From Halorutilales archaeon Cl-col2-1 (GTDB lineage Archaea; Halobacteriota; Halobacteria; Halobacteriales; Afararchaeaceae): a stretch of DNA of 64,000 nt. A program made the position numbers and the translations under genes. Shown in pieces: positions 1-64,000 of this stretch. The notes beneath the pieces are model-generated. The model made no database searches. It had not been told where the DNA came from and was given only the letters and a program-made list of their open reading frames with translations. The number at the start of each line of letters is the position of its first letter. Within the stretch, counting starts at the first letter, position 1. The stretch is from positions 1,504,001 through 1,568,000 of the forward strand of contig CP169074.1 of assembly GCA_041891055.1 (NCBI GenBank), given 5' to 3'.

Positions 1-2
1 TA

Positions 3-158
3 TCGAAGGCTTGTAGCGAGTACGACCTGATGTTACTCGGGGCATCGACCGACAGACCCGTGGCTTCACGGTTCTTCTCACCACCTATGGTAGAACAGGT
101 CATAAACAAGGTCGACATACCCGTCGTGATCGTCCACAGCGAGTCGGCTTCGAGATGA
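3..158 (+). CDS. 3' fragment of probable universal stress protein (USP)-domain protein, truncated by window start
   Basis: Hand translation of frame 3: SKACSEYDLMLLGASTDRPVASRFFSPPMVEQVINKVDIPVVIVHSESASR*; resembles the USP C-terminus (DL...G ... PV.IV). Confidence 0.6.
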   Translation, partial: SKACSEYDLMLLGASTDRPVASRFFSPPMVEQVINKVDIPVVIVHSESASR

Positions 159-168
159 GGCGTTCGGA

Positions 169-1458
169 TCAGAGACGAGAGGAGACGAGTCTTCCGTGTC
201 CCGCCTCGCCGAAGCTCTCTTTTTCGGCGTCGTAGACGACCTCGCCTCGGCAGAGAACGAGGTCGGGGAAGACACCCGTCATTTCCTCGTACGGTGTCCA
301 GTCCGCCTTTGAGTGTAGCTTCTCGGCTCTTATCTCCTCAGTCTCCATATCTGTAACCACGAGGTCAGCGTCGTTTCCGACCTCTATACCGCCCTTCGTG
401 TCGAACCCGAAGACTTCAGCGGGGTTCGTCGAGGTTAGCTCGACGGCTCTCGAAAGACTGAGTTTGTCCTCGACGACGGCTCCGAGAACGAGCGGGAGTA
501 GAGTCTCGACACCGGGTACTCCCGACGGTGCCTGAGTTATAGGAGCGTTCTTCTCGTCTACTGTGTGGGGAGCGTGGTCGCTCGCAATCAGATCGAAGGT
601 GTCGGTCATATCCCAGAGAGTCTGTCTCGCCTCCTCGGTGCGTAGGGGAGGATTCATCCTGCCGAATGTACCGAGTTGGTCGAGGTCGTCGCGCGAGAGG
701 AAGAGATGGTGAGGTGTGACCTCGCACGTGTGAGAGGTCGACGAGACGGCTTCAACCGAGTCGGGGTGGGAGGTGTGAGCGAAATGGAGACGAGCGTCGT
801 CGATACCGTCGGCGATTCCGAGGGCGTCCTCGACTGCGGAGACCTCCGCCTCGGGAGGACGGTGGACAGACCAAGCGTCTGCGTTGTCCTCGTCGTAGTC
901 GTCTATTTCGACGAAAAGAGACGAGTCCTCGGCGTGTATAGTCGAGAGCTTTCGATTCTCGGATATGATCCCGACTGCCTCGGCGAAGAGGTCACGCGGT
1001 ATGCCGAGCTTTCCGGTCGAGTCAGCCATGAATATCTCGCCGAAAGCCGTGACGGGGAGGTCGAGAAGCTCATCGGGCTTCCAGTCGGTCGTGACCCCCG
1101 CGTTTATGCCGAAGTCTATCACTGACTTCTCGTCTGCGAGACGTCTCTTCTGTTCGAAGGCGTCGGCGTCGACCGTCGGCGGAGAGGTGTTGGGCTGGTC
1201 GACTACAGTCGTGACGCCGCCTGCCGCCGCCGACCTCGATCCTGTGTGCCAGTCCTCCTTGTGTGTCGCTCCGGGCTCCCTGAAATGGACGTGGACGTCT
1301 ATAGCACCCGGGAGAACGAGACCCCCGTCGGCGTCTATCTCGTCGTCGGCTTCTACGTCTGTGTCTATTTGGGCAATCTCGCCGTCGTCTACGAGAATGT
1401 CGACGTCTCTGAGACTGCCGTCGTAAAAGACGCGTCCGTTACTGATCCTAAGGCTCAT
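169..1458 (-). CDS. pyrC: dihydroorotase
   Basis: DVHVHFREPG, AAAGGVTT, EVTPHHL, MNPPLR, SDHAPH motifs. Confidence 0.93.
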   Translation of the reverse strand: MSLRISNGRVFYDGSLRDVDILVDDGEIAQIDTDVEADDEIDADGGLVLPGAIDVHVHFREPGATHKEDWHTGSRSAAAGGVTTVVDQPNTSPPTVDADAFEQKRRLADEKSVIDFGINAGVTTDWKPDELLDLPVTAFGEIFMADSTGKLGIPRDLFAEAVGIISENRKLSTIHAEDSSLFVEIDDYDEDNADAWSVHRPPEAEVSAVEDALGIADGIDDARLHFAHTSHPDSVEAVSSTSHTCEVTPHHLFLSRDDLDQLGTFGRMNPPLRTEEARQTLWDMTDTFDLIASDHAPHTVDEKNAPITQAPSGVPGVETLLPLVLGAVVEDKLSLSRAVELTSTNPAEVFGFDTKGGIEVGNDADLVVTDMETEEIRAEKLHSKADWTPYEEMTGVFPDLVLCRGEVVYDAEKESFGEAGHGRLVSSRL

Positions 1459-1534
1459 TAGACGGTTTTGGGGACACGTATAGAAGAAAACGCGGGTTTC
1501 GGCTCGGTTCGGGTTCTATGCGAGGTCTCTGCTT

Positions 1535-2518
1535 CTACTCGTCTCCGACTCCTAGATCCCCGGTGACCTCGACGGAGCCCCCGAGATCTCTCTTCGGGAA
1601 CGGCATCTCTATGCCCTCCTCGTCGAACCTCTCTTTTACCCTCTGTACGTACTCCGAACGTGTCTTGACGTAATCGGAGCGTCCGGGGTCGTTTATCCAG
1701 ATCCTCGACTGGAGACCGACATAAGAGTCGGCGAGCTCGGAGACACGTACCGACGGCGAGGGCGAGTCCATTATGCCGTCGTCTTTCTCGGCTTCCTCGA
1801 TTATTATGTCAGTCGCCTGGTCTATGTCGTCGTCGTAGCCTATACCGAAGACGAACTTGAGACGTAGCCTGTCTTTCGCCACGGGGTTCTTGACGACTCC
1901 GCCGGTGAGCTGTGAGTTGGGGACTGTGAGTAGCTCGTTGTCGAATGTCCTGACACGTGTCACGCGGAGGCTTATATCCTCAACTACGCCCGAGTAGCCG
2001 TCCCACTCGATCCAGTCACCTATCTTGAACGGCTTCTCTATGAAGACGAATATCCCTGAGACGAAGTTTTTCATCACGTCCTGTGTCGCGAAGCCGATAG
2101 CGAGTGTCGCCGCAGCACCTATCGTCGCGAGAGAACTGAGGAAGCTCCCGAATCCCGCGGTTCCGAAAGCCACACCGAAGGCGACAAATACTATTGCTAT
2201 GTTGAGTATCTTGATGAGAGGCTTGCGGGCGTGTTCGTCCATCTTCCTCGCTGAGAGAGTACGTCGGAAGAGAGGTACGACGACTGCCTTTCCGATTAGG
2301 TAGACGGCGACGAAGCCGACGACGAAGAGTATGAGCTGAGTTATGACACCGCCGTAGGGCACTTCCCCGAGAAACGGGAGTTCGACTGGTGGGTCGCCCG
2401 TCTGTATGGGCACGTCAGTGCCGGTGCCTGTACCCGTACCTGTCTGAAGAAGCCAGCTCGCGGCGCGATTCGGAGGGGGTAACGAGAGATCCATACAGAC
2501 AAAAGACGGCGAATTCAC
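1535..2518 (-). CDS. mscS: small-conductance mechanosensitive channel (start codon uncertain)
   Basis: Three TM segments, IGFATQD..NFVSG, PFKIGDWIE, VPNSQL, GIEMPFP. Confidence 0.9.
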   Translation of the reverse strand: MNSPSFVCMDLSLPPPNRAASWLLQTGTGTGTGTDVPIQTGDPPVELPFLGEVPYGGVITQLILFVVGFVAVYLIGKAVVVPLFRRTLSARKMDEHARKPLIKILNIAIVFVAFGVAFGTAGFGSFLSSLATIGAAATLAIGFATQDVMKNFVSGIFVFIEKPFKIGDWIEWDGYSGVVEDISLRVTRVRTFDNELLTVPNSQLTGGVVKNPVAKDRLRLKFVFGIGYDDDIDQATDIIIEEAEKDDGIMDSPSPSVRVSELADSYVGLQSRIWINDPGRSDYVKTRSEYVQRVKERFDEEGIEMPFPKRDLGGSVEVTGDLGVGDE

Positions 2519-2530
2519 TTATACTTAAGT

Positions 2531-3283
2531 CTAAACCTTCTCGGCGAAGCCGTAGCCTGACTTGAGGTCGGTGACCCGAACCTCCGTAATCTCGCCCTCG
2601 TCTCCGCCCTTTACTATGAGTGTGTAGCCGTCTATCTTAGCGATTCCGTCGCCCTCGTCACCCTCGCTGATTATGTCGACCTCTAACTCCTCACCCTCCT
2701 CGACAGGAGCGTCTATGTACTCCTTCCCTATGACATAGACCTCCGAGCTCTCGTCACGTGAGGCGTCGGGAGAGGCGGTCGAGACGTAGTCGAAGCTCGA
2801 CTCTACGTCGGATCGGAAGTCGTCTATCATGTCGCCCTGGAAGACCTTGACGACGAAGCTTCCGCCGGGTCTCAGAAGCTCCTCGGCGGTATCAAGCGCC
2901 GAACGGGCGAGATGTACTGACCGCGAGTGGTCGATGTTCCAGTCGCCGGTGAGGTTAGGAGACGCGTCGGAGGTCACGACGTCGACTTCTCCTCCCGTAA
3001 TCTCGCGAACCTCGTCGAGTGTTCTCTCCTCGGTCATGTCTCCGCGTACCGTCTCGACGCCGTCTTCGTCGATGGGATCTATCGACTGGAGGTCGACCCC
3101 GACCACCTCACCGGCTCTCTCCGCCTCGACCTGGAGCCATCCCCCAGGTGCGGCACCGAGGTCAACGACGGTGTCGGAGGGCGAAAACAGGTTCCTCTCG
3201 TCGTCCATCTGTATGAGCTTGTACGCCGACCGCGCCCTGTATCCCTCCTGTTTCGCCTTGTTGTAGTACTTGTCCTTCGGCAT
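2531..3283 (-). CDS. rlmE: 23S rRNA Um2552 methyltransferase with C-terminal TRAM domain
   Basis: YRARSAYKL, DLGAAPGGW, SRDESSEVY; C-terminal GDEGDGIAKIDGY TRAM domain. Confidence 0.95.
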   Translation of the reverse strand: MPKDKYYNKAKQEGYRARSAYKLIQMDDERNLFSPSDTVVDLGAAPGGWLQVEAERAGEVVGVDLQSIDPIDEDGVETVRGDMTEERTLDEVREITGGEVDVVTSDASPNLTGDWNIDHSRSVHLARSALDTAEELLRPGGSFVVKVFQGDMIDDFRSDVESSFDYVSTASPDASRDESSEVYVIGKEYIDAPVEEGEELEVDIISEGDEGDGIAKIDGYTLIVKGGDEGEITEVRVTDLKSGYGFAEKV

Positions 3284-3393
3284 TCTCTTACAGAAGATAG
3301 GTCGGCGGCTCTAAAGAGGGTACTGCTTGTAGGGGCAACGACACCAACATCGACAGCGACAGTATTAAGACTCGCCGAGAGCAATTCGTCGGC

Positions 3394-4842
3394 ATGCCCG
3401 AGGAACTTCCTCCTAAGGACGATTTCAGCGACTGGTATAACGAGCTTCTGTTTGAGGCAGAGATAATGGACGTGAGGTATCCCGCGAAGGGGGTCTACGT
3501 CTGGTTCCCGTTCGGATACGAGCTCAGGAACCTCGTCTACGACCGCCTCAAGGAGCTTCACGACGACACGGGACACAGGGAGGCGAGCTTTCCCGTCCTC
3601 ATACCTGAGGGAATACTCGCGAAGGAGAGCGAACACATAGCCGGGTTCGAGGAGGAGGTGTTCTGGGTCACACAGGGCGGCGACAAGGAGCTTGACGAAC
3701 GTATGGCTCTCCGCCCGACGAGTGAGACTCCGATGTACACGATGTTCGACCTCTGGGTGCGTTCACACACCGACCTGCCTCTCAAGGTGTACCAGGTCGC
3801 CAATATCTGGAGGTCGGAGACCGAACACACACGTCCTCTGATACGTCTGAGGGAGATAACGAGCTTCAAGGAGGCACACACCGCACACGCAAACCCCGAG
3901 GAGGCGGCGGAACAGGTCGAGACCGCACTCGACATCTACGGCGACTTCTTCGACTTCTTAGGCGTTCCCCACGTCGTCTGTGAACGTCCCGACTGGGACA
4001 AGTTCCCGGGTGCCGAGTACACTTACGCCGTCGATACACTGATGCCCGACGGACGCGCGCTCCAGATAGGTACAGCGCACAACTTAGGACAGAACTTCTC
4101 GGAGCCCTTCGACGTCGACTTCGAGACGCCCGAGGGAGAACACGACTACGTCTACCAGACGTCGTACGGCGTGAGCGAGAGATGTATCGCGTCAGTGATG
4201 TCGGTACACGGCGACGACAACGGTCTCGTACTCCCGAGCGAGGTCGCTCCAACACAGGTTGCGATCGTCCCGATACTCTTCGGAGACGACGACGAGAACG
4301 AGGCTATACTCGAAAAATGCGAGGAAGTCGTCGAGGAGCTTGAGGAAGAGTACGGTCTCCGCGTAGAACTCGACGACTCCGACGATAGCCCCGGAGCGAA
4401 GTACTACAAGTGGGAGCTCAAGGGAACCCCCGTACGTATAGAGATAGGTCCACGTGACCTCGAAGAAGGGTCCGCGGTCGTCGTCAACCGTCTCGGAGAG
4501 GAGTCGGACGCCGACTTCGATCAGATAGGCGAGGAGATAGACGACGAGCTAGAGTACCTGTCGAGACAGATAGGACAGAAGGCACAGGGAGAACTCGAAA
4601 GCAGGACTGAGGCCTGTGAGACCTACGACGAGGCGAGGTCGGTGATAGGTGACGGCTTCGCCGAGGCGATGTGGTGTGGAGACGAGGACTGTGGGAAGGA
4701 GATGGAAGACGAGATAGGCGGCGACATGCTCGGCGAGGTTATCGAGGGAATCGACACTCAAGCCGAGGACGAGACCGACGGAAGCTGTCTCGGATGTGGA
4801 GACGAGGGAGAGAAGTCGGTGATATTCGCGAAGACGTACTGA
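3394..4842 (+). CDS. proS: prolyl-tRNA synthetase (archaeal/eukaryotic type)
   Basis: LRPTSET, RPLIRLREI..FKEAHTAH, QIGTAHNLG, C-terminal Zn cysteines and terminal Tyr. Confidence 0.96.
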   Translation: MPEELPPKDDFSDWYNELLFEAEIMDVRYPAKGVYVWFPFGYELRNLVYDRLKELHDDTGHREASFPVLIPEGILAKESEHIAGFEEEVFWVTQGGDKELDERMALRPTSETPMYTMFDLWVRSHTDLPLKVYQVANIWRSETEHTRPLIRLREITSFKEAHTAHANPEEAAEQVETALDIYGDFFDFLGVPHVVCERPDWDKFPGAEYTYAVDTLMPDGRALQIGTAHNLGQNFSEPFDVDFETPEGEHDYVYQTSYGVSERCIASVMSVHGDDNGLVLPSEVAPTQVAIVPILFGDDDENEAILEKCEEVVEELEEEYGLRVELDDSDDSPGAKYYKWELKGTPVRIEIGPRDLEEGSAVVVNRLGEESDADFDQIGEEIDDELEYLSRQIGQKAQGELESRTEACETYDEARSVIGDGFAEAMWCGDEDCGKEMEDEIGGDMLGEVIEGIDTQAEDETDGSCLGCGDEGEKSVIFAKTY

Positions 4843-4850
4843 GACTGAGA

Positions 4851-5282
4851 ATGAACGACGAGACTGAGACGGGAGACAAAGACGGAGAAGAGGCTCGAAG
4901 CCGGGACGGAGACGCAGACGAGGTCGACGGCAGAGGAGACTGTGAGGCGTGTTTCGAGGCGGGGATAAAGCTGGGTGCGCTCTACCACCAGTTCACGGGC
5001 ACGCCAATCTCGGGCGAGTCGGCGGAGTCACTCGAAACCGCGATAGAGGAAGCAGTCGGGAACCAGAGGTACGTCGAGGAGGTCGGCGTAGAGATAAGCG
5101 GCATAGAGCCCAACCGGTTCGGCTACTCCGAGCTAGAGGGGGAGATGGTCGACGTGAGTCTCGTGGTCGAGAAGGAGGGTGTAGTCGTCGAGGCGAGCAT
5201 GAGTGAGGAGGACGGCTACCCCATGATGAGGGTCGACGAGGTTCTCGAAGAAGACGAAGAGAGCTACGAGACCCAAGACTAA
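4851..5282 (+). CDS. mptD: archaeal dihydroneopterin aldolase (MptD/MJ0408 family)
   Basis: ACFEAGIKLGALYHQFTGTP, GYSELEG, GYPMM; ATG at 4851 just after the proS stop. Confidence 0.85.
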   Translation: MNDETETGDKDGEEARSRDGDADEVDGRGDCEACFEAGIKLGALYHQFTGTPISGESAESLETAIEEAVGNQRYVEEVGVEISGIEPNRFGYSELEGEMVDVSLVVEKEGVVVEASMSEEDGYPMMRVDEVLEEDEESYETQD

Positions 5283-5289
5283 GGCGGGC

Positions 5290-5672
5290 GGGACAGGTAG
5301 TAGTTGTGACTTCCTCCCCGCCCTCCACTCGCACTTAATGTGCGAGTTTAAGGATATTCGGAAATCTTCGATTTCCGAGCTTCCACAAATCTCCGATTTG
5401 TGTTATAGCCAATCGAAGATTGGCGTATCATCCAGATCAAAGATCTGGAGGCGGGGCTTCCAGAGCAGTTTGACCATGATGCCGTCTTCTTTGGATCTCA
5501 CCTCAGAGCGGTCTTCTCTGGAAGTCATCAAGCAGAGCTTGATGGCTCGCAAATCAAAGATTTGCGAAGCCTCTGGGAGGTTCCTGCTTCCGCCACGAAC
5601 TTATAAACCGTGAGGCCCACAGAGGTTCTGTGTTCACAGGCGTAAATTCCGCCGCGCCCCTGCGTACTCGAT
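5290..5672 (-). ncRNA. putative TnpB omegaRNA/sotRNA-like guide RNA (scaffold plus flank-derived guide); ends approximate
   Basis: GGAATTTACGCCTGTGAA...GTGGCGGAAGCAGGAACC...right-end stem...GTCAC resembles haloarchaeal tnpB 3'-overlapping RNAs; TATA-like AAGCTATAT at 5706-5698 upstream. Confidence 0.6.
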
Positions 5673-5995
5673 GCTTAGAAATAGTACCGAGTGCGTGATA
5701 TAGCTTACGGCTGTCGCAAGATCTCTGATCTTGCTACCCACGAATTCAAAGAATTTGTGACTGTATCCCCTCCCTACTGTGTATGCAAATATTCGATTTG
5801 CTTGTGCTAGAAAACTCTACGAGTTTTCTGCATCACAGAAATCTCTGATTTCTGAAGACCCGTGAACCTAAGATTCACGAACGCTTCTTGTCTACTAAAG
5901 CAGACTGCGATGTGTTGAAAATCGGAGATTTTCATACGTATGCGAATCTCTGATTCGCAACACTCCTTGAGGAAGGGGACTTAGCCTGTAAAAAG
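5306..5995 (-). mobile_element. non-autonomous IS200/IS605 (IS1341-like) derivative, PATE-like, without tnpA/tnpB
   Basis: Minus strand left end: TTAA|CTTTTTACAGGCT-AAGT-CCCCTTCCT...AGGGAGGGGATACAG. Right end: GAAG-CCCCGCCTCC...GGAGGGCGGGG-AGGAAG-TCAC. Guides AAGT and GAAG predict cleavage sites TTxA and TCxC, and TTAA and TCAC are present. Confidence 0.78.
5328..5959. repeat. cluster of about 15 related 17-21 bp palindromes, most with the core ATC-NNN-GAT
   Basis: Hairpins at 5328-5346, 5358-5378, 5384-5402, 5408-5424, 5431-5449, 5526-5544, 5548-5566, 5716-5734, 5739-5759, 5785-5801, 5809-5829, 5836-5854, 5861-5879, 5916-5934, 5941-5959. Confidence 0.9.
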
Positions 5996-6023
5996 TTAAG
6001 TCGTGTCGGGTCTAAGCACCGGC

Positions 6024-6419
6024 ATGTCAGAGTCACAGACAAAGCTCGACGACGACGACCTGTTCACAGAGGCGTCCGACGAGATGAGGTCGGACATAAC
6101 CGAGGCGCTCGACGACGCGCGCGAGGCACTTCCCGAGACAGACAGTCTTCTCGAGATAGAGGGGGAGAACAACAACCTGATAGGCGTGCTCAACGGTCTC
6201 AAGTCGGATCTCGACGCCGAGAATGCGGCGGAGTCACTAGCCGAGGCGAAGAAATGGTTCGAGATGGGGAGAAGGGCGGACGCCTTCGACGGCGACTTCG
6301 TCGAGGAGACACAGGGGAGGATAGAAGACCTACACGAGGCGGTCGAGGCGGTCGAGACCGCGGAGGAGTCGGCGACTCAGCTTACCGACTCGGTCGCTAG
6401 TCTCAAACATCTCCTATAG
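6024..6419 (+). CDS. conserved haloarchaeal acidic helical protein (DUF5790-like)
   Basis: MSESQTKLDDDDLFTEASDEMR...EAKKWF.MG.RADAF pattern; TATA-like AAAGTTAAG about 25 nt upstream. Confidence 0.7.
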   Translation: MSESQTKLDDDDLFTEASDEMRSDITEALDDAREALPETDSLLEIEGENNNLIGVLNGLKSDLDAENAAESLAEAKKWFEMGRRADAFDGDFVEETQGRIEDLHEAVEAVETAEESATQLTDSVASLKHLL

Positions 6420-8207
6420 CTATAGATCCTCTATTCTGTCGAGATATCCCTCGTAGACGTCTATCGCGTCCTCTACGGGCTGGGGTGACGACATGTCTGC
6501 GCCCGCGGCTTCGAGGAGGTCGAGTGGATACTCGCTCGATCCCTTCGAGAGGAAATCTATGTATCTCTGTCTCGCCTCGTCGCCGTCTTCGAGTATCTGA
6601 TTGGCGAGTGATACGGCGGCACTCAGACCTGTCGAGTACTGGAAGACGTAGAAGGCGCGGTAGAAATGGGGTATTCTCATCCACTCTGTCCTTATACGGT
6701 CGTCGACGGCTGCGGGTTCGTAGAACTCGGTCTTGAGGTCGCCGTATATTTCGTCGAGTCTGTCGGGGGTGAGAGCACCGCCGTCCTCGACTATACCGTG
6801 GGTACGGTCTTCGAAGTCGGCGAACATCGTCTGTCTGAAGAGTGTGCCACGGAACTTCTCTATCATGTGGCTGAGGACGTGTCTTCTGAAGTCGTCGTCC
6901 TCGACTGTGTCGAGTAAGTGGTTGGTGAGTAGAACCTCGTTGACAGTGCTGGCGACCTCTGCGACGAAGATCGAGTAGCCCGAGTAGATGTAGGGCTGGC
7001 TCTCCTTCGTAAGCTCGGAGTGGAGAGAGTGTCCGAGTTCGTGGGCGAGTGTGTACATCGACGAGATGTCGTCCTGGTAGTTCATGAGTATGAAAGGCTG
7101 AGTGTCGTAGGTTCCGCCCGAGTAGGCACCCGACCTCTTCGCCTCGTTCTCGTATACGTCGACCCATCTCGACTCAAGACCCTCCTCTACCCTAGTCTGG
7201 TAGTCGTCTCCGAGGGGCTCGAAGGCATCGACGACGTGTTGGGTCGCGTCGTCGTAGGTGACCTCGGGCTCGGGGGTATCGGCGAGGGGCATGTAGACGT
7301 CCCACATCCGGAGGTCATCGACGTCTAAGAGGTCGCGTTTTATCTCGACGTGTCTGTGGAGAGGGTCGAGCCTGTCACGAACCGTCTCGACGAGGCTGTC
7401 GTAGACATCGACGGGTATCTTCGACGAGTCGAGCGAAGACTCCCTCGCTGTGTCGTAGTTATGTATCCTCGCGAGCTTTACGTCAGCCTTGACGCTTTTC
7501 TCGTAGGTCGTCCCGACTGTGTTCCGGAGTTCGCCGAGTGTGTCGTAGAACTTCTCATAGACATCGCGTCTGAACTCCCTGTCGGGGTTCTTCTGGAGCT
7601 TAGTGAAGTTGGAGAGTGTGATCTCGACCGGCTTGCCGTCGGGCTTCTCGACAGTCGGGAACTCGGTGTCGGCGTTTGTGAGTATACGGTAGACAGAAGA
7701 CGGCGCGCCTAAGACATCACTCAGGTCTGAGATGAGAGCCTCGACCTCGGCGGACCGGGTGTGGGGCTTCTTCCTCATCACGTCGTCGAGGTAGTGCTCG
7801 TAGACACCGAGTCCGTCGGTCTCGTCTACCATCTCGTCTATCTCGTCGCGGGTGTGGGACTGGATCGCGGGACGTATGAAGCTCGCCGCACTTCCGGCTT
7901 CGGACGAGACTGTCTCTGCGCGCGTCGTCATAGCCTGGTACTCCTGTCTCGTGGTATCCTCGTCACGTCTCATCCGGGCGTACGACGATAGCTTAGAGAC
8001 CTTCCTCATGACCTCTTCGCGTTTCTTCAGGATGGTGAGAAGATGTTCGCCGTCGTCGAACGAGTCGGTCTCCGCCTCGTCGAGTTCGTCGACCATCCCC
8101 TTGGTCTCCTCGAACTCCTCCTCCCAGTCTTCGTCTGTCGCGTAGATACTTTCGAGATCCCACCTGTACTCCTCGTCTATCTCCGAACGGTCAGGAACAG
8201 AGCTCAT
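6420..8207 (-). CDS. pepF: oligoendopeptidase F (M3B)
   Basis: WDLESIY, KRSGAYS, HELGHSLH, AEVAST, W.RIPHFY. Confidence 0.95.
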   Translation of the reverse strand: MSSVPDRSEIDEEYRWDLESIYATDEDWEEEFEETKGMVDELDEAETDSFDDGEHLLTILKKREEVMRKVSKLSSYARMRRDEDTTRQEYQAMTTRAETVSSEAGSAASFIRPAIQSHTRDEIDEMVDETDGLGVYEHYLDDVMRKKPHTRSAEVEALISDLSDVLGAPSSVYRILTNADTEFPTVEKPDGKPVEITLSNFTKLQKNPDREFRRDVYEKFYDTLGELRNTVGTTYEKSVKADVKLARIHNYDTARESSLDSSKIPVDVYDSLVETVRDRLDPLHRHVEIKRDLLDVDDLRMWDVYMPLADTPEPEVTYDDATQHVVDAFEPLGDDYQTRVEEGLESRWVDVYENEAKRSGAYSGGTYDTQPFILMNYQDDISSMYTLAHELGHSLHSELTKESQPYIYSGYSIFVAEVASTVNEVLLTNHLLDTVEDDDFRRHVLSHMIEKFRGTLFRQTMFADFEDRTHGIVEDGGALTPDRLDEIYGDLKTEFYEPAAVDDRIRTEWMRIPHFYRAFYVFQYSTGLSAAVSLANQILEDGDEARQRYIDFLSKGSSEYPLDLLEAAGADMSSPQPVEDAIDVYEGYLDRIEDL

Positions 8208-8306
8208 GTTATGTTTATATATGCTTACAGACTAAAGTCAGTCTTGGTTGGGAGTCTCAGACAACGTCGAAAGCATAAAATATCCTACATTTGTATCTGG
8301 AGTAAG

Positions 8307-8477
8307 ATGGCAATTGGTCTCACGGGTCTTGCGAGCGTCGAGATCATAGGAGTAGAGCTCTGGAAGGCGTGGATATTCACACATCTCGGAGGTATCATAG
8401 CCGGAGTTGGCTTCATAGTCGCAGGAAGTAAGTCGGGGAAGAAGGTCGAGTCTAAGACTGAGACAGAGACGGACTGA
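8307..8477 (+). CDS. small (56 aa) putative membrane protein
   Basis: ATG at 8307, hydrophobic core and charged tail, fills the pepF-trm56 gap. Confidence 0.5.
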   Translation: MAIGLTGLASVEIIGVELWKAWIFTHLGGIIAGVGFIVAGSKSGKKVESKTETETD

Positions 8478-8520
8478 GACAGTCCGAAAGACGTAATCCG
8501 AGTCTCGCCGAAGACTCCTT

Positions 8521-9048
8521 ATGGAAGACACCGAGAGGAGGGTCGAGGTTCTCAGAATGGGTCACAGACCCAAGAGAGACGAGAGGATGACGTCACACGT
8601 GGGGCTTACGTCGCGGGCTCTGGGTGCGGACAGAATACATATAGCGAGTTCGAGTGAGAAGCCGAGGGAGACGATAGAGTCGGTCACGGAGCGTTTCGGA
8701 GGCGACTTTGAGGTTAAACTCACCGAGAAGCCCAGGAGTATCATACGCGGCTGGGAGGGTGACGTCGTCCATCTCACGATGTATGGTCTTCCGATCCAGG
8801 ATGTGATAGACGAAGTACGACAAGAGGACGTCTTAGTCGTCGTGGGATCACAGAAGGTTCCAGGATACGTCTACGGTCTGTCGGACTACAACGTCGGTGT
8901 GACCAACCAGCCCCACTCCGAGGTCGCGGGTCTCTCAGTCTTTCTCCACGAGTACTTCGAGGGTGCAGAGCTCGAAAACGAGTTCGAGGGTGGTGAGATA
9001 GAAGTCGTACCCAGCAACGGCTCGAAGAAGACAGTCGAGAAGGAGTAG
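8521..9048 (+). CDS. trm56: tRNA (cytidine(56)-2'-O)-methyltransferase
   Basis: GHRPKRDERMTSHVGLTSRALGA, VHLTMYG, VTNQPHSEV. Confidence 0.95.
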   Translation: MEDTERRVEVLRMGHRPKRDERMTSHVGLTSRALGADRIHIASSSEKPRETIESVTERFGGDFEVKLTEKPRSIIRGWEGDVVHLTMYGLPIQDVIDEVRQEDVLVVVGSQKVPGYVYGLSDYNVGVTNQPHSEVAGLSVFLHEYFEGAELENEFEGGEIEVVPSNGSKKTVEKE

Positions 9049-9078
9049 AGAGTGAGTAAGAGTTCTTCTGTTGTCTAC

Positions 9079-9423
9079 TTACTCAGACAGGTCGGATATA
9101 GCCTGTGCGAGGTCGCCGTCCGCCTCCACGAGTGCGTCGCGCGCCGTCTCCTCGTCGACACCGGCACGCTCGGATACGAGTTCGACGTCGTCGTCGGAGA
9201 CGTACTCGTTCTCGGATACCTCGGGGTTTCCAACTACCTGGAAGGTTCTCTGTCCATCTGCCTCCATCGATGTGACCTGAGCGTCATCGAAACGGTACTC
9301 CTTGTCGGAGGTGCGTATGACTACCTCCTCGACGTCATCTATCTCGTCGATATCTATACCCATCTGGTTCATCATCTTCTGCATCCTCTTGGGGTCCATA
9401 TTCCCTCTTCCGCCGCCGAACAT
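9079..9423 (-). CDS. nac: nascent polypeptide-associated complex protein
   Basis: [16 protein letters not shown]-terminal UBA-like GDLAQAI. Confidence 0.95.
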
Positions 9424-9460
9424 AGCTCGACTTAGTCCTCGACAGTTAAAAAACGAGCGG

Positions 9461-11116
9461 TTAAGCGGCTCTGAGACGTCCGACGACGAACTCCCTGTCG
9501 AGGGCGGCGAGTAGAGGTCCGAGCTTCGGACCGCTGTCCTGTCCGAGGAATAGCTCGTATCCCGACGAGAAGAAGTCGCCGACTCCTACGTCGTGTCTCC
9601 TCGCGGTCTCGAATATCTCACTCTGTATCTCGTCAGCGGAGTGTCCCTCGTCTATGAAGTCGGCGAGATCCTCGAAGGCGGCGCGGGTACCGTCGTCGAA
9701 CTCTACGTCGGGCTTGTGGTCGAGAACCTCGACGTAGTAGTCGTTGTCGAGACGCCGAGCCCAGTTACGTGCGAGTTCGACACGTTTGAGGACATCGTCG
9801 CGTTGTTGGTGGGTGGCGTCGTCGGGGAGATGTCCCGATCGCCTCAGAACATCGAGTATCGCGTCTTCGTTCTCGGAGACACCGACCATCGCGGCGAAGG
9901 TGTAGGGAACACGTATACGTCTGTTAGAGGCTTCTCGTTTGTCGGAGTCAGAGTCGGTGTGAGTGCCGGAGACAAGTGTCGGGTAGACTCTCTCGGCGAA
10001 GAGCCTCTCCCTGTCGTCGGCGGGGTCTTCGTCTCCGTAATGTATCTCCTCGATCCTGTCGAACTCGTCGACTAACTGGTCTATCTCGGAGACGTTGAAG
10101 TCACGCTGCTTCGTGGGATCGAGCGCGAAGAAGTACTTGAGTACCTCGGGCTCGACGATCTCGAGGAGTTCCTCAACTGTGTAGATGTTGCCCTTGCTCG
10201 CCGACATCTTGTCTCCGTCGACGAGGAAGAACTCGTAGACGAGGGGTTCGGGCGGCTCGTGGTCGAATATCCCGCGCGAGATTGCCTTTCCGCTCTCCCA
10301 CGATCCCTCAGCGTGATCCTTGCCGAAGGGCTCGAAGCCGACGTCGAGTATCTTCCACTGAGCGGGCCACTCGAAACGCCACGGGAGCTTGCCCTCGGTG
10401 AAGGAGACGCGTCCCTCGTGTCCACAGCCTTCGATCTCGTACTTCCCCGCGAGCTCTGTGTCACGGCAGACATATCCGACAGTCTCGTCTTCGAGGTCGA
10501 CGTCTGTGGGTGTCGTGGTTATACGTCCGCAGCTCTCACAGATCGGCATGAAGGGTATGTAGTCGTCGTCGACTGTGCGCTGGTACTCCGAGAGTGTCTC
10601 GCGCGCCTTCTTGACGTCGGAGAGAAGGGTACGTGTGGCGTCTAAGAACTCTCCGTCGGAGTACATCTCGTCGTTCGAGTAGAAGGTAATAGGAACATCG
10701 AGTCTCTCGGCTCCGTCCCTCAAGAGCGATCCGAAATGGTCAGCCCACGAGTCGCAGCATCCGAAGGGATCAGGGACATCGACGTAGGGCTTTCCGAGAT
10801 GCTGCCGAAGCTCGTCCCTCGTCTCGTCGTCGAGTTCTACTATCTCACCGTCTGAGTCTGCGAGCTTATGTGGTATGCTTCTGAGAGGGTCTCTGTCATC
10901 GCGCGTGAAGACCTGTTGGGCTTCTATGTCCTTTTCGCGGAGGGCGTCGGCGACGAAGTATCCGCGGAGAACCTCGTTGAAGTTGCCTATGTGTGGTATT
11001 CCCGACGGCGAGACACCGCCCTTGACGACCGGGTTTCTGTCGTTGTCTATTACGCGGTCAGCCGCCTCGTCAGCCCAGAAACGGGTTTCAGAATGGGTCG
11101 AGTCAGAGTCCGTCAT
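9461..11116 (-). CDS. lysS: class I lysyl-tRNA synthetase
   Basis: [34 protein letters not shown]. Confidence 0.96.
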
Positions 11117-11793
11117 TCGGGAACTACCTCCGTACCTTCGTGTTCGCCTTCGAGTATCGCCCTGCGTAGGTTGTCGGGATCAGTCCCGTCGAGAACGAGA
11201 GTCTTGACGCCGCTTCTCTCGATTATCTTCGCGGCGAGTGCGTCGACGACTGCGCTCGATCCCGCCGAAAGCTCGGTCTGCATCACTATCTCGACGAGCT
11301 TGTGTGGCGGAAGCTCCTCGAACTTCTCGGCGTCTTGGTTGGTGCGGGGATCGGAAGAGTAGACGCCGTCGATGCTCGTGGCATAGACGAGAAGGTCGGC
11401 GTTAGTGTACTCGGAGAAGACCGCGGCGACGGCGTCGGTGGTCTGTCCGGGTGCCATTCCACCCATCACAGGTATCTTGTCGTCGGCGAGTGCGTCCTCT
11501 GCCTCGCGGTAGCTCGTGGGTGGCTCGGGATACGCGAGAGGATCAAGTGCCGAAATCAGGAGGCGGGCGTTTATCCTCGTGATGTCGATTCCGAGGTAGT
11601 CACAGATGGAGTCGTTGGCTCCGAGTTCGCGCGCGACCCCTATGTAGTCACGTGCCGTCTGTCCTCCTCCTGCGACTATGCTGAGGCTGTGTGAGTTGTT
11701 AATCTCCTCAGCCACCCGAGCGAACTCCGAGATACGTTTCGACGACAGCTCGGGGACGAGAACCGAGCCGCCTACCGAGATTACTACGTCCAT
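11113..11793 (-). CDS. pyrH: uridylate kinase
   Basis: ISVGGS, GGG.TAR.YI, PGQTTDAVA, DGVYSSDP. Confidence 0.95.
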   Translation of the reverse strand: MDVVISVGGSVLVPELSSKRISEFARVAEEINNSHSLSIVAGGGQTARDYIGVARELGANDSICDYLGIDITRINARLLISALDPLAYPEPPTSYREAEDALADDKIPVMGGMAPGQTTDAVAAVFSEYTNADLLVYATSIDGVYSSDPRTNQDAEKFEELPPHKLVEIVMQTELSAGSSAVVDALAAKIIERSGVKTLVLDGTDPDNLRRAILEGEHEGTEVVPE

Positions 11794-11835
11794 GCGCGAG
11801 GTATTGTCTCATTGTGACTTAACCCTTGTTTTGTC

Positions 11836-12354
11836 CTAGTCGTCAGTCGACGGGATAGATATCTGGTAACGTCCGTCCTCCTGGAGGGTTATGACGCGTT
11901 CGTCGTTGTCGTAAAGGTTCATGAGGTTTATCTTGTAGCTCCCGGGCTCGATTATACGTATGCTCTCGAACTGTTCCATGAGCTCCTGACGTAGCTTCTC
12001 CTGCCGTATTCTCTCTCTCTCCTCTTCAGTGACCTCAGTCTTATCCTCTTCAGACTCGGATGTCTGTGAGCGTGATCCTGAGACTCCCTCGTCGGAGCCG
12101 TGGTGGTCGGGCCAGTCACCCGAGTAGTACGACGATCCGGTTTCGTCGGGGTCTTCGGCTGGGGAGGACTGTTTCGGAGACGCCGGGGCTTCTATCATCT
12201 CCGTCTCGTCGTCCGTTTCTTCCTCGTCCTCCCACTTGTCAGTGAGGTCGCCGACGTACCTGAACTTACCACCACCACAGACGGGACAGCCGTCGAGAAC
12301 TTCATCGGTTCCGTCCTCGAAGACCTCGCCGCAGTTTGTGCATTTGTGGGGCAT
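11836..12354 (-). CDS. oapC: origin-associated Zn-ribbon protein OapC (DUF2072)
   Basis: MPHKCTNCG...GCPVCGGGKF, ESIRIIEPGSY.INL; operon context. Confidence 0.88.
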   Translation of the reverse strand: MPHKCTNCGEVFEDGTDEVLDGCPVCGGGKFRYVGDLTDKWEDEEETDDETEMIEAPASPKQSSPAEDPDETGSSYYSGDWPDHHGSDEGVSGSRSQTSESEEDKTEVTEEERERIRQEKLRQELMEQFESIRIIEPGSYKINLMNLYDNDERVITLQEDGRYQISIPSTDD

Positions 12355-12359
12355 CTTGT

Positions 12360-12737
12360 CTACCCACCCGAGACGAGTGCTGTTATTAGGTCGCTGTCCT
12401 TGTGGAGTGTCTGTATCTGGTTCGCGGGTCCTATTACGGTTAGCTTCGAGGGCTTGTCCCCAAGTATCTTACCGAGTATCCCCTGGCTCGCCTCCTGTTT
12501 GGGGTATGACTCTATCTCTATCCCAGAGAATCCGTCGGGGGAGATCTCCGACATAGTGACCTCTATGAGCTTCGATTCCTCGTCGGGCGTGAGACCCGAC
12601 TCAAGTATGACGATCTTGCCCTCACGGACGCTGTCGAGTATTAAGTTGACCTTCTCTATGCTCGCCATGCCGTCCATCCTCTCGGAGCTTATCATGTCGA
12701 TGGGAACTCCGTCGGAGTCTGTCTCTAGCTCTGGCAT
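12360..12737 (-). CDS. oapB: origin-associated protein OapB (DUF2073)
   Basis: GLTPDEESKLIEVTM, GIEIESYP, KLTVIGPANQ. Confidence 0.9.
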   Translation of the reverse strand: MPELETDSDGVPIDMISSERMDGMASIEKVNLILDSVREGKIVILESGLTPDEESKLIEVTMSEISPDGFSGIEIESYPKQEASQGILGKILGDKPSKLTVIGPANQIQTLHKDSDLITALVSGG

Positions 12738-12741
12738 GTCT

Positions 12742-13386
12742 TTAACCTCCGAACTCCTCTGCTATCGTCTCATAGAGGTTGTCTATGTTGTTTCCTTCGA
12801 GACCACTGATACGTACGGTCTCGTGCTGTCGGAACATCTCCTCTATGCGGTTGGGAGACGCGTCTTCGAGGTCGATCTTGTTAGCGACTACGACGACAGG
12901 AAGGCTCCTCTCCTGTATGATACCGTTTAGCATCGAGTTGACCGCCTTATAGGGATCCTGTGTCGAGTCGAGGACGTAGAGGACACCGTCGAGATCCTCC
13001 TTGAGCCAGTGTATCGCCTCGGTGACTCCCTGTGTAGCCTCACGCGCCCTCTCACGAGCGAGATCCTCATCGAGACCGTAGTCGACGAACTCCTCGTACT
13101 CAACCTTCGTCGCAACTCCAGGAGTGTCGACGATGTCAAGAGTGACCTGGTTCCCGTCGTGCTCTATCTTGATGTCCTCCTTACGCGTAGCCTCTCTTGT
13201 CTCGTGTGGGATCTGCGACTCAGCGCCCATCGCGTCGTCGCCCCAGTCCCTGGATATACGGTTCGCGAGGGTCGTCTTCCCCGCATTAGGAGGTCCGTAT
13301 ATACCTATCTTCGCGTTCTTCTCGTCCTCGAAGATACGCGATATAGTACGACTTATACTGTCTCGGATCTCGGAGATTATGCCCAT
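12742..13386 (-). CDS. oapA: Era-like GTPase OapA
   Basis: GPPNAGKTT, PHETR, DTPG, NKID; divergent from cdc6 across the origin. Confidence 0.9.
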   Translation of the reverse strand: MGIISEIRDSISRTISRIFEDEKNAKIGIYGPPNAGKTTLANRISRDWGDDAMGAESQIPHETREATRKEDIKIEHDGNQVTLDIVDTPGVATKVEYEEFVDYGLDEDLARERAREATQGVTEAIHWLKEDLDGVLYVLDSTQDPYKAVNSMLNGIIQERSLPVVVVANKIDLEDASPNRIEEMFRQHETVRISGLEGNNIDNLYETIAEEFGG

Positions 13387-13513
13387 AGTATCCCCCTGCA
13401 CATGTTATCTCGGTGATAGTACGTCTAGGGTTATATTAAACCTGCGTCAGACACTCGTCAGACGGAGTCATAGGGAATAAGGAAAGAAAGTATGAGGGAC
13501 TGTGACATAGGTA

Positions 13514-13542
13514 CCCCCCCACCCCTTCGTTTCAACTGGAAC
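13514..13542 (-). promoter_or_regulatory. ORB element with G-string
   Basis: Reverse complement GTTCCAGTTGAAACGAAGGGGTGGGGGGG. Confidence 0.93.
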
Positions 13543-14157
13543 CCAGAAAAAGGGTGGTGGGGGGAGAAGAGAGTAAACTCCCGGTATATTTCGTGTCTCG
13601 TCGTGAACCCCACGGGATCACGAGTGGGTTAGCTCCGACAGAATTTATTATAGATACGAAACTAATAAGATTTGGGTCTATTGACAGTAGGTACAATTCA
13701 TTCGAAAACATAATGTTACTAAGATAGAGCTAAGTATTATTCTATCTCAGAGAAAATTACATGAAGACTCTAAGAAATATGATATGAGAGTTCAGAAGAA
13801 ATACTATCTAAATAGAGGAAATAACATCCAAATCTAAGAGTAATTACATGAAGATAGCGCATCAATTACATGTAGATGGTATGTCAGAAAGATAATAAGT
13901 CTATCTGCAGTCTACCGTATTATAAATAATAATTAGTAGTATAAATGTTTTTATGATAAACCCAGTCTTTGATCCCGTTGACTTCGTCACTACTTCTGTC
14001 ACTCCCCTCCTGTTACTTCTTCCCATTCCGCCGAAGACCTCAAACTCCGGTACACCACGCCTTTCCAGATCTTTTTCATGTCTTTCTTAGGTTACACAAA
14101 GGTCTACACAAAGAGTCTCTCACCCTCTTACCCCCACCCCCCACCCCCTCTTTTCGT

Positions 14158-14185
14158 GTTCCAGTTGAAACGAAGGGGTGGGGGG
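14158..14185 (+). promoter_or_regulatory. ORB element with G-string, inverted relative to the first
   Basis: GTTCCAGTTGAAACGAAGGGGTGGGGGG. Confidence 0.93.
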
Positions 14186-14337
14186 TTAGACCGGAGATAC
14201 TCGCGGACGTCCTCAGAAGCTTGGACATCCTCAGAATCCTCTTGGAACGTCCTCGGATCAACTCGCAGGACTTCACTCACAGTCTGTCCGTGGTCAGATC
14301 ACCTTTTTCGAGTCTCTTCGCGGGTCTCTGTCAACTA

Positions 14338-14358
14338 CCCCCATGTTTCAACTGGAAC
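14338..14358 (-). promoter_or_regulatory. third, shorter ORB next to the putative cdc6 TATA box
   Basis: Reverse complement GTTCCAGTTGAAACATGGGGG; AAGCTATATA at 14361-14370. Confidence 0.85.
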
Positions 14359-14473
14359 ATAAGCTATATATTGGTCAAGACTAATCTCATTTGAACGGTG
14401 CCTGGCTTGCATCGCTTATCTCAATCTACGACTTCGCAAGCCTCGAAACGTACACGTATCTCGAAGGGAAAGC

Positions 14474-15850
14474 ATGGTAGGCAGTAACGACACGGATTCA
14501 GATGGGACGGATGCCTCGGGTGAGAAGACGGGTTTAGGGGACTCGGATCTCAATAGTCTCGAAAGCATAGTCGACAATGACCTCGTTGACGTCGACGTAG
14601 ACGTGGGTATAGAAGACGAAGCCGACGAGGGTCTCTTCGATGAGCTTCTCGAAGTCGAGCCGATATTCGACAACAAGGAGGTCCTCCGACCCTCTTACAC
14701 CCCCACGAAGCTCCCCCACAGGAACGAACAGATCAACCGGATAGCGACGGTTTTAGTCTCCGCACTCAGGGGGGACACACCTTCGAACCTCCTCATCTAT
14801 GGCAAGACGGGGACGGGTAAGACAGCGAGCGCGAAGTACGTCTCACAGGAGCTCGAAAAGACGAGCCAGAAGTTCGACGTCTCGTGCGACGTCGAGTACA
14901 TAAACTGTGAGGTAGTCGACACACAGTACCGTGTCCTCGCACGTCTCGCGCGGGAGTTCGGACGAGAAGATGTGCCAATGACGGGCTGGCCCACAGACAG
15001 AGTCTACGACGCTTTCTTCGACGCCGTCGACAACGAGGAACGAGTCGTCGTCATAATGCTCGACGAGATAGACAAGCTCGTCGAGAAGAGCGGCGACGAT
15101 ACTCTCTATAACCTGTCGCGCATGAACGCCGACCTCGAAAACGCACGCGTCTCGATAATGGGAATCTCGAACGACATACAGTTCACAGAGCTACTCGACC
15201 CGCGCGTCAAGTCGTCGCTCGGCGAGGAGGAGATAGTCTTCCCGCCTTACAATGCTAACCAGCTTCGTGACATACTCGAACAGCGTGCCGAGATAGCCTT
15301 CAAGCCTGACTCACTCACTGACGACGTGATACCTCTGTGTGCCGCCTTCGCAGCGAAGGAACATGGCGACGCAAGACGCGCACTCGACCTCCTGCGTACT
15401 GCGGGAGAGCTCGCCGAACGTGCCAAGTCGGAGACTGTCGACGAGGATCACGTCAGAGAGGCACAGGAGAAGATCGAGCTCAACCGTGTCGTTGAAGTCG
15501 TCCAGACTCTCCCGACACAGTCGAAGCTCGTCCTCTTCAGCATAATCTCGCTCGCTGAGGAGGGCTCCGAGAAGATGAACACCGGCGAGGTCTACAACAC
15601 CTATAAACGTGTCTCGAACCAGATGGAGATGGACGTCCTGACTCAGAGACGTGTCACTGACCTCATAAGCGAACTCGACATGCTCGGAATAGTCAACGCA
15701 GTCGTCGTCTCGAAGGGACGTTACGGCAGGAGTAAGGAGATTTCGCTCAGCGTTCCGAAGAAGGAGACAAAGAAGGTAATACTCGAGGACTCGCGCCTTG
15801 GATCTCTCAGCGAGGTGTCGACGTCGGCACAGTCACGTCTGGATGACTGA
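14474..15850 (+). CDS. cdc6: Orc1/Cdc6 replication initiator
   Basis: YGKTGTGKT, YINC, LDEIDKL, FPPYNA, GDARRALDLL, SKGRYGR winged helix. Confidence 0.97.
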   Translation: MVGSNDTDSDGTDASGEKTGLGDSDLNSLESIVDNDLVDVDVDVGIEDEADEGLFDELLEVEPIFDNKEVLRPSYTPTKLPHRNEQINRIATVLVSALRGDTPSNLLIYGKTGTGKTASAKYVSQELEKTSQKFDVSCDVEYINCEVVDTQYRVLARLAREFGREDVPMTGWPTDRVYDAFFDAVDNEERVVVIMLDEIDKLVEKSGDDTLYNLSRMNADLENARVSIMGISNDIQFTELLDPRVKSSLGEEEIVFPPYNANQLRDILEQRAEIAFKPDSLTDDVIPLCAAFAAKEHGDARRALDLLRTAGELAERAKSETVDEDHVREAQEKIELNRVVEVVQTLPTQSKLVLFSIISLAEEGSEKMNTGEVYNTYKRVSNQMEMDVLTQRRVTDLISELDMLGIVNAVVVSKGRYGRSKEISLSVPKKETKKVILEDSRLGSLSEVSTSAQSRLDD

Positions 15851-16427
15851 TCGATCCTAAGAGGAGACGTATCCTTCCGAGGTGAGGCACTCTTACCTTC
15901 GCCTTCCCCACAACCCAGTCGGACTTCACGACCTGACTTATTCCGGCTTCCTGGTCGTACATCCTGTTGTTGTCTCCCTTAGTCACGAAGCCCGAGTGCT
16001 GTGCGGTCTGGACGCCGTTACTACCGTTCCACTTCTCACCTTCTTCGACGTACTCTACCGCCCTGTGTATCACTGGTGTCGCCCCGTTTCTTCCGTTTGG
16101 CTGGTAGACTATGACGTCGCCGTAGTTCCCGAATGTCTTGTACCCTGTCTCACTACCCTCGTCGTATGTCACTACTCCGTGTACAGTCTCGGCGTCTTCG
16201 GGGACGAACTTCGAGTCGTCTACGAGGTATATCAGGTCACCCCTGTGCATATGAGGCTCCATGCTTCCGCTCTCTACCGCTACGAGAGGAGGCCAGATTC
16301 CCGCAACAGCCCAAAGGATAACCGCTATTCCGACTACGGCTACTGCTGAGGTCACGAAGTCCTCCACAACCTTTCCGGTCTGCGTCTTCCGAGCCTTCTT
16401 TATCCTCTCTCTCCAGCCATCGTCCAT
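15807..16427 (-). CDS. signal peptidase I (S26, Sec11-type)
   Basis: VESGSMEP, PVIHRA, TKGDNN; conserved position between cdc6 and DP1. Confidence 0.9.
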   Translation of the reverse strand: MDDGWRERIKKARKTQTGKVVEDFVTSAVAVVGIAVILWAVAGIWPPLVAVESGSMEPHMHRGDLIYLVDDSKFVPEDAETVHGVVTYDEGSETGYKTFGNYGDVIVYQPNGRNGATPVIHRAVEYVEEGEKWNGSNGVQTAQHSGFVTKGDNNRMYDQEAGISQVVKSDWVVGKAKVRVPHLGRIRLLLGSISHPDVTVPTSTPR

Positions 16428-16567
16428 ATACGACGTAAGTAATAGCTCCGTATTACTGTTTCCACTCGTTAGCGGACACCGACACGCCGACTCAGACACC
16501 GCTGAAGATACAGCCCGAGACTACTGACACAAGCTATATGACTCAGTGACGACCTACTCTAAACCAC

Positions 16568-18094
16568 ATGGGAACATCGTCGGAACACGACGCAGATACT
16601 TCTCTAAATACTGAGATCGTGGATGCTCTCGCCGAGAGAGGTCTCAACGCGACCCCTGACGCACTCAAGGCTATCGCGGAGTCCGACTCGCCCCACGAGA
16701 CGGTCGACCTAGTCTCCGAGGAAGTCGACGAACCCGTGGTCACCGTCCACCACATCGCCAACCTCACTGGTACTTCCTCACACGACCCCTCTGTTTCGTC
16801 TGGAAACGCGGATTCATCGACATCGACAGAGAGAAGTAACGCGACTCACACGGAGACAGTCTCCGATACTTCCTCCTCGAACTCCGTCTCCCGAAGACCC
16901 GACTCCGAGAGGTATGTCTCGGTCAAGGACACTATAACAGGAAACTCGACTACGACGGGTGAAATCGACGACTTCGTGGGTCTCTTCCGTGACCGTTACG
17001 AGAAGCTATCGGGGATTCTCAGAAAACGTCTCTCACCCCGGACTGTCGAGTCGTTGTCGTCGCGTGGTGGCGGAGGCGATGAAGTCGAACTCGTCGGGAT
17101 GGTCAACGACATACGTTCGACGTCGTCCGGGAACACACTCGTCATACTCGAAGACACCACGGGTGAGATGCGTGTCCTACTCTCGGACGACCTCTCCGAC
17201 GAGGCTCAGAGACTCGTGGTCGACGAGGTCGTGGGGGTCAGGGGACGTCTCTCCGACGACGCCGGTATAGTCTTCGCTGACTCTCTCCATTATCCCGATG
17301 TCCCTCCGAGACGTGAGCCCAACACGGCTGACCTCAACACGGACGTCAAAGCCGCCCTCATCAGCGACATACATTTCGGCTCCGACGCCTTCCTCCGTGA
17401 TAAGTGGGATGAATTCACCGACTGGCTACATTCTCAGCCCGAGATTGAGTACGTATTAGTCGCGGGTGACCTCGTCGAGGGTGTCGGAGTCTACCCTGGA
17501 CAGGACGACGAGCTAACCACGGTCGACCTCTACGAGCAGTACGAGAACTGCGCCGACGGGTTCCGTCAGATACCCGACGACATAGACGTTATCACTATAC
17601 CCGGAAACCATGACTCCGTACGTCTCGCAGAGCCTCAGCCCGCTCTTCCCGACGAGTTCAGAGAGCCCTTCGCCGAAAACGTCGAGTTCTACGGAAACCC
17701 ATCGACCGTCGATCTCGAAGGAGTCAAGGTGTTGATGTACCACGGCATGTCGCTCAACCCCTTCGTCGAGAAGACACCCGGGGCGGAGATAGAGAGTCCC
17801 GAGACTGCGATGATACCCATCATAAAGAAGAGACATCTTGCTCCTATGTACGGCGACGTACGTCTCTCGCCCGAAACTACGGATCACCTCGTTATAGACG
17901 AGATACCCGACATAATCCACGCCGGACACGTTCACACGGTTGGAGTCGACAGGTACCGCTCTGTCACACTTCTTAATTCGGGGGCGTGGCAGGGACAGAC
18001 GGAGTACCAGAAGTCGATGAACATACAGCCCGACCCCGGTATCGCACCCATAATCGACCTCAACAGCCTCGAAGTCACACTAAGACAGTTTTAA
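16568..18094 (+). CDS. polD1: DNA polymerase D small subunit DP1
   Basis: OB fold, SDIHFGS, AGDLVEG.G.YPGQ, PGNHD..R.AEPQP, YHG, GHVH. Confidence 0.96.
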   Translation: MGTSSEHDADTSLNTEIVDALAERGLNATPDALKAIAESDSPHETVDLVSEEVDEPVVTVHHIANLTGTSSHDPSVSSGNADSSTSTERSNATHTETVSDTSSSNSVSRRPDSERYVSVKDTITGNSTTTGEIDDFVGLFRDRYEKLSGILRKRLSPRTVESLSSRGGGGDEVELVGMVNDIRSTSSGNTLVILEDTTGEMRVLLSDDLSDEAQRLVVDEVVGVRGRLSDDAGIVFADSLHYPDVPPRREPNTADLNTDVKAALISDIHFGSDAFLRDKWDEFTDWLHSQPEIEYVLVAGDLVEGVGVYPGQDDELTTVDLYEQYENCADGFRQIPDDIDVITIPGNHDSVRLAEPQPALPDEFREPFAENVEFYGNPSTVDLEGVKVLMYHGMSLNPFVEKTPGAEIESPETAMIPIIKKRHLAPMYGDVRLSPETTDHLVIDEIPDIIHAGHVHTVGVDRYRSVTLLNSGAWQGQTEYQKSMNIQPDPGIAPIIDLNSLEVTLRQF

Positions 18095-18142
18095 CGAACA
18101 GTTTTTATTATCTGTGTTCGAACTTGACAGTAGGTAGTAATC

Positions 18143-19285
18143 ATGTTAGAGAACGAGCCCGTAAAACGGGTGGGTCTTGACAACATCGTCGTAGCCGACT
18201 CTACCATAACCTACATCGACGGTGAGAAGCCCGAGCTGATATACAGGGGCTACGACGTTCAGGATCTCGCCGAGAGATCGACCTACGAGGAGGTGGTCTA
18301 TCTTCTCTGGTTCGGCGAGCTTCCGACCTCCGAAGAGCTCGAAGAGTTCAAGTCGGATCTAGTCGAGAGACGCCGTCTTTCCGACGAGACGATGGAGATA
18401 CTCGAAATAATATCCGGAGACGGAAATCCGATGGAGGTTCTGAGGACGGCTGTGTCGTCGCTGCCTGCGTCGGCGGAGTTCTCGGTAGACACATCCGAGG
18501 CGTCGCGCGACGAGTTCCTCGAACTCGGAAAGTCACTCGTGGCTAAGATACCCACCATAATCGCCAACTACGAACGTCTCAGCCGTGGACTCGACACCGT
18601 CGAGCCCCGGGACGACCTCGACCACTCAGCCAACTTCCTCTACATGCTCGACGGAGACAACGACGAGCCCTCCGACGACCGCGTCGACATACTTGATGCC
18701 GCCCTCGTACTCCACGCTGACCACGGCATGAACGCCTCGACGTTTACGTCGCGCGTCATAACCTCTACGGGCTCTGACCCCTATTCGGCGATAGTCGGTG
18801 CGATCTCGGCACTCAAGGGATACAAACACGGAGGCGCGAACCAGGACGTGATGGAGATGCTCGACTCGATAGAAGGTGACCCCGTCGAACACGTCGAGAC
18901 GATGCTCGATGAAGGAGAACGTGTCCCCGGATTCGGACACCGCGTCTACCAGACTATGGATCCCCGTGGCGTAGTTCTCAAGGAGATGTCGCGTCGTCTC
19001 TCCGAGACATGGGAAGGTCCTGACTACTACGGGATGTCGACACAGATACAGGAGTACATGGAGTCGGAGAAAGGAATAGCTCCTAACGTCGACTTCTACT
19101 CCGCGAGCACTTACAGATGTCTCGGGATACCCACACATCTCTTTACCCCAATGTTCGCGATGGGACGTATTGCGGGATGGATGGCTCAGGTTCTCGAACA
19201 GAAGGAGGACAACCGTCTCATACGTCCGACGGCGGACTACAAGGGCAAGAGAGATAGAGAGTACGTTCCAATAGAGGAGAGATAG
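18143..19285 (+). CDS. citrate synthase (or 2-methylcitrate synthase)
   Basis: LIYRGY, DHGMNASTF, HGGAN, GFGHRVY, NVDFYS, RLIRP. Confidence 0.92.
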   Translation: MLENEPVKRVGLDNIVVADSTITYIDGEKPELIYRGYDVQDLAERSTYEEVVYLLWFGELPTSEELEEFKSDLVERRRLSDETMEILEIISGDGNPMEVLRTAVSSLPASAEFSVDTSEASRDEFLELGKSLVAKIPTIIANYERLSRGLDTVEPRDDLDHSANFLYMLDGDNDEPSDDRVDILDAALVLHADHGMNASTFTSRVITSTGSDPYSAIVGAISALKGYKHGGANQDVMEMLDSIEGDPVEHVETMLDEGERVPGFGHRVYQTMDPRGVVLKEMSRRLSETWEGPDYYGMSTQIQEYMESEKGIAPNVDFYSASTYRCLGIPTHLFTPMFAMGRIAGWMAQVLEQKEDNRLIRPTADYKGKRDREYVPIEER

Positions 19286-19344
19286 GAGTAGTTAGTCTTC
19301 TTTCTTCTTCTACTACCTACCTACCTACTCATCCACTTTCTACT

Positions 19345-20448
19345 CTACTCTATGTTCCAGTCGTCTTCCATCTTGCCGAGTACGTCGTTTCTTCCGCCGT
19401 ACTCAAGCTCCGAAGCCTCGACGGTTCCGAGTCCGAAGCTTCCCTGTTTCTCCCTGAACTTCCTGAAGAGCTCGCTCGTCTCGTCTCTCACCGAGTCCCA
19501 GAACGAGAAGTCGAACGGGTACATCGGCTCCGAGAACTTGCCGTCCTCAACTACCATTCCTGCAGCCTTGACTATCGGAGGCCCGTCGAAGTAAGACGGG
19601 AACTCGGTCTGGTCGCTCTTCGCGGGGTAGAATATCGAGTTGTGTGATCCTCTCATCGAACCCGCGACGAAAGGCGGATTCGCGAACGGCTGGAGAACCT
19701 CACCCGGCGACGGGTAGTCCGACTGGGTTCTCACGAGTGCGACGGGATCATCTTTCCCAACGTACTCTCCTGCGACGTTCCTGAGCTTCTGTGTCGAGAC
19801 CGAAGCCGCGGGCTCTCCTGAGTGGCGCGAGTATATCTTCTTGATGCCGAACCTGTGTGGCTCCATGAAGAGACTGACTATCTTCCAGGTGTCCTCGGGA
19901 GTCCTGAGACGTACTGTCTTCTCGCCGTCTCCCGTGTGTTCGAGATCCATTATCTCGAACTCGAATCCCTCGTGTATAGTGTCCTTGAGGACTAAGCCGG
20001 GTGTCACGCGTGCGTCGGCGAAGACGGTGTACATCGGCTGGTTGAATGCTCCGGGCTCAGTCTTGTCGGCTCCGAAGAAGAGGAAGGGCTCTGCCTCACG
20101 CTCCTCGAACTCCATCTCGGCGACTCCGGGTCCGAGTCCACGTACGTTCCCCGAGAAAGCGTCCTTGAGGAGATCCTGCCCCGCTCCGTAGAGACCCTCT
20201 TCCTTCGCCACGTCGGTACCCTCCTCGAATGCGTCCCACGCGAGTTCGTGAACCTCATCGGAGTCCTCGCCCTCCTCGTGGCTCATGAGTATGTCTATGT
20301 CGTCTCCGACTGTGAAGATCTGGTAGTCATCGAGGAAGTTACCCTCGGATTCGAGAGTCTCCTCGACTGCGTCGACGACGCCCTCGGTCGGCTTCCAGTG
20401 TCCCGCGTTGCTGCCTATGTCCGCCTTTATGACAGATAAGGTTCTCAT
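19345..20448 (-). CDS. fbp: bifunctional fructose-1,6-bisphosphate aldolase/phosphatase (class V FBPase)
   Basis: KADIGS..GH, VGDD, LYGAGQDLL, SGNVRGLGPG, DKTEPGAFN, YVGKDDP, MRGSH. Confidence 0.92.
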   Translation of the reverse strand: MRTLSVIKADIGSNAGHWKPTEGVVDAVEETLESEGNFLDDYQIFTVGDDIDILMSHEEGEDSDEVHELAWDAFEEGTDVAKEEGLYGAGQDLLKDAFSGNVRGLGPGVAEMEFEEREAEPFLFFGADKTEPGAFNQPMYTVFADARVTPGLVLKDTIHEGFEFEIMDLEHTGDGEKTVRLRTPEDTWKIVSLFMEPHRFGIKKIYSRHSGEPAASVSTQKLRNVAGEYVGKDDPVALVRTQSDYPSPGEVLQPFANPPFVAGSMRGSHNSIFYPAKSDQTEFPSYFDGPPIVKAAGMVVEDGKFSEPMYPFDFSFWDSVRDETSELFRKFREKQGSFGLGTVEASELEYGGRNDVLGKMEDDWNIE

Positions 20449-20540
20449 TGCTATACCATACGGTAGAGAATCCCTTAATTATAGTGTTTGTCAATTCAGT
20501 TCAGATGGGATGGAATTGGGTCGCAAAACCCCATCTCAGA

Positions 20541-21065
20541 TTAGACGAGACGTATACTACCGTCTCTCTGTCTCATCGCCTCGCCCTCGATACACATCGA
20601 GTCTATGATCTCCTCTGTCCTCTCCTCATCGACCCCTCTCTGTCTCGCGTACTCGATTATGTCGTCGTCCGTAGGACTCTCGATATTCTCGACGGCGTCC
20701 ATCACTATTCTCTTCTGTGGCTTCGAGACCCCTGACTTGGATGACTTCCTCTCCCTTGCCTCCTTAATCTCTTCGGTGTCGACACCCTTCTCGTCGAGAA
20801 GCTCGTCCTCTCCGAAATTCTCTTCGACTTTCGTGTTGAAGACATCCTCCTCCATCAAGCCGTTGTAGAGTGTCTCCATGTCATTCCTCTTCGCGAGCAT
20901 CAGCGACCTTGCCTCCTTTGCCTCTTCGAGGTCGTCTGTCTCGTGGAAGACCCTGAGACTGTCGAACTTCAACGTCTTTCCACAGCTGTGACACGTCGTC
21001 GTCTTGGGTCTGCCCTCGACTATCTTGACGCTCTCACAGTTCGAGCACCCGACTACTGAGTACAC
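20541..21065 (-). CDS. Zn-ribbon plus winged-helix protein (DUF5817-like)
   Basis: MYSVVGCSNC...TTCHSCGK; typical haloarchaeal family. Confidence 0.7.
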   Translation of the reverse strand: MYSVVGCSNCESVKIVEGRPKTTTCHSCGKTLKFDSLRVFHETDDLEEAKEARSLMLAKRNDMETLYNGLMEEDVFNTKVEENFGEDELLDEKGVDTEEIKEARERKSSKSGVSKPQKRIVMDAVENIESPTDDDIIEYARQRGVDEERTEEIIDSMCIEGEAMRQRDGSIRLV

Positions 21066-21126
21066 GACTGTCTTCTAAGCCACGCTCGATATAAACTCTT
21101 TCGTACGCCTCATCTATAAACCGAGT

Positions 21127-21918
21127 ATGGATCTCGGAATTCAAGACAGAACCGCCGTAGTCGCGGCGTCGAGCCGTGGCCTCGGAAAAGCGTGTGCCGA
21201 AAACCTCGCGCGTGAGGGCGCGAACGTAGCTATCTGTGCGCGCGACGACGAAGAGATCAGGTCGACAGCAGACGAGATACGCGAGGAGACAGGTGCCGAC
21301 GTACTCGCTGTTCCCGCCGACGTCACCGACCCAGATGACATACAGAAACTCGTCGACGAGACACGCGATACCTTCGGCAAGATAGACATAACTGTCCCGA
21401 ACGCCGGAGGTCCTCCGTCGGGCGAGTTCGAGGAGTTCACCGACGAAGACTGGAAGTCGGCGTTCGAGCTAAACCTCCTGTCGAGTGTCCGTCTCGCGCG
21501 TGAGACACTCCCCAAGATGGCGGAAGACGGCTGGGGACGTGTAATCTTCATAACTAGTCTCTCCGTGAAGGAGCCCCTTCCCGGACTCGTCCTCTCGAAC
21601 TCGATCCGTGCGGGAGTCACGGGACTCTCGAAGACGCTCTCGAACGAGTACGCCGGAGACGGCGTGACGGTCAACTCCGCGATGCCTGGCTACACACTTA
21701 CCGACAGGATGGAAGACCTCTTCGAGGGACAGGCTGACGAACGCGGAATAAGCTTAGAAGAGAGACTCGACGAGGTCGCCGAAGAGATACCCGCGGGACG
21801 TCTCGCCGATCCCGACGAGTTCGCCGACCTCGTCGCCTTCCTAGCGAGCGAGAGGGCGTCGTACATAACAGGGACTTCTATACAGGTCGACGGCGGATTC
21901 GTGGGTTCGCCGTTCTAA
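21127..21918 (+). CDS. short-chain dehydrogenase/reductase
   Basis: ASSRGLG, NAGGPP, SNSIR active-site variant, SYITG...VDGG. Confidence 0.92.
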   Translation: MDLGIQDRTAVVAASSRGLGKACAENLAREGANVAICARDDEEIRSTADEIREETGADVLAVPADVTDPDDIQKLVDETRDTFGKIDITVPNAGGPPSGEFEEFTDEDWKSAFELNLLSSVRLARETLPKMAEDGWGRVIFITSLSVKEPLPGLVLSNSIRAGVTGLSKTLSNEYAGDGVTVNSAMPGYTLTDRMEDLFEGQADERGISLEERLDEVAEEIPAGRLADPDEFADLVAFLASERASYITGTSIQVDGGFVGSPF

Positions 21919-21920
21919 CC

Positions 21921-22586
21921 TTAACGTATACCGTCTAGAGCTTCTAAGAGACCGTCGGCGTAGCTCTCCTCGGTGACGTGGTCGGCGGCGTCGAGAGCCC
22001 TCTCGTCGGCGTTCGATACCGCGTACGACTCGCCTACGACCTCGAATGTCGAGACGTCGTTCTCCGAGTCTCCGACCGCGACGAACTCCTCTGGGTCTCG
22101 TCCCATTATATCCGAGACGGTTACGAGACCCCTCCCCTTGTCGACGTCGGGCGACTTGACGTGGTAGGCGTACTTCGTGTCGTAGACCTCCAAGCCGTGT
22201 CTCTCGGCTATCTCCTCGACTGCGTCGAGAGACACCTCGCGGCTCACAGCTATCTCGGTCTCTCTCCACCGGTTGACGAGGTCGAAGCTACCCCATCCTA
22301 AGCCGTGCCCTTCCTCAGCGAGGTCTTCTGCGACACGTCGCGCCGCCTCGCCGTCGCCGTTTATCTCGACTCTGTCGTCGCTGTAGACTATTCCGCCGTT
22401 CTCGGCTATGACGTGGTCGTCTATGCCTATGAAACGGCATACTGCGTTCGCGTGTGCGAGGACTTTCCCCGTGGCTATGACTACCGGCTCTTCCCAGTCC
22501 CTCAGAGGATCGAAGATACGTGGGTCGAGCGATGCGTCTGGTCGTGTGAGTGTTCCGTCTACGTCTAAAACCAGAGGACAACTCAT
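21921..22586 (-). CDS. HAD-IIB phosphatase (archaeal phosphoglycolate phosphatase type)
   Basis: DVDGTLT, IATG, AENGG, DKG, GDSEND. Confidence 0.9.
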   Translation of the reverse strand: MSCPLVLDVDGTLTRPDASLDPRIFDPLRDWEEPVVIATGKVLAHANAVCRFIGIDDHVIAENGGIVYSDDRVEINGDGEAARRVAEDLAEEGHGLGWGSFDLVNRWRETEIAVSREVSLDAVEEIAERHGLEVYDTKYAYHVKSPDVDKGRGLVTVSDIMGRDPEEFVAVGDSENDVSTFEVVGESYAVSNADERALDAADHVTEESYADGLLEALDGIR

Positions 22587-22618
22587 CTCTTCTTCTGTGT
22601 GACTCTTATCTTCTATTA

Positions 22619-23656
22619 CTACTCGGGCTTGAGACCTTCTTCCTTTATCCTCAGAACTCCCTCGCCATTGGGTAGATTCGGAGCGTCAACGAGCTTGACT
22701 ATTCTCTTGTTGTCCTTGCTCTTCTTTATGTAGACACGGAAGGTCGAGGTGTGTCCGAGTATGTTTCCTCCGACGGGCTTTGTCGGGTCTCCGAAGTAGG
22801 CGTCAGGGTTTGACTGAACTTGGTTCGTCACGACAGCAGCGGAGTTGTAGAGGTCGGCGAACCTGAGTATGTCGTGCATGTGTTTGTTGAGCTTCTGCTG
22901 TCTGTCGGCGAGGTTGCCTCTGCCGACGTACTCGGCTCTGAAATGTGCCGTCAGTGAGTCGACCGCGAGGAGTCTCACGGGCTTGTCTGTCTCCTTCTTC
23001 TCGTCGCCTATCTCCTGAGCCTTCTCCGCGAGGAGTATCTGGTGGTCGGAGTTGAAAGCCTTAGCGACGTGTATGTTGTCGAGGAATATGTCGACGAGTT
23101 CGTCGAGTGTGTCCTCGTCGTCTACGTCGCCCTCGATACCCTCTCTCTCCAATAGATCTTCGAGGATCTCGTCGTCGAGCCCCTTTACCATCTGTGAGAT
23201 TCTCTCGGGTCTGAATGTATCCTCTGTGTCTATGAAGACGGTACTTCCTTCGAGACCTCCGTGTTCTTTCGGAAGCTGGACGTTGACCGAGAGCTGGTGT
23301 GTGAACTGACTCTTTCCACTACCGAACTCGCCGTAGATCTCTGTGATCGACTGTGTCTCTATTCCGTTTCCGAGGAGGTCGTCTATCTCGGGCACGAGAG
23401 TCCCGAGCTTCGATATCTCTTTCCTCCTCTCGAAGACCTGACTCCCCGTCTCGAAGCCGCCTATCTCCGCCTCCTCCCGAGCGCTGTTTATTATCTTCGA
23501 CGCCGTCGAGTCACCTATGCTCGTCTTCTCCGAGATCTCTCCCGGGTCCGCGACTGCTATCGACTTCACCGTGTTGAACCCTGCGTCGATAAGCTTGTCG
23601 GCGGTCTTGGAGCCGACTCCCGAAAGCTCTTCGAGCTCCTCTCCTGTCGTACTCAT
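22619..23656 (-). CDS. radA: DNA repair and recombination protein RadA (no intein)
   Basis: [38 protein letters not shown]. Confidence 0.97.
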
Positions 23657-23721
23657 ACTTCTGAGTTGGTCACGAGATCGGTTAAATCTTTGTAGTGTGT
23701 CCTCGGACTTAGATTAGAGTC

Positions 23722-24315
23722 TCAGAACGGCACTCCCCAGACGGGGTACCACTCGGTCTCGTCGTCCTCGATGTCCATCTCGTCTTCGACGACAGTCGTG
23801 ACACTGAACTCGGCGGCACTGTCACGTTCCTTCGATCTCTCGTCCTCGGGAGCGAAGGGATACCAGCTTCCCGTGTTGAAGCTGTATATCCAGTAGATAT
23901 CTTCGCCATCTCTCCCCGTGAAGCCGAAGACTCCACACAGGAGATGTTCCGAGTATCCTCTCTCGACTATAGTGTCGGTCGCCATATGTACCGCAGTCAC
24001 GAGATCCTCGAAGTCGTCGTCCTCGACTGTTATCCATGTGTAGCCGTACGAGTCCTCGACCGTCTCGTGGGTAGTCCCCGTCTCGTCCTCCGAGACTTCG
24101 AGAAGATCCCGGATCTCTTCTACGAGGCTGTCGAACTCCGCCGAGTCCACTGTGTTGAAACACAGCGCAGCCTGCGAGTTCGACCCGTATCCCTCGGCTT
24201 CGAGTGTTAGATGTGCCGTAGATATGTCGAAGAGATCCTCGGGGTCTGCCTCGTTAGAGACGCCCTCGCCGAGTGCTGTGTCGACTACGTTACGGAGTCT
24301 GCTGAACAGAGACAT
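23722..24315 (-). CDS. PspA-associated PspAB-family protein
   Basis: DSYGYTW, DFEDLV, YWIYSF..G.WYPFAP, W.P.WG.P; located between htpX and radA. Confidence 0.75.
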   Translation of the reverse strand: MSLFSRLRNVVDTALGEGVSNEADPEDLFDISTAHLTLEAEGYGSNSQAALCFNTVDSAEFDSLVEEIRDLLEVSEDETGTTHETVEDSYGYTWITVEDDDFEDLVTAVHMATDTIVERGYSEHLLCGVFGFTGRDGEDIYWIYSFNTGSWYPFAPEDERSKERDSAAEFSVTTVVEDEMDIEDDETEWYPVWGVPF

Positions 24316-24318
24316 TCT

Positions 24319-25191
24319 TTACATCTGAGACTCAAGTTCCCTGAGTCTCTCTATTCTCTTCTCCGTCGGCGGATGTGTGCTGAGGAGACGTGAGATTATT
24401 CCCGTCTTCACCGGTATTATGTAGAAGGCGTTCATCGAACTCTCCTCCTGTCTCAGGTCTCTCTCGGGCACCCTGTCCATGCGCCCGTCTATCTTCATCA
24501 GAGCGCTCGCGAGTGCCGACGGAGACCCCGTGATCCTCGCGGCTCCCCTGTCGGCGGCGAACTCACGGTAACGCGAGAGAGCCCTCAGGAGAAGCGTGCT
24601 GACGATCCAGACGACGACCGACGCCGCGAGTGCGACCATCACACCGCCTCCGCCCTGCCTGTTGTCACGTCCCATCGCCATAAACGGCGACCATCTCACG
24701 ACCATGAACGCGAGTGTGGATATGAATGAGGCTATCGTCATCACTGCGACGTCCCTGTTCTTGACGTGTGAGAGTTCGTGTGCGAGGACTCCCGTAATCT
24801 CGTCGGAGTCGAGCGTGTTCATCAGACCCGTGGTGACGGCTACAGTCGAGTGTTTGGGCGACCTTCCCGTCGCGAAGGCGTTCGGAACCTTCGAGTCGAT
24901 AAGAGCGACATCGGGCTTAGGAACGTCCGCCTGCTGCGACAGACGGTCTACCATCTCGTGAAGCTCGGGTGCTTCTTCCCTGTCGACCTTCGTAGCACCC
25001 GCGCCGTAGAGGGCGATCTTGTCGCTGTAGAAGTACTGCCCGAGCATGAAGAGACCCATCACGAGGATGATACCCACAAATCCCACGCCGTAGGTAGCCA
25101 ACACGGCTATGAAGACGAGGTAGACCACCCCGAGGAGACCCATCGTAAAGAGCATCCTCAGTCTCAGGCTCCAGTCTGTTTTCCAGTCCAT
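24319..25191 (-). CDS. htpX: zinc metalloprotease HtpX
   Basis: PNAFATGR, HELSH, SRYREFAAD, STHPP. Confidence 0.95.
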   Translation of the reverse strand: MDWKTDWSLRLRMLFTMGLLGVVYLVFIAVLATYGVGFVGIILVMGLFMLGQYFYSDKIALYGAGATKVDREEAPELHEMVDRLSQQADVPKPDVALIDSKVPNAFATGRSPKHSTVAVTTGLMNTLDSDEITGVLAHELSHVKNRDVAVMTIASFISTLAFMVVRWSPFMAMGRDNRQGGGGVMVALAASVVVWIVSTLLLRALSRYREFAADRGAARITGSPSALASALMKIDGRMDRVPERDLRQEESSMNAFYIIPVKTGIISRLLSTHPPTEKRIERLRELESQM

Positions 25192-25319
25192 CTTTATCCG
25201 AGATATGTCGTCTACAGGGATAAATCTAACCGGAACCGACCGTGGGACTCGGCGCCGTATGAGAGTCGTCTCCGCGAAACGTCGCCACGCTTAAATCCGA
25301 ACGCGGCTTACTCTGGAGT

Positions 25320-26384
25320 ATGTCTTCGGCTTTCTGTCCCGAGTGCGGGGAAGAGACAGACCCCGATGAACTTCTGTGTGACGCGTGCTATGCCGACTCG
25401 GTAGACCCCGTCGAGGCTCCCGAGAACCTCGAACTTCGGGTCTGTTCGGTCTGTGGGTCGTACGTCGACGACGGCGACTGGACATCCGAGGAGGACGACG
25501 TTTCCGAGGAGCACGAACTCGCCGTCGAGAGGCTCCAGGACTCTCTCAGGGCACACGTCGAGGCGGAGAGTCCGCGCGTCGACCTACGTGCCGAGAGGGT
25601 CGACCCCGACGTCTACCATATCTACGTCTCTTTCACCGCAGACGTCCGAGGCTACCCCGTCCACGACGACTTCAAGACTACCGTCAACGTCTCACGCGAG
25701 ACGTGTCCGACGTGTGCGCGTATCTCAGGAGGCTACTACGAGAGCATCGTTCAGATACGTGGCGAGAACCGTCTCCCGACAGACGACGAGTTACACACGG
25801 CTAAGGAGATAGCTTACGGGATCGCGGGAGACGACTTAGACGATCGTGACACATTCGTGACCGATGTTAAGGACGTAGACGACGGGATCGACATCTATCT
25901 GAGTACCAACAAGGCGGGTCTCCAGACTGCACGTAGAGTGATCGAGGAGTTCGGTGGTACCTACTCCGACTCAGCCACACTCGTAGGAGAGAAGGACGGC
26001 GACGAGCTATACCGCGTTACCTACTCGGTACGTCTCCCCGAGTTCAGAGAGGGTGATCTCCTTCTCTTCTCCGAGTCCGGTGAAGACCGCGACCGTCCCG
26101 TTTTAGTGACCCACAACTCGACCGGGAAGGGCGACGTCGAGAAGGCGGTTGACCTCGTGACGGGCGACGAGATAAGAACGTCTTCTTTCGGAGACGCTGA
26201 GAAGATAGGGGACACCGACGACTCTTCCGAGACAGTCGTAGTCGACGACTCCGACGACGAGATACAGATACTCGACCCCGAGACCTACGAGACTGTCACA
26301 CTCCGCAAGCCCGACTTCATGCGTGATCCTGGAGACGAAGTCGAAGCTGTTACGACCGAAGAGGGAGTATTCCTGTTACCTTAG
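25320..26384 (+). CDS. nmd3: NMD3-family ribosome biogenesis protein
   Basis: Four CxxC pairs, GGYYESIVQIR, YRVTYSVRLP, QILDPETYE. Confidence 0.9.
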   Translation: MSSAFCPECGEETDPDELLCDACYADSVDPVEAPENLELRVCSVCGSYVDDGDWTSEEDDVSEEHELAVERLQDSLRAHVEAESPRVDLRAERVDPDVYHIYVSFTADVRGYPVHDDFKTTVNVSRETCPTCARISGGYYESIVQIRGENRLPTDDELHTAKEIAYGIAGDDLDDRDTFVTDVKDVDDGIDIYLSTNKAGLQTARRVIEEFGGTYSDSATLVGEKDGDELYRVTYSVRLPEFREGDLLLFSESGEDRDRPVLVTHNSTGKGDVEKAVDLVTGDEIRTSSFGDAEKIGDTDDSSETVVVDDSDDEIQILDPETYETVTLRKPDFMRDPGDEVEAVTTEEGVFLLP

Positions 26385-26388
26385 TATA

Positions 26389-27180
26389 ATGCTCCCTCAC
26401 GGATTCCGTCTCCCGTCAGTCGAGTACCTGATACCTCTCGTCTTAGGAGTAGCCCTCGCGGTCTACTTCCTCTTACGCACGAAGCCAACTGTCGAGACGT
26501 CGACAGTCGTCGGACTCCTGCCTTGGGTGGGACTCGGCGGCGTACTCCGTGTCGCTCACAGGATCGAGATACTCCCCGCGTCGGTCGAGCCCCTCTTCGG
26601 CACACCTTCCGTCTACCTCACGACCTTCGTCGCCGCGGTGACTGTCTGGCTTTTCGCCCTCCGGCAGCCGAGATCGGACACAATCCTCGGAGCCGTGGGT
26701 CTCTCAGTCGCTGTCCCTCTCTTAGTCTCGATCTACGTCTACCACGGCACGACGCATCTCGTCGCGCCGCTCGCAGGTCTCGTCGTCACAGCCCTTCTCA
26801 CAGCGGCTGTCTGGCTCGGCGTTGCGCGTCTCCAGCCCGACGCAGCCGAGACGACGGGATACGTGGGTCTCGCCGTCGTCCTCGGTCACGTCTTAGACGG
26901 TGTCTCGACGGCTGTCGGAATCGACCTCCTCGGATTCAACGAGGAGACTCCCCTCTCACGTGTAGTAATAGGGATCGGCTACCATCTCACACCCTCGTTC
27001 GGAGGGACGTGGCTCTTCGTCCTACTCAAGATAGCCGTCGCTGTGGGTGTCGTAGTCGGCTTTACCGAGTACGTCGACGAGAGACCTTCTGAGGGAAGAC
27101 TAATACTCGCTGTCGCTGCCGCGCTCGGTCTTGGACCCGGCGTACACAACATAGTCTTTTTCACCCTCTCGGCGGCTTAA
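26389..27180 (+). CDS. DUF63-family membrane protein
   Basis: Multiple TMs, LFGTPSVY, GHVLDGVSTAVG, LGLGPG. Confidence 0.8.
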   Translation: MLPHGFRLPSVEYLIPLVLGVALAVYFLLRTKPTVETSTVVGLLPWVGLGGVLRVAHRIEILPASVEPLFGTPSVYLTTFVAAVTVWLFALRQPRSDTILGAVGLSVAVPLLVSIYVYHGTTHLVAPLAGLVVTALLTAAVWLGVARLQPDAAETTGYVGLAVVLGHVLDGVSTAVGIDLLGFNEETPLSRVVIGIGYHLTPSFGGTWLFVLLKIAVAVGVVVGFTEYVDERPSEGRLILAVAAALGLGPGVHNIVFFTLSAA

Positions 27181-27258
27181 GCCTGTCATCTGTGTGGTAT
27201 GTGTGTGTTTACCATCCGAGACCGAAATACCGAAGGACTCGAAATACGAAGTTACTCT

Positions 27259-27786
27259 ATGCGCATCGATCTTCAGGTCTGTGAGGGGTGTTACACGGGG
27301 GAGCACGACGACGAGACCAAGAACGCCGTTACTTACGACATGGTCGAACTCGCGGATGTCCTCGAAAGACACGGTGATGTTATAGGTATAGACGAGGTGA
27401 CTGTGACAATGCTCGGCGAAGAAGATGAAGGGGGCGACCTCCCCGTAAACGTCGCATTCATGGAGAACGGTCAGCCCGTCGTGACAGACACACAGCTTAC
27501 CATGGAGAACGACGATGGGCAGTACTACGCCTACGTCAACCTCGACGACATACTCGAGGTACTCGCTCAGAACGTACAGGTCGTCTCCGACAGTGTCGAC
27601 GAGGAGGTAAACGTCGGTATCAGCCCCGATGCGGGTGAGATGCTCGGGATGGAGAACACTGGAGGAGGAAGTGGAACCGAGTCACAGCCCGAGACACAGC
27701 CCTTCGAGACGGCGTCTCCGTCGCCGACTCCGCCGGACGACGACTCCGAAGACGACTCCGACGATGTCGATCACATCTCTCTCTGA
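27259..27786 (+). CDS. hypothetical acidic protein with N-terminal CxxC...H
   Basis: MRIDLQVCEGCYTGEH...; halophilic amino-acid composition. Confidence 0.75.
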   Translation: MRIDLQVCEGCYTGEHDDETKNAVTYDMVELADVLERHGDVIGIDEVTVTMLGEEDEGGDLPVNVAFMENGQPVVTDTQLTMENDDGQYYAYVNLDDILEVLAQNVQVVSDSVDEEVNVGISPDAGEMLGMENTGGGSGTESQPETQPFETASPSPTPPDDDSEDDSDDVDHISL

Positions 27787-27830
27787 CAAATAAGAAGCCT
27801 TAACTTAATTCTCGCCACTTCTTGTATCCG

Positions 27831-28712
27831 ATGTTTAGTGTCGAGAACGTCGACTACACCGACTACACAAACCGCCAACTCCTTGCGGTTCCCGCGGGGA
27901 TACTCCTCGCCACCTTCGTAATCATAGGTGCGACTATGGCTCTCACGGGAACCCCAGCACATCTCGGACAGGAGTTCACCGGAGGCGTGACGGTACAGGT
28001 CACGACAGACGCTTCGATGGATCAGGTTCGATCCGACTTCACGTCGGTGACTACACCCGAGTCGGTTCAGTCGACACGTACGGGATACATACTGTCTTAC
28101 CAGCCGTTGTCTGAGAACGAGATGGATCAGCTCAGGAGCGTAGCATCGGGCTACTCCGAGAACTCGGTCGACCAGATTAGTCCGACGTACGGCGCTTCGT
28201 TACAGACACAGGGAATCAGCGCTGTTGTCTTTGCGTTCGCCGTGATGAGTATCATAATATTCGCCTTCTTCAGGACTGTGGTGCCGTCTTTCGCTGTAGT
28301 CCTGAGTGCTTTCAGCGACATGATGGTTCCGATAGGCGTGATGAATCTCCTCGGAATCGACCTGTCTCTCGCGACGATACCCGCTCTCCTCCTCCTCATC
28401 GGATACAGTATAGACTCCGACATACTTCTCACTCGGAGCGTCCTCAAGGGACGGAGAAGCGAGTTCCACGAAAACGTCGAGAAGGCTATGGAGACGGGTA
28501 TAACTATGACGACGACGTCGATGGCGGCGATGTTCGCTATGGCTGTCGTCTCACATCTCGCGTCGATATTCGTCCTACGTGACATAGGAGTGATACTCTT
28601 CGTCGGACTCGGAGTCGACATAATCAATACTTACATGATGAACGTGAGTCTACTCAGGTGGGACATAGTCGACAGGAGAGGTAAGGCGTCGAATTCAAGA
28701 GGTGGTGCGTGA
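27831..28712 (+). CDS. secF: protein translocase subunit SecF
   Basis: G.EFTGG, LIGYSIDSDILL. Confidence 0.93.
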   Translation: MFSVENVDYTDYTNRQLLAVPAGILLATFVIIGATMALTGTPAHLGQEFTGGVTVQVTTDASMDQVRSDFTSVTTPESVQSTRTGYILSYQPLSENEMDQLRSVASGYSENSVDQISPTYGASLQTQGISAVVFAFAVMSIIIFAFFRTVVPSFAVVLSAFSDMMVPIGVMNLLGIDLSLATIPALLLLIGYSIDSDILLTRSVLKGRRSEFHENVEKAMETGITMTTTSMAAMFAMAVVSHLASIFVLRDIGVILFVGLGVDIINTYMMNVSLLRWDIVDRRGKASNSRGGA

Positions 28713-30181
28713 TGTCGGATCTAAAGGGACTTCTGAAGGACTGGAGGGTCATCCTCCTCATAGTCGTGATGGTTCTATCGGTCGTTGCGATAGCTCCCAC
28801 GGGTGATACTGAGGGCACGACCTCACTCAAGTTTGGACTCCAGCTCGACGGAGGAACACGTATGCAGCTTGAGCCCGTCGGAAGCACGGCTCAGGTCTCG
28901 GGACTCGGGGACACGAACCCCGCGGATCTACAGTCCGAACTCACACAGAGCCTCGGTGTACGTACGAAGGTCTACTCGAACGACGGAATAGTCGAGATAA
29001 GAGGAAACGCGACCGACGCCGAGGTACGTGAAGCTCTCGAATCACGTGGACTCACAGTCGAGTCGATCGACGACGGTCTGACACCCGCGACTCTAGAGGA
29101 GCTACGTAACTCGTTACAGACACGTATAGAGAACACCCCCCAGATAGGACAGCTCTCGGGTGTGCGTGTCTTCCAGCAGTCGAACCCCATAACCAACCAG
29201 AACTTCATAGTCGTCGAGCTTCCCGGAATACAGGAGAACGCCTCGTCTATAATAGCCCAGCAAGGACGGTTCGAGATAAGGGTCGTCGAGTCGGGTAATC
29301 AGACGAGACATGTCCTCTTCGGCGACGCAGTCGAGAGGGGAAGTGTTTCGAGACCCCGTCCGTCACAGCAGGGAGGCGACACCTACAATGTTGGCTTCAG
29401 TCTCACCGACTCGGGCGTTGAACAGCTCAGAAGTACTGTAATGGACGTCAACGCCACGACGACACCCAGCGCGCATCCACTCGTGATGTACTTCAACGAA
29501 GACGAGGTCTTCAGAGGGCCTCTCAACCCGACGCTCGCGTCTGACATAGAGTCGGGGAGATGGCAGGGAGGCGGTCTCCAGGTTACCGGAATGACTGAAC
29601 AGCAGTCTCAGCGGGTGAGCGTCTCGCTCAGGTCGGGTGCTCTTCCGACACAGGTCGAGATAGCCTCGTCGACGTCCATAAGCGCCTCCGAGGGATCGAG
29701 GTTCAAGACTAACTCGCTCCTCATAGGTATCTTCGCCGTGATAGTCGTCGGAGCCACTATCTACTGGAGATACCGTGACCTACGTGTAGCAGTTCCAATG
29801 GCTCTCACGGGACTTGCCGAGGTCGTTGCTCTCCTCGGATTTGCCGCGGGATTCGGTCTCAGCCTCGACCTCTCACACATAGCCGGGCTCATAGCCGTCA
29901 TAGGTACGGGAGTTGACGACCTCGTCATAATCACCGACGAGGTTCTCCACGAGGGCGGAGTGAGTAGCTCGAACCTCTACAAGAAACGTATAAAGAAAGC
30001 CTTCATAATAATCGGAATGGCAGCGGCGACGACTATCGGAGCGATGCTACCGCTCGCATTCCTCGGTCTCGGACGTCTCACGGGATTCGCCATAGTCACG
30101 ATAGTCGGGGTCCTCATAGGGGTTCTCATAACCCGACCCGCGTACGGATCTATACTCCGAGTTCTCGTGACGGAGAACTAA
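28712..30181 (+). CDS. secD: protein translocase subunit SecD
   Basis: FGLQLDGGT, LRSGALP, IGTGVDD, ITRPAYG. Confidence 0.93.
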   Translation: MSDLKGLLKDWRVILLIVVMVLSVVAIAPTGDTEGTTSLKFGLQLDGGTRMQLEPVGSTAQVSGLGDTNPADLQSELTQSLGVRTKVYSNDGIVEIRGNATDAEVREALESRGLTVESIDDGLTPATLEELRNSLQTRIENTPQIGQLSGVRVFQQSNPITNQNFIVVELPGIQENASSIIAQQGRFEIRVVESGNQTRHVLFGDAVERGSVSRPRPSQQGGDTYNVGFSLTDSGVEQLRSTVMDVNATTTPSAHPLVMYFNEDEVFRGPLNPTLASDIESGRWQGGGLQVTGMTEQQSQRVSVSLRSGALPTQVEIASSTSISASEGSRFKTNSLLIGIFAVIVVGATIYWRYRDLRVAVPMALTGLAEVVALLGFAAGFGLSLDLSHIAGLIAVIGTGVDDLVIITDEVLHEGGVSSSNLYKKRIKKAFIIIGMAAATTIGAMLPLAFLGLGRLTGFAIVTIVGVLIGVLITRPAYGSILRVLVTEN

Positions 30182-30792
30182 AGCTCCGACTCTATCGCCG
30201 ACGCTAATCCCTCACTCACTTGCTCACCGTTGACGAAGACGGCAGGAGTCCCCGATACACCTCTGTCGGATCCACTCTTTCTGTCGGCGTTGACCTCGGG
30301 TAGATACTTCTCGTCCTCTACTGCGGATCTGACCTCCGAGCCGTCGACACCGACCTCGTCCGCCGCAGTCTCTATGTACTCCATCGACATATTCCCCTGA
30401 CGTGCGAAGATCCTGTCGACGTACTCCCAGTAGGCGTCGTCGCCTCCGAGTACATAGACCGCCTCGCCTGCTATCGCGGTCGTCTGTGACCAGTCGTCGA
30501 CAGGCACGGGAAAGTTGCGGTGGACGAACTTCACATCGCCCGTCTCTATGTAACGGCTTTCGAGAGCGGGCATCGTCTCGTCGTGGAAGCTACGGCAGTG
30601 GGAACACGAGAAGTCGAAGTACTCTGTGACAGTCACGGACGCGTTCTCGTCGCCCTTCATAGGCTCACCCTCGACCGAAGACTCCGCCGTCGTTTCGCCT
30701 CCTCCCCCCAGACAGCCTGCGGTCGCCGAAGAGACAGCTGCCAGAGACGTTACTACGAAACTGCGTCTCGTTAACCCCTTGTGATTGTCCAT
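30178..30792 (-). CDS. DsbA-family thiol-disulfide oxidoreductase, Tat lipoprotein
   Basis: TRRSF Tat motif, AGC lipobox, CSHC, GTPA..VNG. Confidence 0.9.
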   Translation of the reverse strand: MDNHKGLTRRSFVVTSLAAVSSATAGCLGGGGETTAESSVEGEPMKGDENASVTVTEYFDFSCSHCRSFHDETMPALESRYIETGDVKFVHRNFPVPVDDWSQTTAIAGEAVYVLGGDDAYWEYVDRIFARQGNMSMEYIETAADEVGVDGSEVRSAVEDEKYLPEVNADRKSGSDRGVSGTPAVFVNGEQVSEGLASAIESEL

Positions 30793-30846
30793 CTATATCA
30801 CACAAGCCTATCAGACCCGTGAGTATAAGACTGACGCTCACCTGAA

Positions 30847-31488
30847 TCAGAAGTCGTCTATCCCCGACTGCTTCGCCTCGTCGAGTATACGTTCGGCTGT
30901 GCTCCAAGACTCACGCGCGAAACCCGGAAGACTACGGTTCTCCTCGACGTACTCCCTCAGGTACTCGATCGTCTTCGAGTCCGACGGATAACCGCTTCCG
31001 ACGTCCCCGAGACTCTCGATATGTGAGTCACGTTCGACCTTCGCTATAACAGACGCTCCCGCGACGGCGTCGTAGCTCTCGTCCGCGCCGTGTTCGGCTG
31101 TGACTTCATAGCCAGTTTCCTCGGAGACACGTCTCCCGAACCTCTCCGCCGACGTGTCGCTCGCGTCGACGACTATCTTCTCGTCCCCGTCGGGATCTAA
31201 GCGACGTACAGCCTCCGACTGTGCCTCTACGACGAGACGGTTCATACCTCCTTCGTCGACGTACTCGTCTATCTCCTGAGGCGTTACCTCTACGACTGAG
31301 TAGTCGTACTCGGTCAGTCTACCGTATATCTCGCGTCTCCTCGGTTCTGAGAGCTTCTTAGAGTCACGAACCTCGAAGTCGAAACCGTCTCCGGGCGTCC
31401 TGACTCCGGCGACGAACATGCTGCCCAAGACGGGTCCCTTGCCTGCCTCGTCGACTCCTATCACGTTACTTGGCTCGTCGTCGGACAT
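30847..31488 (-). CDS. rnhB: ribonuclease HII
   Basis: GVDEAGKGPVLG, DSKKL, ASVIAKVERD, GSGYPSD. Confidence 0.95.
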   Translation of the reverse strand: MSDDEPSNVIGVDEAGKGPVLGSMFVAGVRTPGDGFDFEVRDSKKLSEPRRREIYGRLTEYDYSVVEVTPQEIDEYVDEGGMNRLVVEAQSEAVRRLDPDGDEKIVVDASDTSAERFGRRVSEETGYEVTAEHGADESYDAVAGASVIAKVERDSHIESLGDVGSGYPSDSKTIEYLREYVEENRSLPGFARESWSTAERILDEAKQSGIDDF

Positions 31489-31559
31489 AATATATCTGCC
31501 GAGGTCGGGTCGGAACCGCCAAAAACAACTAATATACCTCTCCGACACCCACTCCCTGT

Positions 31560-32354
31560 ATGTCGACACTCGAATCAGATATCAACGAGGCGTGGGACGA
31601 AGACGAAGCCGACACCGACCTACTCGACGACTTCCTGGACGCCCTAAACCGCGGCGAGGTTAGAGCGGCGGAGAAGGTCGACGGCGACTGGGTCGCCAAC
31701 GAGTGGGTCAAGAAGGGCATACTCCTCAACTTCTCGGAGCGCGACAACAGGGAGTTGGAGTACGGCGACGTCACCTACCACGACAAGTTCGAGCTAAAGG
31801 ACACCTCGGAGTTCCTCGAAAAGGGCACGAGAAACACCCCCGACGGTACAGTGGTGAGGGACGGTGCCTACGTCGGCGACTCTGTCATAATGATGTCGCC
31901 GAGCTTCGTCAACGTCGGCGCACACGTCGGTGACGGAACCCTCGTAGACTCGTGTGACACCGTGGGGTCGTGTGCACAGATAGGCGACAACGTCAAGATA
32001 GGCGCTAACACACTCATCGGCGGTGTCCTCGAACCCGTAGAGGACGCCCCCGTCGTAGTCGAGGACGGCGTCTCGATAGGCGCGGGAGCACGTATAACCA
32101 GCGGCTTCGTCGTCGGCGAGGACTCCGTGATAGCCGAGAACACTCTTCTCAACCCCTCGATACCCGTCTACGACCTCGTGGAGGACGAGGTAATCTACGG
32201 AGAGGTTCCCGCCGAGAGACGTGTGATGCAGAGACACGTCAAGTCGTCTGTCGAAGGATTCGGAGAGGAGTTCTACAAGCCCGCCGCAGTCGCTACGTCG
32301 CTCGAAGACAACACACTCGAAAAGACCGAGAAGGAAGACGCTCTCAGGGACTGA
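31560..32354 (+). CDS. dapD: tetrahydrodipicolinate N-succinyltransferase
   Basis: WVKKGILL, PSFVNVGA, VGSCAQIG, GGVLEP. Confidence 0.94.
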   Translation: MSTLESDINEAWDEDEADTDLLDDFLDALNRGEVRAAEKVDGDWVANEWVKKGILLNFSERDNRELEYGDVTYHDKFELKDTSEFLEKGTRNTPDGTVVRDGAYVGDSVIMMSPSFVNVGAHVGDGTLVDSCDTVGSCAQIGDNVKIGANTLIGGVLEPVEDAPVVVEDGVSIGAGARITSGFVVGEDSVIAENTLLNPSIPVYDLVEDEVIYGEVPAERRVMQRHVKSSVEGFGEEFYKPAAVATSLEDNTLEKTEKEDALRD

Positions 32355-33164
32355 CTACTTCTCGATTCTCATGCTGTAGTCGAGCCAGTCGGACGAGTGT
32401 ATCAGGCTCCCCATAGAGACGACGTCGACTCCCGTACCGGCGTACTCACCGACGTTCTCGGGTGTTATACCGCCCGATGCCTCTACTACGACGTCGTAAC
32501 TCCCGAGTTCGTCTACGCAGTTCTCGACCTCCGACGGCGACATATTGTCGAGTAGGACGATGTCAGCACCGAGCTCGGCGGCTTCTACCGCGGTCTCGAC
32601 CGTCTCGGCTTCGACCTCTATCTTCGAGGTGAAGCTCTTTGTGTCTCTCGCTCTCTCGAAGGCGGTTTCGAGTCCCTCTAACTCTATGTGGTTCTCCTTG
32701 AGCATCACTGCGTCGTCTAAGCTGTACCTGTGTGGATCTCCGCCGCCGACGCGTACCGCCTTCTTCTCGAAACTCCTGTAACCCGGCGTCGTCTTACGTG
32801 TCGCCGCGACGGTAACTTCGCCCGCCTTCTCGACACAGTCGGCTGTCACAGTAGCGATACCGCTCATGCTCCCGAGTATATTGAGACACGGACGTTCTCC
32901 TCTGAGTAGAGACGCGGCGTCGCCCTCGGCTTCGAGGACGGTGTCGCCCTCGTCTATCTCCTCACCGTCGTCGAACCCCGTCTCGATCTCCACTCCGGAG
33001 TCTAAAAGACCCAACAGCCTCGAAGCCTCGTCTAAGCCCGCCACAACCCCGTTTTCCTTCGTCACGACTCTCGCGCGCGCGTCGCCCTCGACGACCGAGC
33101 TACTCACGTCCCGCCATCCTGTCGAGTCCTCGTCTAGGAACTCACGGAGTCTGTCGTCTAACAT
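32355..33164 (-). CDS. nadC: quinolinate phosphoribosyltransferase
   Basis: TRKTTPG, HRYSLDD..LKENH, LLDNM, EASGGI. Confidence 0.95.
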   Translation of the reverse strand: MLDDRLREFLDEDSTGWRDVSSSVVEGDARARVVTKENGVVAGLDEASRLLGLLDSGVEIETGFDDGEEIDEGDTVLEAEGDAASLLRGERPCLNILGSMSGIATVTADCVEKAGEVTVAATRKTTPGYRSFEKKAVRVGGGDPHRYSLDDAVMLKENHIELEGLETAFERARDTKSFTSKIEVEAETVETAVEAAELGADIVLLDNMSPSEVENCVDELGSYDVVVEASGGITPENVGEYAGTGVDVVSMGSLIHSSDWLDYSMRIEK

Positions 33165-33177
33165 TGATTGTAATTAG

Positions 33178-34413
33178 TTATAACTCTGCTTCGGTCACGA
33201 CGTTGACATCGAGGGGCTTCTTGACGACGTGTCCTATCTCCTCTCCTGCGACGGTCTCGACTCCGTTTAGGCTAGCAGTGTCGAGTGTAGACTGTGTAAT
33301 CTCGCCGTCTACTACGAGATTCTCGACTTCGCCGTTCGTCTCGTCGAGCTTCTCGCCGAGTGCCTCCGAGTCGACCTCCTCGACCTCGTCGAACTCCGAG
33401 TCGAGGAGAAGACTCCTTCCGTCTTCCACGGCTTCCATCCTCTGTCTCAGAGGGTTCCCGGCGTCGTCGCTATCGCTACCGTTGGAGTCGGTTTCGACTT
33501 CGCCGTTAAGTCTTTCTTCCTCGGCTTCGGTTTCGACATCGACGTCTGCCGCACAGCTCTCCGACGCCGTCGCCTCAACCTCGCCCTCATCGTATTCGTC
33601 GTCTTCGACCGCGAGTTCGAGAGGAACCTTGTTCCTCAGCGACTCACGTATCTCGTCGTGTGACATGTCCTCGACACATTTACCTTCAGGTGGATGTGCG
33701 ACGTAGTCGACGTCACCGACCTGGTCGAGTTCCTTGAGTATGAGGTCGCCGCCCCTGTCGGAGTCGAGGAACGCCGTCACGGTCTTCTCCTCCGAGAGGC
33801 CGCTGATCTCGTCGGGGATATTCGTACCCTCGACGCCTATCGCGTTCTTTATGCCGTACTTGAGTAGGTTGAGTACATCGGCACGTCCCTCGACTATCAG
33901 GACGGCGTCGCTCTTCTCGACGTTGGGACCCGCGGGAAGACCCGCGTATCTCTGTATTCCTTCTGTTCTCGCTGACTTCCTGACTTCGTCTATTATCTCC
34001 TCGGTGTCTATGCCGCCCTCGTCGAAGAGCTCTGTGAGTATGTACTTCGACCTCTCGACGATCTGTTTCCTCTTCGCGGCGCGGATGTCCTCGACCATCT
34101 CAACCTCGATCTCGGCGGTACACGGACCTATCCGTTCTATCGTTTCGAGGGACGCCGCGAGTATAGCCGTCTTGACCTTGTCGAGGCTACTTCCAAGCGT
34201 AATACTGCCGTATGACTGACCGTTCTTGCTCTCTACGTTGACCTCCATCCTACTGATCTTGCTCGACCTCTGTAGGTCGCGCAGGTCTAGTTCGTCGCCC
34301 AAGAGACCCTCTGTCTGTCCGAATATCGCTCCCACGACGTCCGATCTCTCGACAACGCCGTCTGCTGTTATATTCGCGTGTATGAAGTACTTGACTGTGT
34401 CTGAGTTCTGCAT
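33178..34413 (-). CDS. dnaG: archaeal DnaG-like TOPRIM protein
   Basis: [28 protein letters not shown]. Confidence 0.95.
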
Positions 34414-34559
34414 GTTTAACCTCTTGAATGTGATTGACGTCGAACTGAGATAAGTTCTCGTCAGTACATTAAGCTTGTTACTGGAATCAGGACGACGAAG
34501 AAAAGTCGTGGTCTCGTCACCGACAGCTACACTCGACAAGACAAGATGTTACGGCACTC

Positions 34560-35009
34560 TTACTCGAACTCCTTACGGAAGCTCTTGAACTCGGCGTGGT
34601 GTGACTCCTCGTCTGTGAGAAGCTGCACGGCGAGGTCTTCGGTAACGGGGTCGTTCGCCTCGTCGGCATTCTCTATTATCGACCTGTATGTCTCTATGGC
34701 TCCCTTCTCAGCGTCTATTACGCCGTCTATCACCGACAGGACGTCGGTCGAGTCCTCGGGAGGCTGCATGGACTCCTGTCGAGCCTCGAAGTCGTACGAT
34801 GCTGGCGGACGTTCGTCTAGCTCCTTGAGACGTCTTCCTAACATCTCGGCGTGGTTTAGCTCCTCCTGAATGTCGGCGTTGAGTGACTCCTTTATCTCCT
34901 CCGCACTCACCCCGTCGAGTATTATCGAGTTGGCGAGGTAGTTCATCACGGTCTCGATCTCGTCCTCGTACGCCTTCTTGAGCAGGTCGACTACTTCCTG
35001 GTTCGTCAT
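34560..35009 (-). CDS. ferritin-like diiron protein
   Basis: DEIE..NY, EELNHA, AEKGAI..Y, DEESH. Confidence 0.88.
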   Translation of the reverse strand: MTNQEVVDLLKKAYEDEIETVMNYLANSIILDGVSAEEIKESLNADIQEELNHAEMLGRRLKELDERPPASYDFEARQESMQPPEDSTDVLSVIDGVIDAEKGAIETYRSIIENADEANDPVTEDLAVQLLTDEESHHAEFKSFRKEFE

Positions 35010-35139
35010 GTCACGTAGATACGCGCTACTTCCTCTTAGTACTTTGGCGCCTAACTCATCTCGCGCCGAATTCCTAAGGTTTAATTATTCTAAAGTGTCA
35101 CCTTCACACACGAACCGAATCTAAGTTCGGAGTGATCAG

Positions 35140-36342
35140 ATGGGAACAAAGGTATCAGAACTCACGGACGAGACACAGGAACTCACGACGACGAAGGTCG
35201 CGGGGGTTTCGAGCACCGACTTCGGAAAGCACGTCGACTCGTCGGCGCGAGAGCTCTTCAGCGAGGCGGCTCTCGACGCGATAGACGACGCCGGAATTAC
35301 GCCGGGTGACCTCGACGCAGTCTACTTCTCGAACTTCATAGGCGAGTTCTCGGAGCACCAGGGACATATGGGTCCTCTGATGTCGGACTACATCGGCGCG
35401 CGCGACGCCGCGTCGATACGTATAGAGAGCGCGTGTGCGTCGGCGGGGGTCGCCTTCACGCAGGCGTACAAGGCGGTCGCCGGAGGCTTCTACGACGCAG
35501 TAGTCGTCGGAGGCTCCGAGACGATGCACACACTCGGCACTGCGAAGGCTACAGACGGTCTCGCAGTCGCAGCCGACGACAAGTACGAGGTTCAGACGGG
35601 TCTGACCTTCCCCGGACTCTATGCTCTGATGGCGAGGAGACATATGGAGGAGTTCGGCACCACGAAGGAGGATCTCGCCGAGGTCGCAGTCAAGAACCAC
35701 CAGAACGCCCTCAACAATCCAATCGCCCAGTACCACCAGGAGATAGAGGTCGAAGACGTCGTCGACGCGCGTACGATAGCTACTCCGCTCGGACTCTACG
35801 ACGCGTGTCCCATAACCGACGGAGCGAGTGCCGCCGTGATAGTCAGCGAGGAGTTCGCGAAGGAGAACGACGTCGACGCCGAGGTCACTGTCGAGGCGAG
35901 CGGACACTCGAGCGATGCGATAGCACTCCAGGACAGGGCGACCATATCGCGGACTCCCGCCGCCGAGATCGCCGCAGACCAGGCGTACGAACAGGCGGGA
36001 ATAGAGCCCGACGACGTAGATGTCTGTGAGGTTCACGACTGTTTCACTATCGCGGAGATAATCGCGATAGAGTCGCTCGGCTTCTACGAGAGAGGAGAGG
36101 GCGCGAAGGGCGCGCGCGAGGGCGAGACACACGTCGACGGACGTATCCCCGTCAACACCTCGGGCGGACTCAAGGCGAAGGGACATCCCGTCGGAGCCAC
36201 CGGTGTCGCACAGGTCGTCGACATCACCAAACAGCTCGAAGGGCGCCATCCCAACCAGGTGGAAGACGCCGAGGTGGGTCTGACACACAACGCGGGTGGT
36301 AGCGTCGCGAGCGCAGCCGTACATATATTCAGGAGGGACTGA
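35140..36342 (+). CDS. archaeal thiolase (SCP2-type)
   Basis: ESACAS, CPITDGA, EVHDCF, GHPVGATG, HNAGG. Confidence 0.93.
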   Translation: MGTKVSELTDETQELTTTKVAGVSSTDFGKHVDSSARELFSEAALDAIDDAGITPGDLDAVYFSNFIGEFSEHQGHMGPLMSDYIGARDAASIRIESACASAGVAFTQAYKAVAGGFYDAVVVGGSETMHTLGTAKATDGLAVAADDKYEVQTGLTFPGLYALMARRHMEEFGTTKEDLAEVAVKNHQNALNNPIAQYHQEIEVEDVVDARTIATPLGLYDACPITDGASAAVIVSEEFAKENDVDAEVTVEASGHSSDAIALQDRATISRTPAAEIAADQAYEQAGIEPDDVDVCEVHDCFTIAEIIAIESLGFYERGEGAKGAREGETHVDGRIPVNTSGGLKAKGHPVGATGVAQVVDITKQLEGRHPNQVEDAEVGLTHNAGGSVASAAVHIFRRD

Positions 36343-36344
36343 GA

Positions 36345-36716
36345 ATGCCATCGTATACTGAGTTCGTCGACATGGTCGAGATGGGCGACCCGATATACCT
36401 CAAGTGCGAGGACTGCGGCGGAACGGGTCTGCCGCCGAGGAAGGCGTGTCCCGACTGCGGGTCGAGACACACCGTCGAGAAGGAGCTTCCGAAGACGGGC
36501 GAGGTCGCGACCTTCACTGAGATACATGTTCCGACGCCGATGTTCCAGGGCGACGCTCCGTTCACTGTCGTAGTCGCCGAGTTCGAGGACGTCGACCTGC
36601 GTCTCACGGGACAGCTCAGAGACTCCGACGGCGACGAGATTCAGATAGGCGACGAGGTAGAGGTCGGAGCCGAGGAACACGACGAAGTCGACCGCGTCAT
36701 AACATTCACAGCGTAG
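36345..36716 (+). CDS. DUF35 Zn-ribbon/OB-fold thiolase partner
   Basis: CEDCG...CPDCGS, OB fold, directly after the thiolase. Confidence 0.9.
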   Translation: MPSYTEFVDMVEMGDPIYLKCEDCGGTGLPPRKACPDCGSRHTVEKELPKTGEVATFTEIHVPTPMFQGDAPFTVVVAEFEDVDLRLTGQLRDSDGDEIQIGDEVEVGAEEHDEVDRVITFTA

Positions 36717-36746
36717 TCTTTTCCGTCTCGAAGACTGTCTTCTTTT

Positions 36747-37511
36747 ATGAAACTACAGAGACCTGAGCTTCTGCCAGACCCGGCTCTGTCGCGCGACGAG
36801 ATGGAGGAGTTACAGCGGAAGGTCGCCTCGGAGGCGGTCTTCGACGACTGTCTCCCTACCGATCCCGGTGAGGTCGAGGAGGGTGACGCCGTGATCGCGG
36901 GAGTCGATCAGTCGTTCCGGAGAAAAGAAGAACGAAAAGAGGAGGCTGTGAGCGCAGTCGTGGCTACGAGACGAGGCGAGGTGACAGAGAGAGTCCACGC
37001 ATCTGCTGAGACACGTACGGAGTACATACCCGGTCTCCTCTCGTTCCGTGAGGGCGAGGCGGTAGTCGAGGCTCTGAAGAAGCTCTCGGTGACCCCCGAC
37101 ATACTCCTCTTCGACGGAAGCGGACGTATACATTTCCGACAGGCAGGCATCGCGACACATATAGGCGTAGTCTTCGACGTGCCTTCGGTAGGAGTCGCCA
37201 AGAACTTACTGTGTGGAAGGGTCGTGACCCGCGACGGCGAAGACTGGGACGCGACGTCTCTGGACGAGGGAAGCCGTCTCGGTGTAGTCGCCGACTCTTC
37301 CGTCGAGGCTCCTGACGGAACCGTCATAGGCTACGCCTACCAGTCGAGGCAGTTCGAGTCGTCGAACAGACATGTCAACCCGCTTTATGTCAGCCCGGGT
37401 CACAGAGTAACTGCCGAGACTGCGGTCGACCTCGTCGAATCTACGTGTGAGGGCTACAAGCTTCCCGAGCCTACACGTATAGCCGACTCGTACGCCGATA
37501 CGGTGAAATAA
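36747..37511 (+). CDS. nfi: endonuclease V
   Basis: YIPGLLSFRE, DGSGRIH, GVAK, PLYVSPGH, LPEPTR.AD. Confidence 0.95.
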   Translation: MKLQRPELLPDPALSRDEMEELQRKVASEAVFDDCLPTDPGEVEEGDAVIAGVDQSFRRKEERKEEAVSAVVATRRGEVTERVHASAETRTEYIPGLLSFREGEAVVEALKKLSVTPDILLFDGSGRIHFRQAGIATHIGVVFDVPSVGVAKNLLCGRVVTRDGEDWDATSLDEGSRLGVVADSSVEAPDGTVIGYAYQSRQFESSNRHVNPLYVSPGHRVTAETAVDLVESTCEGYKLPEPTRIADSYADTVK

Positions 37512-37553
37512 AATAGAATAGACACGACAGACAAAGACCGGATCGAACTACAA

Positions 37554-38642
37554 CTACTCGTCTTCTGTCCCGTTCTCGTTCTCGTCTATGCAGTCGGTGA
37601 TGGGCTCGAGCATCCTCTCAGTCGTCGTGTAGGGGTCGGACTCCCTCTCGACGACCTCCTCGGCGAGCGCGTCTATACCGCCTGCCTTCTCGATCTCGTT
37701 CTCAGCGATCTTCCTCAGGTTGTCCTCTAAGAGGCTGTGTATCTCCGACGAGTACCTCTTGAACTCCCTCTCCTTCATCTCGCCCGACTCTATGAGGTAC
37801 TCCCTGTGGTCACTCACTACTCCGAGGAGATCCGTGACTCCGTCGCCTCTCTCGGCGATAGTCTTGGTGACCTCGGGCTTCCACTCGCCCTCGTAGGCGT
37901 CCTCGTCGCCTATGTCGTCGTCGTTGTTCATCGCGCTCGGACCGTGGTGACCCGTCGGGACGCCCGCTGTGGGATCCTCGCGCATCTCTATCATCCTCTT
38001 GACTTCCATCACTGTCCTGTCCGCTCCTTCGAGGTCAGCCTTGTTGACGACGAATATGTCTCCTATCTCGAGTATACCCGCCTTTATCATCTGTATGTCG
38101 TCTCCTCCTGACGGCATAAGCAGGACGAGGACGCTGTCGGCGGTACGGACGATCTCGACCTCGTTCTGACCCGCTCCGACCGTCTCGACTATTATGACGT
38201 CCTTTCCGAATGCGTCGAGAGCCTTTATGGCGTCGGTCGTCGCGCTCGAGAGTCCTCCGAGGGCACCCCTCGAACTCATCGACCTAAAGAAGACGTCCAT
38301 GTCGCCCGACCCCGCCTGGAGACGTATTCTGTCGCCTAAGAGGGAGCCTCCCGTGTAAGGCGACGACGGATCGACAGCGATCACTCCGACCGTCTTACCC
38401 TGTTCGCGGTACTCCTCGACCATCTTGTCGACGAGTGTCGACTTACCCGCTCCGGGCGATCCCGTGACTCCTATGACGTGGGCGTCTCCCGTGTGCTGGT
38501 GGAGTCTCTTTATGGCGTCTCTGTATCCCTCCCGCTGGTTCTCTATGTGGGTGATGAGACGCGCGAGAGACCTGTACTTGCCGTCTAAGACGCCGTCGAC
38601 GAGCTCGTCGAACTCTCCCTTGTCCATGGACTCTTCGCTCAT
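37554..38642 (-). CDS. meaB: methylmalonyl-CoA mutase-associated GTPase
   Basis: GSPGAGKST, AVDPSS..GG.LLGDR.R, ETVG.GQ.E, NKAD. Confidence 0.94.
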   Translation of the reverse strand: MSEESMDKGEFDELVDGVLDGKYRSLARLITHIENQREGYRDAIKRLHQHTGDAHVIGVTGSPGAGKSTLVDKMVEEYREQGKTVGVIAVDPSSPYTGGSLLGDRIRLQAGSGDMDVFFRSMSSRGALGGLSSATTDAIKALDAFGKDVIIVETVGAGQNEVEIVRTADSVLVLLMPSGGDDIQMIKAGILEIGDIFVVNKADLEGADRTVMEVKRMIEMREDPTAGVPTGHHGPSAMNNDDDIGDEDAYEGEWKPEVTKTIAERGDGVTDLLGVVSDHREYLIESGEMKEREFKRYSSEIHSLLEDNLRKIAENEIEKAGGIDALAEEVVERESDPYTTTERMLEPITDCIDENENGTEDE

Positions 38643-39055
38643 CTCTCTGGTGCGTTCTCCCGGACGAACTCTATGGTATTGCTCGTGTCAGTTCCGGGAC
38701 CGAAGACGGCGTCGACGCCCTCTTCCTTGAGGTTCTTCTCGTCTTCCTCGGGTATTGTGCCTCCAACTATGACTAGAGTGTCCTCGAAGGCGTCGTACTC
38801 CTTGAGACCGTTGATGATCTTCGGAACCACTGTGTTGTGGGCTCCGCTCAGGATAGAGATACCTACGACGTCGACGTCCTCCTGAACAGCTGCCTGTATT
38901 ATCTCGTCGGGGGTGTTGTGGAGTCCCGTGTATATGACCTCGAAGCCAGCGTCACGGAACGCGCGCGCTATTACGTGTGCTCCTCTGTCGTGTCCGTCTA
39001 AGCCCGCCTTTGCGATCAAACACCGTATCTTACGGTCAGTCTGCTGTTCACTCAT
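38639..39055 (-). CDS. acyl-CoA mutase cobalamin-binding subunit
   Basis: GLDGHDRG (DxHxxG), SILSGAH, VGGTIP, FGPGT. Confidence 0.93.
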   Translation of the reverse strand: MSEQQTDRKIRCLIAKAGLDGHDRGAHVIARAFRDAGFEVIYTGLHNTPDEIIQAAVQEDVDVVGISILSGAHNTVVPKIINGLKEYDAFEDTLVIVGGTIPEEDEKNLKEEGVDAVFGPGTDTSNTIEFVRENAPER

Positions 39056-39105
39056 CGTGATCTTACTGTGAGTATTTTTGAGTCCTTCTTGAGTTTAACG
39101 AAAGA

Positions 39106-40485
39106 TTACGGGAAATTCCCGCTCATGTCGCCTCCGAACTTCTTCATCATGCGTCCGAGGTCGCCTCCACCGCCCTGCATCTGGTTGACAGTCCTCTTCA
39201 TCGTCTTGTGGTACTTGAGAAGCTCCCTCACGTCGTCCTCGCTCGTACCCGAGCCGCGCGCTATCCTCTCGATCTCCGACGAGCCTATATTACTCGGATT
39301 CTGAAGCTCGTCGTCGGTCATCGAGTCCATTATCGTCTTGTAGGCGTCCATCTTCTGCTGTGTCGTCTCGGCGAAGTCATCGGGCATCTCGTCGGTGAGA
39401 CCGCCCATACCTCCCATGCCTCCCATTCCGGGTATCATATCGAGAACCTGATCCATCGGTCCCATCTTGTTCATCGCCTCCATCTGCTTGTAGACGTCTT
39501 CGAGCGTGAGGTCGCCCTGGAGTATAGCCTCGGGATCGAGTTCCTCCTCGCCCTCTTCTTCTGACTCCGCCATCGCCTCCTCGACGCGCTCGGCGAGGGC
39601 ACGTATGTCTCCCATTCCGAGGAGACGTGATATGAAGCCGTCGGGATCGAACCTCTCTATGTCGCTCACGGTCTCTCCCGTGCCTATGAAGGCTATCGAT
39701 GAGTCGGTCTGGTTGACCGCGCTCAGAGCACCTCCACCCTTCGCAGTACCGTCGAGCTTAGTGATTACGACTCCGTCTATTCCTACAGCTTCCTCGAAAG
39801 CAGTCGCCTGATCCTTCGCTCCCTGTCCTATCGAGGCGTCGAGGACGAGTAGGTTGAGGTCGGGGTCGACGACCTCCTCTATCTCCTCTATCTCGTTTAT
39901 GAGGTTCTCCTCGAGCGAATGCCTACCCGATGTGTCGACTATAACGACGTCCCTGTTCTCGAACTCGTCGAGACCCTCGCGCGCTATCCCGACGGGATCT
40001 TCGGAGTCGGGGTCGCCGTAGAAGGGCACGTCCGCCTCGTCCGCCATCTGTTTCGACTGTTCGTAAGCACCCGGACGGAAGGTGTCGGTCTGGACTATCG
40101 CCGACTGGAGACCCTTACGTGAGAACCACTTCGCTATCTTCGCCGACGTTGTAGTCTTACCCGATCCCTGAAGACCCGACAGCATTATAACCTGGTCGTC
40201 AAGAGGCACCTCCGTCTCGTCACCTATGACCTCGACCATCTCCTCGTAGACGACGTGTAGGACGTGTTCCCTCGGACTCGTTCCGGGAGCGGGCTCCTCG
40301 TTGAGAGACCTCTCACGAACCGAGTCGCTGAGATCCATCACGAGATCGACGTCGACGTCTGCTTGGAGAAGAGCACGCTGTATGTCCTTCACGACCTCGT
40401 CGACAGCCTCCTCGTCTATGCGTGACTTACCCGCGAGCTTCTCAAGAGCGTCCTGTAGAGATGAACCCAGACTGTCAAGAACCAT
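39106..40485 (-). CDS. srp54: signal recognition particle protein SRP54
   Basis: [25 protein letters not shown], Met-rich M domain. Confidence 0.97.
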
Positions 40486-40577
40486 TTAAGAGAAGTAGGT
40501 CTCGAAACTCTAAATGGCTTATGGTACCCCCGTATCTGGGTAAAAAGTTAAATACTTGACTTTTACTTGTTAACCGT

Positions 40578-40940
40578 ATGCGTGACCTCACGGCGTTTCA
40601 GAGGAAGATAGTCCAGGTTCTCGCCGAGGACAGTATGTACGGTCTGGCTATAAAACGCGAACTTGAGAACTACTACGGTGACGAAGTCAACCACGGACGT
40701 CTATATCCCAACCTCGACGAACTCGTCGACATCGGATACGTACGTAAGAACGAACTCGACAAGAGAACCAACGAGTACGAGCTTACCGACAGGGGGGTTG
40801 AGAAGCTCACAGAGGAGATGAGATGGGAGATCGAGAGGTACATCAGAGGCAACGGCAGCCTCGATGATATCGACTCTTTATTCCCCGACGGGGTCGAAGT
40901 CGACGCCGACGTCGAGCTCGAAACCAAAGCCCACGAGTAG
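40578..40940 (+). CDS. PadR-family transcription regulator
   Basis: DLTAFQ, YGLAIK.ELE.YY, NHGRLYPNLD, DKRTNEY. Confidence 0.9.
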   Translation: MRDLTAFQRKIVQVLAEDSMYGLAIKRELENYYGDEVNHGRLYPNLDELVDIGYVRKNELDKRTNEYELTDRGVEKLTEEMRWEIERYIRGNGSLDDIDSLFPDGVEVDADVELETKAHE

Positions 40941-41029
40941 TCTCCGTTCTACCTCCGTGCCCCCGTGTCTGTATCTATGTCTATGTCTTTCCCCCTCCCC
41001 TTTACGTGGCTCCGGTATTTATACAGTCC

Positions 41030-42541
41030 ATGGAAGGCTCTGACTCCGACGTTCCCGTTCCGCGTGTGATGAGCACACAGCACCCCGACAACGCCACCTC
41101 GCCTTTCTTCTCAGAGGGCGACGTACTTGAGGACGAGGACGAGATACAGGAAGCCTACTACGTCTACTCACATCTCGGCTGTGACGAACAGATGTGGGAC
41201 TTCGAGGGAAAGGAAGGAGACGAGTACGCCGTCAAGAAGCTACTGTCGAGGTACGAACAGTTCTTCTCCGAGACGCGGATAGGAGACGATGTCCGTCTCA
41301 CGGTACGTGGACCCAATCCCGACGTTGAGGAGTCAGAGGCGAAGATACTCTTGGAGATACTCGAAAGCATACCCCGGTCTTACGACGCCGCCGAGACATT
41401 CTACTCCGAGAAAGGCTCTGAGATCGACGAACAGAGCCACGGTACCGCACCCATATTCGAGGTCATAATACCCATGACGACCTCCGCCGACCAGATCAAC
41501 ACAGTCCGTTCTTACTACGAGAAGTTCGTCGTCGGAAAGGAGGAAAGAGAGGTCTGGGGAGACAAGACTTTACGTGACTGGGTCGGAGAGTTCCGTCCGC
41601 GTGAGATCGACGTCATACCTCTGATAGAGGACAGACAGCATATGCTCGACGCTCACGAGATACTTCGTGAGTACGCCGCCGACAAAGATATAGAGTCCCA
41701 GCGCGTCTTCCTTGCGCGGTCAGACCCCGCTCTCAACTACGGGTCGCTCTCTGCCGTCCTCATAAACAAGGTCTCACTCCAGCGTCTCTACGACACAGCC
41801 GACGAGATAGGGGTCGACGTCCACCCCATACTCGGTGTCGGCTCCGCGCCGTTCCGGGGTAATCTCAAGCCTACCAACACCGAGACGGTTACAGAGGTCT
41901 ATCCCGAGGTGCGCACATTCACCGTACAGTCGGCGTTCAAGTACGACTACCCCGTCGAGGATGTCAGAGACGGCATTGAGACTCTACGTTCTACCCAGGT
42001 CGAGAGATCCGACCGTTTCGACGAGGACAGGGCACTCGACATAGTAGACAGGGTCGCCGACGAGTACTCGTCCCAGGTCGAGAGGATCGCGCCGGTCGTC
42101 AACCGTATGGCTAAGTACGTCCCCGACAGACGTTCGAGAAAGCTCCACGTCGGTCTCTTCGGCTACTCACGTGAGATCGGAGAGGAGTCACTCCCGCGTG
42201 CTATCAGTTACACTGCATCGCTGTACAGCATAGGATTTCCACCCGAAATGATGGGGCTGTCGGCACTCGAACCCGACGACCTCGACTTCATAGAGACTGT
42301 CTATCCGACCTTCTACGAAGATCTCAGGGATGCAGTTCGTTTCTATAACCCGAGGTCTCTCGAAGTCGTACCGATAGACGACGGGAAAGTCGAGAAAGCG
42401 CTCGAACTCGTCGATGTCGTCAGGGATAGACACCACGAGGAGGCGACAACTGAGGTCATAGAAGCCCTCGGAAGAGAGGACACCGACGCTATCAGGTCAG
42501 GTGTTCAGAGAGCGGCGTGGCAGAGGAAGTTCCTGGGATAG
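41030..42541 (+). CDS. ppcA: archaeal-type phosphoenolpyruvate carboxylase
   Basis: MSTQHPDN, MWDFEGK, FLARSDPALNYG, GSAPFRG, LPRAI. Confidence 0.94.
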   Translation: MEGSDSDVPVPRVMSTQHPDNATSPFFSEGDVLEDEDEIQEAYYVYSHLGCDEQMWDFEGKEGDEYAVKKLLSRYEQFFSETRIGDDVRLTVRGPNPDVEESEAKILLEILESIPRSYDAAETFYSEKGSEIDEQSHGTAPIFEVIIPMTTSADQINTVRSYYEKFVVGKEEREVWGDKTLRDWVGEFRPREIDVIPLIEDRQHMLDAHEILREYAADKDIESQRVFLARSDPALNYGSLSAVLINKVSLQRLYDTADEIGVDVHPILGVGSAPFRGNLKPTNTETVTEVYPEVRTFTVQSAFKYDYPVEDVRDGIETLRSTQVERSDRFDEDRALDIVDRVADEYSSQVERIAPVVNRMAKYVPDRRSRKLHVGLFGYSREIGEESLPRAISYTASLYSIGFPPEMMGLSALEPDDLDFIETVYPTFYEDLRDAVRFYNPRSLEVVPIDDGKVEKALELVDVVRDRHHEEATTEVIEALGREDTDAIRSGVQRAAWQRKFLG

Positions 42542-42568
42542 GTAGTAGAGTGAGAAAAGAGTCTACAG

Positions 42569-45061
42569 CTAGAGGCGGCTACCGTCTCCGTCGGTCGCAA
42601 CTTCTCCGACGTCTTCACTGTCAGAGACCGAGATATCCACCGACCCTGAGCCATCCACACCATCACGCAGTTCGAAGTCGTCCATTAGGGATTTGAGGTT
42701 TTCTGCTCTATCAGAGAGTTTAGAGGCGTTTTGGGAGACTTCGTTGAGGGCGGAGGTTTGTTCTTCGGCGGAGGCGGCGACGTTTTCGGACTGTGAGGAG
42801 GTTTCTTCGGAGACGCTGGCGATGTCATCGACCATGGAGACGACTTCTTGAGTTGAGTCGGCTTGGTCGTCAGTAGCGCCAGAGATTTCCTGTACGCCGG
42901 TGTTAGTTTCGTTGACGTTTTCGACGATTTCCTCTAGTGCGTCGACGGCGTCGCTAACAGCGTTGGAGCCGTCGGAGATTCTGTCTTCCATCTCGTTCAT
43001 GTCGTCGACGGCGGTTGAGGTTTGGTTCTGTACTTCGTCGATTATGGACTCGATTTCCTCGGCGGATTCTTTAGTTTCCTCGGCGAGGCTTTTGACCTCG
43101 TTGGCGACGACACCGAAGCCGTCGCCAGCGTCGTCGCCGCCGGAGCCAGCTCTTGCGGCTTCTATGTTGGCGTTGAGGGCGAGAATGTTGGTCTGTTCGG
43201 CGATATCAGTGATGACGTTGACGATATCGCCGATTTCTTTCATCCTGTCGTCGAGAGCTTTGATTTCGTCGGAGGTTTTGTCGGCTTTGGACTCTATGGA
43301 GTTCATTTCGTTGATGGCGTTGGAGGCGGCGTTTTTGCCGGATTCACCGATTTCGGCGGTTTCCTTTGATTTTTGAGCGACGTTGTCCGCCGACGACGCT
43401 ATCTCCTCAATCGTCGCCGAGAGGTCGCTCATTTCGTTAGAGACGTCGTCGAGTTTTTGGTTCTGGCTGTTGGCACCGTCGGCGATTTCCTGAATTGACT
43501 CGGAGACCTGCTGGCTAGCGGTTTTGACCTCTTCGCTTGAGGCAGTGACCTGTTCGCTCGACTCAGCGACTTCGTCGGCGAAGCTACGGATTTCGCTGAT
43601 GACGTTTTCCCAGTCGTTGACCATTGAGTTGAAGCCTTGAGCGATTGAGTTCATGGCGTCACTCTGGCTGTCGGAGTCCATTCTGAGGGTGAGGTCGCCG
43701 TCGGCAACTTTTGACATGACGTTTTCGTACTCCTGGGCTTTGTCTTCGAGATGCTGTCTCATCTCCTCGGCTTCCTTCTTTGCCTCCTCTGCCTCCTCCT
43801 TCTGCGTCTCTGCTTCCTTCTGTGCTTCCTCAGCGTCATCGAGGGCTTCGACTACGTTCTTCTTCATGTCGCTCGTAGCCTCCGTAAGACGTCTCATCTC
43901 GACACTGTAATCCGACCTACGTATGTCGTGGTCGAGCTTTCCGTCGGCGACCTCCGAGGCGTCCTCTGCGAGGTTCTTTATTGGGTTGGCTATACGACGT
44001 GACATGAAGATACCCACGAGAAGTATCGCGAACGCCGAACCTCCGGCTATGAGTATGCTCTGGTTCCGCATATCACGTGACGCAGATAGCATCTGTGATA
44101 CGGGAGCTGCGGCGACAGTGTAATACTCTATTCCGCTCGCGAGTGTCATTCTCTGGTACTCGGCGTGCCACTTCTCGCCGTCACGCGTGTAGCTGAAACT
44201 CCCGCTGTCTCCCGATAGTTCGTCAGCCGGAATTCGTAGATCTCCGGCTATGGACGTGTTGAACTCAAGACTCTCGTCCTCTCCGTGGGCTACGTAAGCC
44301 GCGCCGATCTCCTCGCCCTCCGCGTTTGTGTACGCCGGGTCGACGAGCATCCCATGTCCCCCGCTTATTTCGAGGTTCTTGACGGGCGCTGTGATCTGTT
44401 TTGCCTGGTAGTTAATTATGACGAGCCCGACGCGTTCGCCGTTGACCTCGACGGGAGTTGCGTACCGTATTGCGGGCGAGTCGGTCGCTCTTGCTATGTT
44501 GATCGACGAGACGTAGACGCCGTCGGACTCCGTCTCGTCAGGATCCATCACTTTCTCGAACCAGATTTTGTCGCCCTTATAGTCCTGAGTGTCTTCCTCA
44601 CCGAGTTTATAGCCTGTGAGGACGTTACCGTCCTTCCAGAAGACACGTATCATGTCGATGTTGGGGTTGTCCTCACCGACGTCTTGGAAGAAATCTTGTG
44701 TGTTCTGGTACTCTTGGTTTTCACCGAGTATCTGAGGATAAGCGGTTCCCTGCTCGTACTCGTCGACCTGTGAGCTTATCGTCTCGTTCCCGTATCTGTG
44801 TTCAGCGAGTCTCTGGACGTGGGGGTTCGCGGCGACTACCTTGACCTGTCTCTGGTAGAACTCCGACCTAGTCTTTGCGTTGTCCGAGATTCCGCTGACC
44901 TTCGACTCGTATACTTGGGTAGACTTTGACTCAAGAGCCGTCTCAGCCTCGGTTTCGGTTATGTAGGTTGTAATCCCAAGAGGAACTAGACTACACACTA
45001 GAATAACAGCGACTATCTTGAATCCCAGCCTGTTCGTAATCCCACCGTTTCCATCTGACAT
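42569..45061 (-). CDS. methyl-accepting chemotaxis transducer (Cache-like sensor, HAMP and signalling domains)
   Basis: Two TMs, IAEQTNILALNANIEAARAG, GFGVVANEVKSLAEE. Confidence 0.95.
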   Translation of the reverse strand: MSDGNGGITNRLGFKIVAVILVCSLVPLGITTYITETEAETALESKSTQVYESKVSGISDNAKTRSEFYQRQVKVVAANPHVQRLAEHRYGNETISSQVDEYEQGTAYPQILGENQEYQNTQDFFQDVGEDNPNIDMIRVFWKDGNVLTGYKLGEEDTQDYKGDKIWFEKVMDPDETESDGVYVSSINIARATDSPAIRYATPVEVNGERVGLVIINYQAKQITAPVKNLEISGGHGMLVDPAYTNAEGEEIGAAYVAHGEDESLEFNTSIAGDLRIPADELSGDSGSFSYTRDGEKWHAEYQRMTLASGIEYYTVAAAPVSQMLSASRDMRNQSILIAGGSAFAILLVGIFMSRRIANPIKNLAEDASEVADGKLDHDIRRSDYSVEMRRLTEATSDMKKNVVEALDDAEEAQKEAETQKEEAEEAKKEAEEMRQHLEDKAQEYENVMSKVADGDLTLRMDSDSQSDAMNSIAQGFNSMVNDWENVISEIRSFADEVAESSEQVTASSEEVKTASQQVSESIQEIADGANSQNQKLDDVSNEMSDLSATIEEIASSADNVAQKSKETAEIGESGKNAASNAINEMNSIESKADKTSDEIKALDDRMKEIGDIVNVITDIAEQTNILALNANIEAARAGSGGDDAGDGFGVVANEVKSLAEETKESAEEIESIIDEVQNQTSTAVDDMNEMEDRISDGSNAVSDAVDALEEIVENVNETNTGVQEISGATDDQADSTQEVVSMVDDIASVSEETSSQSENVAASAEEQTSALNEVSQNASKLSDRAENLKSLMDDFELRDGVDGSGSVDISVSDSEDVGEVATDGDGSRL

Positions 45062-45299
45062 TTGGTCTTAGGTGTGCTTACGATTATATAAGTCTTTGTC
45101 TAAGAAACAGGGTCTAATTTGACAAAAACGTCTTTTTCGCACTATAAATGAGTTTTAAGACCAGTTAGGAGACCTCAATTCAAGCCGGATTTTCATACTA
45201 AACACCAGAAATACCCCTATGCTCCAGAAAGCCTGTGAAACTCGGGATTTATCGTGCTAATTCAATTTGGTTCACTCACTCTAAGAACCGTTCGTTCAC

Positions 45300-45384
45300 T
45301 GCGAGGGAAGGGATTCGAACCCTTGGACCTCTTCAGGAGCGGATCTTAAGTCCGCCGCCTTTGGCCAAGCTCGGCAACCCTCGC
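45300..45384 (-). tRNA. tRNA-Leu(TAA)
   Basis: GCGAGGG acceptor stem, anticodon arm GCGGA-CTTAAGA-TCCGC, long variable arm, GGTTCGAATCC. Confidence 0.95.
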
Positions 45385-45513
45385 TCTAAAACTGAGTTGG
45401 GTTTACAGAACGTAGGCAAACGGCGACAGTATCATCGCGAGAGCGAAGAGTATAGCGATTATCTTCTTCATGTCTATATCTACGTCCATACCCGAGATTA
45501 TCGTTACAGAGTG

Positions 45514-46479
45514 TTAACCCTTCTGTTTGAGGAGGAGTCTCTTGAGTACTGACTTCTGGACGTGCATCCTGTTCTCTGCCTGTCTCCAGATCACGGAGTG
45601 GTCGCCGTCCATGACCTCGTCAGTGACCTCTTCTCCTCTGTGTGCGGGAAGGCAGTGCATGAAGATGTAGTCGTCGGCGGCGTCTTCGAGTAGATCCGAG
45701 TTTACTTGGAATCCATCGAACTTCTCCAGCTTCTCCTCGCGGTTGTCATCGCCCATGCTTACCCACGCGTCAGTGTAGATTACATCCGCGTCCTTTACAG
45801 CTTTCGACGGATCGTGACTCAGATGGATCTTACTTCCCGATTCCTCCGCGAAAGACTGTGAGTCATCTACGGTCTCCGAGTCGGGTTCAAGACCCTCTGG
45901 CGTAGCGACACTCATGTCGGCGCCGAGCTTAGACGACGCGTGGAGGAGTGAGTGACAGACATTGTTTCCGTCGCCCACCCAGGCTATCTCGACTTCTTCT
46001 ATGTCTCCTTTCATCTCCTGTATAGTGAAGAAGTCGGCGAGTGCCTGGCAAGGATGGTTGTAGTCGCTCAGACCGTTTATTACGGGAACATCGGCGTGTT
46101 CGGCGAGTTCGAGGACGTCGCCGTGGTCGTGTACACGCGCCATTATGCCGTCGACGTATCCCGAGAGCGCGCGCGCAGTGTCGGCTACTGTCTCGCCACG
46201 TCTGAGCTGTATGTCGTTCTCTGAGAGGTATACGGCGTGTCCGCCTAGCTGTGTCATTCCGGTCTCGAATGAGACACGTGTCCTTGTGGAGGGCTTCTGG
46301 AAGATCATTCCGAGGCTTCTGTCGCCGAGAGGAGGATGGGGATGTCCGTCCATCTCCTCGTACTGGCTCTTCATGCGTCGGGCTTCGTCGAGAAGATATC
46401 TTAACGTGCGGCGTGAGACTGAGTCGAGACCTATGAAATCAGTCAGGCTCGAACGTGAGTCCGAAGATGACGTCGACAT
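45514..46479 (-). CDS. argF: ornithine carbamoyltransferase
   Basis: STRTR, HPCQ, GDGNNV, SMG, HCLP. Confidence 0.95.
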   Translation of the reverse strand: MSTSSSDSRSSLTDFIGLDSVSRRTLRYLLDEARRMKSQYEEMDGHPHPPLGDRSLGMIFQKPSTRTRVSFETGMTQLGGHAVYLSENDIQLRRGETVADTARALSGYVDGIMARVHDHGDVLELAEHADVPVINGLSDYNHPCQALADFFTIQEMKGDIEEVEIAWVGDGNNVCHSLLHASSKLGADMSVATPEGLEPDSETVDDSQSFAEESGSKIHLSHDPSKAVKDADVIYTDAWVSMGDDNREEKLEKFDGFQVNSDLLEDAADDYIFMHCLPAHRGEEVTDEVMDGDHSVIWRQAENRMHVQKSVLKRLLLKQKG

Positions 46480-46569
46480 GGTATGTTATGACGAACCTCA
46501 GTCATTAAAAAGTATACGAACCAGGGCGCACGACGCAAGCCTTTTGGTTACTAAATGCAAAGTTCGAGT

Positions 46570-46935
46570 ATGTCCGAAGCTGAATCCGGAGATGATTCCG
46601 AAGCTGGGTCCGAGTCCGAATCCGAGGTCACAGAGGACGAGGTACTCGATGCTCTCAGAGAGGTTCACGACCCCGAGATACCCGTAAATGTCGTCGATCT
46701 CGGTCTGATATACGAGATGGAGATAGACGACGGACACATCGACATAGACATGACACTCACGAGTATGGGATGTCCGACTGCGGACGCAATCGTGCGTGAC
46801 GTAGAGCTTACAGCAGAACAGGTCGATGGTGTCGAAGAGGTCGACGTCGAGCTCGTCTGGCAGCCTCCTTGGACTCCCGAGAAGGTCTCCGACGACGCGA
46901 AGAAACAGCTCAGAGCGATGGGTATCAACGTATAG
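46570..46935 (+). CDS. MIP18/DUF59 (SufT-like) Fe-S assembly protein
   Basis: DPEIPVNVVDLGLIY, TLTSMGCP, WQPPWT. Confidence 0.9.
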   Translation: MSEAESGDDSEAGSESESEVTEDEVLDALREVHDPEIPVNVVDLGLIYEMEIDDGHIDIDMTLTSMGCPTADAIVRDVELTAEQVDGVEEVDVELVWQPPWTPEKVSDDAKKQLRAMGINV

Positions 46936-46946
46936 AGTAGACAGAC

Positions 46947-47321
46947 GTGAGTCCTGAGATAGACTCGGACACACACGTCGGTGTCTCGTACGAGGATCTC
47001 CAACGTCTCGAAGACGAGGGTGAGGCTCTCCGCTTTCTCAAAAGTAGAGCCGAAGAGATCGGTGTCCTCAGCGACTCGGCGGAGACGTACGTCATAAAAG
47101 ACCTCGGAAGGAAACACGACGTACATATAGACTTCTACTCGCTTCCCGGAAAGCTCGACTGTCTCCAGAGGTCGAAGAAGGAGGACCATCCGCCCGAGAC
47201 GGAGTACGTCTACATAGGCTCGGGGAAGAGAGACGAGGTAATAGCAGACAGAGCCGGCTGGGAGTACGTCGAACTCGAAGACGTTGCACGAGAGTTCGGA
47301 TGGGAGCTTTCTGACGACTGA
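46947..47321 (+). CDS. small haloarchaeal HAD-like protein (DUF7124-like), paralog A
   Basis: IGVLS..., HIDFYS..GKL, YVYIG....D...A..AGWEY. Confidence 0.7.
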   Translation: MSPEIDSDTHVGVSYEDLQRLEDEGEALRFLKSRAEEIGVLSDSAETYVIKDLGRKHDVHIDFYSLPGKLDCLQRSKKEDHPPETEYVYIGSGKRDEVIADRAGWEYVELEDVAREFGWELSDD

Positions 47322-47345
47322 TTTAAGTAAGGATACTATGTCCCT

Positions 47346-47768
47346 CTATTTCTCTGAGCCACTCAGATCCCAGCTACCCCTCTCGGCGGCTTCCTCGACG
47401 TCGGTGTACTCCCATCCTGCCTTCTCGGCTACGGCTTCGTCCCTTCTCGAAGCACCGACGAAGACGTAACGGTCGGAGTCGAACCGTCCTCTCTCCTTCG
47501 TCTTCTGTAGAGTCTGTAACTTGCCACCCTCGTCGGAGAAGAAGTCTATGTGTATGTCACGACTCGTGCAGAAGCCGTTTACAACGTGTTTGGGCTTCGA
47601 ACTCACTATTCCGACGTGGTCGGTCCAGTCCGAGATCGAGTCAAAGACCTCGTTCGGCTTACGGAGCCTGTCGACGACACCCTCGAACGAGAGAGCGAGA
47701 CAGACATCTTCGTCTTGGTTCTCTCCATCTCTGTCTCCGTCTCTGTCTCCGTCTTTATCGACTGACAT
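47346..47768 (-). CDS. small haloarchaeal HAD-like protein (DUF7124-like), paralog B
   Basis: VGIVS..., HIDFFS..GGKL, YVFVG....D...A..AGWEY; ATG at 47768. Confidence 0.72.
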   Translation of the reverse strand: MSVDKDGDRDGDRDGENQDEDVCLALSFEGVVDRLRKPNEVFDSISDWTDHVGIVSSKPKHVVNGFCTSRDIHIDFFSDEGGKLQTLQKTKERGRFDSDRYVFVGASRRDEAVAEKAGWEYTDVEEAAERGSWDLSGSEK

Positions 47769-47858
47769 AGAGCTTACACAGAGTCGGAGTCGGTGAAGTA
47801 TACGTCTTCTGATCCGGAAGACGTATCCGTGAGATCGAAGTATATCCTCCAGATTTCG

Positions 47859-49199
47859 ATGGACGACTCTGACTCTGATTCCGACGAAGACAAGGACTTC
47901 TCGCCGACTCAGAGAGACGATCCCGGGACTGAGACTGAGATCGAGACAGGCGACTCCGAGGGAGAGGTCTTCCTCGTCGGAACTGCCCACGTCTCACGCG
48001 AGAGCGTTGAGAGGGTGCGCGAGTCGATAGAGAAGGAGGAACCCGACGTAGTCGCTGTCGAACTCGACGAGAGGAGGTACCTGTCTATGAAGGGCGAGAA
48101 CGACGAGAGCCTCGACCCTCGTGACCTACTTCAGGGATTCGAGATATTCGTCTACTGGCTTCTCTCTTTCATACAGACACGTCTCGGCGAGAGGTTCGGA
48201 ATAGAGCCGGGTGCTGACATGATGGAGGCAGTCGAGACGGCAGAGGAGAACGGTATTCCCGTCGCACTCGTAGACAGGGACATACAGATCACAGTCAAAC
48301 GTCTCTGGTCGAGGATGACTTTTTTAGAGAAGATCAAGTTCTTCGGCGCACTCATCGCAGGCATCTTGGGATTCGGAGGCGGAGAAGAGATAGATGTCGA
48401 GGAGATAGCCAAGGGCGACATGGTTCACAGTCTAATGGAGGAGTTCCGTGAGTTCTCCCCCCGAGGTGCGGAGGCACTCATAGACGAACGTGACGCCTAC
48501 ATAGCCTCGAACCTCGTCGATCTCAGAGACCAAGGACATAAGGTAGTCGCCGTGATAGGAGCGGGACACAAGCCGGGCATAGAGAGATACCTCGAAGACC
48601 CCGACAGCATACCCGACGTTCCCGAGACAGTCGACTCGGGCGGTGGCTTACTCCCGTTCTCCTTCTCGCCGTTCAAGGCAGTCGGATACCTCATAAGCGG
48701 CTTCGTGATTCTGATGTTCGTCCTTCTCTTCATGGCGGGAGCCTCTAACGCACTCCTCGCACGTCTCTTCGTCTACTGGTTCGCCATAAACGGTGTCCTG
48801 TCGTTCGCGGGGGCTCTCATAGCAGGCGGACGTCTGACGAGTGCCCTCACCGGAGGACTCGTGGCGTGGATGACCTCGATAAATCCCGCGCTTGCCCCCG
48901 GCTGGTTCGCGGGATACGTCGAGCTACGTTACACAGACGTGAGTGCGCGCGACATAACAAGCATAAACGAGACACTCAACGACACGACTCTTACTTTACG
49001 TGAGGTATTCTCCGACATCTACGACATTCCCACATTCCGACTCTTCCTCGTAGTTGCACTCACTAATGTCGGGAGCATAGTCGGAACAGCACTCTTCGTC
49101 TTCGTTCTTCTACCCTACCTGGGAACTGACGTCGACATGGCGCGCCTACTCTCGCGCGGGCTCGCCAACAGCTGGGACAGTCTGACGTCTCTTTTCTGA
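47859..49199 (+). CDS. TraB/PrgY (TIKI/GumN superfamily) membrane protein
   Basis: VGTAHVS, VAVELD..R, DRDIQIT, LIDERD, VIGAGH, C-terminal TMs. Confidence 0.88.
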   Translation: MDDSDSDSDEDKDFSPTQRDDPGTETEIETGDSEGEVFLVGTAHVSRESVERVRESIEKEEPDVVAVELDERRYLSMKGENDESLDPRDLLQGFEIFVYWLLSFIQTRLGERFGIEPGADMMEAVETAEENGIPVALVDRDIQITVKRLWSRMTFLEKIKFFGALIAGILGFGGGEEIDVEEIAKGDMVHSLMEEFREFSPRGAEALIDERDAYIASNLVDLRDQGHKVVAVIGAGHKPGIERYLEDPDSIPDVPETVDSGGGLLPFSFSPFKAVGYLISGFVILMFVLLFMAGASNALLARLFVYWFAINGVLSFAGALIAGGRLTSALTGGLVAWMTSINPALAPGWFAGYVELRYTDVSARDITSINETLNDTTLTLREVFSDIYDIPTFRLFLVVALTNVGSIVGTALFVFVLLPYLGTDVDMARLLSRGLANSWDSLTSLF

Positions 49200-49299
49200 A
49201 CTCCTCGCTTCGATCTATCACGGTTCTTCACACGATTTTATATCTAAACTAAATGTCTTTCCATGTAAAGGCGGGATGGCAATCCCTATCACTGCGGGC

Positions 49300-49620
49300 G
49301 ATTTTGGCAACCCTTAACTTTACCCCCGTAATACAAAGAAATGCGAAGCGCGGTGGAGGAGGACGCGACGGACGCCTTCTCCTGCCACCGCTCGCATATC
49401 GTGACAGATAACCGACATGTTTATGTGGGTACACGGTATGCGTTAAAGTACGGAAGACGTGACGGAGGTGTTCCTGGTCTTCGGGAGCGCCCCACTGGGA
49501 ACCGATGTGTTTAAGTACACATCTTCCCAATGTTCAAATCCGCACTAAGATGGGAACGTTCGGTTCCCATCCGCGTATGGACGTGGATCAAAGCCTTTAA
49601 GTCCATACGTGATGTACGAT
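49300..49620 (+). promoter_or_regulatory. rRNA operon leader with several putative tandem TATA boxes
   Basis: CCTTAACT near 49312, TTTATGT near 49420, TTTAAGTA near 49510, TTTAAGTC near 49596. Confidence 0.55.
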
Positions 49621-49777
49621 AAGATCCGAAGGACATGAGGGTCTGACCCCTGCGGAACTCCGTAAGATCGGATCTGAGGTTAGCTCTGGTAGTTCGGTGA
49701 TATCCGACAGGTGTCGGTTCACCGGGCTCCAGTTCTTACTGGAATCCCGCCAGCCTCCCTGCCCTTGAGGCAGGGAA

Positions 49778-51248
<1,471 letters not shown>

Positions 51249-51354
51249 AACGATCGCGACCCTGTAACAGGGGCGCACCTTATACACAAGACACCTGTCG
51301 GACACCTAAGAACTACCAGAGCTAACCGACCTATCATAGGTCGACATTCGGTCA

Positions 51355-51426
51355 GGGCTCATAGCTCAGCGGCAGAGCGCCGCCTTTGCAAGGCGGAGGC
51401 CGAGGGTTCAAATCCCTCTGAGTCCA
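51355..51426 (+). tRNA. tRNA-Ala(TGC) in the rRNA spacer
   Basis: GGGCTCA...CCGCC-TTTGCAA-GGCGG...GGTTCAAATCC...TGAGTCCA. Confidence 0.96.
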
Positions 51427-51630
51427 TCAACGCCACTGCGGCGAGTTTGAAACGTTGCCCTTATATGGGGCAACGTACAAGCAAAAACGCAGACATCGAT
51501 GCACCGCTCCGTGAAAGCGCGGGCGGGAAGGGTGGATGCGCTTACCGTGATGCTCCACGGGAGTGCTATGAAGCTGTGTGTAAACGCAACCCAGACGCAC
51601 ACTGGATTTGTAGGAACGAGAGGAATTCGT

Positions 51631-54520
<2,890 letters not shown>

Positions 54521-54616
54521 ACTTATTCCCTCTCTCCTACAGATCCAGGCGTAAACTGGGTTGCGTTTACACACAGCTATTCCACTGAGCTTCGGGTTCA
54601 TAGCCTGAGTTCAGCT

Positions 54617-54738
54617 TTAAGGCGGCCATAGAGGAGGGGTTCCTCCCGTACCCATTCCGAACACGGAAGATAAGCCCTCCCTCGTACCACTGAGTACTGG
54701 AGTGCGCGAGCCTCCGGAAAAAGCGGTTCGCCGCTGCT
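54617..54738 (+). rRNA. rrf: 5S rRNA
   Basis: TTAAGGCGGCCATAG...CCGTACCCATTCCGAACACGGAAGATAAGCC...GGTTCGCCGC. Confidence 0.95.
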
Positions 54739-54792
54739 ACTTATACTCGTTATACTTACACTGTACTTATTCTCTTAGTGGCTACGCTGTAA

Positions 54793-55341
54793 CTACCAGT
54801 CTTCGACGGTTAACGACTTGTTGCCGTCGTCGGTAGTCACTACTCCGTCGATACTCTCGAATGCGTCGTAGAGACGGTCGTAGGTCTCGTCGATAGCCTC
54901 GACTATGACCTTAGTGTCGCTAGTCGCAGGCATGAAGTTGGTGTCACCTTTCCACCGTGGAACCACGTGTGTGTGTAGATGGTCGTCTATCGACCCACCG
55001 CTTCCGTGTCCGAGGTTGAGACCCGTGTTGAAGCCGTCGGGGTCTAAGCCTTCTCTCACAGCCTCGAAGGTCAGCTGTTTGAGTCTCGCGTGGTCACGCA
55101 GAACCCCGTCTCTCAGATCCTCGTACTCACCCGTGTGTTGGCGTGGAACTACCATGAGATGTCCCGGGTTGTAGGGGTAGTTGTTGAGAATGACAAAGGA
55201 GTGTTCGCTTCTCACAAGTATGAGGTTCTCGCGGTCGTCTTCCATCTCGGGGAGTTCACAGAAGACACAGCCGTCTATCTCGTCGTTCTTGTCGTCGCGT
55301 TCTATCCAGTCTATCCTCCACGGCGCGAATATCTGATCCAT
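54793..55341 (-). CDS. HIT-family nucleotide hydrolase
   Basis: FAPWR, CVFC, YPYNPGH, HLHTHVVPRW.GD.NF. Confidence 0.92.
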   Translation of the reverse strand: MDQIFAPWRIDWIERDDKNDEIDGCVFCELPEMEDDRENLILVRSEHSFVILNNYPYNPGHLMVVPRQHTGEYEDLRDGVLRDHARLKQLTFEAVREGLDPDGFNTGLNLGHGSGGSIDDHLHTHVVPRWKGDTNFMPATSDTKVIVEAIDETYDRLYDAFESIDGVVTTDDGNKSLTVEDW

Positions 55342-55345
55342 ACAG

Positions 55346-56395
55346 TCAGTATGGCGTCGATGTCGTATGAATATACTCCTCAATCTCCGATGGCTCGAAT
55401 ACTCCATCCTCGGTCACGACTGCGTCGACGAGCTCACCGGGTGTTCTGTCGAAGGCGGGGTTGTATACGTCGACGTCCTCAGGTGCGTTCTGTGTCCCGT
55501 AGATATAACGAAGCTCGTCCGGGTTGCGTTTCTCTATCTCGACGTCTTCTGCGTCTGTCTCCGTGTCTATCGTAGATGTCGGCGCGGCGACGTAGAAGGG
55601 GACGTCGTGTCTGTCGGCGATTACTGCGTGTTTGTACGTCCCTATCTTGTTGAAGACTGTTGTGTCGCCTCTCGCTGTAATCCTGTCGGCACCCACTACT
55701 ACGGCGTCGACGCGTCCCTCCTGGATAGCGAGACCGCTCGCGTTGTCAGGTATAAGACAGACTCCGACTCCTCTCTCTTCGAGTTCGACGGTCGTGATAC
55801 GTGACCCCTGGTTGAGGGGGCGCGTCTCGTTTGCTATGACATCGACTTCCTTACCCTCATCGTGTGCCGAGTAGACTACCCCGAGAGCGGTTCCCCAGTC
55901 GACTGTCGCGAGAGCACCAGCGTTACAGTGAGTCATCACAGTGTCACCGTCGTCTAATAGCTCCGCGCCGTTCCGTCCTATCTGCTTGTTAGTCTCGATG
56001 TCGTCGTCAGCGATACGCTTAGAGACATCCACGGCGTTTTCTACTGCGTCTTCGACTGAGTCGGCGTCCTCGACAACCTTGAGTACCTTGTCGACGCCCT
56101 TGGAGAGGTTGACAGCCGTAGGTCTCGCATCCGAGATCCTGCCTGCGTCATTTCTTACCTTCCGCTTGAACCCTTCGATGTCTCTGTCTTCCCCTTCCCG
56201 TCTCGTCGCCGAAAGAGCCACTCCGAATCCGCCTGCGGCACCGAGTGCGGGCGCGCCTCTCACACGCAGAATTTCTATGCTTTCGACGAGTTCGTCGACG
56301 GTCTCTGCGTAGTACTCCGTGTACTTGCCCGGAAGCTGCGTCTGGTCGACCATCTTGACGCAGTCTCTCTCGTCGTTCCAGTCAATTGTTCTCAT
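55346..56395 (-). CDS. mtnA: 5-methylthioribose-1-phosphate (or 5-deoxyribose-1-phosphate) isomerase
   Basis: VRGAPALG, RPTAVNL, THCNAGALAT..WGTALG, ETRPLNQG, NKIGTY. Confidence 0.92.
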   Translation of the reverse strand: MRTIDWNDERDCVKMVDQTQLPGKYTEYYAETVDELVESIEILRVRGAPALGAAGGFGVALSATRREGEDRDIEGFKRKVRNDAGRISDARPTAVNLSKGVDKVLKVVEDADSVEDAVENAVDVSKRIADDDIETNKQIGRNGAELLDDGDTVMTHCNAGALATVDWGTALGVVYSAHDEGKEVDVIANETRPLNQGSRITTVELEERGVGVCLIPDNASGLAIQEGRVDAVVVGADRITARGDTTVFNKIGTYKHAVIADRHDVPFYVAAPTSTIDTETDAEDVEIEKRNPDELRYIYGTQNAPEDVDVYNPAFDRTPGELVDAVVTEDGVFEPSEIEEYIHTTSTPY

Positions 56396-56490
56396 GGATG
56401 GTTTTCCTCGGCGTACCTACATCAAGTTAACGTGACGTGACATGACACGAACCGCTAATCCGAAGTTAGACCACCGAGAAGTAGAACACA

Positions 56491-57000
56491 ATGAACACAC
56501 AGAAACAGCTCGACCTCCTGATAGAGGCTTTCGAGGGAGGCGTATTCGGACTAAGGAGGGTCTACGAGAGGGGATGGGGAAGAAACGGTGACGGTGACAC
56601 AGGTGATGCGAAGGTCGACCTCCCGAGGAGGAGAGATGACAGTATTACCGCAGACGTATCACTACTCGCCGAGAGGATAGAGCGAAACGACGCCCTCCTC
56701 AAAGAGATGACAACCAACCTCGCCCTCGGCTTCCTCGGCATCTCTTACGAACTCGTGAAGGAGTCGAGGGAGTACGACGAAAGGCTGTCACAGAAGCCCG
56801 AGGTACAGTTCCTGAGGTGGTGCCGGAACGCCGCCTTACACGGAAACAGGTTCGCATTCGAGCCGGGTAAGCCCGACAAGCCCGCGAGATGGGACGGCTA
56901 CGAGATATCCCAGTATCTTCAGGGACAGCGTCTAATACCAGAGTTCATAGAGATAGGTGATGCCGTCTGTCTCGTAGAGGACGTCCGTGACCTTCTCTGA
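56491..57000 (+). CDS. hypothetical protein with HEPN-like RxxxxH motif
   Basis: Clean 169-aa ORF filling the gap; FLRWCRNAALHGN. Confidence 0.7.
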   Translation: MNTQKQLDLLIEAFEGGVFGLRRVYERGWGRNGDGDTGDAKVDLPRRRDDSITADVSLLAERIERNDALLKEMTTNLALGFLGISYELVKESREYDERLSQKPEVQFLRWCRNAALHGNRFAFEPGKPDKPARWDGYEISQYLQGQRLIPEFIEIGDAVCLVEDVRDLL

Positions 57001-57004
57001 AGTA

Positions 57005-57655
57005 CTACTGTCCGTGTTCCTCGAACCTTTCTATGACTCTCTCCATCTCACTGTCGGAGAGCTCTACGGGATTACCCACGGTTCTCGCGCGGAGATAGAC
57101 CTCGGCAGTGAACTCGACGTTTACAGCGGTCTCTAGAGCGTCGTCTAAGCTCTCTCCCGTGGCTACAAGGCCGTGGTTAGCAAGAATACACGCCTCTGAA
57201 CCCGCCTCGTTCATCGCCTCGACGACGTTTTCGCCGAGCTCCGCAGTGCCGTAGGTCGCGTACTCCGAGACGGGAACACTTCTCCCCGCGAGCCCCACGG
57301 CGTAATGGACGGGTGGAATCTCCTCACGCAGAACACCGAGTGTCGTGACCGCGGGCGAGTGCACGTGTACGATGGCTCGGCTCCCGAGATCCGTGTAGAT
57401 ACGCGCGTGCATAGGCGTCTCGCTCGAAGGTTCGGATTCTCCCTCGATCTTCTCGCCGTCGAAGTTCACGACCGGAACGTCCTCGGAGTCGACTTCGTCG
57501 TACCTGACCCCTGTCGGCGTTATACAGAAGACGTCGTCGTTTCTCAAGCTGAGGTTTCCCGTCGTCCCCGGTGTCAACGAAGACAGACGTTCCGACGCCT
57601 CGGCAACGAGACCTCTCTCGGTTGCCATATCCATATCTTCCCCTGTCCCCGACAT
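57005..57655 (-). CDS. class II aldolase (FucA/Ald2-like)
   Basis: GNLS.R, ITPTG, PSSE..MH, HVHS, LANHG. Confidence 0.9.
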   Translation of the reverse strand: MSGTGEDMDMATERGLVAEASERLSSLTPGTTGNLSLRNDDVFCITPTGVRYDEVDSEDVPVVNFDGEKIEGESEPSSETPMHARIYTDLGSRAIVHVHSPAVTTLGVLREEIPPVHYAVGLAGRSVPVSEYATYGTAELGENVVEAMNEAGSEACILANHGLVATGESLDDALETAVNVEFTAEVYLRARTVGNPVELSDSEMERVIERFEEHGQ

Positions 57656-57661
57656 ACAGGA

Positions 57662-58108
57662 TCAGAACTCCGAGAAGTACTCCTCAACTGTTTCGACGGC
57701 GTTTTCCTTCTTCGCGGGGTATGCCTCGACTTTCCCCATGAGGGTTATCCCGTCACCGAGACGTATCTCGCCCTCGTACGCCGCTTGTTTGTCGAACCTG
57801 ACGTAGAACGAACAGTCGTCGTCTATGCGATCCTCTATCTCTTTCAGAACCCTGCTGAAGCTCTCCGCAGTCCTGACACTGTTCATGACGTAACGTATCT
57901 CGTCTGCGAGTTCGAGGCGCGTTTCGAAGACGGTTATTGTGTTGCCGTAATGCCCTTCTGCCTCCGACTTCTCCACCTCGTACCCCGTCTTTATCTCGTC
58001 GTCGTCCTCATCGCGCGGAGGCAGGAATGTGTCGAGCGCAGAGAGGACGCGATCCTCAGACTCGGTGTCGTAACAGAATGTCCTCAGGTCGAGGTAATGG
58101 AACGCCAT
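57662..58108 (-). CDS. archaeal RNA-binding protein (DUF54-like)
   Basis: TESEDRV..AL, GHYGN.I, FYVRFDKQAA, KVEAYPA. Confidence 0.85.
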   Translation of the reverse strand: MAFHYLDLRTFCYDTESEDRVLSALDTFLPPRDEDDDEIKTGYEVEKSEAEGHYGNTITVFETRLELADEIRYVMNSVRTAESFSRVLKEIEDRIDDDCSFYVRFDKQAAYEGEIRLGDGITLMGKVEAYPAKKENAVETVEEYFSEF

Positions 58109-58200
58109 ACTCGTCTTATACCGTCGGAGGGTATAGTCCCCACGGTAAAAACGTCAGACGATACACAATTCTTAAGGTAATCCTTACGAAAGAGAAAGTA

Positions 58201-59253
58201 ATGACTCCTTCACGTGATGATGTTCTTGAAGCACTCAGAAACGTCAACGACCCCGAGCTAGGTGAGGACATAGTCAGTCTGGAGATGGTCGAGAACGTCC
58301 GTCTCGACGGCTCGACGGCACATTTCCGTGTCAATCTCCCGGCTCCGGGTATGAAGGAAGAGCTACGTGACGACATAACCGAGGCTCTCTCCGACGTTGA
58401 GGGTCTCGAAGGTCTTCAGGTCGAGTGGTCCTCGGAGGCTGAGGCGGCGGACGAGGAGAGTGAGGTACTTCCTAACGTGGATAAGGTAATCGCGGTTTCG
58501 AGTGGAAAGGGGGGCGTCGGAAAGTCGACCGTAGCGGTTAACTTAGCCGCCGCACTCTCCGACGCCGGAGCCACCGTAGGTCTCTTCGACTCCGACGTCT
58601 ACGGACCCAACGTCCCGCGTATGCTCGGGAGCGACGCCCAGCCTAGGGTCGACAAGGACGAGAAGATCATACCGCCCGAGAAGAGCGGAATCAAGGTGAT
58701 GTCGATGGGATACCTCACGGGACAGGACACACCCGTAGTCTGGAGGGGCGCGATGGTACACAACGCTCTGACACAGCTACTCAACGACGTCAACTGGGGC
58801 GACCTCGACTACCTTGTCGTCGACATGCCTCCCGGAACCGGAGACGCACAGCTCACGATAGCACAGACGATACCCGTCACAGGTGCTGTGATTGTCACGA
58901 CTCCACAGACCGTCTCTCTCGACGACTCGCGTAAGGGCGTCGAGATGTTCGAGAAGACCAACGTCCCCGTTGTCGGAATTGTCGAGAACATGTCGGAGTT
59001 CGTCTGTCCCGACTGCGGAGGACACCACGACATATTCGGATCGGGAGCGGGTCAGAAGCTCGCCGACGAGGTCGATGTGCCTCTCGTCGGAAGAATACCC
59101 ATAGACCCCAACGTCAGGACAGGTGGCGACGAGGGAGAGCCGATAGTCCTGAGCGACTTGGACTCACCCGCTAAGGACGCTCTGAGGGGCGCGGCGGACA
59201 GTATACGTGACGAGGTCGACTCGATAGGCGACAGGAAGCTCCCGATGGTATAG
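58201..59253 (+). CDS. mrp: Mrp/ApbC Fe-S cluster carrier ATPase with N-terminal DUF59
   Basis: SGKGGVGKST, DVYGP, DMPPGTGD, ENMS.F.CPDC. Confidence 0.93.
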   Translation: MTPSRDDVLEALRNVNDPELGEDIVSLEMVENVRLDGSTAHFRVNLPAPGMKEELRDDITEALSDVEGLEGLQVEWSSEAEAADEESEVLPNVDKVIAVSSGKGGVGKSTVAVNLAAALSDAGATVGLFDSDVYGPNVPRMLGSDAQPRVDKDEKIIPPEKSGIKVMSMGYLTGQDTPVVWRGAMVHNALTQLLNDVNWGDLDYLVVDMPPGTGDAQLTIAQTIPVTGAVIVTTPQTVSLDDSRKGVEMFEKTNVPVVGIVENMSEFVCPDCGGHHDIFGSGAGQKLADEVDVPLVGRIPIDPNVRTGGDEGEPIVLSDLDSPAKDALRGAADSIRDEVDSIGDRKLPMV

Positions 59254-59317
59254 TATAGACCACTGTCCTCCGATGGTATAGCGACACCATTTTAAGAAGT
59301 CGGCGCGTTGAGGTTAC

Positions 59318-60805
59318 ATGGGGACAGATTTCAGAGACAAGCTCGACTGCGAGGAGGGACTCACCTTCGACGATCTTCTTCTACGTCCTTCCGAGTCTAC
59401 TGTCGAGCCCAACGACGCTGACGTTTCTACCAGGGTATCGGTTAACGTAGAGATGGAGACTCCTATAATCAGTGCCGCGATGGACACTGTGACCGAGAGC
59501 GGCATGGCGATAGCGATGGCACGTGAGGGCGGAATCGGTGTCGTCCACAGGAACCTGAGCGCCGACTCGCAGGCTGAGGAGATAAGGAAGGTCAAGGACA
59601 GCGACCGTCTCATCACGAGAGATGTCGTCACTATAACGACCGACGCCTCGGTCGACGACGCGACACGTCTCATGGAGACGGAGGACGTCTCGGGACTGCC
59701 CGTTCTCGATGACGACGACGGGGAGCTAGTCGGCATAGTCAGCAAACGTGACCTGCGACCCTTTGCCGACACGGGACGCGGTGACGTGAGCATAACCCAG
59801 GTCATGACGCGCGATGTCGTCACGGTAGACGAGGGCATAGAGCCCGACGATGCCCTCGAACTCATGTACGAGAACGGCGTCGAACGTCTTCCCGTCGTAG
59901 AGGACGGCGGAGAGACAGTCGAGGGAATAATCACGATGAGGAGTATACTCAGGAGACGTGAGTACCCCGACGCTACGAGGGACGACGACGGACATCTCGC
60001 AGTCGCCGCCGCAGTCTCGCCTTTCAAGACCGACCGCGCGGTAAAGCTCGACGAGGCGGGTGCTGACGTACTAATGGTCGACACCGCACACGCTCACAAC
60101 ATGAACGTTGTCGAGGGGGCGCGTGAGATAAAACAGAGCGTCGACGCTGATGTCGTAGTCGGAAACATAGCCACGTCTGAGGCAGCCGAGGAGCTCGTGG
60201 AGTTTGCCGACGGTCTCAAGGTCGGTGTCGGACCCGGAAGCATCTGTACGACTAGGGTCGTCGCGGGTTCGGGTATGCCACAGATGACCGCTATCTCGAA
60301 CGTAGCTGACGTCGCCTCCGAACACGGAGTACCCGTGATAGCCGACGGTGGAATACGGTACTCGGGAGACATAGCCAAGGCTGTCGCCGCAGGGGCTGAC
60401 GCTGTGATGCTCGGCTCGCTTTTAGCGGGCACCGACGAGGCTCCGGGTAGGACGATAACCGTCCAGGGCAAACGTTACAAGCAGTACAGAGGGATGGGGA
60501 GCGTCGGAGCCATGACCGCTGGAGAGGAGACCACCGACAGATACCTCAAGGAGGAGACAGAGCAAGAGTTCGTCCCCGAGGGAATCGAGGGTGCTATACC
60601 CTACCGTGGTTCTGTCGGTAGTCAGATTCACCAGCTAGTCGGTGGTCTCCAGAGTGGAATGGGATACGTCGGCGCGTCCGACATAGACGAGATGCAGGAA
60701 GAAGCGAGGTTCGTACGTATAACAGGTGCAGGAAAGGAGGAGAGCCATCCTCACGACGTCATGATTACTGACGAGGCTCCCAACTACAGAAGCGATCAGA
60801 CGTAG
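59318..60805 (+). CDS. guaB: IMP dehydrogenase with CBS pair
   Basis: [38 protein letters not shown]. Confidence 0.97.
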
Positions 60806-60822
60806 TCGGTTCTGTTTCTGTT

Positions 60823-61113
60823 CTAGACCTCTACCTCCATATCTACCTCACAGACCTGTCTGACCATCTCGTTCGCCCTTTCTTCGTCAGGGACACCCTC
60901 GACCTTCTCACCGTCGACTATCGTCGTTGGAACCTCGGTGATATCGTACTTGTCTACGAGATGTCTCCCGTACTCCGTACATATCTCGACGGTCTCGTAA
61001 CTGAACCCGTGCTGCCCTCTAAGTGACTCCCATATCTCCTCCGTCTCCGAACAGCCAAGACACCAGTCGTGGACTATCAGGGTGACCTTGCTTCTGCAGT
61101 CTATGTCATTCAT
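60823..61113 (-). CDS. thioredoxin/glutaredoxin-like protein
   Basis: WCLGC, ITEVPT.IVDG; GGTGGTG Shine-Dalgarno-like site upstream of ATG 61113. Confidence 0.78.
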   Translation of the reverse strand: MNDIDCRSKVTLIVHDWCLGCSETEEIWESLRGQHGFSYETVEICTEYGRHLVDKYDITEVPTTIVDGEKVEGVPDEERANEMVRQVCEVDMEVEV

Positions 61114-61216
61114 TACCACACCACCTACGTCTTTATTATAAATTGTGATATATAAATCCACCGGCGGTGTGTGAAGAAAGTCCACGTCACGACCAAGAGA
61201 CTCTGTATTTGTAGTA

Positions 61217-61414
61217 TTACACGAGTAGACGGTAGACGATCCACACAATCAGAGCTAAGACGCCGACTGCGACGCCTAGCTTGACTATACCCACGACGGC
61301 AGCGACGAGTATCTTGACCGCGGCGTAGCCGAGTATGACGGCGAGCGATCCGAGGACTGCATAGACGAGATAACGCAGTATCCTGTCGTCGTCGAGGAAC
61401 TCAGTCTTCGACAT
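61217..61414 (-). CDS. small two-TM membrane protein
   Basis: 65 aa, two hydrophobic helices, follows the aminopeptidase. Confidence 0.7.
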   Translation of the reverse strand: MSKTEFLDDDRILRYLVYAVLGSLAVILGYAAVKILVAAVVGIVKLGVAVGVLALIVWIVYRLLV

Positions 61415-61458
61415 ACAGTCCGTAGGCTCTCGGAGTCTAAATGGCTTACTCTAAACTA

Positions 61459-62538
61459 TCACTCGTCGCCGTCCTCCCAGACGAACCTGCCGTTCTCCTG
61501 TATGACCTCGCCGTCGAACTCTATACGTCCGTCGCTCACGTCCTTTATCATGTCGACGTGGATCGCGCTCTGGTTCTGTTCGCGCCCCTCTCCGACGTTG
61601 TCGTCGTACGCGCGCCCGAGAGCCATATGTATAGTATCGCCCATCTTCTCGTCGAAGAGCATGTTGTTAGTGAAGACATCTATCTCCCTGTTAGTACCTA
61701 TACCGAGCTCTCCGAGTCTGCTCGCGCCGTCGTCTGTCGTTAGCACGTCTTCGAGTAACTCCTCGTTTCTCTCCGCCGAGAACTCGACGACCTCGCCCTC
61801 CTCGAACCTGAGGCGGACGCCCTCCATCTTCCGCCCCTGATGTATAAGAGGCTTGTCGAAGAGTACCTCGCCCTCGACCGAGTCGACAACTGGAGCCGTA
61901 AAGACCTCGCCGCTCGGCATGTTATGTCTCCCACACGAGTTGACGGCGTTCATCCCGTCGACGCTCATACGTATCTCAGTGTCTTCTCCATCTATGTAGA
62001 CCTCGTTCGCGTCGTCGAGCTTCTCCTTCAGAATTTCTTGCTTTTCTTCCACCTCCTCCCAGTCTCTCAGAACCGCTGAGTAGACGAAGTCCTCGTACTC
62101 CGCGAGCGACATCTCGGCGTTCTGGGCGTGTGCGTTCGTGGGGTGCTGTGTGAGACACCATCTCTTCGACAGCCTCTCCTCGCGTACAGGCTCCATGGCT
62201 CTCGCCCTTTCTGAAAGGACGTCTCCCGAGACATTCCTCATTGCTCTCAGGTTTGCTCCCGAACGTATGCTTATCACGACGTCCGCCTCCTCGTAGAGTG
62301 CGAGCTTGTGGTCGGGAAGACTGAACTCGCCGTCGTAGTTGGTGAGAAACGCCCGAGAAGCCTCGTCGGACGAGTACACAGTTACGGGCTCCGCGCCTTT
62401 CTTCGCTATCTCCTCGTTGAGGGCGACAACGAGATCCTCGGCTCCGTCGCTCGCCGAGATTACGACGTTGTCTCCCCTCTGTATGTCGGTGCTCCAGTCG
62501 ACCAGAATCTCTGCGTGCTCGCGTACGCGGTCGTCCAT
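61459..62538 (-). CDS. aminopeptidase, M29 (AmpS/PepS) family
   Basis: NMPSGEVFTAP, LGELGIG, LFDEK...TIH.ALG.AY, SAIHVD. Confidence 0.93.
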   Translation of the reverse strand: MDDRVREHAEILVDWSTDIQRGDNVVISASDGAEDLVVALNEEIAKKGAEPVTVYSSDEASRAFLTNYDGEFSLPDHKLALYEEADVVISIRSGANLRAMRNVSGDVLSERARAMEPVREERLSKRWCLTQHPTNAHAQNAEMSLAEYEDFVYSAVLRDWEEVEEKQEILKEKLDDANEVYIDGEDTEIRMSVDGMNAVNSCGRHNMPSGEVFTAPVVDSVEGEVLFDKPLIHQGRKMEGVRLRFEEGEVVEFSAERNEELLEDVLTTDDGASRLGELGIGTNREIDVFTNNMLFDEKMGDTIHMALGRAYDDNVGEGREQNQSAIHVDMIKDVSDGRIEFDGEVIQENGRFVWEDGDE

Positions 62539-62637
62539 AGGTTAGAGACGTGCGCACGGCTGTATAATATAACGGATTCGTCTCAAGTCGAATAAAGACA
62601 GAAAAGACCCGAACTCAAATAACTATCCGGGCTTAGC

Positions 62638-62973
62638 TTAGCCGAAGAGTTCGCCGAGACCCTCTCCGGCGTCCTCTTCTGCTTCTTCCTCGGCTTCCTC
62701 TTCTTCTTCCTCTTCCTCAGCCTCGGCTTCCTCTTCTTCTTCCTCTTCGTCTCCGCCTGCGGCTGCGGCACCTCCGCCTGCGCCCGCTGCGGGTGCGGCG
62801 GCAGCCTGTTCAACTGCTTCGTCTATGTCGACCCCGTCAAGAGCAGCGACGAGAGCAGCGACGCGACTCTCATCGACGTCTACTCCTGCGGCTTCGAGTA
62901 CGTCTGTAACGCTGTCCTCCGTGACTTCGTTGCCCGCGTTGTGTACAACGAGGGCGGCGTAGATGTATTCCAT
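62638..62973 (-). CDS. rpl12: ribosomal stalk protein P1/L12
   Basis: MEYIYAAL, Ala-rich hinge, acidic tail, GLGELFG. Confidence 0.97.
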
Positions 62974-63030
62974 GTGTTATATACTTCTCCTTGTTTTCTT
63001 CTCGGTCTGAACTGTTTAAACTCTTTCTAA

Positions 63031-64000
63031 CTAGAACAGGTTACCCATTCCCTCGGAGACGTCCTCGTCGTCCTCGTCTTCCTCGGGCTCGGCTTCCTGT
63101 TCTTCTTCGTCTTCTGTCTCTGCTTCTTCCGACTCAGATTCCTCCTGAGCCTGAGGCTCGGGCGCGTCGGCTTCGACACCCTGAAGCTCCTCGGGGAGGG
63201 CGTCGTCGTCGACCTCAGACGCGACTCCTCTGAGTGACGAGTCAGCCTGTGCAACGAGATCCTCTATCACGCCGGGCTCAGTGATCTCAGCCTCGACACC
63301 CAGCGAACGTGCCTCTCCGCCTGCCTTCGAGAGCATCGGACGAACCGTAGTCTCGTTGGCTATGCCCGCGTTGACTCCGAGGTTGAACGCACCTGCGGCG
63401 GCGGACTCGAGGTCGGAGACGTACTCTTCCTCGTCGATGTCGAGCGTGTCGGGCTCGAAGACTGTGCCGCCTTCTATGTCTATGACGGCGCGCAGGTCGA
63501 CACCCACCTCGACGGGGAATATCTCCATCTTCTGGAGAACCTCGGCGACCTGTGCCGAAGCTTCCTCGCCCTCCTCTGTCACGACGCTGTCCTCTATGAC
63601 CTTTATCGATCCCTCCTCTATACGAGCGTTGACGCCCGCCTGCTGGAGGTCACCGACGAAGGGCCCGGGATCCATGCCTGTGTCGCCCTCGGGGACGACT
63701 ATGTCGTGGGGTGCGACCTGTCCCTCCTTGAGAGGCGCGGGGCTCTTCGACTCCTCTATCTTCTTGTAGAGAGTGAACGGGTTCGAGTCGGTGAGGAGAA
63801 GACCCGACTGTCCGCTGACGTACTCGACGAGATCGTCGAGACCCTTCTCGGAGAGGGCGCGTCTCATCAGAGTGTTACGTCCGACACGCACCTTCGCGGA
63901 GCCGTGGAGGTTCTCACGAACCTGCTGGAACTGTTTCGAGCCGATTCCCTCGACGTTGACGACTCCCACGGCGGTGTACTCGTCGAGAAGCTTCTTGAAC
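63031..64000 (-). CDS. rplP0: ribosomal protein uL10/P0, N-terminus beyond the window
   Basis: RNTLMRRAL, NPF.LYK, GDTGMDPGP, acidic tail ending GMGNLF. Confidence 0.96.
   Translation of the reverse strand, partial: FKKLLDEYTAVGVVNVEGIGSKQFQQVRENLHGSAKVRVGRNTLMRRALSEKGLDDLVEYVSGQSGLLLTDSNPFTLYKKIEESKSPAPLKEGQVAPHDIVVPEGDTGMDPGPFVGDLQQAGVNARIEEGSIKVIEDSVVTEEGEEASAQVAEVLQKMEIFPVEVGVDLRAVIDIEGGTVFEPDTLDIDEEEYVSDLESAAAGAFNLGVNAGIANETTVRPMLSKAGGEARSLGVEAEITEPGVIEDLVAQADSSLRGVASEVDDDALPEELQGVEADAPEPQAQEESESEEAETEDEEEQEAEPEEDEDDEDVSEGMGNLF

Follow-up and report, generated by a model that had tools for sequence, protein, structure and literature searches.

What occupies the spacer of about 700 bases between two housekeeping genes, DHNA (positions 4671-5282) and DUF5790 (6003-6419, with a likely ATG at 6024), in the genome of Halorutilales archaeon Cl-col2-1? 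Positions are those of the window, the whole stretch of 64,000 nucleotides that was analysed; positions with the prefix C1 are contig coordinates of the same genome (G000), and G001 denotes a sister genome of the same genus. The original prediction had taken the spacer for a protein-less IS200/IS605 element that carries a promoter-fused guide RNA and can still be mobilised. According to our analysis, positions 5306-5994, read on the minus strand, are probably a palindrome-associated transposable element (PATE), here a non-autonomous member of the haloarchaeal IS1341 (tnpB-only) type of IS200/IS605 elements that is fixed and decayed. Its omegaRNA core most likely no longer works as a guide RNA and is a fossil.

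A gene-less element between two housekeeping genes

Three open reading frames of at least 40 amino acids lie wholly within 5290-5999 (91, 49 and 42 aa), and neither a tnpA nor a tnpB frame is present there. The 91-aa frame had no Pfam match, and a coding gene at this locus was dropped as a candidate, this frame belonging to no family. Comparison of the 33 TnpB frames of the genome with the region by tblastn returned short matches only (best E 0.002), all of which are translations of hairpin repeats with no protein-level remnant; the element is protein-less, as had been proposed. In two relatives from a different family (G011 and G027) DHNA and DUF5790 are only ~33 nt apart, which represents the empty site, the exact pre-insertion sequence not being recovered because of that family difference. 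The G+C content of the region drops to 0.42-0.51 against ~0.57-0.60 in its surroundings, and 12 perfect hairpins (stem of at least 6, 3-nt loop) were counted, compared with a mean of 0.2 and a maximum of 3 in 500 dinucleotide shuffles. Terminal inverted repeats are absent, and subterminal imperfect palindromes stand at both ends, each sharing homology with the hairpins at the ends of resident tnpB elements. There is no target duplication, since the flanking words TTAAC and AACTAC do not repeat one another. From one side to the other, the element and its borders are composed as follows:

5995-5999, minus strand: target/TAM-like word TTAAC just outside the left end (LE); it precedes the LE here and in other copies
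5766-5994, minus strand: LE, starting with TTTTTACAGGCTAAGT; identified by matches to the LEs of resident tnpB elements
5701-5765, minus strand: inner LE segment, which adds two hairpins, the one at 5716-5734 being perfect, and ends at the putative deletion junction GTAAGCTAT; identified by homology to the LE of C1:1825424
5650-5700, minus strand: putative deletion junction and degenerate tnpB 3' coding remnant; from a by-eye alignment with the canonical tnpB 3' end
5564-5649, minus strand: omegaRNA-like core; from covariance model R1 and an unconstrained fold
5457-5563, minus strand: inserted block between core and right-end (RE) hairpin; canonical elements are uninterrupted here, and the fold delimits it
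5306-5460, minus strand: RE; the same end is found behind tnpB genes in other genomes
5289-5305, minus strand: would-be guide flank AACTACTACCTGTCCCG between the RE and the DHNA stop codon; from the sequence

Both ends are shared with tnpB elements

All motifs listed in the original prediction are present at their minus-strand positions, and its assignment to the IS200/IS605 type, its orientation and essentially its boundaries were right, given the homology of LE, core and RE to tnpB elements and the empty site of the relatives. The conserved word ahead of the LE is TTAAC (5999-5995), longer than the TTAA (5999-5996) first named; it stands ahead of the LE in three of five other LE copies of the genome that were lined up, with TTCAC in one and an ambiguous word in the fifth. 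AAGT (5982-5979) precedes the LE end hairpin, whose arm 5979-5970 (TCCCCTTCCT) pairs with 5775-5766 (AGGGAGGGGA) through nine Watson-Crick pairs and one G.T pair. Positions 5700-6002 are matched, in the same orientation, by the sequences that precede five tnpB genes (identities of 90% over 184 nt, 84% over 148 nt, 88% over 97 nt, 90% over 42 nt and 89% over 37 nt); the longest of these matches joins 5883-5700 to the LE of C1:1825424-1826665, the homology extending to position 5700. Two further pieces, 6002-5963 and 5781-5761, have their counterparts ~25 nt apart in the compact LE of the intact element C1:1350955-1352187, and 5782-5962 is therefore extra: here the hairpin loop is swollen by ~180 nt of nested hairpin modules.

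The RE begins with GAAG (5460-5457), followed by arms at 5456-5447 (CCCCGCCTCC) and 5326-5316 (GGAGGGCGGGG), an inner hairpin at 5347-5327 and the tail AGGAAGTCAC at 5315-5306, and it bears the family tail GGAAGTCAC. The end GGAAGCCCC...GGGGAGGA(A/T)GTCAC also occurs behind tnpB genes in other genomes; GGAAGCCCC...GGGGAGGAAGTCAC terminates tnpB elements in G112 and G147 and was also found in G050 and G121. In canonical elements the homology ends exactly after GTTCAC in 26 of 26 aligned sequences, and the terminal TCAC (here 5309-5306) is common to these canonical ends (26/26) and to the GTCAC lineage.

Of the 34 PF07282 matches in the genome, 29 fall in open frames that are 372-472 aa long. 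A single Y1 TnpA is encoded (PF01797, C1:979038-979397), and next to its gene an end with a similar CCCCGCCC/GGGCGGGG hairpin is found. The intact C1:1350955 encodes a TnpB of the same broad family (410 aa) that aligns to ISDra2 TnpB chains over residues 6-369 (E 1e-36), and homologues of this element are present in 98 of the 151 sampled genomes of the order. It shares with the gene-less element the LE start (TTAAC followed by T..AGGC.CTAAGTCCCCTTCCTCAAGGAG), the core architecture and the GAAG-hairpin-TCAC arrangement of the RE. It differs in that it contains tnpB together with a small ORF upstream, its LE and RE are compact, and its tail is GTAGTTCAC in place of GGAAGTCAC.

Multiple copies and strain-specific presence, both signs of mobility, were looked for and not found: the genome holds one full-length copy, and G001 carries the element at the same locus. 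The proposal of a mobilisable cassette is thus not supported. The search with both ends that had been suggested alongside it yielded tnpB-linked relatives of the LE and the empty site, and neither further full-length copies nor a tnpB gene with a close core.

An omegaRNA-like core cut off from its guide

We built covariance model R1 from 26 canonical tnpB 3'/RE sequences and two gene-less ones. It matches 5649-5564 at 37.8 bits (E 6e-8), the sole significant match in 64 kb, and the G001 copy of the core at 40.7 bits; the RNA region of the intact C1:1350955-1352187 scores 154.7 bits. On the minus strand GGAATTTACGCCTGTGAA begins at 5650 and GGAAGCAGGAACC is likewise present, and the core consists of the helices CCTGT/GCAGG, CAC/GTG and GAAC/GTTC and an 8-bp hairpin, followed by CCTC-CCA-GAGG-CTTCGC. 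The minimum free energy fold of the 60-nt core gives nested helices of 5, 3, 4 and 8 bp with conserved bulges, as in eight canonical cores, while the helix sequences differ between this core and the canonical ones (for example GAC/GTC to CAC/GTG). The omegaRNA-like centre of the original prediction is thereby supported in sequence and fold. The fold of the whole RNA (5665-5306) has a z-score of -6.55; it lacks the CCTGT/GCAGG helix, which is recovered only when the 60-nt core is folded alone. The GTGA at 5637-5634, which had been proposed to pair with TCAC, is compatible with such a pseudoknot here, and as GUGRA/UUCAC in canonical sequences, in positions that hardly vary; the GTCAC lineage, with GCGGA, does not preserve it.

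The core itself is rare. A BLAST search of 151 genomes returned three matches (itself, G001 and one 75% match in a gene-less element), neither in G000 nor in the 150 other genomes sampled did any tnpB have a closely related core beside it, and a 19-mer of the core had zero matches in a genome-contig collection and zero in a metagenome-contig collection. Fusions of an LE to an omegaRNA region with no tnpB also occur in G049 (L088) and G113 (L104). Rfam returned nothing in the region at the gathering score and, at E up to 10, only mir-254, ssnA and mir-29, which were set aside as sub-threshold chance matches; these blanks are uninformative because the RNA of the intact element likewise has no Rfam model.

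In canonical elements GCAGGAAGCCC is unbroken where the block 5457-5563 sits here. Within this block lie a pair of mini-hairpin modules (5567-5547 and 5544-5526) and a domain of 68 nt that CTTCCAGAG/CTCTGGAAG closes (5524-5516 with 5465-5457); other elements have partial matches to its nested modules immediately past their tnpB stop. Thus 126 nt (the 5585-5461 region) and, in G000 only, a further 97 nt (5452-5356) separate the core from the RE tail, with the result that the scaffold is no longer contiguous with the RE and the flanking guide.

This separation bears directly on the possibility that the locus is a working stand-alone omegaRNA gene, transcribed from the word at 5706-5698, ending just past 5306 and loaded in trans by a TnpB encoded elsewhere. 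Such an RNA would guide cleavage of the empty donor joint (TTAAC plus flank), with TTAAC followed by AACTACTACCTGTCCC as the expected TnpB-dependent target; the cleavage would lead to retention of a gene-less element that the single TnpA could still move. Homology of the core to the family omegaRNA with its fold kept, the presence in the genome of an intact TnpB from the same family as well as a single TnpA, and the recurrence in other genomes of gene-less elements that keep exactly this RNA region are consistent with it, as are the word pairs AAGT/TTAA and GAAG/TCAC, which are intact and highly conserved together with both ends and the flank. There is also precedent: expression has been demonstrated for omegaRNAs of gene-less IS200/IS605 elements (Meers et al. 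2023, PMC10055086) and for sotRNAs at truncated tnpB pseudogenes of Halobacterium salinarum (Gomes-Filho et al. 2015, PMC4615843). Against these stand the two inserts, the lower score than that of the intact resident RNA region, the scarcity of the core and its absence beside any tnpB, and the single copy at one site in both genomes. We consider a working guide RNA unlikely, and the core most likely a fossil, because in G000 it has lost its contact with the end of the element and the guide, and a TnpB that matches it closely was not found there. Genome-wide, the first 16 nt of the flank had no other match with fewer than two mismatches, and the two sites with two mismatches are not preceded by TTAAC. 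A GGGAGTTCAC word at position 55250 was discarded as a chance match within coding sequence.

The promoter claimed for such an RNA rests on the TATA-like word AAGCTATAT at 5706-5698, which overlaps the edge of the 5650-5700 segment. The window contains three exact copies and eight with at most one mismatch (shuffle mean 3.32; 2 of 100 shuffles reach eight). Of the other two exact copies, one is found 105 nt ahead of the ATG of a Cdc6 gene; the second precedes the ATG of a PolD small-subunit-like gene by 29 nt and so stands at promoter distance. The same word does precede cdc6 and DP1, as had been noticed. At this locus, however, it sits at the deletion junction, in the 50-nt stretch that is least conserved between G000 and G001 (42/50 identical), and is changed to AAGCTATTT in the sister genome, which weakens the notion of a promoter fusion. 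For haloarchaeal sotRNAs a BRE-TATA promoter was not found in the report describing them (PMC4615843), a further point against transcription from this word.

One element or two

The decomposition of the region is ambiguous, as CCTC-CCA-GAGG-CTTCGC (5579-5564) resembles a collapsed right end such as that of L104, and the region may consequently be two tandem elements. A first element (LE and core) would then have terminated at 5564 in a collapsed end hairpin followed by TTCAC, a tail (TTCGC today) that mimicked the TTAAC/TTCAC target, and a second gene-less element (5563-5306) would have inserted behind it. The alignment of GCAGGAA-CCTC-CCA-GAGGC-TTCGC with GCAGGAAGCCTCGGGG-CTTGA-CCCCGAGGCACTTCAC of the G113 gene-less element points in this direction, together with a weaker second full-length R1 match on the right-end part in G001 (16.8 bits, E 0.015 over 70 kb) and with the resident C1:1825424, whose LE lies directly behind a TTCAC word. 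Yet LE-like sequence is absent after 5564, the interior of the supposed second unit has no core-like fold, and 5575-5530 is also 79-81% identical to runs of nested modules that follow other tnpB stops. Moreover, GGAAGCCCC after the block restores the exact canonical GCAGGAAGCCCC context, as a simple insertion would. A conglomerate of two remnants is thus possible and, in our judgement, doubtful; a single element interrupted by inserted modules remains the preferred reading.

Nested hairpin modules

Nested mini-hairpin modules make up more than half of the region. They repeat every ~24 nt, in most cases carry AATC-NNN-GATT at the tip of the stem, and belong to a genome-wide family that swells both end hairpins; nested blocks are found within the LE and the RE alike, four modules in the latter (5452-5356) being specific to G000. 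Of 514 perfect hairpins genome-wide, 131 are located no more than 700 nt from a tnpB ORF, in zones that together cover 4% of the genome. A 52-nt two-hairpin palindrome is located at 5912-5963, and the interval 5880-5975 had no match in a plasmid collection searched in distant mode. A replication origin and an array of protein-binding sites were dropped as candidates, the palindromes being a genome-wide repeat tied to tnpB elements. The original prediction had overlooked the module family, the separation of the core from the RE and flank, the single-copy status and the shared site in the sister genome.

It is conceivable, though improbable, that the modules are minimal ("terminal-only") IS200/IS605 elements that inflate and disarm tnpB elements as hyperparasites, while a resident TnpB still reads the gene-less core. 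They would integrate into the single-stranded end-hairpin loops recognised by TnpA and into omegaRNA linkers, and, if this were true, the locus would offer a natural experiment on the amount of inserted RNA that a TnpB scaffold can accommodate.

Comparison with the sister genome

Relative to G000, the G001 element misses the 97-nt block (four modules) and has ~143 nt (six modules) extra. Nesting appears to be ongoing because the two genomes differ by these blocks. The right end of G001 is compact (~128 nt), so that its copy is less disrupted. The core is identical at 60 of 64 positions compared with 198 of 215 four-fold sites, i.e. it diverges at about the synonymous-site rate, which argues against a functional RNA. 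The four substitutions in this 64-nt stretch fall at unpaired positions or are swaps between G.U and G-C pairs and so spare the helices, which is in favour of a working RNA; the intact fold and these helix-sparing substitutions would also fit continuing selection on the RNA.

The remaining parts behave differently. In this comparison of two genomes only, LE (5701-5994), RE, flank and the 29 nt before DUF5790 are identical at 379 of 384 positions versus the 198/215 of four-fold sites, and the flank 5283-5305 at 23 of 23. Conservation above that of four-fold sites is not predicted by a pure fossil. It would be explained if the host had taken over the ends, the LE supplying the upstream control sequence of DUF5790 and the hairpin-rich RE terminating DHNA transcription, so that both were retained; the insertion in a short spacer that must have contained the ancestral DUF5790 promoter is in line with this. 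The high identity could instead stem from gene conversion with other copies or from palindrome repair, and blocks of modules have been gained and lost within these same parts, so we regard such a takeover as rather improbable.

For the decayed single element, which we favour, the homology of core and both ends, the empty site, the nesting and the indels were observed directly, and from them we infer the order of events, a TnpA-type mechanism and the loss of function. The element would have entered the ancestor of the genus 3' of TTAAC in the short DHNA-DUF5790 spacer. Through an internal deletion, the small-ORF region upstream and almost the whole of tnpB would then have been lost, which fused the LE to roughly the final 75 codons of tnpB, where the omegaRNA is encoded. 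Modules would later have nested in the LE and RE hairpins and between core and RE.

Relation to known elements

The PATEs of Haloquadratum walsbyi include products of IS1341-type core deletion, e.g. HqIRS71 (Dyall-Smith et al. 2011, PMC3119063). As described there, PATEs share with the present element the lack of terminal inverted repeats, the near-terminal IS605-like palindromes, a length too short for a transposase, an internal deletion that spares part of the tnpB C-terminal region, and invasion by small repeats. In contrast to those PATEs, the element belongs to another organism and sequence and is a single heterogeneous copy with no spread of its own, and its repeats are ~24-nt hairpin modules as opposed to the elements of ~110 bp in Haloquadratum PATEs (PMC3119063). 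Those are the SMR-A small mobile repeats (HqIRS42/43/55), which insert in near-terminal palindromes of PATEs and IS605-type transposons (PMC3119063). Modules and SMR-A alike are transposase-free, lie inside the end hairpins of IS605-type elements or PATEs and vary between close genomes. According to the same account (PMC3119063), SMR-A are ~110 bp long with prominent inverted terminal repeats, whereas the modules are ~24-nt hairpins in blocks of two, four or six and, unlike SMR-A, have the conserved AATC-NNN-GATT stem tip and also occur in frame inside tnpB ORFs.

In the cases of PMC10055086 and PMC4615843, as here, the omegaRNA/sotRNA region of the RE outlasts tnpB and would need a TnpB in trans. 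Their RNA is expressed, whereas the present one is a prediction and its scaffold is interrupted by inserted repeats. The idea of a gene-less element with an omegaRNA for a TnpB encoded elsewhere has already been published in these reports.

The element belongs to the known haloarchaeal PATE class and adds no new type of system. It provides a well-bounded example of the decay of a tnpB element, in which a core deletion is followed by the colonisation of the end hairpins by small hairpin repeats, and indicates that an omegaRNA core can keep its fold after the nuclease gene has been lost. Should the RNA prove to be produced and loaded in trans, the 126-nt and 97-nt inserts would map the tolerance of a guide scaffold to extra RNA.

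Locus and empty site

The remnant sits within a 720-nt intergenic gap of Halorutilales archaeon Cl-col2-1 (2.06-Mb genome, four contigs including C1 and C2, with an archaeal rRNA operon), where G+C drops from ~0.58 to 0.42–0.51. The flanking features are:

4671-5282, plus strand, dihydroneopterin aldolase (DHNA) gene, 5′ neighbour of the gap
6003-6419, plus strand, ORF of the DUF5790 protein gene (ATG likely at 6024), the other neighbour

The gap holds the whole remnant region (5290-5999, read on the minus strand). The words and coordinates listed by the original prediction were all present in the sequence, and its claim that tnpA and tnpB ORFs are missing was borne out: the gap contains no gene-like ORF, a 91-aa plus-strand ORF matched no Pfam family, and tblastn with 33 TnpB frames of this genome returned only short matches (best E 0.002), which are translations of hairpin repeats. 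It had also called for a search for empty sites in relatives; in two genomes from another family of the same order (G011 and G027), the DHNA and DUF5790 genes are adjacent, with ~33 nt from stop to ATG.

Ends shared with tnpB elements

The genome holds 34 matches to PF07282 (TnpB zinc ribbon), 29 of them in open frames of 372–472 aa, and one Y1 transposase gene. All tnpB loci were put in one orientation and compared with the window's minus strand. For the left third of the region (6002-5700), matches with identical orientation and order were found in the DNA upstream of five of these genes, with lengths and identities of 184 nt (90%), 148 nt (84%), 97 nt (88%), 42 nt (90%) and 37 nt (89%). The intact resident element at C1:1350955-1352187, here termed canonical together with its homologues, has a compact left end (LE), ...GACTTAAC|TGTTTTCAGGCGCTAAGTCCCCTTCCTCAAGGAG-(38 nt)-CAGTAGGGAGGGGATACAG; the window LE shares its start after TTAAC and both hairpin arms, with ~180 nt between the arms in the window. 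TTAAC precedes the LE in the window and in three of five other LE copies, TTCAC in one, and the remaining one is unclear. Small ORFs of ~50–60 aa lie between LE and tnpB at C1:1825424-1827300 and C1:1350955-1352560, one product ending in ...VIRVSDPDETDDQDE and one in ...FVQEKLDELIEERES.

The canonical right end (RE), ...GGAAGCCCTACCCTC...GAGTAGGGTGGGGTAGTTCAC|, directly follows the tnpB stop codon, and BLAST found the canonical 3′ region in 98 of 151 sampled genomes of the order. Homology among full-length copies ends at the terminal C of the RE, with GTTCAC closing 26 of 26 extracted copies. In a sister lineage of the family the end reads GGAAGCCCC...GGGTGGGGAGGA(A/T)GTCAC; it lies downstream of tnpB-like coding sequence in two genomes (G112 and G147) and is present in two more (G050 and G121). 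The window RE reads GGAAGCCCCGCCTCC...GGAGGGCGGGGAGGAAGTCAC| and was therefore assigned to this sister-lineage form. For IS608, the original prediction cited a rule by which the tetranucleotide 5′ of the end hairpin pairs with the cleavage-site word; the AAGT/TTAA and GAAG/TCAC pairs agree with this rule, as does the canonical element. The IS200/IS605-type identity proposed originally is thus upheld, since both ends match those of tnpB elements.

An omegaRNA-like core

No other copy of the central 130 nt was found in this genome. By eye, the centre aligns with the last ~75 codons of canonical tnpB (GGAATTTACGCCTGTGAACAC versus CCGAATCAACGCCTGTGGAGAC, and GGAAGCAGGAA versus GGAAACAGGAA). RNAalifold on 26 canonical sequences gave 54 pairs, seven with compensatory changes. 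A covariance model (R1), built from the RNA part of these sequences and two gene-less copies, had its sole significant match in the 64-kb window at minus-strand 5649-5564, scoring 37.8 bits (E 6e-8) and free of flagged non-canonical pairs; scores were 40.7 bits for the copy in the sister genome of the same genus (G001) and 154.7 bits for the intact resident element. Folded alone and unconstrained, the 60-nt core CCTGT...GCAGGAA gave (((((...(((.((((...((((((((....)))))))).)))))))......))))).., the layout of nested helices, 3-nt bulge and 6-nt 3′ internal loop common to eight canonical cores, while its helix sequences differ from theirs (GAC/GTC to CAC/GTG, GCGC-type pairs to GAAC/GTTC). The model match and the shared fold show that the recognition of an omegaRNA-like region was right. 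Rfam was silent here, which is uninformative because it also misses the RNA of the intact resident element.

Divergence between sister genomes and guide activity

The sister genome carries the element at the same site, and what separates the copies is a set of substitutions plus two block indels: 97 nt with four hairpins (5452-5356, within the RE hairpin) only in the genome studied here, and ~143 nt with six hairpins (within the LE hairpin, near window position 5884) only in the sister. The LE, RE, flank and 29 nt before DUF5790 (5701-5994, 5306-5355, 5283-5305 and 5995-6023) are identical at 379/384 positions, unexpectedly well above the four-fold sites of the flanking genes (198/215); possible causes are constraint, inter-repeat conversion or exaptation by the neighbouring genes.

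The original prediction went further, to a promoter-fused guide RNA that could load a TnpB, and these activity claims are for the most part conjectural or unlikely. The putative guide could still work in that the core fold is unbroken, the four core-stretch substitutions between the sisters fall at unpaired positions or swap G.U and G-C pairs, and the genome encodes an intact 410-aa TnpB of the family (PF12323, PF01385 and PF07282; E 1e-36 against ISDra2 TnpB chains); gene-less elements retaining this RNA region also occur in G049 and G113, while G047 and G077 have solo RNA/right-end pieces. However, the canonical GCAGGAAGCCC is unbroken, whereas in the window GCAGGAA and GCCCC stand 126 nt apart, and the extra 97 nt interrupt the RE stem. 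Core identity between the sisters (60/64) is no better than that of the four-fold sites, and conservation is lowest in the stretch holding the proposed promoter (42/50), whose word is altered in the sister. Nor does the core have a tnpB-adjacent close relative, its matches being confined to 3 of the 151 genomes (self, the sister and one 75% match that is gene-less too). The TATA-like word AAGCTATAT does precede both genes named in the original prediction, at 14361-14369 (105 nt before the Cdc6 ATG) and at 16531-16539 (29 nt before the PolD small-subunit-like (DP1) ATG), the latter spacing fitting a leaderless-type promoter distance. No other site in the genome has fewer than two mismatches to the initial 16 guide nucleotides, which is not decisive because a homing model expects such a lack.

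The 126-nt separation may reflect an insert in one element, or the region may be two remnants in tandem: CCTC-CCA-GAGG-CTTCGC, directly after the core, looks like a collapsed RE by comparison with the G113 element, and the model has a weak second match (16.8 bits) on the right-end part of the sister copy.

Nested mini-hairpin modules

The region holds 12 perfect hairpins (stem at least 6, 3-nt loop), against a mean of 0.2 and a maximum of 3 in 500 dinucleotide shuffles, and these are part of a genome-wide family. Perfect stem-6, loop-3 hairpins number 1159 in the genome, 200 with ATC just before the loop; a shuffled C1 control gave 486, with GGC the commonest stem tip (21 times). ATC-NNN-GAT sites with stems of at least 5 number 235, in 113 clusters, 50 of which have at least two hairpins, often spaced 24 nt apart. 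The 4% of the genome that is no more than 700 nt from a tnpB ORF contains 131 of the 514 stem-7 hairpins. Hairpins also occur inside end-hairpin loops of other elements, including the end beside the sole tnpA, and an in-frame hairpin insert (GSQIEDLR, ~8 residues) precedes the first RuvC motif in two of seven aligned TnpB proteins. Its carriers (C1:129306-130610 and C1:1843541-1844899) have it in a variable linker that lacks it in five aligned paralogues.

Hairpin 5547-5567 has the same stem in the sister locus (CGCAAATC/GATTTGCG), with loop TTT here and AAA there in minus-strand reading; across the genome, 266 distinct stem tips were counted, and 27 of these are seen both with a given loop and with that loop's reverse complement. 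Two further hairpin-rich clusters without tnpB, C1:1655673-1656365 (nine modules) and C2:61990-62479 (seven modules), are 93% identical to window 5882-5973, and each has an RE-like terminal hairpin with tail GTTGAC (model score 23 bits). In other genomes, many tnpB 3′ regions from several genera (L082-L087, L089, L099 and L100) carry a two-hairpin insert of ~53–57 nt at one position, just before the omegaRNA-core start ACGCCTGTGG. The identical hairpin sits at the LE-omegaRNA junction of the gene-less G049 element (L088), which suggests repeat-mediated core deletion in its origin.

Relation to described elements

PMC3119063 describes palindrome-associated transposable elements (PATEs) as gene-less IS605-type derivatives with near-terminal palindromes, formed by core deletion and invaded by small repeats; in some copies a portion of the C-terminal tnpB region is retained. 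The modules match the behaviour of the SMR-A repeats of Haloquadratum described there, but with a much shorter unit. PMC10055086 states that PATE-like elements 'often encode omegaRNAs' with TnpB needed in trans, and PMC4615843 records that a truncated tnpB pseudogene has a sotRNA and that sotRNAs lack an upstream BRE-TATA promoter; the words orphan, stand-alone, PATE and promoter are absent from the text of PMC12558985. The original observation is confirmed and its interpretation right on the identity of the element; the remnant is another case of an already described kind of element.
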